Shown in pieces: positions 1-64,000 of a stretch of 64,000 nt of DNA. A program made the position numbers and the translations under genes. The notes under the pieces were generated by a model. The model saw only the letters and a program-made list of their open reading frames with translations, was not told where the DNA came from and did not search any database. How positions within the stretch are numbered: position 1 is the first letter of the stretch; each line of letters starts with the position of its first letter. Location of the stretch: assembly GCA_951406725.2 (NCBI GenBank), contig OX597827.1, positions 60,202,001-60,266,000 of the forward strand, written 5' to 3'. The stretch is from Octopus vulgaris (taxonomy: Eukaryota).

Positions 1-667
1 TCTGATTCTAAGAATGCGTTGCCTTGCGGCCATACATAGTCTTCGAGAGAAAAACCTGAGGAAAAACCAGGTGTAGGAACCCCTAAGAGAGTTCGATGTT
101 GTCTACTACCTCGTTCTGGCAACTACCTCGGCAACGCTCGTGCCGAACTGTAAGGGCCAGGCTGTAACTTTGGAGCCTTTAATGACGTAAAATTGGTGGA
201 GATACACCGGCTTGAGCAACAACTTGTACTCCATAGTATACTGTACAGGTTTGGATCCTATGAAAAGCTATGTATTGGGGAGACTGATGGATGCAGCAAA
301 TTAAAAGGTGGAACTGTGGGAAACAACGCTACAACTCAAACAGCACCGAGACAGCCCCACAAATGTGGCTTGTGTGGCGGAGACAACCATTCGCAGAGGA
401 AACACGCTTCGTGGGCAATAACCCGTTCTCCATAGCATACTGTTCAGAGTTGGCCGTTATTAAAATCCCTATATCGGAGAAGCTGATGAATTCAGCGGTG
501 GATCCGCACGAAACAACACTACAACTCAAATAGCACTGAGACAGTCCCACAAAAATGATCTGTGTGACAGATACTACCATCGCATATCGGACTGTTCAAC
601 CACTGACAGCGTTGTCCCAGGGGTGAAAATACCCATGATCATTAGCGACAGACGGAGGTCACATCAT
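1..667 (+). mobile_element. Degenerate RTE-clade LINE remnant with internally duplicated 3' segment
   Basis: Duplicated block aaacaac(g/a)ctacaactcaaa(c/t)agcac(c/t)gagacag(c/t)cccacaaa at 321-363 and 511-553; both continue into decayed C2H2-like text (KCGLCGGDNHS; DLCDRYYH/HIGLFNH*QRC) typical of RTE ORF C-termini; RTE-like tail gacagacggaggtcac. Confidence 0.5.
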
Positions 668-689
668 GCGGCTGTAGTATGTAGCATGA

Positions 690-1009
690 CACTCACTAGT
701 TAGAAGGTCGTGGTCACAATCATGAGGAAGTGAGTTCGGTTCCCGGACCGGGCTATGTGTTGTGTTCTTGAGCAAGATACTTTATTTCACGTTGCTCGAG
801 TGCATTCAGCCGTAGAAATGAGTTGTGACGTCACTGGTGCAAAGCTTTTGCCTTTCTCTTTCCCATAGATGATATTGGTGGCGTGGGTAGGAGAGGTCGG
901 TGTGCGTGGGCGACAACTTGTCCTCCATAAACAACCTTGTCCGGACTTGTGCCTTGGATGAAAACTTTTTAGGTGCAATCCCAAGTCACTCATGACCAAA
1001 AAGGGTCTT
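690..1009 (+). mobile_element. tRNA-derived SINE, family D variant
   Basis: Box B-like gagttcggttccc, body gttgtgttcttgagcaagatac...cacgttgctc shared with other D copies; 3' half matches reverse complement of 15606-15813. Confidence 0.75.
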
Positions 1010-1420
1010 AGAGTATGCAGCATGACGCGTGGTATGAGATATAGTGTGTGTGTGGTACTGTATGTTCTATGGAGTGCTGCATGGTGTTATAGTATGCAGT
1101 ATGGGCCAGGCTGTAGTACAATGACTGTGGTATGAACTGTGTTGTTTCGTTGTGTTGTCTGATGTGTTGCAGTGTGGACCAAATGTGTTTGCATGTATTT
1201 ATTCACGGTTGCTGTATGTGTGGTCTGAGCTTGAAGTGTGTTTGTTGTATAGGTGCGTGCGGTGGGGGGGGTGTTGTGCCTATGAATGATTGTTGGTGAA
1301 CGGTGGCGTATGGGAATGAGGGAAGGTAGTTTGGGTAAAAGATGAATGAGAAATTGAGTGGGCCAGGAAGGTGAAGAGTAATGGTGGGTAGAAAGACAGG
1401 GAGGGTTGGAAGTTAGACAG

Positions 1421-1643
1421 TGTGGTGCTGGTGGTGGTGGTGGTGGTGGTGGTGGTGGTGGTGGTGTTGGTGGTGGTGCTGGTGCTGGTGGGGAAGTGAA
1501 AGGTGAGTGTCAGAGAAGATAAATGAGAAAGCGGCGACTAAATTGTATGTGTACATACGCATAGAATATATGTGTGTGTGTGTATATTTGTGTGTATGTG
1601 TGTGAGCGCGCATGTGTGTGTGTGTCTCTCTATGAATGTGTGA

Positions 1644-1697
<54 letters not shown>

Positions 1698-1792
1698 ATG
1701 CATGTATCTATATGCATGTATGTGTGTGCGCGAGTGCACATAAAATAACTTCATAGACAGACACAAATTGATAAAGGGAGATAGAAAGAGTG

Positions 1793-1851
<59 letters not shown>

Positions 1852-1886
1852 TGTATGTATGTATGCACACATGCATACATACAGTC

Positions 1887-1973
<87 letters not shown>

Positions 1974-1982
1974 CAGATAGAC

Positions 1983-2058
<76 letters not shown>

Positions 2059-2176
2059 GCATACATACATATATATTCATACATTTATATACATACATAC
2101 AGACACATACATACATACATACATACATACATACATACATACATACATACATACATACATACATACATACATACAT
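1421..2176. repeat. Compound microsatellites (GGT)n, (TG)n, (TA)n, (GATA)n, (CATA)n
   Basis: Direct reading. Confidence 0.95.
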
Positions 2177-2429
2177 AGAAAACTAACTGAACGAAATCCA
2201 CAAAAAATTCTGTTAGAATATTGAGGGAATCGAATAAGAAGAAATGTGTAATATCATCTAATTACAGAGGTGGTGGCGTTGGTGGTTGTAATAGTGGCGG
2301 GGGAGTGGACATCGCCGTCGTCGTGTTTGTCGTCGTCGTCGTCGTCGTATTTGGGAGGGAAAATGGCCGAATGTTGATCAACGCAAAGAAATGCTTAAAG
2401 AAGGGGTTGAAAAAGTCTGAAGAAATAGA

Positions 2430-2950
2430 TTGAAACCTGAAAAAGTGGAAGAAGAATGGAAGTCCATGAACGAAGATTGATGAAACAATGAATAAAGAGT
2501 GAAGAGATGAATGATCGTGTACGAAGAGTTAATGAAATGAATGACAATGGATCATGACTGAAGGAATGAAAACTGGTGGATGAAAATTGAAGAAATGATT
2601 GACAGTGAATGATGATTGAAGAAATGTAAGGACTATCAATGAAGATTTATAAAATCAATGACTGAAGAGATGAAAGATAATGAATGGAGACTGAAGAAAT
2701 AAAAGGCAAATATGAATGAAGATCAAAGAAATGAATGAATGTGAGTGAAGACTGATGAAAAAATGAAATGTGGGGAATAATGTTTGAAGTGAACGACGTT
2801 GAACAAAAAATGTAATGAGCGACATTGAATAATGAATAAAAATGGAGATCAGTGAATGATAAATGAGATGAAAGACAGTGAATGACGAAAATAAATTCGA
2901 ATGAAAATATATTCGGCAAAAATAGAAAACACATAAAACGATGAATGATA
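2430..2950. repeat. Degenerate GAA/TGAA-rich low-complexity tract
   Basis: Recurrent tgaa, gaatga, tgaaga words. Confidence 0.6.
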
Positions 2951-2974
2951 ATATTTTTTTCTATTATAGGGGGC

Positions 2975-3132
2975 TACATTATTTACATTATTTACAATTG
3001 ATGGATATTTGTCCTCCTCTTGTTTGTTGTTAACACAATGTTTCGGTTGATATACCCTCCAGCCTTCATCAGGTGTCTTGGGGAAAATTTCGAACCTGAG
3101 TTCTCATTCCTAAGGTACTTTTCGATGTTGTT
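2975..3132 (-). mobile_element. Penelope-like terminal repeat (inverted copy) with hammerhead motif
   Basis: 3049-3132 is the reverse complement of 4069-4150; contains hammerhead core on minus strand. Confidence 0.7.
3033..3076 (-). ncRNA. Minimal type I hammerhead ribozyme motif (slightly decayed)
   Basis: ACAC-CUGAUGA-A-GGCUG(gagggUaUaU)CAACC-GAAAC-AUU-GUGU; stem I ACAC/GUGU. Confidence 0.7.
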
Positions 3133-3173
3133 ATTACTAACCCCAAGATTCCGAGTTCGATTCCAGGCAGTGA

Positions 3174-3427
<254 letters not shown>

Positions 3428-3433
3428 GAGAAT

Positions 3434-3866
3434 AATAGAGAAATTAAGGCCAACAGACCAGATATAGTTGTCAGAGATCATGAAGAAAAAAAATGCTTTC
3501 TAATTGATGTATCAATACCGGCAGATGACAACGTGTCTCTAAAAGAAATGGAGAAACTCTCAAAATACAAAGACCTGGAAATAGAGGTAACTAGAATGTG
3601 GAATCTGAAAACAGAAACAATTCCTATCATAGTAGGTGCATTCGGCATGATAAAAAAATATTCAGACAAATACATAACAAAAACACCAGGACTTACAAAC
3701 ACATATATCATACAGAAAATTGCACTACTAGGCACTGCACACATCCTACGCAGAGCACTTTCCATACAATAACCATCAGAGCATCACAACAAATCACAGC
3801 ACATACCCAAGGCACACAGAGCTGCGCTCGGTAGTGAAGTGAAAGCACGCTATAAAAATAAAACTA

Positions 3867-3870
<4 letters not shown>
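3434..3870 (+). mobile_element. 5'-truncated R4/Dong-like non-LTR retrotransposon (restriction-like endonuclease C-terminus plus 3' UTR) in (AAT)n
   Basis: Frame reads REIKANRPDIVVRDHEEKKCFLIDVSIPADDNVSLKEMEKLSKYKDLEIEVTRMW...IPIIVGAFG (RPD..D..K RLE motif), stop at 3772; AAT repeats on both sides. Confidence 0.9.
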
Positions 3871-3942
<72 letters not shown>

Positions 3943-3945
3943 GTA

Positions 3946-4042
<97 letters not shown>

Positions 4043-4073
4043 CAACAACAACAACAACAATAACAACAACAAC
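3870..4073. repeat. (AAT)n(AAC)n microsatellite
   Basis: Direct reading. Confidence 0.95.
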
Positions 4074-4150
4074 ATCGAAAAATACCTTAGGAATGAGAAC
4101 TCAGGTTCGAAATTTCCCCAAGACACCTGATGAAGGCTGGAGGGTATATC
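4069..4150 (+). mobile_element. Penelope-like terminal repeat, truncated within the hammerhead
   Basis: acacCTGATGAaggctggagggtatatc; inverted partner of 3049-3132. Confidence 0.7.
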
Positions 4151-4265
4151 GATTCTGGTGGTGGGAGTAAAAGACTGGATTTGGTCTCAGAACATAAAGC
4201 GTCAGAGGATATACTGCAACGCTGAAACGATTCTCCTTGCTAGCAGTCTTAACGAATCTAAATAA

Positions 4266-4637
4266 TGGTACTTTATTTTGTAACTCCGAGAAGATAAAGG
4301 CAAAGTTTTCCTCAACGGGATTTGAACTCAGAACGTAGAGTGCTCAAAGAAATGTCGCTATGCATTTCATCTGAAGCGGTAACCATTCAACAAACGCGCT
4401 GCCTTAAAAGGGATTATAAAAACAGCTTCTAGTTTTGGCACAAAGCCTACAATGTTTGGGGGCGGGTTTCGGGGGTCAGTCGATTATATCGACTTCTGTG
4501 TTCAACTGCTACTTGCTAAAAGGATGGAAGGTGAAGTCGACCTCAACGGGGTTTGAACTCAGAACGTGAAGTGATCGAAGAAATGCCGCTAAGCAGTTTG
4601 TCCGACGCGCTAAGGATTCTGCCAGATCCACTGCCTT
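4266..4637 (-). mobile_element. Two diverged SINE family A copies in tandem
   Basis: gatttgaactcagaacg / gtttgaactcagaacg, gtcgacctc, gattctgccag matching reverse complement of family A. Confidence 0.75.
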
Positions 4638-4959
4638 GGCGGTGTAGGTGGTGGGTGGAAGCTGCAGAAATCTAATAATGGAAGGGTCGGAACGATAACG
4701 AAGTAATAAATGAAAGATACGGAATGAATTTGAAATGGAAGAAGAAAGGGAAAGAAAATGGAGGATTAATAGAATGGCGGTGAGAGGGAGGAAGAGGAAG
4801 GGAGGGAGGAAGAATAGTTGATGCCGGAAAGGAGAAGTAATAGAATGAAAAACATAATGAAAGAAGGATGGAAATGAATGAAACTGTGGGGAAAAAATAT
4901 ATAAAGATTTGAAGAAGAAAATTTTTGAAAATATTCTGAAATGGATAAAAGAAACGGAA

Positions 4960-6515
4960 ATGATGGTAGTGGTGGTGGAGGTGGTGGTGATGGTGGTGAT
5001 GGTGGTGATGGTGGTGATGGTGGTGATGGTGGTGATGGTGGCAGTGGTGGTGGTGATAGTGGTGATGGTGATGGTGGCAGCGGTGGTAATCATCACTACC
5101 ACTATCACCATTAACAACAACAAAATGGTGGCAGTGGTGGTGGTGACGGCAGTGGTGGTAGTGACGGCAGTGGTTGTGGTGATGATGGTAATGGTGGTAA
5201 TGGTGGTGGTAGTGATGATGGTGATGGTTATGGTGTTCATGGTAATAATGGTAGTGATGGCGGTGATGGTCGTGATAGTCGTGGTGGTGGTGATGGCAGT
5301 GGTGGTGAAGACGGTAGTAGTGGTGGTGGTGGTGGTGGTGGTTGTGGTGGTTGTTGTGGTCGTGGTCGTGGTGATTGTGGTGGTGACTGTGGAGGTGATT
5401 GTGGTGGTGATGATAGTGGTGGTGTTGGTGGTGGTGGTGGTCGTCGTCGTCGTCGTAATGTTGGTGACCATCGCCACTAACATCATCTCTGCTACTGCGA
5501 TAGTAGCCACCAACACAGCCACCACCGTCAACGCAACCACCACCAACACAACCACCACCAAAACAACTACTACAACCACAACCGCTACCACCGCAACCAC
5601 CATCATCAATACAACCACCAGCACCACCACCAACACAACCATCACCACCACCACTACCACTACACCATAGCCAACACAACCACCACCAACACAACCACAA
5701 CTACCACAACCGCCGCCACTGCAACCACCATCATAAATACAACTGCCAACACCACCACCAACAGCAACACCAACATAACCACCACCACTACTACCACTAC
5801 AACCAGCAACTCCACCAACACTTCAACCTAACACAGTAACTACCAGCACACTACTACAACATTACCACACCACTATGACCACCACCACCACCACTACCGA
5901 TACAGCAACCACTAACAACACGTCACCTTTACAAATAAACTACTACCACAACAACTACCATTATCAGTGACAACCACCACTACCTGCACCATGCTAACAT
6001 TCTGCCAACACACCACCATAAGCATTACCACCTCAACCAATACACTACTACAACATCAACCACCACCACGTACTAGCATAATCACCACAGTACAATGATC
6101 CCTACAAACACACTTCCTCAACGCCAGCGCCTCCACCGATACCACCACCACCACTAAAATCGCCAACAGCGCCATCGCCACTACCACTACCACCACCACT
6201 AAAATCGGCAACAGCGCCAGCGCCACCACCACCACAATCGCCAACAGCACCATCGCCAACAGCACCATCACTGCCACCGCCACCATACCAATCGCCAACA
6301 GCGCTATCGCTACCACTACCACTACCACCACTACCACCAAAACCATCAACAACCACCACCACCGCTGCCATTACCACAAACACCACATCCATCACAACAG
6401 CCGTCAGCATCAACCACCCTCCACTAACCACCACCACAACCGTGACAACCATCACAACAACCATATCCATCACAACCATCACCATCACGAACACCACCAC
6501 CACCACCACCATCGT
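4960..6515. repeat. Degenerate (GGT/GAT)n tract switching to (ACC/ACA)n near 5470
   Basis: Trinucleotide low-complexity; source of poly-V/T/H pseudo-ORFs. Confidence 0.9.
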
Positions 6516-6614
6516 ATCATAGACGCTGACAGCCAAATTCTTCAATCTTTTGTTTTTCTTTTTATCCAATCTTTCCAGTTTTTTTTTATCTCGTAATTTC
6601 TTTTGGTGTACATA

Positions 6615-6633
6615 ATAGTAGTAGTAGTAGTAA

Positions 6634-6700
<67 letters not shown>

Positions 6701-6892
6701 TATTGTTGTTGTTGTTGCTGCTGCTGCTGCTGCTGTTGTTGTTATTGTCTTCCTAGTGTGTCAAGTCGATTTAGATTGAATTAAATTTCAATAAAAAAAT
6801 ATATCCTCATGAAAACGAAATCATCGTCATCATCGTCATCATCGTCACCGCCATCATTATCATCATCATCGTCATCATCGTCATCATCATTT

Positions 6893-6931
<39 letters not shown>

Positions 6932-7224
6932 GTCATCATCGTCGTCATCATCGTCATCATCATTTATCATCATCACTAATATCATAATCATTATCCGCAT
7001 CATCATCGTCGTCGTCGTCGTCCGTCACCGTTATCCTTGTCATCATCATCATCATCATCACCACCTTCCCTTCTATCATCATCATCATCATCATTCTTAT
7101 CACTATCATCATCATCATCATCACCACCTTCCCATCTATCATCATCACCATCATCATCATCACCATCATCATCATCACCATCATCATCATCACCATCATC
7201 ATCATCACCATCATCATCATCACC

Positions 7225-7256
<32 letters not shown>

Positions 7257-7800
7257 CACCATCATCACCATCATCATCACCATTATCATCACCATCATCA
7301 TCACCATCATCATTCTTATTATCATCTTACCATCATCATCAATATCACTGTCGCTATCATCCATCTCCTCCTCCTCATCCCCTCTCCTCCTCCTCCTCCT
7401 CCTTACCATCTTCATATGTGTACGTCTGGTGGTAGGTGGGAGTGTGATGGAACAGGAAGCCATATTTTTTTTTTCTTATGTTAGCAGCCATAATTATTAT
7501 TTTATATTTGCAGCAATTTTGGATTCTTTTTTTTTGCTGATCTTACATTATTAGCTGCTGTGCTGTTGAAGGATCTGCCGATATTGCTATTCCTGCGGCT
7601 GCTGCTGCTTCTGCTGCTGCTGTTGATGTTGTTTTTGTTGCTGTTGTTGCTACACTTGTAACTGTCGTAACATGTTGCTGTCATTGTTGTTGTTGCTGCT
7701 GTTGAAGTTATTACTGTTGCTGATAGTGTTGTAGTTATAGTTGTTGCTGCTGTTGCTGCTGTTGTTGTTGTTGTTGTTACTTTTGTTGTTGTTGTTGTTA
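6615..7800. repeat. (TAG)n, (TGC)n, (ATC/ACC)n, (TTG)n trinucleotide repeats
   Basis: Direct reading. Confidence 0.9.
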
Positions 7801-8111
7801 TTTAACACCAGGCCAAACCTTATAGTCCTGATCCTTCTCTAATCAAATCCAATCCAATCCAATCGTAGTAATCTCTCTTTACTCTTTTACTCTCTTTTAC
7901 TTGTTTCAGTCATTTGGCTGCGGCCATGCTGGAGCACCGCCTTTTAGTAAAGCAAATCGACCCCAGGACTTATTTTTTTGTAAGCCTAGTACTTATGTTA
8001 TCGGTCTCTTTTGCCGAACCGCTAAGTTACGGAGACGTAAACACATCAGCATCGGTTGTCAAGCGATGCTGGGGAGACAAACAGACATACAAACACAAAC
8101 TCACACACACG

Positions 8112-8156
<45 letters not shown>

Positions 8157-8221
8157 GAACACACACACAACACACACATACACACGCACACACACATACA
8201 CACACGCACATACATATATAT

Positions 8222-8674
8222 AGCAGTCGTCGAAGCAACACGTTTTTGTTCGTCTCCCGCGGCCATAAGGCACTTCATAAGCCAGCCCCAACTCAACTCG
8301 TCCTGTCGAAAGACCCTTGTCCTACGTCCTGGTTTTGTTTTGTTTTTTATCCTTACCGTTATTGTTTTTACGTTTTTGTATTCTTATTCGTGCTTTCCTT
8401 ATTGTTTTCACGTATTCTGTATTTTTATTCGTGTACATCGTTCGTTTTCCGTCCTTGTGTTGTATACATTCGAAGCTTTCTTCTAAGGGATCTAATGCGC
8501 TTGGCTTAGATTTCCCTTGGGGGCTGCCCAGATCGTAGCAATCTCAAGATTAATCAGCCGAAATTACGAAGATGATCTGGTTCTTGACTGATGACTGAGG
8601 GCTTTCGTCCTGTGGTTCTTGTGTCGTCTCCTTGGTGTTTCATGTTCTTGTCCATGTTTGTATTTATTTTTTAC

Positions 8675-8680
<6 letters not shown>
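8222..8680 (+). mobile_element. Short Penelope-like/retrozyme-like element inserted in SINE B microsatellite
   Basis: Bounded by TA/CA repeats, T-rich 3' part, carries rearranged hammerhead motif. Confidence 0.55.
8528..8600 (+). ncRNA. Candidate non-circularly permuted hammerhead ribozyme
   Basis: GCAAU-C-UCAAGA (8538-8549), UCAG-CC-GAAAUUAC (8554-8567), UCUUGA-CUGAUGA-CUGA (8582-8598); extra helix CCAGAUC/GAUCUGG. Confidence 0.65.
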
Positions 8681-8744
<64 letters not shown>

Positions 8745-10060
8745 TACGACGGGGTTCTTTCAGTTACCGTCTACCAAATTCACTCACAAGGCTTTGGTCG
8801 ACCCGAGGCTATAGTAAAAGACACTTGCCCAATGTGCCATGCAGCGCGACTGAACCCGGAACCATGTGGTTCGTAAGCAAGCTACTTACGACACAGCCAC
8901 TCCTAAACCATTTTTTTTTTACCGCAGTCGTAAATAAGGAAGATTATGCTTAAAGACAATGTGGCGTGATTTGATAAAGATGAGGTTGCTCCTTTTTCGG
9001 TCGCGTTATGTATAACCGCAAGTCAACTGTGACTACAAGTTCCAATTCTTGTTATGTTGCGGTGGCTTGTGTATTTCAGTGACACTGGGAGCTATACAGA
9101 GGTCTAGAAAATAAAAGCAAAAGAAACAGAAGCATTGATGACAATTCAAAACCAACAAGACCTGGGAGAGGAAGGCTTTTCCTCAGCGAAATATGAGGGG
9201 TGCAGCAAAATCTTGAAATGAAATAGGATCAGCCTGGAGAAAAGCAGAAAAGAAAACTCAAAGTCGTGAATGGTGGAGAAAAGTTATTGGTGGCCTAAGC
9301 GAGCAATGGTTTTAAGTAAGTTGTAATGTTGCTGAATTATGACCACAAGCATTACAGTAATGATCATCTCTTTTCTCTTCAGAACAAGAACAAGAACAAG
9401 AACAAGAAGAGAAACAACAACAGCAATAACAACAACAACAACAACGACGACGACGGCGATGATGATGATGATAAACAACATCAGGGAAAAGACGAAGAAG
9501 GAAAAGAAAGAGAAGTAAAATGAGAAAAGGGAGGGAGAAGGAGGACGGGAAGGAGAAAGAGGAGAGAAGGGAACAAAAGAGGCGGAGGGAAAAAAAGGAG
9601 AGGTGGAGGAAGAAAGAGAAGCTGAGAGAAAAAGAAAGCTGGAGAGGAGTAGAAGGAGCGGCAGGGGAGAAGTATGAAAAAAAGACGTGGAGAGAAGAGA
9701 ACGAGGAGAAATAAGAGGAAAGAGATAGAGAAGTCGAATAGGGAAGTAATGGAAGAGGCGGAGGAGAGGAGTAGAAGAGGAAGGTATGTGGGAGGTGGCT
9801 AACGTTCTAGATTTGTAACGGGGGAGCGGGGTAGGAAAATATCATTTTCTAGAAATGTTTTTAAAAAAGATAGGGATTTGATGGGTGTGATTTTTGATAT
9901 GTTGGTTTTAACTGACCGAAAATCTGTTTAAAAGGCTTGTAAGACTTAAAGTTATGTACTGAAGGGTCAAGGCAGAACACACCCAGTTTTGCTAAACGAA
10001 ACAGGCGTCAACTTATGTCATATAAATACAATATATGTAGACATACGTGCATGCATATAT

Positions 10061-10061
<1 letters not shown>

Positions 10062-10116
<55 letters not shown>

Positions 10117-10331
10117 AATATATATACATACACAAACATGTATGCATAAACACACACAGATGTATATGAATACACCCACGAACTACAGAAATAAGCGTAT
10201 ATTTATTATATACACCCATGCATATGCAGACAGGTTTTAAGTTAATACATATATTATATTATCACGTATGCATAATGTGTGTGTGTGCATGTGTGTGTAG
10301 AAACTCACAGCCACTGCATGCATGCAGATAT

Positions 10332-10400
<69 letters not shown>

Positions 10401-10468
10401 AGATATAGATATAGACATATATATATATATATATATTTATATATACATATAGATATAGATATAGATAT

Positions 10469-10508
<40 letters not shown>

Positions 10509-10568
10509 GCACATATACACACATACATATATTCATACATGCATATACACATATACATACACAACCGT

Positions 10569-10610
<42 letters not shown>
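10062..10610. repeat. (TA)n, (ATATAG)n, (CATA)-type microsatellites
   Basis: Direct reading. Confidence 0.9.
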
Positions 10611-10613
<3 letters not shown>

Positions 10614-10721
10614 GACATTTTAATTAGAAGATATATTGCAATCATAAATATGCTTGAAATATATCTAACACTCGAACCAGTAAACATCATATGCACAGAA
10701 ATTATGTTCCATTTGTCTTCA

Positions 10722-11175
10722 TACGAGGGGGTACCCAAAAGAAACTGGAATTTTGCAATATCATATTAGTCATTAAGTTTTACATGTTTACACTTTCGTC
10801 GCCTTCAAAGTATTCTTCATTTGAACCAACGCATTGGTCTATACGCGTTTTCTACTGTTCGAAGCAGTGCTGGAACTCTTGCGAAGTGGTACCTTTTAAC
10901 ACTTGCGTCGTCTTTTTTTCTTCACCTCTTCCTCGTCTGGAAATTCCGTAGCACCAGCTTTCGTCACCAGTGATGACCTTCGAAAAAAGGTCCGGATCAA
11001 CTTCCAACTGTTTTTTTCAGCTCGCGACTGAAGCATTCCGTGAGCAGGCGAAGGACAAATTTTGCTGCAACTCATTTTATTCACAATTCCTCGCTCAAAA
11101 TTCGTTGACAGGAGCTTCAGGACACGCAGTCATACCAAGAAGTTCGTCAATTGTTCATTGACGTTCCTCCAAGAT
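10722..11175 (-). mobile_element. Internally deleted mariner (DD34D-type) transposon remnant
   Basis: TIR-like end tacgagggggtacccaaaa; minus strand encodes DPDLFSKVITGDESWCY (first catalytic D) and C-terminal FQHCFEQ*KTRIDQCVGSNEEYFEGD. Confidence 0.8.
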
Positions 11176-11319
11176 TATAACTCTGTTTGTGTGTGTTGTG
11201 CATAACTGAATTATCAGTTATTATAAGTTTTTACGTATTATAAGTTTTTACGTATTTATATCTACCTATCTACGCACACACTCATACACACACACACACG
11301 CTCACACACACATATATAT

Positions 11320-11512
11320 GGAGTGGCTGTGTGGTAAGTAGTTTGCTTACCAACCACATGGTTCCGGGTGCAGTCCCACTGTATGGCATCTTGGCAAGTG
11401 TCTTCTACTATAGCTTCGGGCCGACCAAAGCCTTGTGAGTGGATTTGGTAGACGGAAACTGAAAGAAGCCCGTCGTATGTATGTATATATATATATGTAT
11501 ATATATATATGT

Positions 11513-11586
<74 letters not shown>

Positions 11587-11795
11587 TGTGTGTCTGTGTT
11601 TGTCCCCCCAACATCGCTTAACAACCGATGCTGGTGTGTTTACGTCCCCGCAACTTAGCGGTTCGGCAAAAGAGACCGATAGAATAAGTACTAGGCTTAT
11701 AAAGAATAAAGTCCTGGGGTCAATTTGCTTGACTAAAGGCGGTGCTCCAGCATGGCCACAGTCAAATGACTGAAACAAGTAAACGAGTAAAGAGT
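11320..11795 (+). mobile_element. Full-length tRNA-derived SINE, family B (CORE-like body, internal (TA)n(TG)n)
   Basis: Head ggagtggctgtgtggtaag...ccgggtgcagtccc, cttggcaagtg core-like motif, tail aatgactgaaacaagtaaa; more than 10 copies in window. Confidence 0.92.
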
Positions 11796-11798
11796 ATC

Positions 11799-12176
11799 TA
11801 TCAGGTCGTCCCATAAGTTCTGTCCGATTTTACTTCTTTTTTAAATTGAATGAAATTTAATTGTATTTTAGAATGTCTAATGGAATTTTAAATTATTTTT
11901 CTGCATTCGTGTACATTTAAACTAATTAAATATTATTTTACAGAATAATATAATTGAAATTTCTTTGATTAAAACCTTTCTAACATGGAAGTATCCAAAG
12001 AGCATTTAAGGCATATAATACTTTATGAGTACAAAAAAGGAAACTCTGCAGCAGAAGCGACTCGAAACATAGACTCAATTTATGGGAAAGAATGCTTGAA
12101 TGAAAGAACTTGCAGAAGATGGTTTGCAAAATGCAGAAGTGGAGATTTCAGCCTTGAAGATGAAGATCGAACAGGA
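11799..12176 (+). mobile_element. 5' end of mariner transposon with transposase N-terminal HTH
   Basis: TA plus TIR-like tcaggtcgtcccataagttc; ORF from 11985 MEVSKEHLRHIILYEYKKGNSAAEATRNIDSIYGKECLNERTCRRWFAKCRSGDFSLEDEDRTG matches the Mos1/Hsmar1-type HTH; truncated. Confidence 0.9.
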
Positions 12177-12285
12177 CTCTTATTTCTAGCAATGCTGGCG
12201 GTGACTAGTACCCTTAGGCACATTAGTGGCGTCTATACTTGTGCCTTTGGGTTAATAATTTATATATTCTGTATGTAAGGGTGTG

Positions 12286-13218
<933 letters not shown>

Positions 13219-14220
13219 AACCTGACATAATTTGGGATAGAGAAGCCAAACTGTACCGTTGTGGAAATGAGCTGTCCAGCGGATGTGAGCATGAAAGTTA
13301 AAGATTGGCGAAAAAGAAAATACCTATGCTGAACTATTGAGGAATCTACAGCTGCTATATCCAGATTACAAGTTCAGGTTTATACCGGTAATTATTGGGA
13401 TATAACCCTGGGATATGTAACACACCGTCTAAATACCAATCTTGAGAAATTAGGCTTCTCAAAACCAGAAAGGAGAAAGCTGATTCGAAGACTACGGAAC
13501 CAAGACATCACTGGAACTGTAAATATCTGTAAAACTTTCCAGAAGTTTATCATTTAAGTGTTTATGCGCATGTCTAGACATGCAACTATAAGCATGAGAA
13601 TACACAGATGAAAGAAAACAGAAATCTGCACACGCACTGACTTCAAATACTGCACATGTACATACTTATTTCTTTATTGCCCACAAGGGGCTAAACATAG
13701 AGAGGACAAACAAGGATAGACAAACGGATTGAGCCGATTACATCGACCCCAGTGCGTAACTGGTACTTAATTGTTAGCATGCCGGGTGAAATGCTAAGCA
13801 GTATTTCGTCTGCCGCTACGTTCTGAGTTCAAATTCCGCCGAGGTCGACTTTGCCTTTTATCTTTTCGGGTTCGATAAATTAAGTACCTATTTCTTTACT
13901 ACCCACAAGGGGCTAAACACAGAGGGGACAAACAAGGACAGACAAACGGATTACATCGACCCCAATGCGTAACTGGTACTTAATTTATCGACCCCGAAAT
14001 GATGAAGGACAAAGTCGACCTCGTCGGAATTTGAACTCAGAACGTAACGGCAGACGAAATACCGCAAAGCATTTCGCCCGGCGTGCTAACGTTTCTGCCA
14101 GCTCGCCGCCTTCCTGCACATATACATACATGCAAAAATACCCTATTGATGTTGTTAAAATTCCAGCGAAATGACCTTGGATCTAGGTTAGAAACTGACA
14201 CTTTCTCTAATGGCAAGAAT
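13219..14220 (+). mobile_element. 3' end of a second RLE-type (R4-like) LINE, 3' UTR interrupted by SINE A composite
   Basis: Frameshifted text PDIIWDRE../.TVVEMSCPADV..EKENTYAELLRNLQLLYPDYKFRFIPVIIG..GTVNICKTFQKFII* (stop about 13557); starts at edge of (CATA)n. Confidence 0.75.
13666..14113 (-). mobile_element. SINE family A composite (minus tail 13666-13771, plus piece 13772-13888, full minus copy 13889-14113)
   Basis: Flanked by 16-bp direct repeat ctgcacat(g/a)tacatac at 13650-13665 and 14114-14129. Confidence 0.88.
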
Positions 14221-14239
14221 ACCGGTTATATCCTTTAAA

Positions 14240-14566
14240 GAATTATTTTATGATGTGCAAATGGATACCATGAGTTTATTTTCAGATATACTTATTAGGG
14301 TTTTTTTTTGTATTATCTGAAATAGAATACCTGCATATCAATTAATCCCCAAAAACTGAATTATTATTGACTTTTATTAGATACTTTGTATATTTCTAGA
14401 TAAATATATAAATATATGATAGAGAAGACCCCAAGGTACGATAAGCAGATGCATGTAATGCTGAAGGGTTGTACATAACTGATTTCGAAATTCGTTTTCT
14501 CAAATTATTTAAATATATATATACAAAATTTAGTGGATTGATCACAAAAAGTGGACAGCCTGTATA
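14240..14566 (+). mobile_element. Possible decayed Tc1/mariner 3' end
   Basis: Terminus aaaagtggacagcctgtata and decayed ..CNAEG.. C-terminal text. Confidence 0.3.
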
Positions 14567-15384
14567 CTAGAAATAGACGTCAAAATCGCCATTTTCCACG
14601 GATAATGTGTTCTCAAGAAAAAATTCAGCAAAAAACCAAAGCGTAAAAATAAGCAAGACAAATGAAAATATACGCAATAAAAAGCGATTACCTATGTACT
14701 AATTAGTTTCACTTGTTAATAATTTACGTATATGAATACATAAACATCTGCAAGATCATCAGCATAGTCTGTCGTTTATGAAACACAATTTCTAGAACTA
14801 GATACAGTTCTAGTTCTAGAAATTGAACAAGAAATTGAACTAAATATATATATAGATATGTGTGTAATATATATGTAGATATACATATATACATACATAT
14901 ACATATATATACATATGCCTTTCTTTCTTTCTATCGGGTCTCTTTCTCCCTTTGCTTCCATCTCTTCCTCAGCGTTTTCCTCTGCCCTTCGCTACCTGTT
15001 TTCCCTTTCCCTCCCTCTCCCTCTATCTATCTAACTTCTTATCTCAATCTCTATTATCTATCTCTCTTTCTCTCTCACTCTCTCTCCTCCCCTTTTTCGG
15101 CACCACCTCACCATCCCATTTCACCCTTCCTATTCGTTCTTGACCGTTGACCTGCTCAGTCACGCTCCTCTTGGGCTCCCGTCTTAGCATTTACCGCAAG
15201 CCCTGATTTCGTCTTATTTTTACACCTTTCATTCAAACTTTCTATTTCTTCCATCTTTCTCCCTTTCTTCCAATCTTTCCATCTCTCTTCTTTCGCTTTC
15301 AAGTCCTATAGGACATCATTTTCCATTAGCGTTACTTCACACATGTCATGTCTTAATACCGCCTCATAGCTGTATGATCTTTAT

Positions 15385-15883
15385 TTGTACTTTCATTCTT
15401 TTACTCTTTTTTCTTTTACTTGTTCCAGTTATTTGACTGCAGGCATGCTGGAGCACCATCTTAAAGGTTTTTTCTTTGTAAACCTAGTACTTATTCTACC
15501 GCTAAGGTATGGGGACATAGACACATCAACATCGGTTGTCAAGCGATGGTGGGGGGACAAACTCAGACACAAAGCCGCACACACATAAATACATACATAC
15601 ATATGCTGAGACCCCCTTCGGTCATGACTGACCATGGGATTGCACCTAGAAAGTTACCCTCCCAGGTACAAGTCCGGGCAGGTTGTTTATGGAAGACCAT
15701 ATGGAGTCGCCCATGCATACCGGCCTATCCCTCTCCACACCACCAGTGGTGTCCAAGGGAAAGGCAAAGGGGCCGATACAGCTTGGCACCTGTAACGTCG
15801 CAACTCATTTCTACACACATATATATATATATATATATATATTATTATTATATTATATATATATTTGTGTGTGTGAGTATATA

Positions 15884-15960
<77 letters not shown>

Positions 15961-16103
15961 GTATATATATACGATGGACTTCTTTCAGTTTCCATCTATC
16001 AAATCCACTCACAAGCTTTGGGTCGGCTCAAGGCTAAAGTAGAAGACACTTGCCCAAGGTGCCACGTAGTGGGAAGCAAGCTTCTTAATGCACAGCCACA
16101 CCT
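15385..16103 (-). mobile_element. SINE family B (deleted), split by SINE D piece and (TA)n
   Basis: 3' part 15385-15580, 5' part 15971-16103. Confidence 0.8.
15606..15813 (-). mobile_element. 3' half of SINE family D variant
   Basis: Reverse complement of about 810-1009. Confidence 0.8.
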
Positions 16104-16303
16104 GTGTATTTTTACAAGTGTCAAACTACTTGTGTCGTTTGTTTGTTTGCGTCACTGTCCTTTACACTCGCTCACTTATTCTCAGCAGCGTTTTGCTGTT
16201 GGAGCCGCCATATCCGCCAACTAGGGGCTACAATGGATGAGATGATTCGTCTCCCTTCCGCGACTCTATCGCTTCTGAGAGTTATCCTCAGGCGCTTGAA
16301 GTG

Positions 16304-17198
16304 ACCAACAACAACAACACCAACACCTCCACTATCACTTCCTACACCAATTTCTATCAAACATCTCCAACGTCACCACCGCAAAACCAACACTGCCGCT
16401 ATCGCCACCTCCAATACCACACCATTACCACCAGCAAAACCACCAACAGGACCACCGCCACCAACACCACCGCGACCACTATCACTTCCACCGTCATCAT
16501 AACCACCGCCAACACCAACATCACCACTACAACCAGTAAAACCATCAATACCACCACGACCACCAGTACCACCACAACCGCCATCACTTCCACCAACATC
16601 ATCACTACCAACAATTCCATTGCCACAAGTATGGCCACCACAAACAACCAACGCCACCAATACCACGATCACGCTGTCACTGCCACCAACACCACCACCA
16701 GCACGCCGTCACTGCCACCAGCACCACCACGCAGTCACTGCCGCCAACACCATGGCCATCAGCACCAGCACCACCACTACCACTACCACTAACAACAACC
16801 AACACCACCAACGCCGCCACCACTGCCATCACCACCATCACCAACAACAATGCTACCATTCCATCACACAACTACGTCACCACACTACCACTTGCCTACC
16901 ATCACCACTCCACTACAAGTCCACACCACTTGACCATAACACACCATGATAACACCACATCACCACGCTCAATTACAACGCCACCGCAACGCTATAGAAC
17001 GCCACAACTCTACGCCGCCATCTTTACAATCTATATTCATTGCTAAACAGCGTGTACTTTAATACAGACGATCTCGTATGCATGGATATGAGATATTGAT
17101 TCACATTTTGGTAGCATTTAACAAAGAATCTTTTGGCCTGCTCCTATCTACTACACATGATTCTCTCTTTGTCTCTTACTTGCTCTATCTCTTTCTCG

Positions 17199-17253
<55 letters not shown>

Positions 17254-17316
17254 GCTCTTTCTGGCTCTCGCTCTCTCACTCTTTCTCCATCTCTCGTTCT
17301 CTCTTTCTCTATCTAC

Positions 17317-17354
<38 letters not shown>

Positions 17355-17475
17355 CAATTTAGCTCTCGTTTTCTCTCTCTTCCCGCCAACATTTATACGT
17401 ATAGAGAGAGAGTGGAAGAAATAAAGTTGGAATTAGAAAGAAAATAACTTCATTTCTTTTATTCTTTCTCCCCCT

Positions 17476-17539
<64 letters not shown>

Positions 17540-17969
17540 CTATTTTTCTCACTTACTCTCTATTTATCTTGCTGTCGCTCTTCTCATCCTCTCTCTCCAC
17601 CCTTCTATCTGCATCACTCCCATATTTCCTTTTCTCTTTCTTCGTGATCCCAGCTCCGTTTCGTTCGGTTTTTTGGGGGGTTTTTTGCTCCCTTTTTTTC
17701 TCTATCTAGATATCTAATATATGTATATATGTATGTATGCATGTATGTATGTATGTGTGTATTTTTATGTATGTATATGTGCATGCATATATGTATGCTT
17801 GTATGTATGCATGTGGACATGCATGCATGCATTTATGTAAGCGTATGTATTCCTCTTAAGTACATATGGATGGATGCATGCATACATATATGTATGTAAT
17901 TGTGTCACAATTTCTTCCCGTCTCAGCATTTTTCTCATCTCGGAAGTCTAGCTGTTCCTCATTCTCTTT

Positions 17970-18025
<56 letters not shown>

Positions 18026-18032
18026 TACCATC
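16304..18032. repeat. (ACC)-degenerate, (CT)n, (CTAT)n, (TATG)n, (ATC)n repeats
   Basis: Direct reading. Confidence 0.85.
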
Positions 18033-18454
18033 ATCTTTCACTCTCTCCAACAGCTCTCTTCTCTGTTGATTCCCTTCTACATCAGGCTATTTCCAGTGGC
18101 GACACCACCTTGTAAAATGCTCCTCGTGCCAAAACAGAAACTGAAGAGTGAACCCAGAACGCAATGATAAAGACCCTATCTCACCCAGCATCCCTGTTCA
18201 TGTTACAACAATTCTGTCAAACGACCATTTTGCTTTGATATCATGTTTATCGAGCTTAAAACCATGAAAGGCAAAGTAAACCTCGGCGGGAATTGAACCC
18301 AGGCACCTGGAACAAACCTTCTACTCGCTTTCCGTCCGCAGCACTCGTGGATTTCGACCCCAGCTCGTAATCACATTAGGGCTTTCATTAGAGTTTTTAT
18401 GGCTAAAGTCTTGGACCAGCTACACAGTTTCTTCTTAGTTACCTTCTCGAATCA

Positions 18455-18683
18455 TACCGACTCATAAGGGCCAGTTTCCCGGTTTCCATGGCGTAAATAT
18501 TCCCCACCTGGAAGGAACACCGGTCCATCACAGGATTACTCATTTTTGCCAGCTGGGTGGACTGGAGCAGCATGAAATTAAGTGTTTTGCTCAAGAACAC
18601 AACGCGTTGCCCAGTCCAGGAATCGAAATCACAATCTTATGATCATGCGTCCAACACCTTAACCACTAAGCCACGCACCTCCA
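18455..18683 (-). mobile_element. SINE family D
   Basis: Minus head ggaggtgcgtggcttagtggttaaggtg...tttcgattcctgg (boxes A/B). Confidence 0.85.
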
Positions 18684-18744
18684 CAAACTACACGATCTGC
18701 CAAACAACGTGAAGGTTATTGAAGGTATTGCTCCAGCGCCCGGA

Positions 18745-18881
18745 GTTTCCGTCTGTCAAATCCAATCACAGAGCTTTGGTCGACCCGTGGCTATAATAGA
18801 AGCCTCCTGCTCAAGGTGCCACGCAGTGGGACTGAACTCGGAACCATGTGATTGGGAAGCAAGCTTCTTACCACACAGCCA
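18745..18881 (-). mobile_element. SINE family B 5' part
   Basis: gtgccacgcagtgggactgaac, ttaccacacagccac. Confidence 0.8.
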
Positions 18882-19213
18882 CGATTAAGATGTGCTGTGT
18901 ACTGTAGAAGGATAACCAATTTATTGCACATAAGTTTTAACGATAAAATCTTATACGGAGCCCCAAGGGTCATGTGGATCCTGGTTCAGATTTTACTGTA
19001 ACCAATTTTACTGTAATCAAATTTTTTCTTGTATTGCTTGGGGGAAAGGAGCTAAGAGAATGGGTTGCTGAAAACTCGTTTAACTTTTTATACTTCTAGG
19101 AAGAATCGGAGGCAAGGTAGGAAAGGGGAGAGACAGAGGGAAAGAGAGAGAGAGACGGAGGGGAAGAAGAAAGAGACAGAGAATGAAATGGGTCTTACTG
19201 CTTGATTTGGACC

Positions 19214-19388
19214 CAGGGCTGTAGCTATGGGTAAAGGGTGCCCAGGGCAAGCATCAAAAATGCCCCCACCACAACCCAAAATTTTTTTAAAGGCTTAATT
19301 AGAAAATGATCATGACTAAAATTGCGCTTACCTCAAAGTGGCGCCCAGGGTATATGCCCAGCTTGCCCCCACTCTAGCTACGTCCCTG
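19214..19388. mobile_element. hAT-like MITE
   Basis: TIR cagggctgtagcta / tagctacgtccctg; imperfect 8-bp flanking duplication tttggacc / tttgtatc. Confidence 0.6.
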
Positions 19389-19788
19389 TTTGTATCGTTG
19401 CAACTCTGAAAGGATAAAAGACAACGTTAGTCATCGCGGGATTTCATCTCAGAGCAAAGAAAGAAGAAAAAAAAACGAATAACAAATAAAAAATAAAACA
19501 GTGAGGCCCCGAGACCTTCTGATCAACACTTTAACGATCAGTCCAGTTCGCCGCCTACGTGTATTGAAAAAACTATGAATGTTAAAACTGATCATTAATT
19601 GTATCGATCTCATCAGTGTAGGCGGATCAATCCTTGTAATAAATATATATATAGATCCTCCCGCCCTGAACATATGACAGAAGCAGTTCTCTCCAACAAT
19701 GTTTCCTCTTCTCTTCTCTTTTCTCCTCCTCTTTCTCTCAGTCCCCTTCCGTTCCGCTTTAATCCCTTACGTCACACACATGCGCATG

Positions 19789-19837
<49 letters not shown>

Positions 19838-19854
19838 GTATGTATGTATATATA

Positions 19855-19897
<43 letters not shown>

Positions 19898-19918
19898 ATA
19901 TATATATATGTATGTATA

Positions 19919-19985
<67 letters not shown>

Positions 19986-20207
19986 GTGTATTTACATATA
20001 AATACACATATATATTTATATTATATGTATATATGTGTGTATGTATATAGTGAGAGTGAGGAAGAGAGAGATGGTGAGACAGACAGACAGACGGACAGAC
20101 AGGCAGACAGGCTGGCAAACAGAGATGTTTTGGTGTATATGTATATATGCCACCTTCAATTCTGGTTACGGTACATAGCCACTATATTTATGGCTTTCTA
20201 CAATCTA

Positions 20208-20244
<37 letters not shown>

Positions 20245-20530
20245 CATATGTGTGTATGTATGTATATCATATATATACATATATGCATATATATATATAT
20301 ATATCCATACATACATACATACATGCATATATATATATATATATATATATAAATAATAAATATTAGGGAATAAATCCAAATTTACAGGGAAAAAATCCGA
20401 TTAAGGATTAAATCCAATTTTATAGTAAAATATTATAAAATATTATTAGAGACAAAACCACTATTTTGCAAAACAAACAAGGAAAGACTTAATCAATACA
20501 TAAAATTTTAATAAATAGTCAAAAAAACCG

Positions 20531-20573
20531 CCACTACAATCGTTTCTTGTCTTGATCGACAATCTTCAGGTGG
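20531..20573 (-). ncRNA. Type I hammerhead ribozyme motif (mirror copy)
   Basis: Identical to 20620-20662 on the opposite strand. Confidence 0.75.
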
Positions 20574-20619
20574 ACTTCAATAAGTCAGTTTCAATAATTT
20601 GAAACTGACTTATTGAAGT

Positions 20620-20662
20620 CCACCTGAAGATTGTCGATCAAGACAAGAAACGATTGTAGTGG
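20620..20662 (+). ncRNA. Type I hammerhead ribozyme motif
   Basis: CCAC-CUGAAGA-UUGUC(gaucaa)GACAA-GAAAC(gauu)GUA-GUGG. Confidence 0.75.
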
Positions 20663-20834
20663 CGGTTTTTTTGACTATTTATTAAAATTTTATGTATTGA
20701 TTAAGTCTTTCCTTGTTTGTTATTTTTATAAATAGTATTTTACATCTCTAATAATATTTTATATATATATATATATATATATCATATACATTGTAGACAT
20801 ACATCTATATATTATACAGAAATCTATAATGGAG

Positions 20835-20877
<43 letters not shown>

Positions 20878-21252
20878 TACATTATAGACATACATCTGCG
20901 TATTATATATAAATCTATAATCGAGATGGTGGTGGTTGTGATTGGATAGTGAAGAGTGTTTTCTTTTAATTAAACTAATTTTTTTTTATATCACCTATCA
21001 CTTAATGCATGCGCTTAAGTGCAATTCAGTGAAAAATTCGTGCTTATTTACGTGGAAGATATATGCAATTTAACTAAAGTTTGTATCATATGTACGGAAT
21101 ATTTTTGTCGGAAAAATGGAAAAGCAAATGAGCGACTATATTTCCATATGGACACAACACAGGCTACGATTTCAGCTTTTTGGGATAAAGTTTCCAGAAA
21201 TATCCCAATAGGTTTACCATTAATTCCGTGAAATATTCACGGGTCCCACTAG

Positions 21253-21540
21253 TTCTTTTATTATTTTACTTGTTTCAGCCATTTGACTGCGGCCATGCTG
21301 GAGCACCGCCTTTGGTCGAGCAAATCGACCCCAGGACTTATTCTTTGTAAGCCTAGCACTTATTTCTATCGGTCTCTTATGCCGAACCGCTAAGTTACGG
21401 GGACGTAAATAAACCAGCATCGGTTGTCAAGCAATGTTGGGGGACAAATACTGACACAAACATATACACACACATATATATACATATATTCGACGGGCTT
21501 CTTTCAGTTTCCATCTATCAAATCCACTCACAAGGCTTTG
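21253..21540 (-). mobile_element. SINE family B, 5'-truncated
   Basis: Match to family B body and tail. Confidence 0.88.
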
Positions 21541-21852
21541 ATCTGTAATCGTATTGGTCCTGTCGTTCGTGAATGGCTAAATACCCACTTCCCCGGGGGG
21601 TGGATGGGTCGTTGTGGTCCGCATGAGTGGCCAGCCAGGAGTCCCGACGTAACATCCTGCTACTCCTTTCTTTGGGGTTGGTTAAAAGAATAATTCTGCT
21701 GAACCAAACCAAAGACTCTGGAGGAACTTGAAGGGTGAATACTAGAAGTTAAGTCTTCCGTTCCATTAGAATTCCTGGTGAAATCAGTTGACGCAATTTC
21801 TGGGCAACTCAAGAAGCTGGTGGCGACATCTGGAGCCCATATCAAATTTTAA
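21541..21852 (+). mobile_element. Tc1/mariner-superfamily (maT/rosa-like) transposase C-terminal fragment
   Basis: VREWLNTHFPGGWMGRCGPHEWPARSPDVTSCYSFLWGWLKE (WPARSPDL.P.DFFLWG motif), stops downstream. Confidence 0.85.
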
Positions 21853-22423
21853 ATAAAACTTCATACTAAAAGTTTGCCTCTCATATTCATTTCTTACAAT
21901 AATAAATAATTTATAAGTATTTTAAAGCAAAAGACCTTTTGATCTTTGATGTACAGTAGTGGGGGCTTTGAGAAAGACAGAATGAAGTTGTTACAAAGAA
22001 CAGAAACAAACCTTTTAGTCAGGCGGTGATGTGGTAAGTAGTAACCCGTGCCAAATAAGTACCCGGAAACAAAATCACCTTCACCTGCTATTACGTGTAG
22101 GTATATTAAAAATGAGAGGGGGCTAACTCGTACCCGGGGGGCGTTGATAATGCAATAACGAACAGAAAAAGGATGGTGATTTTAAAATGTTTGACAAGCA
22201 CTGCTGTAGAACCTTTTCTGCACATCAAATTCAAAATCTGTTTATATGAAAATGGTTGCTTCTCTGAAATCTCAGATCAGTTCGGATTCTTTCAAATTTC
22301 AAGTTGTCTATGGAAGAAGGTCATAATAACGATGAAAAAGAACAGTTAAAAAGGCCTTTTTAAAAAATATGTTCTGTAAGCATTCAGTTCTTTTTGTTAA
22401 CTTTTATATCATACTTATTCATA

Positions 22424-22469
22424 CATATATATATATATACACACAAACACAGATAGATAGATAGATAGG

Positions 22470-22547
<78 letters not shown>

Positions 22548-22707
22548 TCCCTGGATCAATTGATTTCAAATTTTGAGAGCTTACCTCCCTTAATTCTCGT
22601 CAGTAAGTCTCAGTATATCCCTCACTATTTACCTAGGGTTAAAAACTTTGCTCGATTCGTTGTGCTTGGTAACCGCTGAAAAGCTAGCGCCTTTGGCGCT
22701 AGCTTTT

Positions 22708-22799
<92 letters not shown>

Positions 22800-22804
22800 G
22801 TACG

Positions 22805-22867
<63 letters not shown>

Positions 22868-22940
22868 AGGTATATATATATATATATATGTATATGTATA
22901 TATATATATATGTATATATATATGTATGTATATGTATATA

Positions 22941-22975
<35 letters not shown>

Positions 22976-23101
22976 ATATCAACACACACATATATACATA
23001 GACACACACACATACATACATACATACATACATACATACATACATACATACATACATACATACATACATACATGCATACATACATACATATATATATATA
23101 C
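22424..23101. repeat. (TA)n, (GATA)n, (CATA)n microsatellites
   Basis: Direct reading. Confidence 0.9.
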
Positions 23102-23349
23102 ATCAAAATTCAAAAGAAGGCCCTTCAAAGAGAATACTATTTCCCAGCTGGACAATTTTCTAGGGTTCGTGTTTAGTTATATTGATTCAGAAAGATTCTA
23201 TTCTTTTCAACAATATTATTTTAACCACGCCTTTACCAATTATTATAGATTTTTCTTATGCAGTTTCATAACACAAACATATTATTATCACCATTATTAT
23301 TATGACTACGATTTATTATTATTGTAATCATTATTCTTTTGTTTTTGTT

Positions 23350-24390
23350 TTGCTTCAGTACTCTTATTTTTATTGTGTGCTGTCTCTGCACTACCAAACG
23401 TAGCTCTGTGCGCTTTACGCAGATGCACAGTGCGCATGCGTTTTGTTTAGGTTTACTATCTTCTATTGTATAAAAAGTGATCATATGTGCATTGCCTAGT
23501 TGTGTTATCACCAGTATGTTGTGTATATTTGTAAGTCCTGTGGTTTGGGTTACATCATTATCTCTATGTTTTTTAATCATACCCAAGGCCCCTATTATTA
23601 TAGAGATTTGTTTCAGTTTTCAGTAGTCTGTTTATCGTTATTTTCACATCTTTATATCTTGATAATTCCGCGCCCCCACCCTCATTTCTTTAAGAGATCT
23701 ATTATTGCCTGTTGGGACTGATACTACGACTGGGGACATTTCCTTTCTTGGTGGTCCTTTAGAACAATGTCTGGTTAATTAGCATTGATCCCCGGGGTCT
23801 GTGTGGATTAGAATGTCTCAGAGTATGACCACTTTGTCATTCTTTGAGACTTATTCTCGTTTATGTTTTTACAATTCCTTTTCAGTTGATATTTCATGAT
23901 GTTGACATCATTTCCTATGTATGAAAGCCTTCAATTCTTTCTCTGACCGTTAGAAGCAATTGTTTCTTCTCAATCGCCACATATTCTATCTTATCACCTG
24001 AACTAGAGTAGTGATACCTGTTACCTTGAGTTTTTGTTTTTGTTTTGTTTAAATATGATTATAAGGAATCATATTGTTCTCTAATCTTTTAGTTTCTTGT
24101 TTTTCTTTTTTTTCTTTCGTTTGTGTGTCTGTTGTGCACTGCCTAGTTCACTGATTCCTAATATTTGTAAGCCTGTGGCTGAACCAGTTTTCCTATCTCA
24201 GTTTCTTTATCGAACAATATATTAGGATTCTTAAATTTATTTGCCTCTTCTCAAGGTTTCCTTGGCGCATTTTTCATGCCCAAATGTCTTGCCAATTTAT
24301 TTAACTCTGTGTACTGTCTGTTGTAGTGTTTCTAGCTGTGTATTATCGGCAGCACACAGTATCAGGTTATCCGTAGTATTTTATATTCAA
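23350..24390 (-). mobile_element. Old degenerate R4/Dong-like LINE 3' fragment
   Basis: GMIKKHRDNDVTQTTGLTNIHNILVITQLGNAH homologous to the 3533-3772 ORF; 3' UTR gcacagagctacgtttggtagtg..aataaaaataa..tactgaa homologous to 3813-3870. Confidence 0.75.
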
Positions 24391-25454
24391 TTCTATTCTA
24401 GTTTATCATTTTAGTTAAAGAAACTTTCACCACGCAGAAAAGCTAAAAGAAGACTTAGTTTTTATAATTCTCTCTTTCACCTCTAACTACAGAATTGTTT
24501 GCCATTGACTCACGTGTTTTATGTTTTATCATTGAAGCTACCTTACTTATGACTAATATTTTACAAATTCCACGTGCGGTAAGCCCTATTAAAAGCCGTC
24601 TATTAAGCAATCCATGCCATTCTCGGATTCTTCTTTCTCTCTCTCAAGTCATTACTACCAGTAGTTATTCGATGTTCTAGAAATAGCAACCAAACTGCAT
24701 TCAAACCATACAATATAGTCTTCAGAAAACTACAAGTCTACATCGGTTAATTTTGTCCAAGACATCCCATGTCTAAAGTAAAGGATGGGATTTTCCTCCA
24801 CCATGCTAGAAATAGCCACAAAGCGTCCTTCAAATCATACTGTAAAGACTCTGAAAAGAAAAAAAAAACAGAAAAGCAAGAACACACATTGGATAACATT
24901 GTCCTCGATATATAATGCCTGAAAAATTTCAGGATGATCATAGCTGAAACGCCTATGGTCATAGGTCTACTTGATCAAGGCTGGCCTGGATCCAAGTAAC
25001 AAAAATAACAACAAATAAGATCTCAATTTGCTTACACACGCTCTCACAAAACCCAATCAGCTAATCTAGAAATGAACCAAACAGCTAACCAACCACCCAG
25101 CAGGACAGCCATGTATTGTTGGTACCAAATACTGTCGGTAGACGGCGGTGTTTGAGAGAGACTTAATTACGTTTATCCATCATTTTTGTTTGTACTCAAC
25201 TGTCTGTTTGTTGTGTTGCGATGCTTTGACAGTTTGTTTGAATTTTAGCTTCTTTTCTGGAGCCACAACTCTGTATTTGCTGGTGTAACTGAAAACGACC
25301 TTTTCATGGCGGGGAAGTAGAGTGGTTGTAGAGCGAACAGCAAGATGAGGAACGTTAAGAGAGAGAGGGAGAGAGAGACAAAGGGAGAGAAGGGAAGGAG
25401 AGTGAGATATGGGGGGAGGGCATTGATTTCGTGTCTATGCTCTACAGCTATCCA

Positions 25455-25465
25455 TATAGATAGAC

Positions 25466-25556
<91 letters not shown>

Positions 25557-25561
25557 CAGAC

Positions 25562-25625
<64 letters not shown>

Positions 25626-26174
25626 TGTTGATTGATTGATTGATTGATTGATTAATTGATAAATAGATACATACATACATACATACATACATACATACAT
25701 ACATACATACATACATACATGCATACATATGCATGTATATATGTACTAATACTATATAGAGAGAGGGGAGGGGAAAAAGAGAGAGAAAGAGGGAAAGAAG
25801 GAGAGAGTAGAGAAATAGAGCTTCCAACCATGCCAGAAAGTTTATTTCCTTTTAAAAATCAAATTATTGACTACACGAGTATAATGCTTAATATCGTTTA
25901 TATTAAAATGATAAAACATAACTATATCTCTATATACATACATGCAATCAGAGGTGCATATATGTGTGTGCTTGTTTGCAAGCGTGAGTGTGTGTATGTG
26001 TGTTTAAATACACATTCGGAGACACTGCTTGAATATGGCTTGAGAAGCTGTAACTTGAACAAACTGAAGAACACACGTGTGCGTGTGTGTATGTTTATCT
26101 ATGTATGTATATGTGTATATTCTCATTTATATATATATGCATGTTTGCATATACATATGTACACACACACACAC

Positions 26175-26231
<57 letters not shown>

Positions 26232-26482
26232 AAACATGTGTGTGTATGTGCATGTGCGTGCATGTGTGTGTATGGATCTTTAATATGTGTGTTTGTCTGT
26301 GCGTGTGTGTCTGTGTGTGTGTATGTGTGTGTCTGTGTGTGTGTGTGTATGTGTATGTATCTTTGCGTGTGTCTGTGTGTATATGTGTGTGTGTAAACAG
26401 AGAGAAGGGTGGGGTGAACTATCAGCAATCGTGTTATCCAAATAATTGACACTTCATTGAATGCAGTTTAATTATATCGATT

Positions 26483-26553
<71 letters not shown>

Positions 26554-26590
26554 CTATCTATCTCTATCTATCTCTATCTCTCTACATCTA

Positions 26591-26628
<38 letters not shown>

Positions 26629-27075
26629 CCTCTCTCTGTCTCCCTCATACCCCGCCACTTCAAGTGCTACACCCACCAATAATATACTCACAATCGCCAC
26701 CACATCCATCACTACCACATACACCGCCACCATCACCCACACCACAACCACCATCGCCCACACCACCACCACCATTACCCACACTACAACCACCATCACC
26801 CACACCACAATCACCATTACCCAAACCACCGCCACCCCGCTCGCCACCAAATCACATCAACCATCATCACACCAACACTCGCCACTATCACCACTACCAC
26901 TACTACCACCAAAACACCAACCATTATCAGATGCACCACCACCACCATCACAACATCCACCATACATATTCTATCACTACACCAAACAATCCCACGCCCA
27001 GCATCACCGTCATTACCCCTTCCACCAGACCCGCTACCACAACACGAACCCAGAACAACAACAATAACTGCCACC
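25455..27075. repeat. (GATA)n, (GATT)n, (CATA)n, (TA)n, (TG)n, (CTAT)n and (ACC)-degenerate repeats
   Basis: Direct reading. Confidence 0.85.
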
Positions 27076-27267
27076 TTGCCTTTGTCTCCTTACTTCATTA
27101 CATCAACCCCGCCTCCAGCTTACCGTCTCCTACATAATGCTACAGTTCCACCCGTGTTATGGCCTTGATTCAGTTTTGCCCGTCGGTTAAAGACATCTCC
27201 ACGGTTTATATGTCTGCATTGCTCAATAGAATATGACTTTTCGTAAACTTACAATTATTATTATTAT

Positions 27268-27776
27268 TGAGTGAGAGAGCAGTGCATGCCATCAAAGTGA
27301 CAGTGGGGTAAAATATACGAAGCCCAGTACACCCATCATGACTACCCGTCTGATAAGGGTATACTAGGCACATGCATCACAACTATATGTGCGCGACATG
27401 GTGATCTCATATCAAGATAAACAGCACATGACCTTTCGGGTGGGGGCCCAGTTAGAATTTTCTTCTGGTCGAGTAACCCATCCCGCTCAAAAGGTCCCTG
27501 AATAAGGGTTGTTTAAGGATGTTGAACGAAACACCCATGTTTCCAGAGGTGAATTATTCAAACCTCAAAGAATCCCTCTCAACACATGGCTATGATACTC
27601 TCCCACTACTTCTGCTCGTGATCACAGATGCACATATCATCAGCCACCAAGGGATATGCTCAACTGGTTATGGTCAAACAACTGACAAGCAAATCTGTGG
27701 TATTGAGCAGAGACACTTCCAATCAGTTAAGATTAGAAGTCATGAGAGCCACTGCCTGGTACTGCATCAGGGCATC
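27268..27776 (-). mobile_element. Unclassified ~510-bp interspersed element embedded in (ATT)n
   Basis: Complex sequence with ATT repeats on both sides; no convincing ORF; orientation inferred from the AAT tail. Confidence 0.45.
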
Positions 27777-27815
27777 AATTATTATTATTATAATTACTAT
27801 TATTATTATTATTAC

Positions 27816-27932
<117 letters not shown>

Positions 27933-27954
27933 CATCATCATTATTATTATTATT

Positions 27955-28322
27955 CATTTCAGTCATTAGACTGCGGCCATGTTGGGGCACCGCCTTGATG
28001 AATTTTTAGCCGAATGTATCGAACACAATACTTATTATTTTTTAAGCCTGGTACCTATTCTATCGGTCGGTCTTGCCGAACCGCTAGGCTACAGGGATAA
28101 ACACAGCCCCCTCAAAAAAACACACACACACAAACATACATACATATACATATATATATATATATATATATACGAGTTTCTTTTAGCTTCAATCTGCCAA
28201 ATCCACTCACAAGGCTTTGGTCGGCTCATGACTATAGTAGAAGACATTTGCCCAAGTTGCCACAGTGGATCTGAACCTGGAACCATGTGGTTGGGAATTA
28301 AACCTCTTACTCCGCAGCCACT
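27955..28322 (-). mobile_element. SINE family B (diverged)
   Basis: ctgcggccatgttggggcaccgcc; aaatccactcacaaggctttggtcggc. Confidence 0.85.
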
Positions 28323-28588
28323 CTTATGTAGAGAACAAAAAAAAAAAGAATGAAAACATTCCGTGAACTTTGTCCAGTCTGTAAATATCTTCATCCTTAA
28401 TTTTTACTGCGATGTCTCTCTTAATAATATCTATCTAATTAGCAAATTTACGGGATAAGTGATGCTGAAGATTCTCAAAAAAGGATGAAATAGTAGTACA
28501 ATACAAATTCGTTATCATTATTATGCCTGATTGACACTAACGACAAATTGAAAGAACTTTGCCATAGATAATAAAAAGAAAGACTATA

Positions 28589-28682
<94 letters not shown>

Positions 28683-28921
28683 TATGTATGTATGTATGTA
28701 TGTATGTATGTATGTATGCAACGGCGGCGGCGTTATCCGAGTAGTCGATCTATAGCGAGTGATTTAACCTCTTCGTCTTCAGTAGTGCGGCTTGCATATG
28801 GACCATTGTCTGATATAGATAAAAATGATTTTAATTTTTTTTTTTAACCCAAAACAATGCAAAGTTTTATAAGAAATTATACAAGTCAATGGTTTGCACT
28901 TTTACCTATGTATATGTTCAG

Positions 28922-29020
28922 TGAGGGCGCGTAGCTTATATATTGCACTCACGATCACGACATCTCCGGTTCGATTCCTCGGCTGGGTGGTGTATTGTGT
29001 TCTTGATCAAAACACATCAT
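28922..29020 (+). mobile_element. SINE family D 5' fragment
   Basis: ggttcgattcc box B, ttgtgttcttga. Confidence 0.55.
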
Positions 29021-29115
29021 TTTGATGGAGAGAGGGGAACTAATGTATAGCACACACAAATCATCAGTGTGGGCTGTACAAGGTAAAAACGTAAATCATG
29101 TACTCGTATTATTTC

Positions 29116-29168
<53 letters not shown>

Positions 29169-29224
29169 CTTTAGTTTCAGCTCATAGCTGCGGCCATGCT
29201 GATGCACCGCCGTTTTGCTATACT

Positions 29225-29590
29225 GACAGCCTCCTCCAATATGTGGCATTTGGTGAAGAATGAAGTTTGATGTAGCCACCCTCATTTGCACCTCTTGCCG
29301 TGGGGTAGGTTCATCTGGGACTATCGACAGGAAGATGGCCATCTTTGATTTAAAAACGCCTACATCTACTTTGTGCAGATTCCTCAGGCTCTTTGGGAGA
29401 ATATTAAAAAGCTGTGGCCCCCTGAAATCCTGAAGCGCGATCGCGTTGCTGGGATCTTTGGCATTATGCAGTGTCGTCCCTTTCTGGTATTGATGTAGCT
29501 TTCAATGCCAAAATTTGGTACAATTCCTTCCAGGAGCTTCCAGATGTATATTACTGAATACCTGTCCCGTCTTCTCTCCAGTAGAGTCTT
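29225..29590 (-). mobile_element. CR1/L2-group LINE ORF2 C-terminal fragment
   Basis: LLERRRDRYSVIYIWKLLEGIVPNFGIESYINTRKGRHCIMPK, typical post-RT C-terminal motif. Confidence 0.7.
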
Positions 29591-29638
29591 AGCTGTTTCA
29601 GTCTTATCCACTAGCTGAGCAGTTGCAAAGTGGATCTG

Positions 29639-29694
<56 letters not shown>

Positions 29695-29749
29695 TATATA
29701 CATATATATGTATATATATATATATATATACATATATATATACACACAC

Positions 29750-29824
<75 letters not shown>

Positions 29825-29943
29825 CGATGTCGAAGTTTTTGTTTAGTCACCTTAGTCAAACTATATATACACGTGTGAGTGTTTGTGTGTCTATGTCTGT
29901 TTATGTGTGCGTGGGTACGTAGAGATAGCTAGAGAGAGAGAGA

Positions 29944-29974
<31 letters not shown>

Positions 29975-30059
29975 GCATTTATATGTATGTGCGTATGTGA
30001 ATGTGCGTGTATGTATTATGTATGTATATATATAGATATGTGTGTATAATAATGATATT

Positions 30060-30312
30060 AAGAAGAGGAGGAGGGGAAGAAGGAGGGGGAAGAAGAAGTA
30101 GAAGAAGAAGAAGAAGAAGAAGAAGAAGAAGAAGACAGAAGAAGACGAAGAAGAAGAAGAAGAAGAAGAAGAAGAAAAAGAAGAAGAAGAAGAAGAAGAA
30201 GAAGAAGAAGAAGAAGAAGAAGAAGAAGAAGAAGAAGAAGAAGAAGAAGAAGAAGAAGAAGAAGAAGAAGAAGAAGAAGAAGAAGAAGAAGAAGGAAGAA
30301 GAAGAAAGAAGA
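30060..30312. repeat. (GAA)n microsatellite
   Basis: Direct reading. Confidence 0.97.
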
Positions 30313-30670
30313 ACTATTGTTGATGTTTTGTTTAGACATAACGACACTAATAATCCGGTATTAGAACTTTACGTACATATGCTTCAGAAAAAAGTATTTG
30401 TCGAGCACAGAGCATAGTCCATTGACTTACAGGTGTTTCTACTATGAGATGCAATGCACCAATAATTGAGTGCTTGTGTATCACCTTACAGCTTCGTCGA
30501 AGCATTAAGGTGATACACAAGCACTCAGCTACGAGTGATTTGCATCGTGTTATTCCGTTTTCGTAAGAATTTTTATATATATAATTAACTATATTCATTT
30601 TTAAAAGATCATTCTTCAAATATTGTGACTGTATCAAGAATTTTCTCAAAATACATGCATACATATATGG

Positions 30671-30717
<47 letters not shown>

Positions 30718-30822
30718 TGTGTGTGTGTGTGTGCCTGTCTGTCTGTTTGTCTCTATGCATGTATATATATAAACTTACTTGGAAATGGATGCGTGGCGTT
30801 CAGTCATATAATACTACATATA

Positions 30823-30868
<46 letters not shown>

Positions 30869-31048
30869 GTATACAGATATGTATACATGCATATATATAT
30901 ATTATTTATATATATATATATATATACGCACGCACACACTCACACAAACACACTAGAGACAGGCGGGTAAAGAGAGAGGCAGGGACAGACAAAGTGAGAG
31001 ACATGCGTACATGCATACATACATAAATGCACACAAACACCCACCCAT

Positions 31049-31124
<76 letters not shown>

Positions 31125-31175
31125 TTATTTATTTATATATATATATATATTTATTTATATATATATATATTTATT

Positions 31176-31228
<53 letters not shown>

Positions 31229-31231
<3 letters not shown>

Positions 31232-31422
31232 TGGGGAGAATTCACGAAAAAAGCAAAAGACGAAGACAGGTGGTGTAGAAAACAAACAGGTGTATAAGTT
31301 TACACGCTCGGGAATTGAAAAAGTCTTTTACGTTTCGAGCCTATGCTCTTTAACAGAAAGGAACGCAGAAAGAAACAAGGAGAGAAAAAAAATGTGTGTA
31401 GTGGCTACCGATCTATCATGGC

Positions 31423-31425
<3 letters not shown>
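31229..31425 (-). mobile_element. Short Penelope-like terminal-repeat element in (TA)n with variant hammerhead (31325-31360)
   Basis: CUUU-CUGUUAA-A-GAGC(auag)GCUC-GAAACGUA-AAAG; homologous to 38575-38785. Confidence 0.7.
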
Positions 31426-31489
<64 letters not shown>

Positions 31490-31661
31490 AAGAGTGAGCG
31501 ACTGGCTAACTGAGTGATTGAGTTCTAGCGTTCAATTTCTCCTTTGTATACTAATCAAAATATCTTTGTGTCTATACATTGTGCTCGACCTATGGTTTGA
31601 TACTGTCTTACAATCATCTACATCAGACTCCTGCTTCTGTGTTTAGTAGTGCTTGTCTACA

Positions 31662-31726
<65 letters not shown>

Positions 31727-31971
31727 CTAGTAGTAGTAGTAGTCGTAGGTAAATGCTCTCTGCCTCCCCACCTCTCTCTCTCTCTCTCTCTCGGATGATG
31801 TGTTCAGAAGTACTTCACTGGTTTTCTTATCTAAGCACCTCAGTTCACTTAACTTCCAATTTATAACATTGAAGTTGTAGTTTATGATTAGGATGCATTT
31901 ATGCATGCACGTGTGTGTCTGTATATCCATACATATATATATATACACACACCCATACATACATACATATA

Positions 31972-32100
<129 letters not shown>

Positions 32101-32868
32101 GTACACATGCATGCACATATACACCTACACATAATATATATATCTAATATATATTATATATATATATACGTATATGTGTGTGTGTTTGTATATACGTGTA
32201 TACAGACAGATGCACACACACAAACAAACACACACACAAACACACATACACACACACATACACATACGAAACGCAAATTAGCGTATGCGAAACTATACTG
32301 CCATATATTTTTACACATACATAAACATATATATAAATATGTATGTATAAACACATCCACACACCCATAGATATGTATATAACATATATATACACGCACG
32401 CACATATATACATACACACATATTTAAATTACATCTCGTATAATCGTCAAAAATTCGACTTTTCACTCGCTTATTTATTATTTCTCTTTCTTGTTTAACG
32501 CTACACTTATAATAAAATTGGATTATCTCATTATCTATTACATGGATATAGCTTTGAAGACAAAAGCTGAAATTTTATTCTTCAATCCATTGGGTCTTTG
32601 TTGGGGGAGGGGTGTTTTTTCTTTCTATTTTTCTTTTGTTTTTGTTAATTTTTTTTAAGTGTAATTTTTTTCTTTTCTTATTTAGCCATATTTTCATATC
32701 ACATATTTTTAATGTACTCATTAGAGCTTTTGAATAAAAATCGAAGATAGTGAAAAAAATAATGTCTTCCTTTATTTCTGTACGCTATAAAGATAAAAAA
32801 AAATGTCTTCGCTTGACTATAAACAGATAAAAGTATCATTCGTCCATTCAAATAGTTTAAATACAAAA

Positions 32869-32911
<43 letters not shown>

Positions 32912-33320
32912 GAAGAATTAGGAAAACCAAAAGGAAAATATTGCAATTCAACCGTAAAATGTTCATAAAAAATGTTGGAAACAAAAATACAAAAAGATAG
33001 TCGATAATGTTCGTTTTCAAACAAAGCGTAATAATTATCAGAATGAATAATATCTTCATATAATATCTGTTTCATCTTCACTTGCTCACAAACAAATTTT
33101 TTTTTTTTTTTGAGCAACAAATGACGAGACGTCTCAGCAGACATCGGCTCGCGTTACAGAAACATTGCTTTGCGGAAAATGACAGCGAAAACTTTTGCTG
33201 TAACGTGAAATCTATTGCCGTTTAATTGCAATGAGATGTGGGAACGGAAACGAACGTGGAAACCAAACAAATATTTAAGTATGTGCGTGCACTCGCACAT
33301 ACATACATGCATACATACAT

Positions 33321-33351
<31 letters not shown>

Positions 33352-33395
33352 GTTGCGAACATATATATACACATATACATATGTATATAATATAT

Positions 33396-33703
33396 GTGGA
33401 GGCGCAATGGCCTAGTGGTTAGGGCAGCGGACTCGCGGTCGTAGGATCGCGGTTTCGATTCCCCGACCGGGTGTTGTGAGTGTTTATTGTGCGAAAACAC
33501 CTAAAAGTTCCACGAAGCTCCGCCAGGGTGTGGTGATCTCTGCTGTACTCTTTCACCACTCTTTCTCTCACTCTTTCTTCTGTTGGCCTGCTCGCTTAGC
33601 CAGGCGGGGTGGCGTCATTCGAAGGCTAAAACAATGCGAACGCATTGTGATCAGCGATGTGTAGCAACATCTGATGGTCTGGTCGGTCACGTGATCACGT
33701 GAT
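33396..33703 (+). mobile_element. tRNA-derived SINE, family C
   Basis: Head ggaggcgcaatggcctagtggttagggcagcggactcgcgg...gtttcgattccc; tail ggtcacgtgatcacgtga. Confidence 0.9.
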
Positions 33704-33711
33704 ATAATATA

Positions 33712-33929
33712 TACTCTTTTACCTGTATCAGGCATTTGACTGCAACCATCCTGGAGCACCGCCTTTTAGTCAAACAAATCGATCCCAAGAATTATTCTTT
33801 GGAAGCCTAGTACTTATTCTAACGGTGTCTTGTGCCGAACCGCTAAGTTAATGGGAAGTAAACACACCACCATCAGTTGTCAAGCGACGTTGGGGGTATA
33901 AACACAGACACGCAAACATATACACACAA

Positions 33930-33975
<46 letters not shown>

Positions 33976-34130
33976 GACGGGCTTCTTTCAGTTTCCGTCT
34001 ACCAAGTCTACTCACAAGGCTTTGGTCGGCCGACGCTATAGCAGAAGACACTTGCCTAAGTTGCCACGCAGTGGGAATCAACCCGGAACCATGTGGTTGG
34101 TAAGCAAGGTACTTACCATACAGCCACTCC
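33712..34130 (-). mobile_element. SINE family B
   Basis: Full-length reverse complement match. Confidence 0.9.
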
Positions 34131-34227
34131 AGTATGTATATATTCATATACATATATTTTATATATCTATGTGTTGCTATTTCTACTAAGTTCAGTATGT
34201 GGCAAAGTAATTTATTTTACTAAGCCC

Positions 34228-34306
<79 letters not shown>

Positions 34307-34359
34307 TGCACATATATATATATATGTAATAGTAATAATAATAATAAAATTAAATGCGC

Positions 34360-34602
34360 CCTTTTAAAGCCTAGCCAGGCTCATGGGCCCGGTTTCTCGG
34401 TTTCTATGGCGTATGTGTTCCGCAGCTGGACGGGACGCCAGTCCATCGCAGCGATACTCATTTTTGCCAGCTGAGTGAACTGGAGCAGCGTGAAAATGAA
34501 GTGTTTTGCTCAAGAACACAACGCATCGCCCGGTCCAGGAATCGAAACCACAACCTTGCGATTATGAAGCCGACACCCTAACCACTAAGCCACGCGCCTC
34601 CA
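34360..34602 (-). mobile_element. SINE family D
   Basis: Minus head ggaggcgcgtggcttagtggttagggtg; V-domain-like gcgatggactggcgtcccgtccag. Confidence 0.88.
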
Positions 34603-34634
34603 CACACACACACACACACACATATATTTATATA

Positions 34635-34714
<80 letters not shown>

Positions 34715-34715
34715 C

Positions 34716-34751
<36 letters not shown>

Positions 34752-34766
34752 CATATATATATATAT

Positions 34767-35143
34767 GTGACCGAGGAAGACCATTGCTGACCATCAGGAA
34801 CATTGTATGCTCTAGGACTAATATTTATATTTGCGGCTCTGTCTGTGGCTAATGAGCCCTGCTCTTGACAAGCACGCATGACTGCAAACATTGCAGGCCA
34901 AGCTTTCCCCATTCACTACACCAGCAGTGCGCTTTCGAGCAGCACGCTTAAGTTCTTCATGCTGGATACGTGCTCTCTCAAAAGTGTCGATCCCCTCCTT
35001 AACCTGCTTCCTCCATCTGTGGAGATGACAAGCATTGTTCTCTCAGTCAGTCTTCTGCATATCACAGGCCTTTAATGAGGACTTGATACAGTCCTTAAAT
35101 CGCGACCTTGGTTTCTGCTGGGGTCTCTTTCCATTCACAAGTT
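34767..35143 (-). mobile_element. RTE-clade LINE 3' end
   Basis: [58 protein letters not shown] (C2H2 finger). Confidence 0.85.
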
Positions 35144-35146
35144 ACG

Positions 35147-35188
<42 letters not shown>

Positions 35189-35250
35189 TACATACATACA
35201 TACATACATACATGTATACATATACGTGTGTGTGTGTGTGTGTATGTGTA

Positions 35251-35295
35251 CCGGAGTAAGCACACAAATACGAAGCAACGAACGGGAACGTGAAA
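35251..35295. mobile_element. Penelope-like micro-remnant (inverted tail fused to hammerhead core fragment)
   Basis: acgaacgggaacgtgaaa identical to 61873-61890; preceding bases resemble reverse complement of 61982-62001. Confidence 0.5.
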
Positions 35296-35312
35296 ATATA
35301 TATATATACGAA

Positions 35313-35375
<63 letters not shown>

Positions 35376-35418
35376 GTGTGTGTGTATGAATGTACGTACG
35401 TATGTATGTATAACTAAC

Positions 35419-35666
35419 TGGCACTCCGTCGGTTTCGACGATGAGGGCTCCAGTCGATCCGATTAAAGGAACAGACAGCTGGTGAAATTAACGCGCAAGT
35501 GGCTGAGCACTCCACAGACATGCGTACCCTTAACGTAGTTCTCAAGGAGATACAGCGTGACATAGAATGTGATAAGGCTGGCCCTTTGAAATACAGATAC
35601 TACTCATTTTTGCCAGCTGAGTGAACTGAAGCAACATGAAATAACGTTTCTTGCTGAAGGACACAA
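35419..35666 (-). mobile_element. SINE family D variant with alternative RTE-like tail
   Basis: Shares actcatttttgccagctgagtgaactg with D; tail catcgtcgaaaccgacggagtgcc. Confidence 0.75.
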
Positions 35667-35679
35667 GGTTAAATAAAAA

Positions 35680-36020
35680 TACAAACGGAAAACATGACAT
35701 ACCTGTGTATATTTATATAATTCAAAAACATGTGTAGTAAATAAACATACTAATATATACTAAATATACAGACGAACAGAAACCACAGAAGGTCACCATC
35801 TCCTCTTCAGTTACCGGCCAGAGGGACAAGCGCAATTTCGGCCATTATCGATAATATTGCTTCCAATCTGGAGGCACCGGCAATAAATTTGCCGGGAATG
35901 GGACCAAAACATAACAAGACGAGACCGTTAGTAAGAGGACGAAGGACAAAGCAATAAACAGAATAAAGGCTTAGGGCCACACGAAAACAATAATTAGAAT
36001 GAAAATAATACATATACAGC
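35680..36020 (-). mobile_element. Short Penelope-like/retrozyme-like element with rearranged hammerhead
   Basis: T-rich flanks on minus strand, hairpin ccggcaa..ttgccgg at 35877-35895, hammerhead motif; boundaries approximate. Confidence 0.5.
35802..35871 (-). ncRNA. Candidate non-circularly permuted hammerhead ribozyme
   Basis: CCAGA..GCAAU-A-UUAUCG..CC-GAAAUUGC..UCUGG-C-CGGUAA-CUGAAGA-GG: all core nucleotides, stems III (5 bp plus 5 bp), I (6 bp), II (2 bp). Confidence 0.75.
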
Positions 36021-36213
36021 AAAAAAAAAAAGGTTTAGGGCTGCAGAACGACAAAAATGGGTAACGTAAAGGAGGAATGAAAACTGTCCTAAAAGACTAT
36101 AAACACGGGAGAGGTAGAGAGGTCCATATATGGGGTCCATATAAGCTTTTGCTGTTAAAATTAATCTCCAACAAATTAAGTAAGGTACAATACACAAAAT
36201 ATTTTAGCAATTT

Positions 36214-36660
<447 letters not shown>

Positions 36661-37173
36661 AAATTTGAATACAATTCTAATAATAATATATTATTATAAA
36701 AATTAAATATGATTTTTTTTTTAAACATCGAATGGCGAGGAGGGTCTATCTGCATAAAATGGGAATCAAAGGGGGTCCATAGGTAGAGAAAAAAAAATGG
36801 CTGAGGAACATTGATACGAACAGGTCAGACAAATGAAGAGCACGCAATTGCTCCAGCATGGCCGCAGTCAAATGACTGAAACAAGTAAAAGAGTAAATTT
36901 GAATACAATTCTAATAATAATATATTATTATAAAAATTAAATATGATTTTTTTTATGGCGAGGAGGGTCTATCTGCATAAAATGGGAATCAAAGGGGGTC
37001 CATAGGTAGAGAAAAAAAAATGGCTGAGGAACATTGATACGAACAGGTCAGACAAATGAAGAGCACGCAATGTTGATAACTTAGAATGATAAAGATCGAT
37101 TGGTCACGAATGGAGTGTCTTTAATCATATCTCTGTTCAATCAGGGTCGATCTGAGACTAAATAGCAACGACG

Positions 37174-37209
<36 letters not shown>

Positions 37210-38154
37210 GTAGCAAAAATAATGTTGACAGCAACGCTATTGCTTCTACTGCTTCTACTGCTCTCTCAACAAAATTCAATTTCTACGTCTTTTCTTTCCC
37301 CGTGTTTCTTTTTTCTTTCCCCGTGTTTCTTAATTCAACTACAACCACCACTACAACCACCACTACCACCACAACCTCCAACACCACCGTTCTCACCACC
37401 ACCACCACCACCACCACCACCACCACCACACCAACCGGACCCCGCTGCCGCTTTCCCCTCTTATGAAGGAGACAACGAGGTGTCCCTTAAAATCTCTTAA
37501 AAGCTATTAAGATCCACCTGGGAAGGACTCTTCGATGACATTTCGGTAAATCCCCAGCGCTTCTTCTTCAACTTGATTAATCTCAGCAATTCCCATTTGG
37601 ATAACCCCGTCTTGTCAAATAATTAACAAAGCTTTATTTGATTTGAGTAACACCGTCAATGGCGGACGGGCTGGTGGCGGTGGAAGTAGGGTATCTTCTG
37701 TTATTTTAGCTATTGTTGTTGTTGCTATGGTTTTTGTCGTTGCTACTATTCTTTTCATTCTTTTGTTTTTGCCATGCCTTTACCACCTTAAGAAGCTGCT
37801 GTTTTATTTTATTTAATTTTTAGATGTTTTTTAATGTTTTTATTATTTATTTATTTTATTGTTATTGGCTTGTTTTTTGGTTTTTTTGTTGGTTTTCTTT
37901 TTATTATTTTTTTTTTTTTTTTGGTTTTAAAGGTTTGCAATTTGTATTCACTTCATCATTGGTTGAAGAGTGTCGGATTAAAGGAGGTTTATTCCATGCT
38001 AGATGTAATCCGTAAGTCAAGTGATTGGAAACGAGAGGGAGACAGAGACGGGAAGGGAGGGAGACAAACAGACAGACAGACAGAGGTAGAAAGAGAGTAG
38101 GAAGAAAGGAATATGTATGTTTGTATATGTGAATATATATTTGTGTCTGAATGA

Positions 38155-38202
<48 letters not shown>

Positions 38203-38495
38203 AGGTATCTGTGTGTGGGTGTGCGTGTGCGTGTGTGTGTGCCAATCATAGTATTATCTTTGTTAAGCAGATGGACATTTTGTCAAGGACACACGAACAT
38301 AATACATTATCGTTACTTATTATATCATAATATGCACTTATCCACACTACGATATATGCTCATATGTTTGTATGTTGATATATGTTGCGTTTGTGTGTGT
38401 GTGTTTGTGGGTGCGCGTGTGTGGATGCACCCGTGTGTGTATATTCTTCTATGAGTTATGTATGTGTATGTGTATGCATATATATATAGAGAGAG

Positions 38496-38566
<71 letters not shown>

Positions 38567-38574
38567 CAGATAGA

Positions 38575-38784
38575 TATAGGAAAATTTTCCAAAAATAATA
38601 AAAAGCCGAAGACAGGTGGTATACAAAACAAACAGATGTATTAGTATAACGCTCAGGAATAGAAACAGTATTTTACGTTTCGAGCCTACGCTCTTCTACA
38701 GAAAGGTACACAGAAAAAAAACAAGGAGAGAAACAAGGAGAGGATGTTAAATGTGTATAGAGGCTAACGATCTATCATGGCGTC

Positions 38785-38785
<1 letters not shown>
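38575..38785 (-). mobile_element. Short Penelope-like terminal-repeat element in (GATA)n with variant hammerhead (38670-38705)
   Basis: CUUU-CUGUAGA-A-GAGC(guag)GCUC-GAAACGUA-AAAU; same start cgccatgatagatcg as the 31.3-kb copy. Confidence 0.72.
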
Positions 38786-38873
<88 letters not shown>

Positions 38874-38898
38874 TACAGGTATATAGATATATGTATAT

Positions 38899-38995
38899 AG
38901 TTCAAATTTATAGAAAACAAGACGAAGACAGGTGAGGGAACAACAAGCAGGTGTATTAGTTTAATGCTAAGGAAGAATGGAAAAGTCTTTGACGC
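38899..38995 (-). mobile_element. 3' fragment of the same Penelope-like family
   Basis: gacgaagacaggtg..gtgtattagttt..aaaagtctttgacg, truncated at the hammerhead. Confidence 0.65.
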
Positions 38996-39033
38996 TGCTG
39001 ATGATGATATATATGTGTGTGTGCATGTGTGTG

Positions 39034-39080
<47 letters not shown>

Positions 39081-39242
39081 ATGTGTATGTATGAAGGTAG
39101 GTATGTATGTATATGTATTTGTATATAGAAGACAGTTCAGGATTCGCTAGAATTTAGGTATATCAACAATGCAAGGTTGTTGCTCCATCTTGGTTGTTGG
39201 AGAATTACTCAACTTCTATTTCTGCTTTACCTGTTTATGTTT

Positions 39243-39332
39243 AAAATTTATCTGACGATGGCAAAATTTTTGCTGCAATGTAATCTAAGAATGTATCAAT
39301 AAAATTGCGCCGAAACAGCTGCTGTGAATTTT
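39243..39332 (+). ncRNA. Type I hammerhead motif with long stem II insert (cleavage triplet decayed)
   Basis: AAAAUUUAU-CUGACGA-U-GGC..long..GCC-GAAACAGCUG-CU-GUGAAUUUU; palindromic stem III CAGCUG. Confidence 0.6.
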
Positions 39333-39729
39333 AAATCCCACTTGTGTTCTTCTTTATAAATGTGTGTGTTTGTGAGCGTGTATGAATGTATATAACTCCT
39401 AATACTTCTGTGTATGTATATATATACTACCAAACAAACATGATTTTTATTGAACTCCTAATACTTTGTGTTGAATATTTTCTTAAATACTTTCTTGTAA
39501 ACTGTTTTTAACATTTTCTTATTATCAAAGAATGTATATATGTATTTTAATACTTTTGTGACAACCATTACTTAACACAACAAAGCTTATACAAAGCTTT
39601 ACATTTTACTTTTGACAATCTTTTTCTAAAAAAGTGAAACCGGTCAAGTGAATAAACATCTTTAAAATTGCTTTTTCAAACCTTCTTTCATATATATTTC
39701 CACTCCTGCGGTACCTTACACCTTCAGTT

Positions 39730-39798
<69 letters not shown>

Positions 39799-39836
39799 TG
39801 TATGTATGTATGTATGTATGTATGTATGTATGTATG

Positions 39837-39931
<95 letters not shown>

Positions 39932-40208
39932 GGGATCCGCCTTGGTGTGGAATCCATCCATGACAGTCTGTATTTGCTTACAACCTGTGTTACAACAACA
40001 TCATATTTTCCATTTAGAATCACGTTAGTCTCTGTGATCCCTGTTAGGTAAACGAGAAAGACATCTCGTAACCTTTTACTCCAGATTTCTTTAACTCCCT
40101 CCAAACATCTCGGTTGCCCACTCACTGTGTTACAATAGCACAATATCGTAGAGTTTTTGAACTGTTTTTCTGTGGTCTTTAATTAATGCCGTCTTCATGC
40201 CTACCTAC

Positions 40209-40450
40209 GTGGGACCGCATGGCTTAGTGGTTAAGATGTTGGACTCATGATCGTAGGATTATGGTTTCGATTCTTGAGCCAGGCGATGCGTTGTGTCCTT
40301 CAGCAAAACACTCCATTTTACGTTGCTCGAGCTGGCAAGAATGAGTCATCCTGCGACGGACCGGCGTTCCTTCCAGGCGGGGAATTCATACGCCATGGAA
40401 ACCGGGAAACGGCTCTTATGAGTCGATATGAATCGAGAAGCTAACTTTAC
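40209..40450 (+). mobile_element. SINE family D
   Basis: tggcttagtggttaagatg..ggtttcgattc; cctgcgacggaccggcgttcc. Confidence 0.8.
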
Positions 40451-40662
40451 CTTTACTTTTTTTACTCAGCTGGTAAACATGAGTAATCTTTCGACAGGAA
40501 ACCGGCCCTATGCTCCTTGCAGTGGTATCGACTAACCTTCATACCTACCTATAGCAGTTAGGTCAGATCTTGGCTTGTCCGGCAGTGTGCCGCACGATAT
40601 CCGTTATAGTGCCTCACTAAACCTTGAAGTACCTTATCTCACATTATGGAAATCGATAAAAG

Positions 40663-41065
40663 CAAGCAGCGAACTGGCAGAATCGTTAGCACACTGGGTG
40701 AAAGGCTTAGCGGTATTTCGTCTGCCGCTACGTTCTGAGTTCAAATTCCGCCGAGGTCGACTTTGCCTTTCATCCTTTCGGGATCGATTAAATAAGTACC
40801 AGTTACGCACTGGGGTCGATATAATCGACTTAATTCATTTGTCTGTCCTTGTTTGTCCTCTCTGTGTTTAGCCCCTTGTGGGTAATAAAGAAATAGGTAT
40901 TTCGTCTGCCGCTACGTTCTGAGTTCAAATTTCGCCAAGGTCGACTTTGCCTTTCATCCTTTCGGGGGTCTATAAATTAAGTACCAGCTGAGTACTGGGG
41001 CCTATGTAATCGATCAGTCCCCTTCCCGAGAATTTCAGGCCTTGTGCTTAGAGTAGAAAGGATTA
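40663..41065 (+). mobile_element. Two nested/tandem SINE family A copies with different 3' tails
   Basis: Copy 1 ends aataaagaaata (40895); sequence resumes at internal ggtatttcgtctgcc and ends with tail ggccttgtgcttagagtagaaag. Confidence 0.9.
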
Positions 41066-41716
41066 CCAAAATCGATGAGACGTGCCACACTTCTCTTACA
41101 AAACGAGGCTTTTGTATTGAGTGCAGAGTTTAACAGTTGTTGTTGTTTAGCCACGAGTCAGCGTTGATCCCTGTAGATCTTTGATGAACGGTGTCCCTAT
41201 GTACTGTGGTGATGATGTTACATGTGCGAAACAGGGATAGTGGTAGCCATAGTTTGTATTAATGGCATTGATAAATGAATGGAGAAAGAATAAGAGAAAG
41301 AAGGGGGGGTGTAAAAGAAATAGAGAACGAAAGAAAGAAAGGAAAGAAAGAAGGAAGGAAGGAAGAATTAGAGAATGGTTAAATAAGGTATAAAGCAGAC
41401 AAGGAAAGAATAAATAAGGTAAATGGAGGTGAAGTGTGTGGGCGGAAGAGTGGTCCTATTGCGTGGGTGTTAAAAAGGTTTATTTGGGTAAATGGGGGGA
41501 TTAAGAAGAGATTATTTATGACTCTCATGGCTGATTGGGTTTAATCCGTGACTAGAAGAGAGAGGATGGTAACAATGGGAGAAAAAGAAAGGAAAGGAAC
41601 AAAAAAGAATGAAAAAAGCAAGAAACAGTAAAGACAGAAAAATGGATGAAAGAAAGAAAGAAAAACGAACAATAAAATAAACGAAGGTATAATAGAGAGA
41701 TAGATAGGTAGGTAGG

Positions 41717-41779
<63 letters not shown>

Positions 41780-41806
41780 GTAGATAGATAGATAGATAGA
41801 TAGATA

Positions 41807-42010
41807 TGTTTCTTTATTAGCCACACAGGGCTGCACACAGACAGAACAAATTACAAGGTAGAGCTTTTCTTTTGGGGGTAAAAAAAAGGGGGTTGGTTTT
41901 CGATCAAAAGGGATCATAAAAGGAAAGAAAGAGGACAAAAAAGGGGGGGGAGAGGGAAAAAAAGAAAAGTGGAGAGGAAAAAAAAGTTGATCAATAGGGA
42001 TCGTAATCAC
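41807..42010 (-). mobile_element. Tx1/L1-clade LINE 3' UTR, short truncated copy in (GATA)n
   Basis: Same terminus as 47391; GATA repeats both sides. Confidence 0.85.
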
Positions 42011-42045
<35 letters not shown>

Positions 42046-42046
<1 letters not shown>

Positions 42047-43358
42047 TATTGGCCACACAGGGCTGCACACAGATGGGACAAGTTACAAGGTAGAGCTTTT
42101 CTTTTGGGGGATGAAAAAAACAAAAAACAAAAGAAAAAAAAAGGGTTGGCGTAGGTTTTCGATCAAGAGGGATCGTAAAAGGGAAGAAAAGAACAAAAAT
42201 AAATAAATAAATAAATAAAATAAAAAATAAAAGGAATAAAAAGAAAAAAAAAGAAAAGGAAAAGGAACAAAAGAAAAGAGAATTGAAAAAAGAAGAAAAA
42301 AGGGGAAAAAAGGGGGAAGAGGAAAAAAAACGATCAATAGGGATTGTGTATCACAGTGTTATGATATATGGTGTAAAGGGGAAAGCAAGTAAGGTTTATC
42401 CGTGGGAAGAAAAGCCTACGAAAAAGACCACGGTAACCTTGGTCAATATTGTTATATGTTACCACATTTGTTTGCAAGTGGGTAACCCTCTGTTTTCAAT
42501 TTCTGGGTTCATAGGATTATGCTCAAGGTGGCTTCGTCATTCATACGTGCCATCCTTGCTACATTCACCCATCTTTTTTTAAAACATTCGCTAGACAAAA
42601 CTTGCCTCTCTACTCTCACTTTCCTTTTCAAGTGGTACTTGAAGAAGTTGATGAGAGATTGACCAGAGAGGAAAGTGTTTGTCTCCAATCCTTTCAGACG
42701 CGTCCACCAGATACATTCTTTCGCCATAGCCACAAGGATGATGAAAATAGCTCTTCCTTCCCGTTTGAAGGAAGGAGGCGTGACAATATTGACGATAGAC
42801 TCAGCTGATAAACCGACTCATCCCACACGTGACAGCAGTTGTTCGACATAAGCCCACAGGTCGGAAATTGTTGGACACTGCATGAGTGCGTGCAGAACGG
42901 TTGCGTCGCTCTGACCGCATCTCGGGCAGGTCGGCCCCGTGTTTCTCGAGCCGTGTCTGTAGAGCTTATCCCGAACGGGTAGCGCTTCTCGGTAGCACTG
43001 CCAGGCCAGGGATCTCTGGAAGTTGTCCATGGGCCATGGCTCGAAAGTCGTCCTGAACAGGCGGGTCAGGTACTCCTCGTCGACGTCCAGGTTCGCCCCG
43101 AGCTCGTCGTCGTGCCTCCCCTCCACTAATCCCCTATAGAATGCTTTGGTTGTGTTGAAGTCACTCAAGGTCGACCCAGGACGGCAGAGTTGCTTGAGAG
43201 CAACGCGACACTCGCGGTGCCATTCGCCCTTCCTCGGCCTCTTTTTGATCCACGACTGCAGTTCGGTCATGGAGACGAGCTGCGGGAAAGCGTGCCTCAC
43301 AAACGGCGACCACACCTGTTCACCGTCGTCTACGAAGAGCCTGAGATGTCGCAGTCTC
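42046..43358 (-). mobile_element. Tx1/L1-clade LINE 3' portion (zf-RVT), one nonsense change at 42818
   Basis: [38 protein letters not shown] finger; nearly identical to 47391-48635. Confidence 0.9.
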
Positions 43359-43370
43359 ATAGATAGGTAA

Positions 43371-43529
43371 GTTTCTTTATTGGCCACACAGGGCTGCACA
43401 CAGATGGGACAAGTTACAAGGTAGAGCTTTTCTTTTGGGGAGAAAAAAAAAGGTGGCGTAGGTTTTCGATCAAAAGAGATCGTAAAAGGGGAAAAAAAGG
43501 AAAAGAAAAAAAGGGAAAAAAAGAAAAGA

Positions 43530-43531
<2 letters not shown>
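43371..43531 (-). mobile_element. Tx1/L1-clade LINE 3' UTR, third copy
   Basis: gtttctttattggccacacagggctgcacacag terminus followed by (GATA)n. Confidence 0.85.
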
Positions 43532-43587
<56 letters not shown>

Positions 43588-43606
43588 GGTTGATAGATAG
43601 ATGGTT

Positions 43607-43669
<63 letters not shown>

Positions 43670-43701
43670 GGTTGATAGATAGATAGATGATAAATAGATA
43701 A

Positions 43702-43775
<74 letters not shown>

Positions 43776-43788
43776 GATAGATAGATAA

Positions 43789-43855
<67 letters not shown>

Positions 43856-44237
43856 CACAGAGTCAGACAGACAGACAGACAGAGAAGGATAAAGAGAGAT
43901 TATAAATAGAGAAAGTTAGAGGTATAGTAAAACAGAGAAAAGTAGAAAATGAGAATAAGATGGATGTCAAGAAAATCGAGTGAGCAGTTGGTCCACGTGA
44001 TTATTGAAGCCAAAGACCATTGGTCGATATTGTTGCAAGAAAAAAAAAATAATATTTAAATCAAGAAAAAAATATTTAAACCAAACAAACACTGAAAAAG
44101 TAAGTGGAAAGTATTGCTCTCATCATTTACTGTATATATCTGCTTCTTTCTGTCTTTGCTGTTGAACTTACAGGAGTTCTTAAGAGAGTCGTAAGTGGAG
44201 TTATTTTAATAGTTGTTATCCTAGCGGATATTGCAAC

Positions 44238-44315
<78 letters not shown>

Positions 44316-44498
44316 TGTTGTTGTTGTAATTATTGTTCTTTGTAAATGAGAGACCAGTAATGATAAAGAGACAATAATGAACCCAACAAGAATAGTAACA
44401 ACAACAACAACAACTCTGACCAAAACAAAAACTGAAAACAGTAGTAACACTACATGTATACATACATACGTACGCATGTATGTATGTGTATGTGTATG

Positions 44499-44900
44499 TA
44501 CTCTTTTACTCGTTTCAGTCATTTGACTGTGGCCATGCTGGAGTACCGCCTTTAGTCGAGCAAATCGAACCCAGGACTTATTCTTTGTAAGCCTAGTACT
44601 TATTCTATCGGTCTCTTTTGCCGAACCGCTAGGGCTACGGAGACGCAAACACGCCAGCATCGGTTGTCAAGCGATGTTGGGGGGACAAAGACAGACACAC
44701 AAACATATACACGCACATACATATATATATATATATATATACGAAAGGTTTCTTTCAGTTTCCGTCTACCAAATCCACTTACAAGGCTTTGGTCGGCCCG
44801 AGACTATGGTAGAAGACACTTGCCCAAGGTGCCACACAGTGGGAATGAACAAGGAACCATGTGGTTGGTGAACAGGCTACTTACCACACAGCCACTCCTG
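44499..44900 (-). mobile_element. Full-length SINE family B
   Basis: Reverse complement match. Confidence 0.9.
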
Positions 44901-44901
44901 C

Positions 44902-44986
<85 letters not shown>

Positions 44987-45134
44987 TGTATGTATGTTTA
45001 TGCATATATATATATATATATGTATGTATATATGTGTGTGTATGTGTATATATATACACATATATATATATATATACATACATATATATATAAGAATAGA
45101 TATTTCTGTATGTATATACATGTGTGTGTATATA

Positions 45135-45179
<45 letters not shown>

Positions 45180-45881
45180 GTGTGTGTGTATGTATCGATA
45201 TATATGTGTGCACGTATATATGTGTAGATAATGTATGGCTACGTATGTATGTGTATGTTTATATGAGTGTCATTGTGTGTGTGTGTATGTGTGTGTTTGT
45301 GAGTGTATGTACCACAAAGACTATAAGAGGCGAGAGGGGGGAAATGTGAGAGTGTTTAAGATAGGGGGATATAAGTTAGGGGGATTTAAATGTCGTAAGT
45401 GTTAATCTGCAGTGCCAAATCTAGAGATCTGATTTCGTGTCATCACCGTAATGAAAGGAGAAAAAAACTACGGATATTGGTGACGTTGACACGAATAAAG
45501 ATTTCTGACAGAGACGTAAAGCTGTGCACATTTGTTTTTTCTTGCTATTGTTGTTGCTGTGGCTCTTATTACCGTTGTTGTTGTTGCTGGTGTGTTTTGT
45601 TGTTTTTTTTATATAATTTTGATTATATCGCAATTGGAGAACAATGGCGCCGTTGGTTACAGGTCGGCAATAAACCAATCAGTGGTTAACTGTATTATAC
45701 TTGCTTGTTGTTAAGAGTGGGGAAAAAGTATAAGGAAGTGGCCGTAGGTCGGGATTGAACAAATATGCAAGAAATTTGCTTGGATTTTGTTTATTGAGGG
45801 GTGGTTCGTCTTTCTTAGTAAACTACGTTGATATAAGATGTATTCTAGCACATGCACAAATACACACACTTGCATACGCAT

Positions 45882-45940
<59 letters not shown>

Positions 45941-45986
45941 CATGCATACATACATACATACATACATACATACATACATACATACA

Positions 45987-46018
<32 letters not shown>

Positions 46019-46054
46019 CATTTACACACACACATATATATATATATGTATGTA

Positions 46055-46090
<36 letters not shown>

Positions 46091-46127
46091 TGTATGTATG
46101 TATGTATGTATGTATGTATGTGTATAT

Positions 46128-47143
<1,016 letters not shown>

Positions 47144-47158
47144 AAAAATAAAATAATA

Positions 47159-47262
<104 letters not shown>

Positions 47263-47275
47263 CATACATACATAC

Positions 47276-47384
<109 letters not shown>

Positions 47385-47390
47385 TAGATA

Positions 47391-48633
47391 TGTTTCTTTA
47401 TTAGCCACACAGGGCTGCACACAGATAGAACAAATTACAAGGTAGAGCTTTTCTTTTGAAGGTTTAAAAAAAAAAAAAAAGGAAGGGGGAGTTTCGATCA
47501 AAAGGGATCGTAAAAGGAGAGAAAGAGGACAAAAAAATGGGGGGTTAAAAAAAAAGGGGGGAGAGAAAAAAAAATTTGATCAATAGGGATCGTTATCACA
47601 GAAATGTCAATATGAAGTGTAAAGGGAGGACAGGTGAGGTTTACCCGTGGAAAGAAAAGCCTACGGAAAAGACCACGGTAACCTCGGTCAATGGAGTCAC
47701 ATGTTATATTTCTTTTTTTTTTTTTTTTTTGCAAATAAGCAACTCTCTGTTTTCAATTTCTGGGTTCATAGGATCATGCTCAAGGTGGCTTCGTCATTCA
47801 TACGTGCCATTCTTGCTACATTCACCCATCTTTTTTTAAAACATTCGCTAGACAAAACTTGCCTCTCTACTCTCACTTTCCTTTTCAAGTGGTACTTGAA
47901 GAAGTTGATGAGAGATTGACCAGAGAGGAAAGTGTTTGTCTCCAATCCTTTCAGACGCGTCCACCAGATACATTCTTTCGCCATAGCCACAAGGATGATG
48001 AAAATAGCTCTTCCTTCCCGTTTGAAGGAGGGAGGCGTGACAATATTAACGATAGACTCAGCTGATAAACCGACTCGTCCCACACGTGACAGCAGTTGTT
48101 CGACACAAGCCCACAGGTCGGAAATTGTTGGACACTGCACGAGTGCGTGCAGAACGGTTTCGACGCTCTGACCGCATCTCGGGCAGGTCGGCCCCGTGTT
48201 TCTCGAGCCGTATCTGTAGAGCTTATCCCGAACGGGTAGCGCTTCTCGGTAGCACTGCCAGGCCAGGGGTCTCTGGAAGTTGTCCATGGGCCCTGGCCCG
48301 AAAGTCGTCCTGAACAGGCGTGTCAGGTACTCCTCGTCGACGTCCAGGTTCGCCCCGAGCTCGTCGTCGTACCTCCCCTCCACTAAACTCCTATAGAATG
48401 CTTTGGTTGTGTTGAAGTCACTCAAGGTCGACCCAGGACGGCAGAGTTGCTTGAGAGCAACGCGACACTCGCGGTGCCATTCGCCCTTCTTCGGCCTCTT
48501 TTTGATCCACGACTGCAGTTCGGTCATGGAGACGAGCTGCGGGAAAGCGTGCCTCACAAACGGCGACCACACCTGTTCACCGTCGTCTACATAGAGCCAG
48601 AGATGTCGCAGTCTCAGCGCGTGTCTGCGCATC

Positions 48634-48635
<2 letters not shown>
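47391..48635 (-). mobile_element. Tx1/L1-clade LINE 3' portion with open ORF2 C-terminus (47766-48635), inserted in (GATA)n
   Basis: [55 protein letters not shown]; AATAAA near 3' end. Confidence 0.92.
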
Positions 48636-48731
<96 letters not shown>

Positions 48732-50534
48732 GTGTTCCGACTCTCTGCGCTCCAAGTTCAAATTCCATCAAGATTCATTTTGCTTTATTATCCTTTGGTT
48801 TGGAAGTCGATAAATATATTAGTAAAGTACTGGTATCAATTCGTCTTTTCCTGTCTTTCCCCCTTTCTCATTCTCTCTCTTTCCCTCCTCTCTCTCTCTC
48901 TCTTTCTCCTTCTCTCATTCATTCATCTTTCTGTTTCTGACTGTCACAATTTGCTACGCTACGCTGTGACAGAGTCGTGGATGACGTCGCAAAGTCTAAA
49001 AAAACAATATAATACAAAATATATAATATAAAAATTGACATAATATAAAAAAAAAATCTCCAGGGACTTTGGAACAGCCACCCACACTTCAAGATTTGAT
49101 AGTTACAGATGAGGATTAAACGATTATACTTCTAGCTTACAGCTTTCCGTTTCATATCACTGTTAGCCGGAATTTATGAAGGCGACTCGGCGAATTGTTA
49201 ACTTCTGGTTTGTCATGTGTACAGGATTGCATTTTGCTGAGTACTAATTTTTGTGATTAAGCTTGTTTGCTCAGATACTATTGTTTGGGTAAGGATTGAA
49301 GGAATAAATTTATTTTTGTGACTACACATAAACGTTAGCTCAGATCTTCGTTTAAGGTGTCACTTGATTTGATAAGGCTGATGTATTTTCATCATTACAC
49401 GGATTACATTAGAACAAAGGGACTACTAGATGCTGAAGTACAGTAGTGACAAGGTGATATTAAAGTTGTCACTGTTGTAGCTCTTGATTTGATAATGTAC
49501 TCTTTATTTTGTCTATATGTTAAAATGTGGATTTGTTTTAGATACCATCTCTTAAAGCCACCCTCACACATTCTGATGTTACTAAGGAACTGTGTACTTC
49601 CTGGGACTGACATTGTAACTTGGTGGATCAGTGATTCAGCTTTGCGTAAATTACTGCAGTGGCGAGAGGCTGAATAAACCTTTATTTCGGAGTACCTCCC
49701 TACTACGTAAGTTGGAATTATCATTAGCTTATTAGCACCAGACAAAGCAAGGGCCACAGACCACAAACCTATCTGGAAAGTAGTACCCAGACAAAGCCAT
49801 TACATAGTCCGCAGAAGTAAGAGAAAACTTCACCGCAAAATTTTATATCTGAGTAACATCTAATAAATTCAAATTGCATTATAACCAACACCTGAATTCA
49901 TTCAGAAACATTGTTTAAAAAGTTCATGTACAAGACTATCAAACCACATAAGGAGCCTAAGAAACTTCAACAACCACATTCCTTTACGTGGAACAGAGAT
50001 AAATCATAGAGAGCAGCCACAGCACATAGGAAAGCATATTCAACATCCGATAGTGATTACTGTTGTTTAAAACCAAGTCATCACTGTTTGATCACAGGTA
50101 TTCCAGCCGTACCCACCCAATTTTTTCGTGTGGTTAGAAAACCAAGGACCACATTTTCCAACATGTCTTCTATGAGGCTATGTCATCATCTCACAGGATC
50201 TGGATGCTATTTCTAGCAAATCAATCTCAAGACTGAACAAAAGGGATCGAATAGTAATATAGTTGAATGTCGAAACGGAATCCCAACTTTGTGGCCAGCA
50301 TGAAGGCATGTGTAAGTGCATGTGTGTTTATTGATTACACGTACTCCACTGTATATACATGGGGGGGTGTTTGTGTGTGTATTTGTCTGTGCGTACGTGC
50401 GCCTGCGTTCACAATTAACGTACATTTTCCTCATTAATTATTAGGGCGGAATGAGGTGGTTGACATAAACAAACTGACTTAACTTTCGTAGCCGAACTTT
50501 CCTTTCCTCTACGGTGTTTTTTTTTCCCTAAAGG

Positions 50535-50748
50535 AACGTTAGCGTGCCGGACGAAATGCTGAGCGGTATTTCGTCTGCCGCTACGTTCTGAGTTCAAATT
50601 CCGCCGAGGTTGACTTTGCCTTTCATCCTTTCGGGGTCGATAAATTAAGTACCAGTTACGCACTGGGGTCGATGTAATCGACTTAATACCTATGTCTGTC
50701 CTTGTTTGTCCCCTCTATGTTTAGCCCCTTCTGGGTAATAAAGAAATA
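50535..50748 (+). mobile_element. SINE family A
   Basis: cgttctgagttcaaattccgccgagg box B region; tail ..agccccttctgggtaataaagaaata. Confidence 0.9.
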
Positions 50749-50999
50749 GGTATATCTTGAATTCAAATAACACTGAGGGTTTAAATATTATTCGTCATCT
50801 ATATATATTTTGTCAATATAATGATTATTGAGGGAACCTAAATAAACTGTCGTTAATATCTGGCTAAGGATTCAATTGACCATTCTCACACATATTTATA
50901 ATAAATATGTGTATGTGTATATGTATACCTGTGTGTGTGTGTGCATGTGTGTGTGAGTGTGTGTGTGTATGTGTGCGTGCATATATTTGTCTATATATA

Positions 51000-51822
51000 A
51001 GTCTGATATGATGAGGAATGGTCAATTTGTCAGAAAAAGCAAAAGAAAGTTAGTACATCAAATCTAACAGGCTATTAAACAAACTGAAAAGATCCGGCAG
51101 AAGATTTGATTTGGTTTTTCTCGAACGACTCATTCGACAAAGATCAAAAAGTTAACAGCAGAAATGAGATGACCATGTGCAGACCCTTCTGAAGTTCCAA
51201 GTATTATGCATACAAAATTTCCTGCAACTGTCATGGTTTTAGAGGTTGTCAGCAATGAAGGACATGTGATGCCTCCTTACTTCTTTCCACTAGGTCTTTG
51301 AGTTAACTCTGCCTCCTATATTTATGTCCTGGAAATAATTGTTAAGCCCTGGATAGGCAGTGTATGTAATGGAAGGCCATATGTGTTTCAGTGAGATTCT
51401 GCACTATCACACATGATTCTGATAACACAGAATGGATGGCTGAACATTTTCATTATCACATAACCCCTAACATTTGACCTCCTAATTCATCAGATCTCAA
51501 TCCATTGGACTTATACATGGAGCACTGTTGAGAGATAGGTCAATGAACATGCCCATAATACCAAAGATTGTTTGAAAGCTGCCATAGTCAGAGTAATGTC
51601 CAAAATGAACCAGGACCACTTCATTTGAGCATGTAGATGACTTAGATCTCATATAGAAGCAGTTGTTGAAGCTGAATGTGGCTTTATTGATAAACATTAT
51701 AGGAAAGAAAGTTTATTTTTATTCTCATAGCTTTTTTTGATATATGAAGTTAATACCTATTAGTATATATCTGTTATTTTTATAAACATAAATCTGTTCT
51801 CAAATATCTTACGCACCCTATA
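51000..51822 (+). mobile_element. Decayed maT (DD37D-like) transposon 3' half
   Basis: MHTKFPATVMVL.VVSNEGHVMPPYFF..YIYVLEIIVKPWI..RPYVFQ*DSA..PPNSSDLNPLD..IEAVVEAECGFID; terminus cttacgcaccctata. Confidence 0.85.
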
Positions 51823-51849
51823 TGTGTGTATGTGCCGGTCTGTGTATAA

Positions 51850-51885
<36 letters not shown>

Positions 51886-52213
51886 GTTTAAATATTTGTT
51901 GTGCAACATTTTTTTTTTTATGTGAAGTCGTGTGTTGAAACAGATATATATATGCTACCCTGCACTTTGAAAATTCTTCACTTGCTCATGTATTTTCCTA
52001 CTATACACACGTATTAATCAGATAGCAATTATACATTATTCCGCCACCAAGCACACATTGTTAAAATTCACATCACGATCAGCCTTCTCTATTGAGGTGA
52101 CTAAAGAGTCAGGACTTTAATAAAAACATGGCGAACTTGATCTTACAAGATTGCAGGAGATTTGTTCCGAGAGATCACTTGTGACAGCCATGATACATTG
52201 GACAGGTTATTGG

Positions 52214-52320
52214 TGCTGCTGCTGCTGCTGCTGCTGCTTCTTCTTCTTCTTCTTCTTCTTCTTCTTCTTCTTCTTCTTCTTCTTCTTCTTCTTCTTCTTC
52301 TTCTTCTTCTTCTTCTTCTT
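52214..52320. repeat. (TGC)n(TTC)n microsatellite
   Basis: Direct reading. Confidence 0.95.
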
Positions 52321-52389
52321 GGGGCAGACGAACGATAAAGACATAGTTCAGCATTTTTAAATCAGTGTATATATGGTCATATTATTTAA

Positions 52390-52860
52390 CGTGTCTTTTA
52401 AAAAAAAAACCCCTGATTTGATTTGAACGAGATTTAGTTGTTATTTTCAGCATATCGGATGTTGTTGCTGTAGCTTTATTACCAGGTCAACCTTGATGGA
52501 ACAAAATTTTTCATCAAAAACGCTTCAGCTCCCTAAATAGGCATAGTTTATCTAGGATTATATTATTCTCTGAGTATCCTTTGTGAAGTAACCTAGTCAT
52601 GGGTCTTGGCGTCTATGTTGTTTAATCCCAGACGAGTTCATGGTGTACGTATGACTATTTTATCCGGCATATCCCTCCATTCCCAGCATGGTAGCATGTG
52701 ATTTGGGCAAGACTCAGTTGTTACTTTGAGCATGTTGATCATCCACCCAGAAGCTCTCTCTTTGATTAGTTTCCCATGTCTGTTGTTGCTTTTGATTAAA
52801 AGTTAGACTTGATCGAGCAGACATATTATCAGAGGTATTCCACTCGCGACCATCCGATCA
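52390..52860 (+). repeat. Old interspersed repeat fragments (gttg.tattt.agc / caggtcaaccttgat family)
   Basis: Related words recur at 24670-25000 (minus) and 50060-50230. Confidence 0.4.
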
Positions 52861-53187
52861 ATAGCTCGGCATAAACTGAGTAGAGATACAGACACCTCTT
52901 ACTGCCTTTACTGCTTTTATTTACTGGTTTCAGTCATTGGACAATGGCCATACTGGAGCACACAGCCGTTGAAGATTTTCCGTAGGTTATATTAAGTTCT
53001 CGTATATATCTCATCGTTCTCGAAAGACGATAAGAAATGTAAAGAGAGGACACTGATGTAAGGAGGAAGTAATTCAGTTAGATACATACATACATACATA
53101 CATACATACATACATACATACATAGACAGGCTGATATACAGAGAGAGAGAGAGATATACAGAGAGAGAGAGAGAGAGATAGAGAGAG

Positions 53188-53260
<73 letters not shown>

Positions 53261-53657
53261 AGCAGACAGACAGACTAACAGATAGTTAGATACATACATA
53301 CATAGACAGATCGATAGACAGATAGACTGATAGAGGGTTAGACAAATACACAACTCCATCAACTACCACTACATCACATACCCACCATCTTAAAGAACAA
53401 AGACCATCTCATCAGGTATCGGTACCACTGCCAGTACAACATCCATTTCATTTTTCCCTACAACAGCCACCATCAACACGTCCGTTATCATCATCATAAT
53501 CTATCGTCAGCATCATCCTCATCCTTACCATTGCCATTATCATCGCCGTATCCTAGTTTCACAATGAAAATGGCTTCAAATATGTTTACACAACCTTTCT
53601 GTAATTTGTATCGACATTCTTGGATGACATTGATTTGTTAAACGGTAGTAATGGTAC

Positions 53658-54790
53658 TGGTGGTGGTGGTGGTGGTGGTGGTGGTGGTGGTGGTGGTGGT
53701 GGTGGTGGTGGTGGTGGTGGTGGTGGTGGTGGTGGTGGTGGTGGTGGCGGCGGTGGTGCTGGTGGTGCTGGTGCTGGTGGTGGTGGTGGTGGCGGCGTGG
53801 GGTGAGGGGGATGGGATCCAGGTGGTGGAAACAGTGCTAGTGTTGAAGGTTGTATTCGGGGTGAATGTGGTAGTGGTTGTGCTAGTATTGGGGTGAGTGG
53901 CGGTGGTGGTGGTGGTGGTGGTGGTGGCGGTGGTGGTGGTGGTGGTGGTGGCGGTGGTGGTGGTGGTGGTGGTGGTGGTGGTGGTGGTGAAGCTCGCGAC
54001 TGCGAGCGGTGACGATGGTGACGGTAGTGGTGGAAGTGGTGAGGTGATGATAGCAGTGGTGGTGGTGGTAGTGGTGGCAGTAGTGCTGGTAGTTGAAGCA
54101 TTCGCAGTGGTGGTGGTTATTGTTGTAATAGTGGTGGTGGCGAAAGTGTAGGTGGCCTCGTTTGTAGTAGTAGTAGTAGTAGTAGTAGAAGTGCTGGTGG
54201 TGGTGGTGGTGGTGGTGGTGGTGGTGGTGGTGGTGGTGGTGGTGGTGGTGGTATTGCACGTGACGTGGTATTAAAGGAAAAGACAAGCGTTTTGGATTTG
54301 TGAGGTGAAGATTTTGATTGGTTGGTAGAAATGCTATGCGGAATTTGGGTGCCGTTGATGAGTGGGTGTTGATATGCGAGAAGGTGTGGATGAGTGGTAG
54401 TAAGGGTGGTGGTGGGGTAGCAGTGATGCAGTTGTTTGGAAGGGGTTGGACATAAGGGAGGGAAAATGGCGTGGTGGATTTCTACAGGAGATGAGATGCT
54501 CGTGTGTTGGAGGCATGCAATTTCGTAGGTATGGATATTCGAAGGGACCGAGGTGTGGAAGTGTGGGGTGATCATTTGGGTATGGATGTTTGGAAGAATG
54601 AAGGTGGGGGTAGGCTTACGGAATTTTAGGTGTACAGACGTTTGGAAGAGTGGAGGTATTGGAGTAGAGCTTTGGAGGTATAGGTACGTGGGATATGAAG
54701 TTGTGGAGGTATGAAGGTATGAACGGTCAGAGAGGCGGAGATAATTGAGCTCTTGAGCATTGGAGGTGTGGAGGAGTGGAGTATAAATTT
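53658..54790. repeat. (GGT)n repeats followed by degenerate G-rich tract
   Basis: Direct reading. Confidence 0.9.
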
Positions 54791-54828
54791 GTGAAGGTGT
54801 ACGTTACATAAAATGGCATTCACTGGTA

Positions 54829-54915
54829 CAGTAAGTTTCGCGTAACGCAAATTCGCGTTGCACGAAGATTTCTTTTTTAGGAACGCATCGCTCTAACAGC
54901 ACGGGACAAACCTGT
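54829..54915. mobile_element. Possible small pogo/Tigger-like MITE
   Basis: ta-cagtaagtttcgcgtaacgc...gcacgggacaaacctg imperfect TIRs. Confidence 0.3.
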
Positions 54916-55509
54916 GCGTATATCAAATGCTTATAAGCGTATATACTTACATACACAATAGAGGGATAACATAATTATAAAAGTATATATATAGAGAGAG
55001 AAAAGAAGTGTATTCCCACGTAACAAAGAATATAGGAGAGTTGTTTTTGAGGGTAAAAATGCATCTGAGGCTTTAAACGTGTTGTAGTTTTTATGTTTTT
55101 AACATATTTATTAAAGTACCAAACCGGTTTCGACAATATGTTGTTTTTCAAATATAAACAAAATGAGTTTAGGAGAGATTGAAAGTAGAAGGGAAAATTC
55201 GGAAAAACACTTAAAAAATCAAAAGTTCATACAAATTCTAATATTCAGTAAGTTTCACAGAAATAGACAGTAATGAAAGTTCAACTGTTTTATGAATTTC
55301 ATAACAGTCACACATGAATGAAAGTTCATTAACGTTCAATTATATAAACTATCCGATAGGATGAAGATTTTAAAGAGTAAGAAAAGAGAGAAATAAAAGA
55401 TAGGAAAAGGTCTTATTGCAATTTCTGTCGTAGTGCGTGAAGGAGGATTCTTCGTCGCTTTTTTTGATGGTGAGAGCTTGAGCTTTCTTGAGCTAAAATT
55501 TCTTTGTAT

Positions 55510-55899
55510 CTTTTATCTTTTACTTGTTTCAGTGATTAGACTTGTGGCCATACTGGGGCACCGCCTTGAAGAATTTATTGTCAGATGTATAGGTCCTAGT
55601 ACTTTTAGTTTTAAGCCTGGTACTTATTCTATCAATTTCATTTACCGAACTGCTAAGTTACGATGACATAAACACACCAATGCCGGTTGTCAAGCGGTGG
55701 AGCAGGGTACAAAAACAGACACATATACGTAGATATATACACATACGTATATACAACGGGCTTCTTTCAGTTTCCGTCTACTAAATCCATTCACAAAGCT
55801 TTGGTCGACCCGTGGCTACAGTAGAAGACACTTGCCTAAGGTGCCATGCTGTGGGACTGAACCCGGAACAATGTGGTTGGGAAGCAAGCTTCTTACTAC
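55510..55899 (-). mobile_element. SINE family B (diverged)
   Basis: Reverse complement match. Confidence 0.85.
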
Positions 55900-56414
55900 A
55901 GATTTTTAAGGTAAATGTTCAAGTTCTGATTGGTCGTAGATTTAATGGCGTCACTTGTTTTTATCCGCCTGTTGGCTGGCTGCTTGAATATGTCACTTGG
56001 TTTTCGGATGTTCTGGTCATATATTTTGGTTTAGCAGAAGTTCAGCGTTCTGGTTGGTTGGCTTCCTGGTGACGTCATTCGTTTATCAACTATTTTGAAC
56101 ACATGTAGAGATCCAGCGCTCTGATTAGCTGATTTTCTACATACGTCATTTGTTTCTATCAAAAGTATTGGTAACCGGTTTTTGTCTGACGGTCGTCTAG
56201 AGTTCAGGTTGATTGATTCCAGGTTGATTGACGAAGCCACTGGACTCGGTCAGCTCAATGTTTATTCGTTTCTTTTCATTAGAATCCAGTTGTGACAAGG
56301 ATACATAAATTATAATTAGAGTCTTGCGCACACACACAAAGGGAAATGGAAATTAATTAAAATTTCCATTTCCAGTGGCCTAACGTGTAAAATTTTAGTC
56401 CAAAGACTATGTAT

Positions 56415-56903
56415 TAGTCATAAAATACAGTGTACATTTAAACACATAAGGAATCCACTTGTAGGATTCAACACGCTAGAAAGAACAGCTAGGTTCCATA
56501 ACCACTAGGTTGCCTTTGATATGATTAATTTTCGGTTTTTAAAAGTTGGTATTTTTTTGCCGGCGAAGGGCTGCGGCTGCGGCTGCGCAGTAGATTTTGA
56601 AAAAATTAGGATCTATAAACAAGAGGCAAAAAGTTTGATCGCCTCGTGTTTATATACTTAACCCAAGGTGTTCTTGCTGAGAACGATTTCACCTAGCGAG
56701 TATATGATAATTTACTTTCTAAACCAAAATCAGAAACCAATTGGTCCAGGAAACTTGATGGTAAAATGTTTTTATTTTTCCTTTCGTTCCTTTTTGGATT
56801 TTATCCCTAATTTTGTGGTTTTGGAACCTAGCTGTTCTTTCTAGTGTGTTGAATCCCACAAGTGGATTCCGCATGTGTATAAATGTACACTGTATTTTAT
56901 GAC

Positions 56904-56905
<2 letters not shown>
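56415..56905. mobile_element. MITE with ~90-bp terminal inverted repeats
   Basis: tagtcataaaatacagtgtacattt..ctaggttccataaccac (56415-56504) vs 56815-56905. Confidence 0.85.
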
Positions 56906-56944
<39 letters not shown>

Positions 56945-57407
56945 AGGTTTTTCTCCCTCTCTCCATGTTGTTGTTGTTAAAGCTGTCGTAATTACTGATA
57001 TTGTTGCTGTTCTTGATATTGTTCTTGTTGCTACTGCTGCTGCTGCTGTTGTTGTTGCTGTTCTTACTTTTGTTTGTATTATTTGATTTTTATTTTCCTT
57101 ATCATTATTAAAGCTGTATTTGTTTCTTATTGTTATTATTGTTTGTTATTGTTCTTACTATTGCTATTGCTATTGTTGTTATTGTTTATTATTTCTGTCG
57201 TTCTCACTGTTCTTTCTATTGTTGTCGTTAATGTTGTAGTCATCATTATTATTGTTGTTGTTGCTGCTGCTGCCGCTGCTACTGCTACTGCTGCTACTAT
57301 TGTTGCTGTGATTCCCTTTGTTTAAATTTGTAGTTTTTATTATTATTATATTTGTTGTTGTTACCGTTGTTAAGGCTGTTTATGTCGTATTATAGAAAGT
57401 ATCATCC

Positions 57408-57448
<41 letters not shown>

Positions 57449-57566
57449 GGTGGTGGTGGTGGTGGTGGTGGTGGTGGTGGTGGTGATGGTAGTAGTAGTA
57501 GTAGTAGTGGTGGTGGTGGTGGTGGTGGTGGTGATGGTGGTGGTGGTGGTGGTGGTGGTGGTAGTG

Positions 57567-57639
<73 letters not shown>

Positions 57640-57666
57640 CAGCAGCAGCAGTTTGTTGTTGTTGTT
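57408..57666. repeat. (TAG)n(TGG)n compound microsatellite
   Basis: Direct reading. Confidence 0.95.
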
Positions 57667-57769
57667 ATCATTGTTGTTCTTTGGGGTCTGTTTACATGTT
57701 TCCCTGGTCCGTTGCGCTGGTATTTCCGCAAATGTTTCCTCTCATGGGAGAGTGTCCTTTCACTGACGA

Positions 57770-57784
57770 CAACTAGGTGGCGCT
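57770..57784 (+). promoter_or_regulatory. CTCF-like motif
   Basis: caactaggtggcgct vs consensus CCACTAGRKGGCGCT (one mismatch) in a non-repetitive island. Confidence 0.35.
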
Positions 57785-57945
57785 TTAATTGCCCAATTTG
57801 CTCTTTTCGCCATACATTTTGTCACTACAATGCTACTTCTCTTTTAACCCTCACCTCTCCTCCACTTCTCAATCAAAAAACTTTCTATCTCCAGCTCTAC
57901 CCCGCATCACATTCCACTCCCTCTCGCTCTCTCACTAAATCCATT

Positions 57946-58012
<67 letters not shown>

Positions 58013-58165
58013 ATCTCTCTCTATCTATCTCACTCTATGTATCTATCTCTGTCTATCTATATGTCTATCTATCTACCTATTCATCTATCCAAATATCTTA
58101 CTCTCTCTCTCTCTCTTTCATTTTCTCTCTCTTCGTCTGGATATATATATAATACATATACATAC

Positions 58166-58207
<42 letters not shown>

Positions 58208-58208
58208 T

Positions 58209-58283
<75 letters not shown>

Positions 58284-58296
58284 TAATTAATTAATA

Positions 58297-58550
58297 GTTA
58301 GGGAATGTAATAATTCCAAGCTAACAGGGAAAAAATTCAATTTAGCACACTAAATCAAAATTCACAATATATTATATATATATATATATATATAGAATTT
58401 AGAGACAAACCACTATTTAGTTCGATTTTTTGATTTGTTATGAGATTTTTAGAATAATAATTATATTTAATTAATTTCTATGTGGTTATTATAGATATCT
58501 TTTCACTCTTGATGGAATAACTAAATAGCGGTTTGTCTCTAAATTCTATA
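58297..58550. mobile_element. Inverted-repeat remnant related to the 20.4-kb Penelope-like family
   Basis: tagggaat..acagggaaaaaat..tagagacaaaccactattt as at 20364-20467; IR 58391-58422 / 58519-58550. Confidence 0.55.
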
Positions 58551-58579
58551 TATATCGTCAAATTTATCCCGGACTCCAG

Positions 58580-58611
<32 letters not shown>

Positions 58612-58613
58612 CA

Positions 58614-59256
58614 TACTAGGTGGCCGGGATAAATTTGACGGCTTTCAATGTCTTCTTTTTTAGAAACAGCTTGATGTATTAATGAACAGTCAAACGACGT
58701 TGGAGAGAATAAAGATTGAAGTTGTAAGTATAGAAAAAGTTTGTTAACATGGAGGACTGGAAACCATTTAAATACTGGGAAAGAGTTACCTGTGTCATGA
58801 TGATTCATGTCGGCTGTCAAAATGCTGACATCATGACTGCTGGTCAATATTCTATGAAGTATAAAGGCTGTAAGACGTGACTTGTCATCGTGAAAACCAA
58901 GTTATCCAAACTGTGATGGGCTTTGGGCGTGTCTTTAGTGAGGACGACGTCATACCACTCTATAACTTTGAACAGGGGCTTAGGCTAAATTTAGACTGTT
59001 ATATGAAGCTGCTGGAGCCTGTGGTCAGACAAACCCTGGCTGGAGAGGGTTGCTGCTGGGATGTCCCATCTGTAACAGCAGGATTTGGATCCTTATCATA
59101 CCGCCGGAAAAAGTTGAAAGTGGTTGTCGGAGAATTTCTACTTCCCCAGCCCCAATTTCTAGTCATCTACTTCCCCAAGTTGTAATGTCATGTGCCACTA
59201 ATACGTAGGGAGCGGTTGAAGAAGGCAACAACTGCTCTGCCAGCAACATCAAGGCC
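58614..59256 (+). mobile_element. Decayed maT-like transposon (5' TIR plus catalytic-domain remnant)
   Basis: TIR tactaggtggccgggataaatttgacg; QTVMGFGRVFSEDDVIPLYNFEQGLRLNLDCYMKLLEPVV..KPWLERVAAG homologous to the 51-kb element. Confidence 0.75.
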
Positions 59257-59441
59257 GGAGGCGCAATGACCCAGTGGTTAGGGCAGCGGACTTGCGGTCG
59301 TAAGAGCGCGGTTTCGATTCCCAGACCGGATTTTGTGTGTGTTTATTGAGCAAAAACACCTAAGCTCCACGAGGATCCGGCAGGTGTGGTGGTGAACCCC
59401 GCTCTACTCTTTCACCACAACTTTCTCTCACTCTTTCTTCC
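59257..59441 (+). mobile_element. SINE family C 5' part
   Basis: ggaggcgcaatgacccagtggttagggcagcggac. Confidence 0.88.
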
Positions 59442-59718
59442 TACTTCTACCAAAAAGCAGAGGAACCATGGTGTAACCCACTATGGTGTGGTAAACTATC
59501 AGACCCTAGTCTAGATTGCGAATCCTCTGTACCCCAGGATGGTTCAGCTCTCCATCCGCTAAAAGCCACCGTTTACGGAATGAGGATAACAACATAGCTT
59601 TCGCGCCAAATGTAACCGCCATTCTATCGCGTGTGGTGAGTGGATCTTCAAGTTGCCACACGCATTCTTAGTAGCTTAGAGTAGGCTCGAATTAGAGATT
59701 ATTCCTTGTGGCTTCTTG

Positions 59719-59803
59719 GAAGAAGAAGAAGAAGAAGAAGAAGAAGAAGAAGAAGAAGAAGAAGAAGAAGAAGAAGAAGAAGAAGAAGAAGAAGAAGAAG
59801 AAG

Positions 59804-59833
<30 letters not shown>
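59719..59833. repeat. (GAA)n microsatellite
   Basis: Direct reading. Confidence 0.97.
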
Positions 59834-59834
<1 letters not shown>

Positions 59835-59874
59835 TATGCAACCGTTAGTATACTAGAAAGTATATTGCACGTTT

Positions 59875-60280
59875 TTATAAGTCAATACCATGTTTCAATG
59901 TTGACAAAGTTTCAATGTTGACAAAGTTTCAATGTTGACAAAAAATTAAAAATTCATCTGATCCCAAAACATACCACTACAAGTGAAAGGGTCTATTAGA
60001 AGGAGATCAGAGAAATTGTAAACCAAATTCCTTTTTTTTTTTTACTGTTTTCATTTCACACTTGTTTTTTTCAGCATGACTTGTCGACCACCACTAAAAT
60101 TAATGAACTTTGTACATTCAAACAAATTGATATACAGTTTTAATTTTATTGACTGGTATGAACAGGAAAACTTACACCTGTTTTGAACATGTTAATTTAT
60201 CAATATTGAAACATTTTTTAATTTGTCAATATTGAAACTTTTAAAAAAATATTGTTGAAACTACTTTGGTATATATGTAA
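59875..60280. mobile_element. Fold-back-like MITE with 17-bp subterminal repeats
   Basis: (gtttcaatgttgacaaa)x3 at 59892-59942; inverted ttt(a/g)tcaatattgaaac copies at about 60195-60260. Confidence 0.55.
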
Positions 60281-60344
60281 ATAAATGTATTTTAAACATT
60301 TACGAGATCTTGAAATTTAGGTGCATTTCCAACAACACATTTTC

Positions 60345-60423
<79 letters not shown>

Positions 60424-60424
<1 letters not shown>

Positions 60425-60556
60425 TTTTCTACGCTCGGCACAAGGTCCGAAATTTTTGGGAGGGTGCCAGTCGACAAGATCGACCCCAGGACGTAACTGG
60501 TATTCAATGTATCGATCCCAAAAGGATGAAAGGCAAATTCGATCTCGGCGGAATTT

Positions 60557-60558
<2 letters not shown>
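60424..60558 (-). mobile_element. SINE family A 3' part (second tail type) in (TA)n
   Basis: aaaggatgaaaggcaaattcgatctcggcggaatttga. Confidence 0.8.
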
Positions 60559-60582
<24 letters not shown>

Positions 60583-60588
<6 letters not shown>

Positions 60589-61823
60589 TACGTTGATAAA
60601 TACACATATAAAATGGCTTTGTTTCAATGATCTTTTCAACTAACGGTTTTTTTCAATAACCAGCTACATAAATTACGATTTAAAATCATTTTATTATAAA
60701 AGTCGAAGAAAACCTTAAATCAAAAATTAGCTTTAGTAGAAGGGGAAAAAACTGTGTACCCAGGGTAAATTAATTAATGGTAAGAATATATTTAAATAAA
60801 TTTAAAAGAAATGTCCCTTTAAAATAAAACCATTTTAAGATTAAGACATTTTTATTTTATTATTTAAAACAAAGTGGAGGCACATGGCATAGTGGTTAGA
60901 GCAGGGGACTCGCGGTCGATGGATCGCGGGTTCGAATCTCACACCGGGCTATGTGTGTTTTATGAGCGAAACACCTAAACTCCATGCAGCTCCGGCAGAA
61001 GGTAAAGGCGAAATTCTGCTGACTCTTTCGCCACAACCTCCTCTTACTCTTTTCTGCTGCATCTTGCAGCTCACCTGCAATGGACCGGCGTGCCGTCCAG
61101 GTGGAGAACCTCTATACGCCAAGGAAACCGGCCCTTATGAGCCAGGCATGGCTTGGGAAGGAACAAACATTTAAAATAATAACGTTTTTATTTTATTTTA
61201 AACGGTTATATTTATTAATAAATCTCCGAACGAGATATAAACAGTAACCGCTCGACAACGTAAAGTGTGCTAGCCATCTGAATGTGGCTAGCCATCTGAA
61301 TGTGGCTAGCCAATGGGGGTGGGATGTTACTGAAGCTTTTAGCCCCAGGAGATCAACGTCTCCAGCTGACCTTAGACACAATTTCAGTGCCCTTATGTTA
61401 TTTGCAAAGGGAGGTCATCCTCCCTCGAAAACCTAAGTGATACATACGGACTAGGTTTTCGAGGGAGGATGACCTCCCTTTGCAAATAACACAAGGGCAC
61501 TGAAATTGTGTCTAAGGCCAGCTGGAGACGTTGATCTCCTGGGGCTAAAAGCTTCAGTAACACCCCACCCCCAGTGGCTAGCCACATTCAGATGGCGAGC
61601 ACACTTTACGTGGTTATATTTATTTTTACCATTAATTAATTTACCCTGAGTATACAGGGGTTTTTGTTCCTTCTACTAAAGCTAATTTTTGATTTAAGGT
61701 TTTCTTGGATTTTTATTATATGCTTTTAAATTGTAATTGTAATTTCACACAACCGGTTATTGTGTTGAAAGGATCAATGAAACAAAACCATTTTCAAATG
61801 TGTATCTATCAGCGTAATTGTAA
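60583..61823. repeat. Large imperfect fold-back (outer arms 60583-60790 / 61616-61823; inner arms 61258-61435 / 61452-61611)
   Basis: Direct reverse-complement comparison. Confidence 0.85.
60874..61170 (+). mobile_element. SINE family C/D-type variant inserted in the left arm of the fold-back
   Basis: ggaggcacatggcatagtggttagagcag..gggttcgaatc head; D-like 3' part atggaccggcgtgccgtccaggtgg. Confidence 0.8.
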
Positions 61824-61861
61824 ATTTATGCATATATCCATATTTTGTTCCATTCTCAACC

Positions 61862-61907
61862 AAAACTGTCTGACGAACGGGAACGTGAAACTCTGTGTAA
61901 CAGTTTT
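61862..61907 (+). ncRNA. Intact-looking type I hammerhead motif within Penelope-like repeat (about 61840-62001)
   Basis: AAAACUGU-CUGACGA-ACG(ggaa)CGU-GAAAC(ucugu)GUA-ACAGUUUU. Confidence 0.78.
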
Positions 61908-62074
61908 TGTGATGTCTTTGCAGCTTTATTAATAAAGCATATTACTCTACCTCTGGTATTCGAGTACTATTTTTTACCACCTTGTTTCACATTTATGTTT
62001 ATAGTGATCAAATGTTCGTGGCGCGCATTAGCTCCCTGCCTCCATCAAATCGACTTTACCTGAACAGGTGCACA

Positions 62075-62358
62075 ATGTACCACGCGTCAGGTGTCGAAGT
62101 GATCGCAGAGCAACGTGAAATGAAGTGTTTTGGTCGAGAACGCAACGCACCACCCAGACTTGGAATTGAAACCACGATTGCTAGTGCAACACCCTAACGA
62201 CTAGGCCATGTGTGGTAAGTAGCTTGCTTACCAATCACATGGTTCCGGGTTCAGTCCCACTGCGTGGCACCTTAGGCAAGTGTCTTCTACTATAGCCTCG
62301 GGCCGACCAAAGCCTTGTGAGTGGATTTCGTAGACGGAAACTGAAAGAAGCCCATCGT
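62075..62358. mobile_element. Head-to-head SINE D (minus, 62075-62210) and SINE B 5' half (plus, 62208-62358)
   Basis: Matches to both families. Confidence 0.75.
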
Positions 62359-62469
62359 TTATATGTATGTGTGTGTGTTTGCGTGTGTGTGTATGTGTTT
62401 GTGTGTGTGTGTGTGTGTTATTACACCCATTTTCTTCTCATATCTATCTATCTCTCTATATATATATAT

Positions 62470-62711
62470 ATTGGGTTGGCGCATAATTATTGCCGCTTTT
62501 GTTTCAACAAATTTTATTCAACAAAAATAATAACTAAATGTAACAAAAACATCTTTAAATGATTATTCCGGAGCATATTCACCATCTACTTCAATTTGCT
62601 TGGCGGGCGGTCAGACCGTCATTTAAAGATGTTTTTGTTAAATATTGTTATTGTTTTTGTTGAATGAAATTTGTTGAAGAAAAATAGCCGCAATAATCAT
62701 GCACCAACCGA
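62470..62711. mobile_element. Mariner-derived MITE with ~93-bp inverted arms
   Basis: TIR ttgggttggcgcataattattgccgc resembles Hsmar1/Made1-type TIR; arms 62470-62562 / 62619-62711. Confidence 0.8.
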
Positions 62712-63066
62712 AACGCGGAGTAGATGAAAAAGGGACAACTGATGAAGGGGAATATTCTTTCTGTTGCATGTCTCGTTTCTCTATTTGTTTTCTTTTTTTC
62801 GTTTTCTATGTTTTCATTTTTATGTTTTCGTTTCTCATTGTGTTCAACGTTCTTTATGTCCTGTACCCATATATGCATGTGACCAGCAATTTTTTTTCCT
62901 CTGTCTTCCCTTCTCGGGATCTTTCCTTCTCCTTTGTTTCCGACGAAGAGCTCCGCTCGAAACGTTAAACCCTCCCTCCCTTCTTTCCTGAGCGTCCAAT
63001 AATACTTTATTTGTTCCACGTCCTCGCGTTGCTGTTTTTTTGTGTTTTTTGTTTGGATTAACTTTA
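62708..63066 (+). mobile_element. Penelope-like terminal-repeat element with two hammerhead-related motifs
   Basis: cc-GAAAC..ggacaa-CTGATGA-agg at 62708-62750 and type I motif at 62936-62970; 3' part related to the 31.3/38.6-kb family. Confidence 0.7.
62936..62970 (+). ncRNA. Minimal type I hammerhead motif with CCGACGA core
   Basis: GUUU-CCGACGA-A-GAGC(ucc)GCUC-GAAACGUU-AAAC. Confidence 0.7.
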
Positions 63067-63197
63067 TGCATGTATATATACATATATATGTAGGTATGTA
63101 CATATATGTATGTATATATGCATATATTTATATATTATTCATATTATTATATGATCGAACGCCACGCATCCCTTTCCAAGTAAGTTTCATATATATG

Positions 63198-63291
<94 letters not shown>

Positions 63292-63348
63292 TGTATCTTT
63301 GTATATGTATATGTATCATGTATATATATACATGTGTATATATGTATG

Positions 63349-63436
<88 letters not shown>

Positions 63437-63643
63437 GATGGGGTGTGACGCTGATCGCTTGTTCGATCTAACACCATGATTTGACACATTCGAGTGCTCT
63501 CGTTCGACTTGTTGACACCTTAGTTACTGTCCTGGGTCACCACTAAATGTAAACTGAACCGCAGAAAGACTGTAACGTGACACAAGCGAAGTCTTAACCT
63601 TTAGTACACCTACAGTTTATAAGGTTTCCTTGTTTCTGCGGCG

Positions 63644-63650
63644 ACTGCTG

Positions 63651-63690
<40 letters not shown>

Positions 63691-64000
63691 AGCTGCTGCT
63701 GTTGTTGTTGTTGTTGTTCTTGTACTTGTTGTTCTTGTTGTTGTTGCGGTGGTGATAATTGTGGTGGTCGATAATTGTGGTGGTCGTGACTGCTATGATG
63801 ATGATGATGGGTGATGGTGATGATGGTGGTGGAGATAACAGTGGCGGTGCTGAGGCCTTGCTGATGTTTGTTGGTGTGGTTGTCGTCGTTGTTGTTGATG
63901 GTGGTGGTGGTGGTGGTGGTGGTGGTGGTGGAGGTGCTGCTGCTGCTGCTGCTACTAATGGTGATGGTGGTGGTGCTGGTGATGTTTGGAAGTTGTGATG
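63644..64000. repeat. (TGC)n, (TTG)n, (GGT)n trinucleotide repeats
   Basis: Direct reading. Confidence 0.92.

What the first reader, a model, noticed from the sequence alone, without database searches (positions are those of the whole stretch)
8528..8600. Second X-Z-Y hammerhead in a diverged element, covarying with the first
Seen: CCAGAUC gua GCAAU C UCAAGA uuaaUCAG CC GAAAUUAC gaagau GAUCUGG u UCUUGA CUGAUGA CUGA gg. It has the same topology and similar spacing as 35802-35871, but stem I is UCAAGA/UCUUGA instead of UUAUCG/CGGUAA (different sequence, pairing kept) and the triplet is AUC. Two diverged instances with compensated helices argue against chance. Deviations: one C-A mismatch in stem III, and the stem II register (CUGA/UCAG) leaves an extra CC before GAAA, so this copy may be decayed or a structural variant. 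The host is a ~460-bp non-coding element sitting in a SINE's microsatellite, consistent with (inference) a non-autonomous Penelope/retrozyme-like family defined by a rearranged ribozyme.
Basis: partly seen in the sequence, partly recalled or inferred. Interest (0 to 1): 0.85.

Follow-up and report, generated by a model that had tools for sequence, protein, structure and literature searches.

The report
Split-core hammerhead ribozyme in octopus retroelements
Thousands of mobile-element copies in this genome (likely an octopus) carry all the parts of a hammerhead ribozyme in a scrambled order, with one helix partner moved upstream so that the catalytic core is predicted to be split, and intact copies likely cut their own RNA; the flagged copy is a slightly damaged member.

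Summary
The motif is real: 0 hits in 150 shuffles; its G-to-C-block pattern matches 8,174 times in the genome against 2 for the control. The bases before GAAA pair with an upstream strand (8522-8526 with 8555-8559). The same pairing, with other sequences, holds in Naiad Penelope-like 3' UTRs and in the 3' UTR of an RT/restriction-type retrotransposon of this genome, where no downstream stem II is possible. The chain is therefore predicted to open between A9 and G10.1, a topology outside Eckert's six orders. Stems I, III and a bridging helix covary. The window copy is a 5'-truncated member of a non-coding family of ~770-nt tandem units in (TA)n, and carries three lesions. Read by eye, 6 of 19 published Naiad ends show this form and 6 show type CSG, which would explain why Naiads were said to lack hammerheads. 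Cleavage is untested; family F2 fits stem II poorly.

The parts
8222..8682 (+). 5'-truncated copy of the non-coding F1-A element (unit 741-779 nt); fixed 3' end running into (TA)n
8522..8526 (+). Upstream 5' strand of stem II (GGCUG; G8522 predicted to be position 10.1)
8528..8532 (+). 5' strand of bridging helix P0 (equivalent of Eckert's helix 'I'); can extend to 8534
8533..8537 (+). 5' strand of lineage-specific helix P5; T8536 is a lesion of this copy
8538..8543 (+). Stem III 5' strand and AUC triplet; predicted cut between 8543 and 8544
   Evidence: site by analogy with hammerheads
8544..8549 (+). Stem I 5' strand
8555..8559 (+). Stem II 3' strand (CAGCC), directly before GAAA
8560..8567 (+). 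GAAA core and stem III 3' strand; A8566 is a lesion (2 of 37 F1-A copies)
8576..8580 (+). 3' strand of bridging helix P0
8582..8594 (+). Stem I 3' strand and CUGAUGA core; chain leaves the core after A9 (8594)
8600..8607 (+). Rival downstream stem II partner (8600-8603) and P5 3' strand, damaged by an 8-nt deletion in this copy
7892..8221 (-). Host SINE, one half, with CA/TA microsatellite
8683..8907 (-). (TA)n and the other half of the host SINE
35690..36110 (-). Copy of the older family F2 with the second motif (predicted cut after 35855); upstream stem II only 3 bp

Best explanation
This is a damaged copy of a conserved hammerhead-type motif whose strands lie in the order stem II 5' strand, bridging helix, cleavage site, GAAA, bridging helix, CUGANGA, and which is predicted to fold into a hammerhead core with the backbone opened between A9 and G10.1 and likely to cut itself after the NUH triplet (8543/8544). 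Shown: the core letters, five helices in F1, covariation, the position 75-140 nt before the 3' end of retroelements of three kinds. Inferred: the fold is the non-circular SGC/CSG hammerhead with its I-II bridging helix, opened at a new point; chemistry is the standard one (G12 base, G8 2'-OH acid, cyclic phosphate; recalled). Inferred role: in head-to-tail arrays successive cuts would release unit-length RNA, and because stems II, P0 and III all join the two products they would stay paired and could re-ligate; reverse transcription from the fixed 3' end, primed in (TA)n by a PLE enzyme acting in trans, would give the 1.x-unit copies with ragged 5' ends.
For: Chance excluded (18 metagenome pattern hits, 0 of 18 with stem I >=5/6). 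F1 subfamilies A-E: 94.8% of 725 cells paired, 10 of 25 pairs with changes on both sides, slid controls 19-47%. Unbiased scan of partners for the bases before GAAA ranks the upstream strand first in F1-A, B, C, D and in Naiads. Upstream stem II paired 0.92-1.00 in F1-A-D, 0.99 in 37 full E copies, 0.96 and 0.87 in two Naiad groups, 0.86-0.93 in F4, with three different sequences (GGCUG/CAGCC, GACAC/GUGUC, GGGGCC/GGCCCC); directly downstream partner 0.00-0.02 in F1, 0.01 in F4. Two Naiad groups keep the 60-105-nt motif at 78-84% identity while the rest of their 3' UTRs does not align (5 of 20 loci fetched carry it). L214 is a decayed Naiad with N-terminal GIY-YIG, RT motifs and the motif in its 3' UTR; 14 of 30 top Naiad-RT loci carry it downstream on the same strand; 27 of 30 top F4 ORF ends carry it. 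5' ends of E copies are in modest excess just 3' of the predicted cut: 17 vs 5 in the flanking 15-nt bins, p=0.017, 95 copies. Related SGC and CSG ribozymes with the same four helices cleave in vitro (PMC10085705).
Against: No cleavage data; no natural or engineered hammerhead with a chain break at A9/G10.1 was found in the papers searched, and Eckert et al. assumed this junction cannot be interrupted. Within F1 stem II never changes on both sides; its covariation rests on comparing families. Family F2 forms only 3 upstream pairs (0.58 over five positions) and that partner ranks fourth. A downstream GGCU five bases after A9 pairs 0.94-1.00 in F1-A, B, D, E. The 5'-end excess is broad (2 of 95 exactly at the site), one other bin reaches 0.16, a few calls are alignment artefacts, and TA microhomology could explain it. 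Nested folding is no better than shuffles (z -0.23 to 0.54, 5 of 5), as expected for pseudoknots but not support. F1 and F2 share no alignable sequence with Naiads outside the motif, and no young Naiad was found.
Confidence: 0.7

Rival explanations
1. An ordinary type-SGC hammerhead: stem II is formed by bases after CUGAUGA, either CUGA/UCAG with a CC bulge or GGCU/AGCC after a 5-nt insertion; the upstream match is an alternative, regulatory pairing.
For: CUGA/UCAG pairs 0.99 in F1-A and 0.88 in F1-B; GGCU/AGCC pairs 0.94-1.00 in F1-A, B, D, E and is the second-best partner in A, B, D; F2 can form 2 adjacent G-C pairs; Naiads have a wobble-rich partner at +4 (0.85).
Confidence: 0.1
2. The fold is conserved but is not an efficient cis-cleaving ribozyme: a hammerhead-derived structure kept as a binding or 3'-end signal for the reverse transcriptase, or one that cuts only in dimers or with protein help.
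For: A cut ~120 nt before the priming end would sever it from the ORF in F4 and Naiads; most E copies extend past the site (56 of 95); in an Anolis PLE cleavage was not needed for insertion in vitro and no RNA ends were found at the site (PMC11167929, passages); other PLE hammerheads cleave as dimers (title only).
Against: All catalytic letters, including an H at the cut site and free N7 variation (U, A, G, C), are kept across unrelated elements while helices change, which is the pattern expected of catalysis; modest excess of 5' ends at the site.
Confidence: 0.17
3. Chance arrangement of short motifs amplified by a repeat family.
For: Copies of one family are not independent; one look-alike prediction failed (a SINE with GCAAU and GAAAUUGC but no CUGANGA).
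Against: The same architecture with different helix sequences occurs in three unrelated element types; 0 of 150 shuffles.
Confidence: 0.02

Closest known systems
Type-SGC and type-CSG non-circularly permuted hammerheads (HRIMA-1; Eckert et al. 2023, PMC10085705; abstract, sections 4, 13, 15, 16, part 1 of 18, passages, 5-term supplement search)
   Same: Block order S-G-C, short linker from stem I to stem II, an extra helix tying stems I and II, full core. Joining the ends of an SGC or CSG ribozyme and reopening at A9/G10.1 gives exactly this strand order.
   Different: Stem II 5' strand is detached from CUGAnGA and lies first, which the six-order scheme excludes; Eckert found SGC only in metatranscriptomes and CSG in metagenomes, none in genomes of known organisms, whereas this is in >8,000 copies in an animal genome; F1 adds helix P5.
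Naiad Penelope-like elements, 'HHR_half_core' class (Craig et al. 2021, PMC8557442; passages, metadata sheet, passages of consensus file)
   Same: (TA)n targeting, partial tandems, inverted 5'-truncated copies; octopus and squid Naiads were flagged as having CUGANGA with GAAA 35-50 nt away; the same motif sits in this genome's Naiads.
   Different: The paper reports no ribozyme structure and states that Naiads lack canonical hammerheads; F1 and F2 are non-coding and do not align to Naiads outside the motif.
Animal non-LTR retrozymes (Cervera and de la Pena 2020, search listing; Li et al. bioRxiv 2026.07.22.740005, part 1 of 5)
   Same: Non-coding tandem units with one hammerhead each, proposed non-autonomous PLE derivatives.
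   Different: Retrozymes carry canonical type I hammerheads; units here are ~770 nt and mostly 1-2 per locus; circular RNA not tested.
Canonical type I-III hammerheads
   Same: CUGANGA, GAAA, NUH, stems I-III, G10.1-C11.1 closing pair.
   Different: No three-way junction in sequence order; Rfam finds no hammerhead at 8400-8670 up to E=10.

Membership tests
Hammerhead ribozyme | Core letters CUGANGA, GAAA, NUH conserved | tested here: met
   anchors partly select for GAAA and S block, not for the C block
Hammerhead ribozyme | Stems I and III adjoining the core, with covariation | tested here: met
   stem I 0.82-1.00, stem III 0.91-1.00 across groups
Hammerhead ribozyme | Stem II closed by R10.1-Y11.1 next to G12 | tested here: met
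   G-C closing pair from an upstream strand in F1, Naiads, F4; only 3 bp in F2
Hammerhead ribozyme | Site-specific self-cleavage | not testable with these tools
   no assay; indirect 5'-end excess only
Type-SGC hammerhead (Eckert 2023) | Order S, G, C | tested here: met
Type-SGC hammerhead (Eckert 2023) | Unbroken block C: stem II strand within 1-2 nt after CUGAnGA | tested here: not met
   offsets 0 and 1 pair 0.00-0.26 in F1, 0.01 in F4, 0.47-0.72 in F2 and Naiads
Type-SGC hammerhead (Eckert 2023) | Helix binding the free sides of stems I and II | tested here: met
   P0, 4 of 5 pairs change on both sides; 0.91-0.93 in F4
Penelope-like element, non-autonomous | 5'-truncated partial tandems and inverted copies | tested here: met
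   11 of 30 F1 loci with upstream partial unit, 7 of 30 F2 loci with inverted copy
Penelope-like element, non-autonomous | Fixed 3' end in microsatellite | tested here: met
   30 of 30 F1 loci end in TA or CA repeats, one continuing into the next unit
Penelope-like element, non-autonomous | 3' sequence shared with an autonomous partner | tested here: not met
   no alignment beyond 21 nt to five Naiad/Neptune-type loci; only the motif architecture is shared
Penelope-like element, non-autonomous | 30-40-bp tail extension | not tested
   not examined
Non-LTR retrozyme | Type I hammerhead in each unit | tested here: not met
   motif is non-circularly permuted
Non-LTR retrozyme | Circular RNA in vivo | not testable with these tools
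   only assembled contigs were available

The most novel reading that the evidence does not exclude
A seventh natural hammerhead topology, with the catalytic core itself split at A9/G10.1, is an active ribozyme spread across cnidarian, crustacean and cephalopod Naiads and captured by an unrelated restriction-type LINE and by non-coding parasites; with the CSG form in nematode and spider Naiads, non-circularly permuted hammerheads are the missing ribozyme of the Naiad clade and are common in animal genomes.
Probability: 0.55. Interest if true: 0.92.

Novelty: new variant of a known kind. Interest (0 to 1): 0.85.

Why it matters
It would break the stated rule that the hammerhead's CUGAnGA block and stem II must be contiguous, add a topology that current descriptors and Rfam miss, move non-circular permutations from rare metatranscriptome contigs to many thousands of copies in an animal genome, and explain why Naiad retroelements seemed to lack ribozymes. 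The claim is testable with one transcription assay on a 75-90-nt RNA. A hammerhead whose products stay joined by three helices is also of use for RNA engineering.

Tried and rejected
Rfam: whole window (150 of 256 hits shown, microsatellite/miRNA noise) and 8400-8670 gave no hammerhead. A candidate third family was predicted to carry the motif and did not: it is another SINE without CUGANGA. MAFFT alignment A1 misaligned the Naiad S block and was not used for counts; Naiad and F4 counts come from anchored scripts. One search had the Naiad stem II offset wrong by one; one search missed family E by an offset; the first P0 guess for F4 (0.69) was replaced by the proximal one (0.93). Rows dropped before counting as 5'-truncated: 2 of 82 F1, 3 of 29 F2, 5 of 45 Naiad, 23 of 60 E. 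Thirty GIY-YIG loci plus 20 extended ones showed C-terminal-endonuclease PLEs and no link to F1. Sequencing runs: no RNA holder listed; four runs laid were contigs only and show nothing on ends, strand or expression. Metagenome pattern scan: 18 chance hits. Earlier findings of this scan: three look-ups, nothing. A 3D model of the RNA could not be built. Published Naiad sequences could only be read by eye, not run through tools.

Full report
Observation. It holds the three hammerhead blocks in the order site (AUC, 8541-8543), GAAA (8560), CUGAUGA (8588), which is not a circular permutation. A descriptor for core, stem I and stem III finds this site and the one at 35802-35871 and nothing in 150 shuffles of the window. 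Rfam does not see it.

The host element. The window lies on contig C14 of a 2.8-Gb genome; that it is an octopus is my inference from near-identity of its Naiad elements to published Octopus consensi. The 459-nt stretch has 3,016 candidate relatives, the best 39 others at 91-96%. Eleven of 30 loci carry an upstream partial copy at 741-779 nt spacing; all 30 end at one place in TA or CA repeats; 5' ends vary. No RT or endonuclease ORF was linked to these units. The window copy is 5'-truncated and sits in the microsatellite of a SINE. It has three lesions in the motif: A8566 (2 of 37 F1-A copies), T8536 and an 8-nt deletion after the core (1 of 30 each). The second window site belongs to an older family F2 (670 candidates, 76-86%; 7 of 30 loci with inverted copies). 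A pattern from GAAA to CUGANGA has 8,174 matches against 2 for the control and shows subfamilies A-D; a fifth, E, has 381 against 0.

Which helices are real. On 29 distinct F1 sequences (A-E) a five-helix pseudoknotted structure is 94.8% paired, with 10 of 25 pairs changed on both sides and slid controls at 19-47% (related sequences, so not a probability). Stem I, the outer helix P0 and a lineage-specific helix P5 carry the compensatory changes. A scan of all partners for the bases before GAAA puts an upstream strand first in F1-A to D and in Naiads. In F1 this helix never changes, so its covariation comes from other families: GACAC/GUGUC in Naiads (0.96 and 0.87) and GGGGCC/GGCCCC in F4 (0.86-0.93), where CCCC follows the core and a downstream stem II pairs 0.01. 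Against: F2 has only three upstream pairs and ranks that partner fourth; a downstream GGCU at +5 pairs in F1-A, B, D, E though not in C, Naiads or F4.

Topology. Strand order is II-5', P0-5', S, G, P0-3', stem I-3' plus CUGANGA. Eckert et al. (PMC10085705) describe six block orders, validate SGC and CSG in vitro, note a helix joining stems I and II, assume block C cannot be interrupted, and found none in genomes of known organisms apart from one weak bacterial GCS case. Closing their SGC or CSG form into a circle and opening it between A9 and G10.1 gives this order, with P0 as their joining helix (inference). That a single extra base is tolerated at this junction in a viroid hammerhead is recalled, not from a call; engineered minizymes lacking helix II are mentioned in PMC544870 (passage).

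Autonomous carriers. Craig et al. (PMC8557442, passages) state that Naiads lack canonical hammerheads but flag eight with a half core, GAAA lying 35-50 nt to either side; Octopus and Euprymna are among them. A short motif from that consensus has 495 matches against 0 here. L214 is a decayed Naiad: N-terminal GIY-YIG, RT motifs, motif in the 3' UTR (weak Pfam GIY-YIG on the sister locus L213, E=0.0015, below cut-off). Fourteen of 30 top RT loci carry it downstream, and a second group at 37-49% amino-acid identity keeps the motif while the rest of the UTR does not align (5 of 20 loci). Family F4 (2,578 candidates) carries it ~90 nt after the stop of a single ORF of up to 1,175 aa (27 of 30 loci) with RT (PF00078 in homologues), a CCHC knuckle and a PD..E..K-type end; the label restriction-like endonuclease, HERO-like, is recalled. 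By eye, in the stretches shown for 19 of 54 published Naiad consensi (chosen mostly from flagged records, assigned by file order), 6 show the split form (two Octopus, Euprymna, Darwinula 4, Clytia 3, Morbakka 2; stem II for example GACGCC/GGCGUC and GGGGA/UCCCC), 6 show type CSG (five nematode, one spider), 3 are unclear, 4 show nothing in view.

Mechanism. Shown: architecture, conservation, position near the 3' end. Inferred: cis cleavage after the NUH by hammerhead chemistry; products held by stems II, P0 and III, so re-ligation is plausible; unit-length or circular RNA from tandems; reverse transcription from the fixed 3' end primed in (TA)n. In 95 consecutive E copies chosen by a 3' pattern, 5' ends per 15-nt bin were 0.04, 0.10, 0.11, 0.23 (just 3' of the cut), 0.09, 0.16, 0.07, 0.12; 17 versus 5, p=0.017. 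This is suggestive only. The partner enzyme is unknown: Naiads here are decayed; a young PLE with a 781-aa ORF and C-terminal GIY-YIG also ends in (TA)n but shares no sequence with F1.

Novelty. Ten paper searches returned no description of this form or of permuted hammerheads in Naiads; the library lacks most subscription papers, Eckert's alignments were searched by five terms only, one supplement page of Craig holds no text, and the 2026 retrozyme preprint was read in part 1 of 5 without supplements. PMC13725137 and PMC10162972 (passages) add nothing on it. Verdict: new variant of the hammerhead; fold about 0.85 likely, active cis cleavage in intact members about 0.7.

Noticed in passing
L439-L498 (for example L479; G000:C2:193235136-193242083): Family F4: a young RT/restriction-type non-LTR retrotransposon (open frames up to 1,175 aa) with the split hammerhead in its 3' UTR, two possible upstream stem II strands around a small hairpin, and some head-to-tail copies.
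   Followed up: partly
L290-L420 (family E): Young subfamily with its own compensated helices; P0 occurs as two fully compensated variants (21 and 7 of 37 copies).
   Followed up: yes
PMC8557442 supplement, File S5: Nematode and spider Naiad 3' ends read by eye as type-CSG hammerheads with an 8-13-bp joining helix; Darwinula Naiads 1-3 have a core in another, unresolved arrangement.
   Followed up: partly
window 3072 (-) and 4127 (+): Short repeats with CUGAUGA followed by a stem and GAAA in canonical order, likely a type I hammerhead SINE or retrozyme family.
   Followed up: no
L067, L121 (G000:C16:20835500-20840600): Young Penelope-like family with intact 781-aa ORF, CxxC linker, C-terminal GIY-YIG, a long upstream frame rich in repeats, a canonical-order hammerhead-like 3' end, inserted in (TA)n.
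   Followed up: partly
L077, minus strand near 390: Single S-G-C descriptor hit near a GIY-YIG locus; not shown to be repeated.
   Followed up: no
window 8480-8520: Long hairpin just upstream of the motif in F1; F2 has an unrelated 8-bp hairpin at the same place that overlaps its stem II strand.
   Followed up: no
L013, downstream of the F1 copy: Open frame of ~340 aa with retroelement-like C-terminal sequence directly after the insertion; not identified.
   Followed up: no
window 36730-37100: Direct duplication of about 220 nt seen twice in the motif listing (36801 and 37024).
   Followed up: no

Follow-up and report, generated by a model that had tools for sequence, protein, structure and literature searches.

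A putative permuted hammerhead ribozyme beside a minimal type I hammerhead in an abundant octopus repeat

Introduction

Permuted hammerhead ribozymes are described by the order of three blocks: S, the cleavage-site strand (also X); G, the GAAA block (Z); and C, the CUGAnGA block (Y) (Eckert et al., 2023; PMC10085705). These block names are used here. In the accessible parts of that work, the type-SGC alignment has a short G-to-C spacer, a stem I of 3-5 bp, and, in nearly all sequences, a single additional base separating CUGAnGA from G10.1. Stem I is preceded by a purine-rich strand, which is paired with a pyrimidine-rich strand that follows stem II. Published SGC cleavage rates range from 0.007 to 0.19 per minute (PMC10085705). 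The published SGC ribozymes come from metatranscriptomes, and Eckert et al. report none in the genomes of known organisms in RefSeq 85.

Penelope-like elements have been known since 2014 to carry minimal type I hammerheads (PMC4209133). According to the parts of that report available, these motifs are characterized by an extra base after A9, a G10.1-C11.1 pair, palindromic positions 15.2-16.2, and covariation across families, and they cut poorly in vitro. Among Penelope-like elements, the Poseidon element PAc of Anolis combines a minimal hammerhead with AT-rich targets; the available text describes no permuted motif in it, and its cleavage is protein-assisted and was unnecessary for insertion in vitro (PMC11167929). 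Non-LTR retrozymes are small non-coding units bounded by hammerhead cuts, arranged in tandem so that every unit carries the same type I motif, and a Penelope pseudo-LTR origin has been proposed for them (PMC7229834; bioRxiv 10.64898/2026.07.22.740005). Craig et al. (2021; PMC8557442), as far as the accessible text goes, note "half cores" at 35-50 nt on both sides in Naiad elements, and these may represent a pattern related to the one described below.

A truncated repeat copy next to a MITE

The window is a 64,000-nt stretch of Octopus vulgaris contig OX597827.1, and positions are counted from its first letter. Three features define the setting of the two hammerhead motifs:

62471 to 62709, strand not assigned: MITE with long terminal inverted repeats; its left end follows TA, and its right repeat is broken off at the junction
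62709 to 63066, + strand: 5'-truncated copy of an abundant repeat, with its 3' end at a (TA)n-rich tract and contigs from four runs and four organisms
62885 to 62888, + strand: gap relative to the family, with about 14 nt absent from the window copy and loose ends before 62889 in four of four runs

The MITE is presumably of the mariner type. Its right inverted repeat would be expected to end in ...CCAACCCAA followed by TA, whereas it actually reads ...CCAACCGAAAC, with no TA past the junction. Because the last bases of the right repeat and the TA are missing, C62708 is probably MITE sequence, and the repeat fragment appears to have been joined via a few shared bases. The original prediction placed the start of the G block exactly at the MITE end. 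The two do adjoin, but the junction overlaps through C62708, and in the proposed stem II arm of the G block C62709 alone can safely be assigned to the repeat.

The repeat is likely Penelope-like, given its minimal hammerhead, (TA)n end, and truncation. Inspection of the frames of at least 110 aa in the window revealed no Penelope ORF, the 64,000 nt contain no second copy of the 62709-63066 repeat, and its motifs had no match in the Naiad/Chlamys/Hydra consensus file. On the antisense strand, one frame is open for 119 codons (62708-63064, - strand). This frame has no homologue, and its openness probably reflects A-rich composition.

Part of the stretch is present in 20 of the 24 public runs listed, from four organisms; no RNA dataset is among the runs listed as carrying it. 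Contigs from four runs, one per organism (X1, X5, X7, and X8), were mapped at 80% likeness, and 14080, 8294, 10368, and 5043 of them fell on the repeat region, covering 30, 29, 30, and 30 of 30 bins. Contig cover rises about 10- to 80-fold across 62702-62715, and 5 of the 32 pieces listed, from three runs, start at the junction (four at 62709 and one at 62708). Thus, the G block belongs to the repeat rather than to the MITE. Copies that extend further upstream exist: two pieces run about 714 and about 918 nt past the junction. No loose ends are found at 62708 among the 24 listed, with a further 1057 outside the listing.

No contig among the 32 pieces listed spans both hammerhead motifs; in this set, pieces with the G block extend to 62875, and pieces of the 3' half begin at 62892. 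The link between the halves is indirect. The family segment missing at 62885-62888 includes TGTGACC in three runs and TGACC in one; this matches the letters at 62878-62884 and so places the upstream and 3' halves in one family. Contig depth at the downstream motif is 11-30 times that at the C block, although depth does not equal copy number; the excess hints at 5' truncation of copies, which it fits.

The downstream motif

The original prediction included a type I motif about 190 nt downstream of the upstream blocks, and one is present there, separated from the C block by 188 nt:

62936 to 62970, + strand: minimal type I hammerhead with a 4-bp stem I, CCGACGA, an extra A, a 4-bp stem II, GAAAC, and an AACGUU palindrome

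The motif reads GTTT (62936-62939), CCGACGA (62940-62946), A62947, GAGC/GCTC forming stem II, GAAAC (62959-62963), GTT with H17 at 62966, and AAAC (62967-62970). All eight pairs of stems I and II are Watson-Crick, and the cut is predicted after 62966. The pattern, which was devised after the sequence had been seen, occurs in 0 of 100 shuffles of the window. As judged from its letters, the motif is a Penelope-type minimal type I hammerhead, a kind already known. In addition to the core boxes and a short stem I, it displays three of the four traits listed for such motifs (PMC4209133), namely the extra base after A9, G10.1-C11.1, and the palindromic 15.2-16.2. Also shared with the motifs in the available parts of that report are the type I architecture, the absence of loop 3, and the occurrence mostly as single truncated copies. 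The differences are fourfold. Stem II has 4 bp here and 7-8 bp in the Schistosoma families; core position 4 is mostly C, unlike in the described minimal hammerheads; the repeat is known here without a linked ORF; and where the described elements have one motif type per flanking repeat (PMC4209133), this motif has a neighbor of a second type, in putatively permuted order.

Variation within the family is largely compatible with an intact motif. At core position 4, this copy and most of the family have C, and a C>T change that gives the canonical U4 accounts for 20-28% of depth. At H17, T>C reaches 24% in X1 and 2-3% in the other runs, a change that still satisfies NUH, and C>T at 62970 (7-18%) leaves a wobble pair in place. 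Two changes in X1 count against the motif, G12>A (10%) and A>T at 62968 (16%). Lacking a stem III loop, the downstream motif would need to dimerize by way of the AACGUU palindrome in order to cut, and would do so slowly or with protein help.

The window contains several other hammerheads. A complete type I motif of another family lies at 61862-61907 (+), with an 8-bp stem I, CUGACGA, a 3-bp stem II, and GAAAC-N5-GUA (core at 61870). Around 20530-20665 is a head-to-head inverted type I pair, with cores at 20624 (+) and 20569 (-), a 5-bp stem II, and GAAAC-N4-GUA; this arrangement has been described for Penelope-like insertions. A sister family is represented by copies at 38701 (-) and about 31350 (-); both have degenerate cores (CTGTAGA and CTGTTAA), lie within microsatellite, and share the GAGC...GCTCGAAACGT stem II and G block with the downstream motif. 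A further minimal-hammerhead family is found at 3072 (-) and 4130 (+), reading GACAC-CTGATGA-A-GGCTG..., and its copy at 4130 is truncated before GAAAC. Elsewhere, 61338-61549 form a near-perfect inverted repeat of about 200 nt, whose Rfam mir-584 match is below the gathering score and reflects the hairpin only. Two kinds of LINE fragments also appear to be present: a coding fragment at 3179-3772 (+), which we take to be the restriction-like endonuclease end, and, at 42818-43915 (-) and 47766-48767 (-), what are presumably near-identical C-terminal fragments of another LINE.

The upstream blocks

At the 5' end of the repeat copy, two hammerhead-like blocks follow each other in the order G, then C:

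62709 to 62720, + strand: candidate hammerhead G block, consisting of C11.1 and GAAA, then ACGCGGAG (stem III arm)
62733 to 62750, + strand: candidate hammerhead C block, consisting of GGACAA, CUGAUGA, an unpaired A, then G10.1 and the stem II arm
62730 to 62760, + strand: possible helix between AAGGGA (62730-62735) and UUCUUU (62755-62760), placed like the helix that joins stems I and II in SGC

The letters originally read for both blocks are all in place. The G block comprises C62708-C62709, GAAAC (62710-62714), and GCGGAG (62715-62720), and the C block comprises GGACAA (62733-62738), CTGATGA (62739-62745), the unpaired A62746, and GG(GG) (62747-62750). Position N7 of the C block is 62743 and is T or A within the family. 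On the 3' side of the C block, no GAAA occurs before 62935, so that the G block, 25 nt upstream, is the nearest partner. A loose G-then-C pattern, devised after the sequence had been seen, has one match in the window and turns up in 2 of 100 shuffles. Rfam finds no hammerhead at either threshold for the upstream or the downstream motif; since it also misses the clear downstream motif, its silence says little.

Sequence variation was read most fully in X5, for which all 30 substitutions of at least 5% are listed (per-run totals match the rows). The sole one within 62709-62753 is T>A at N7, at 62% of depth. The same change accounts for 15% in X1, 58% in X7, and 57% in X8, runs with 6 (X1), 5 (X7), and 5 (X8) substitutions of at least 5% beyond those listed; no G>T is hidden in any run. 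None of 15 variable sites in X5 falls on the 15 other C-block positions (P = 0.14), and the chance that a single variable C-block site falls at N7 is 1 in 16. In the same run, 1 of 21 sites varies in 62733-62753, compared with 14 of 107 in neighboring sequence. Conservation of the G block is only weakly measured by these data, because variants near contig ends are not listed. That the sole variable site is the freely variable N7 hints that the upstream core is under selection. Both blocks lie in one repeat family with a core-like pattern of change, which supports the proposal that they are hammerhead pieces.

Cover of the linker (62721-62732) relative to that of the C block is 0.38-0.40 in X5, X7, and X8 and 0.76 in X1, and it drops as the share of N7 = A rises. 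These ratios hint at a second subfamily with a different linker, tied to N7 = A, which would provide a natural source of covariation.

The lowest-energy fold of 62708-62800 is one long hairpin that buries both blocks (z = -1.57). The C block's stem II arm can also form a hairpin by itself (GGGG-AAUAUU-CUUU), resembling a type I stem II. The AAGGGA/UUCUUU helix is not above chance, with 669 of 5000 shuffles reaching 6 bp, and the T>C change at 62758 is compatible with the C-block hairpin and the joining helix alike.

Assignment of the upstream blocks to a hammerhead type

Type II (GSC) fails for these blocks. The sole UH triplet between them is GUA (62720-62722), which would give a stem III of 2 bp and a stem I of 0 bp, in agreement with the earlier statement that no type II stem I can form. 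Type GCS fails as well, as the 60600-63100 region has no S candidate with both stems of at least 4 bp and offers only U-rich wobble matches. With types II and GCS removed, SGC is left, provided that the G and C blocks act together in cis.

The layout resembles that of published SGC ribozymes. A G block and a C block are present, with G before C and without an S block between them. As in the HRIMA-1 and SGC variants of the accessible alignment, the spacer is short and within the published range, C11.1 precedes GAAA, one extra base separates CUGAnGA from G10.1, and the flanks of stems I and II leave space for a helix between them (PMC10085705). Deleting the S strand from a published SGC RNA would leave the layout found in the window. 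In contrast to the metatranscriptomic examples (PMC10085705), this is a chromosomal repeat, known from its G and C blocks without S. The window contains no S strand, and in this copy the MITE abuts the G block.

The permuted order is the best single explanation of the upstream blocks, as had been proposed. The reading favored here, held with a modest degree of confidence, is that they are a truncated, non-circularly permuted type-SGC hammerhead whose S strand lay just upstream and is absent from this copy. Octopus copies of the repeat may continue upstream with an S-like stretch; this expectation is no part of the evidence given here, but it helps to raise our confidence in the SGC reading to its present level from about even or slightly below. 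A little less firm is the broader proposition that an SGC hammerhead, a form known only from environmental RNA, resides within a very abundant animal retroelement family beside an ordinary minimal hammerhead; here the balance tips only slightly in favor.

If the blocks are of type SGC, intact copies would carry an upstream strand ...GCGU-H-UUG... that pairs with ACGC(G) to form stem III and with CAA to form stem I, and the base preceding GAAAC would pair with the G after CUGAUGA-A in stem II. The intact S-G-C RNA would fold as a pseudoknotted hammerhead and, as a monomer, self-cleave on the upstream side of the G block. The window copy itself, as its letters stand, cannot cut at the upstream site. 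An upstream strand with UUGUCC, which implies a 6-bp stem I, had been predicted earlier. This may be too strict, because published SGC stems I have 3-5 bp; a real joining helix would reduce stem I to CAA, and the S strand would then read ..GCGU-H-UUG, which is looser than predicted.

Searches for intact copies and earlier reports

Intact copies were sought in several collections. An exact-pattern scan of metagenomes returned one locus, a chance match in bacterial coding DNA with 15 nt in common; three exact-pattern scans of viral contigs and two of GTDB returned no loci (0, 0, 0 and 0, 0). A generic S-G-C pattern matched 34 viral loci, of which 0 of 34 had both stems I and II and none was homologous. 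Upstream sequence was also sought through spurious protein predictions, and three frames gave no homologue; phmmer returned one unrelated repetitive protein, and the ESM Atlas returned one weak and uninformative match.

Six repeat motifs searched in the full texts of papers matched one unrelated plant paper only. There was no match to the repeat motifs in the supplement of Craig et al. (2021; PMC8557442) or in the accessible supplements of SPLASH and Marino et al. (2022) (PMC9258296, PMC8967140). The supplements of Petrosino et al. (2022; PMC9115989) likewise gave no match within a scope that included file 8 by element names and excluded the transcriptome FASTA files as well as files 6 and 7. 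The readable part of the supplement of PMC10085705 contained none of the motifs except for one unrelated primer match. In the literature covered, a scope that excluded subscription papers and Lunse et al. (2017), we found no non-circular hammerhead described from an animal genome.

Alternative explanations

The explanation that survives best beside the SGC reading takes the two blocks apart. The G block would be the 3' half of an ordinary type I hammerhead whose CUGANGA half was lost by truncation, and the C block would be the orphan 5' half of another type I motif, since decayed, that a partial tandem duplication had left behind. This is unlikely but deserves weight. The G block can be read with a 2-bp stem III, a GCGGA loop, GUA (62720-62722) as the cleavage triplet with a cut after 62722, and an available stem I arm GAUG..., and the resulting GAAAC-GCGGA-GUA is shaped like GAAAC-N5-GUA at 61887-61899 and GAAAC-N4-GUA after the core at 20624. 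However, a GUH at such a distance is common by chance (about 30%, an estimate), and the GCGGA loop is non-palindromic, unlike most short-stem metazoan motifs in the available text of PMC4209133. Further points in favor of the explanation are that the C block has a hairpin of its own behind it, that Penelope-like elements typically show partial tandems (PMC8557442), and that type I is the rule in animals according to the parts available of PMC4209133 and PMC7229834. Against this, the explanation needs a dead half-motif to have stayed unchanged in four organisms save at N7, and it is less economical in requiring three hammerhead pieces instead of two. If it were true, the locus would be an ordinary truncated Penelope end of little interest.

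A worn version of a known motif was also considered, in which the G block would have decayed from ACGCGT, the palindrome of a minimal hammerhead that has no loop. Because none of the four runs hides a G>T, the family itself has G at 62718, and a worn palindrome of this kind was rejected.

That the upstream blocks are not a hammerhead at all, and are kept through the youth of the family or another job, for example as a protein-binding hairpin, is quite improbable. The long hairpin predicted for 62708-62800 and the negative Rfam result fit such an explanation, as does the modest size of the statistical signal (the P value and 1-in-16 chance given above). Yet the downstream motif escapes Rfam too, CGAAAC and CUGAUGA-A-G at a distance of 25 nt recur in 2 of 100 shuffles, and neighboring sites vary in X5 where the C-block region scarcely does.

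It is very improbable that the cleavage-site strand used by the G and C blocks lies downstream (type GCS) or on a second RNA copy: CCGCGU in the family segment lacking here (X5 and X7) gives a 6-bp match to ACGCGG, but it is followed by G rather than H, the register of its stem I arm is wrong, and the letters in X1 and X8 are CCUCGU; CUCGCGU at 63023-63029 gives a 5-bp match, but the base after H17 is G and does not pair with A62738; and the regional scan described above yielded no candidate.

Double cleavage and relation to retrozymes

Under the SGC reading, intact copies would have two cleavage sites, and double cleavage had been proposed earlier. If both cuts took place on one RNA, they could free a unit of at least about 270 nt, a size within the 170-400 nt reported for animal retrozyme RNAs (PMC7229834). 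Excision of such a unit is nevertheless doubtful, because minimal motifs cut poorly in vitro (PMC4209133) and cleavage in the Anolis element needs protein and is dispensable for insertion. PAc insertion in particular calls for caution with this model (PMC11167929). Assignment of the repeat to the non-LTR retrozymes was rejected, as the window has a single copy with two unlike motifs, compared with tandem units that each bear the same type I motif.

Implications

If the SGC reading is correct, the octopus repeat would hold the first pseudoknotted hammerhead permutation in an animal genome, and a ribozyme active as a monomer would be combined with a dimer-dependent one within one element. It would also suggest that descriptors restricted to type I miss ribozymes in Penelope-like elements, including those with reported half cores. 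The origin of the non-circular hammerhead permutations was left open in the accessible text of Eckert et al. (PMC10085705). Were the reading true, the copies and subfamilies of this family would suffice to trace how the order of the blocks was scrambled, and the origin of the permutation could be tested by alignment alone, given a chromosomal family that is present in many copies and has subfamilies in no fewer than four organisms.
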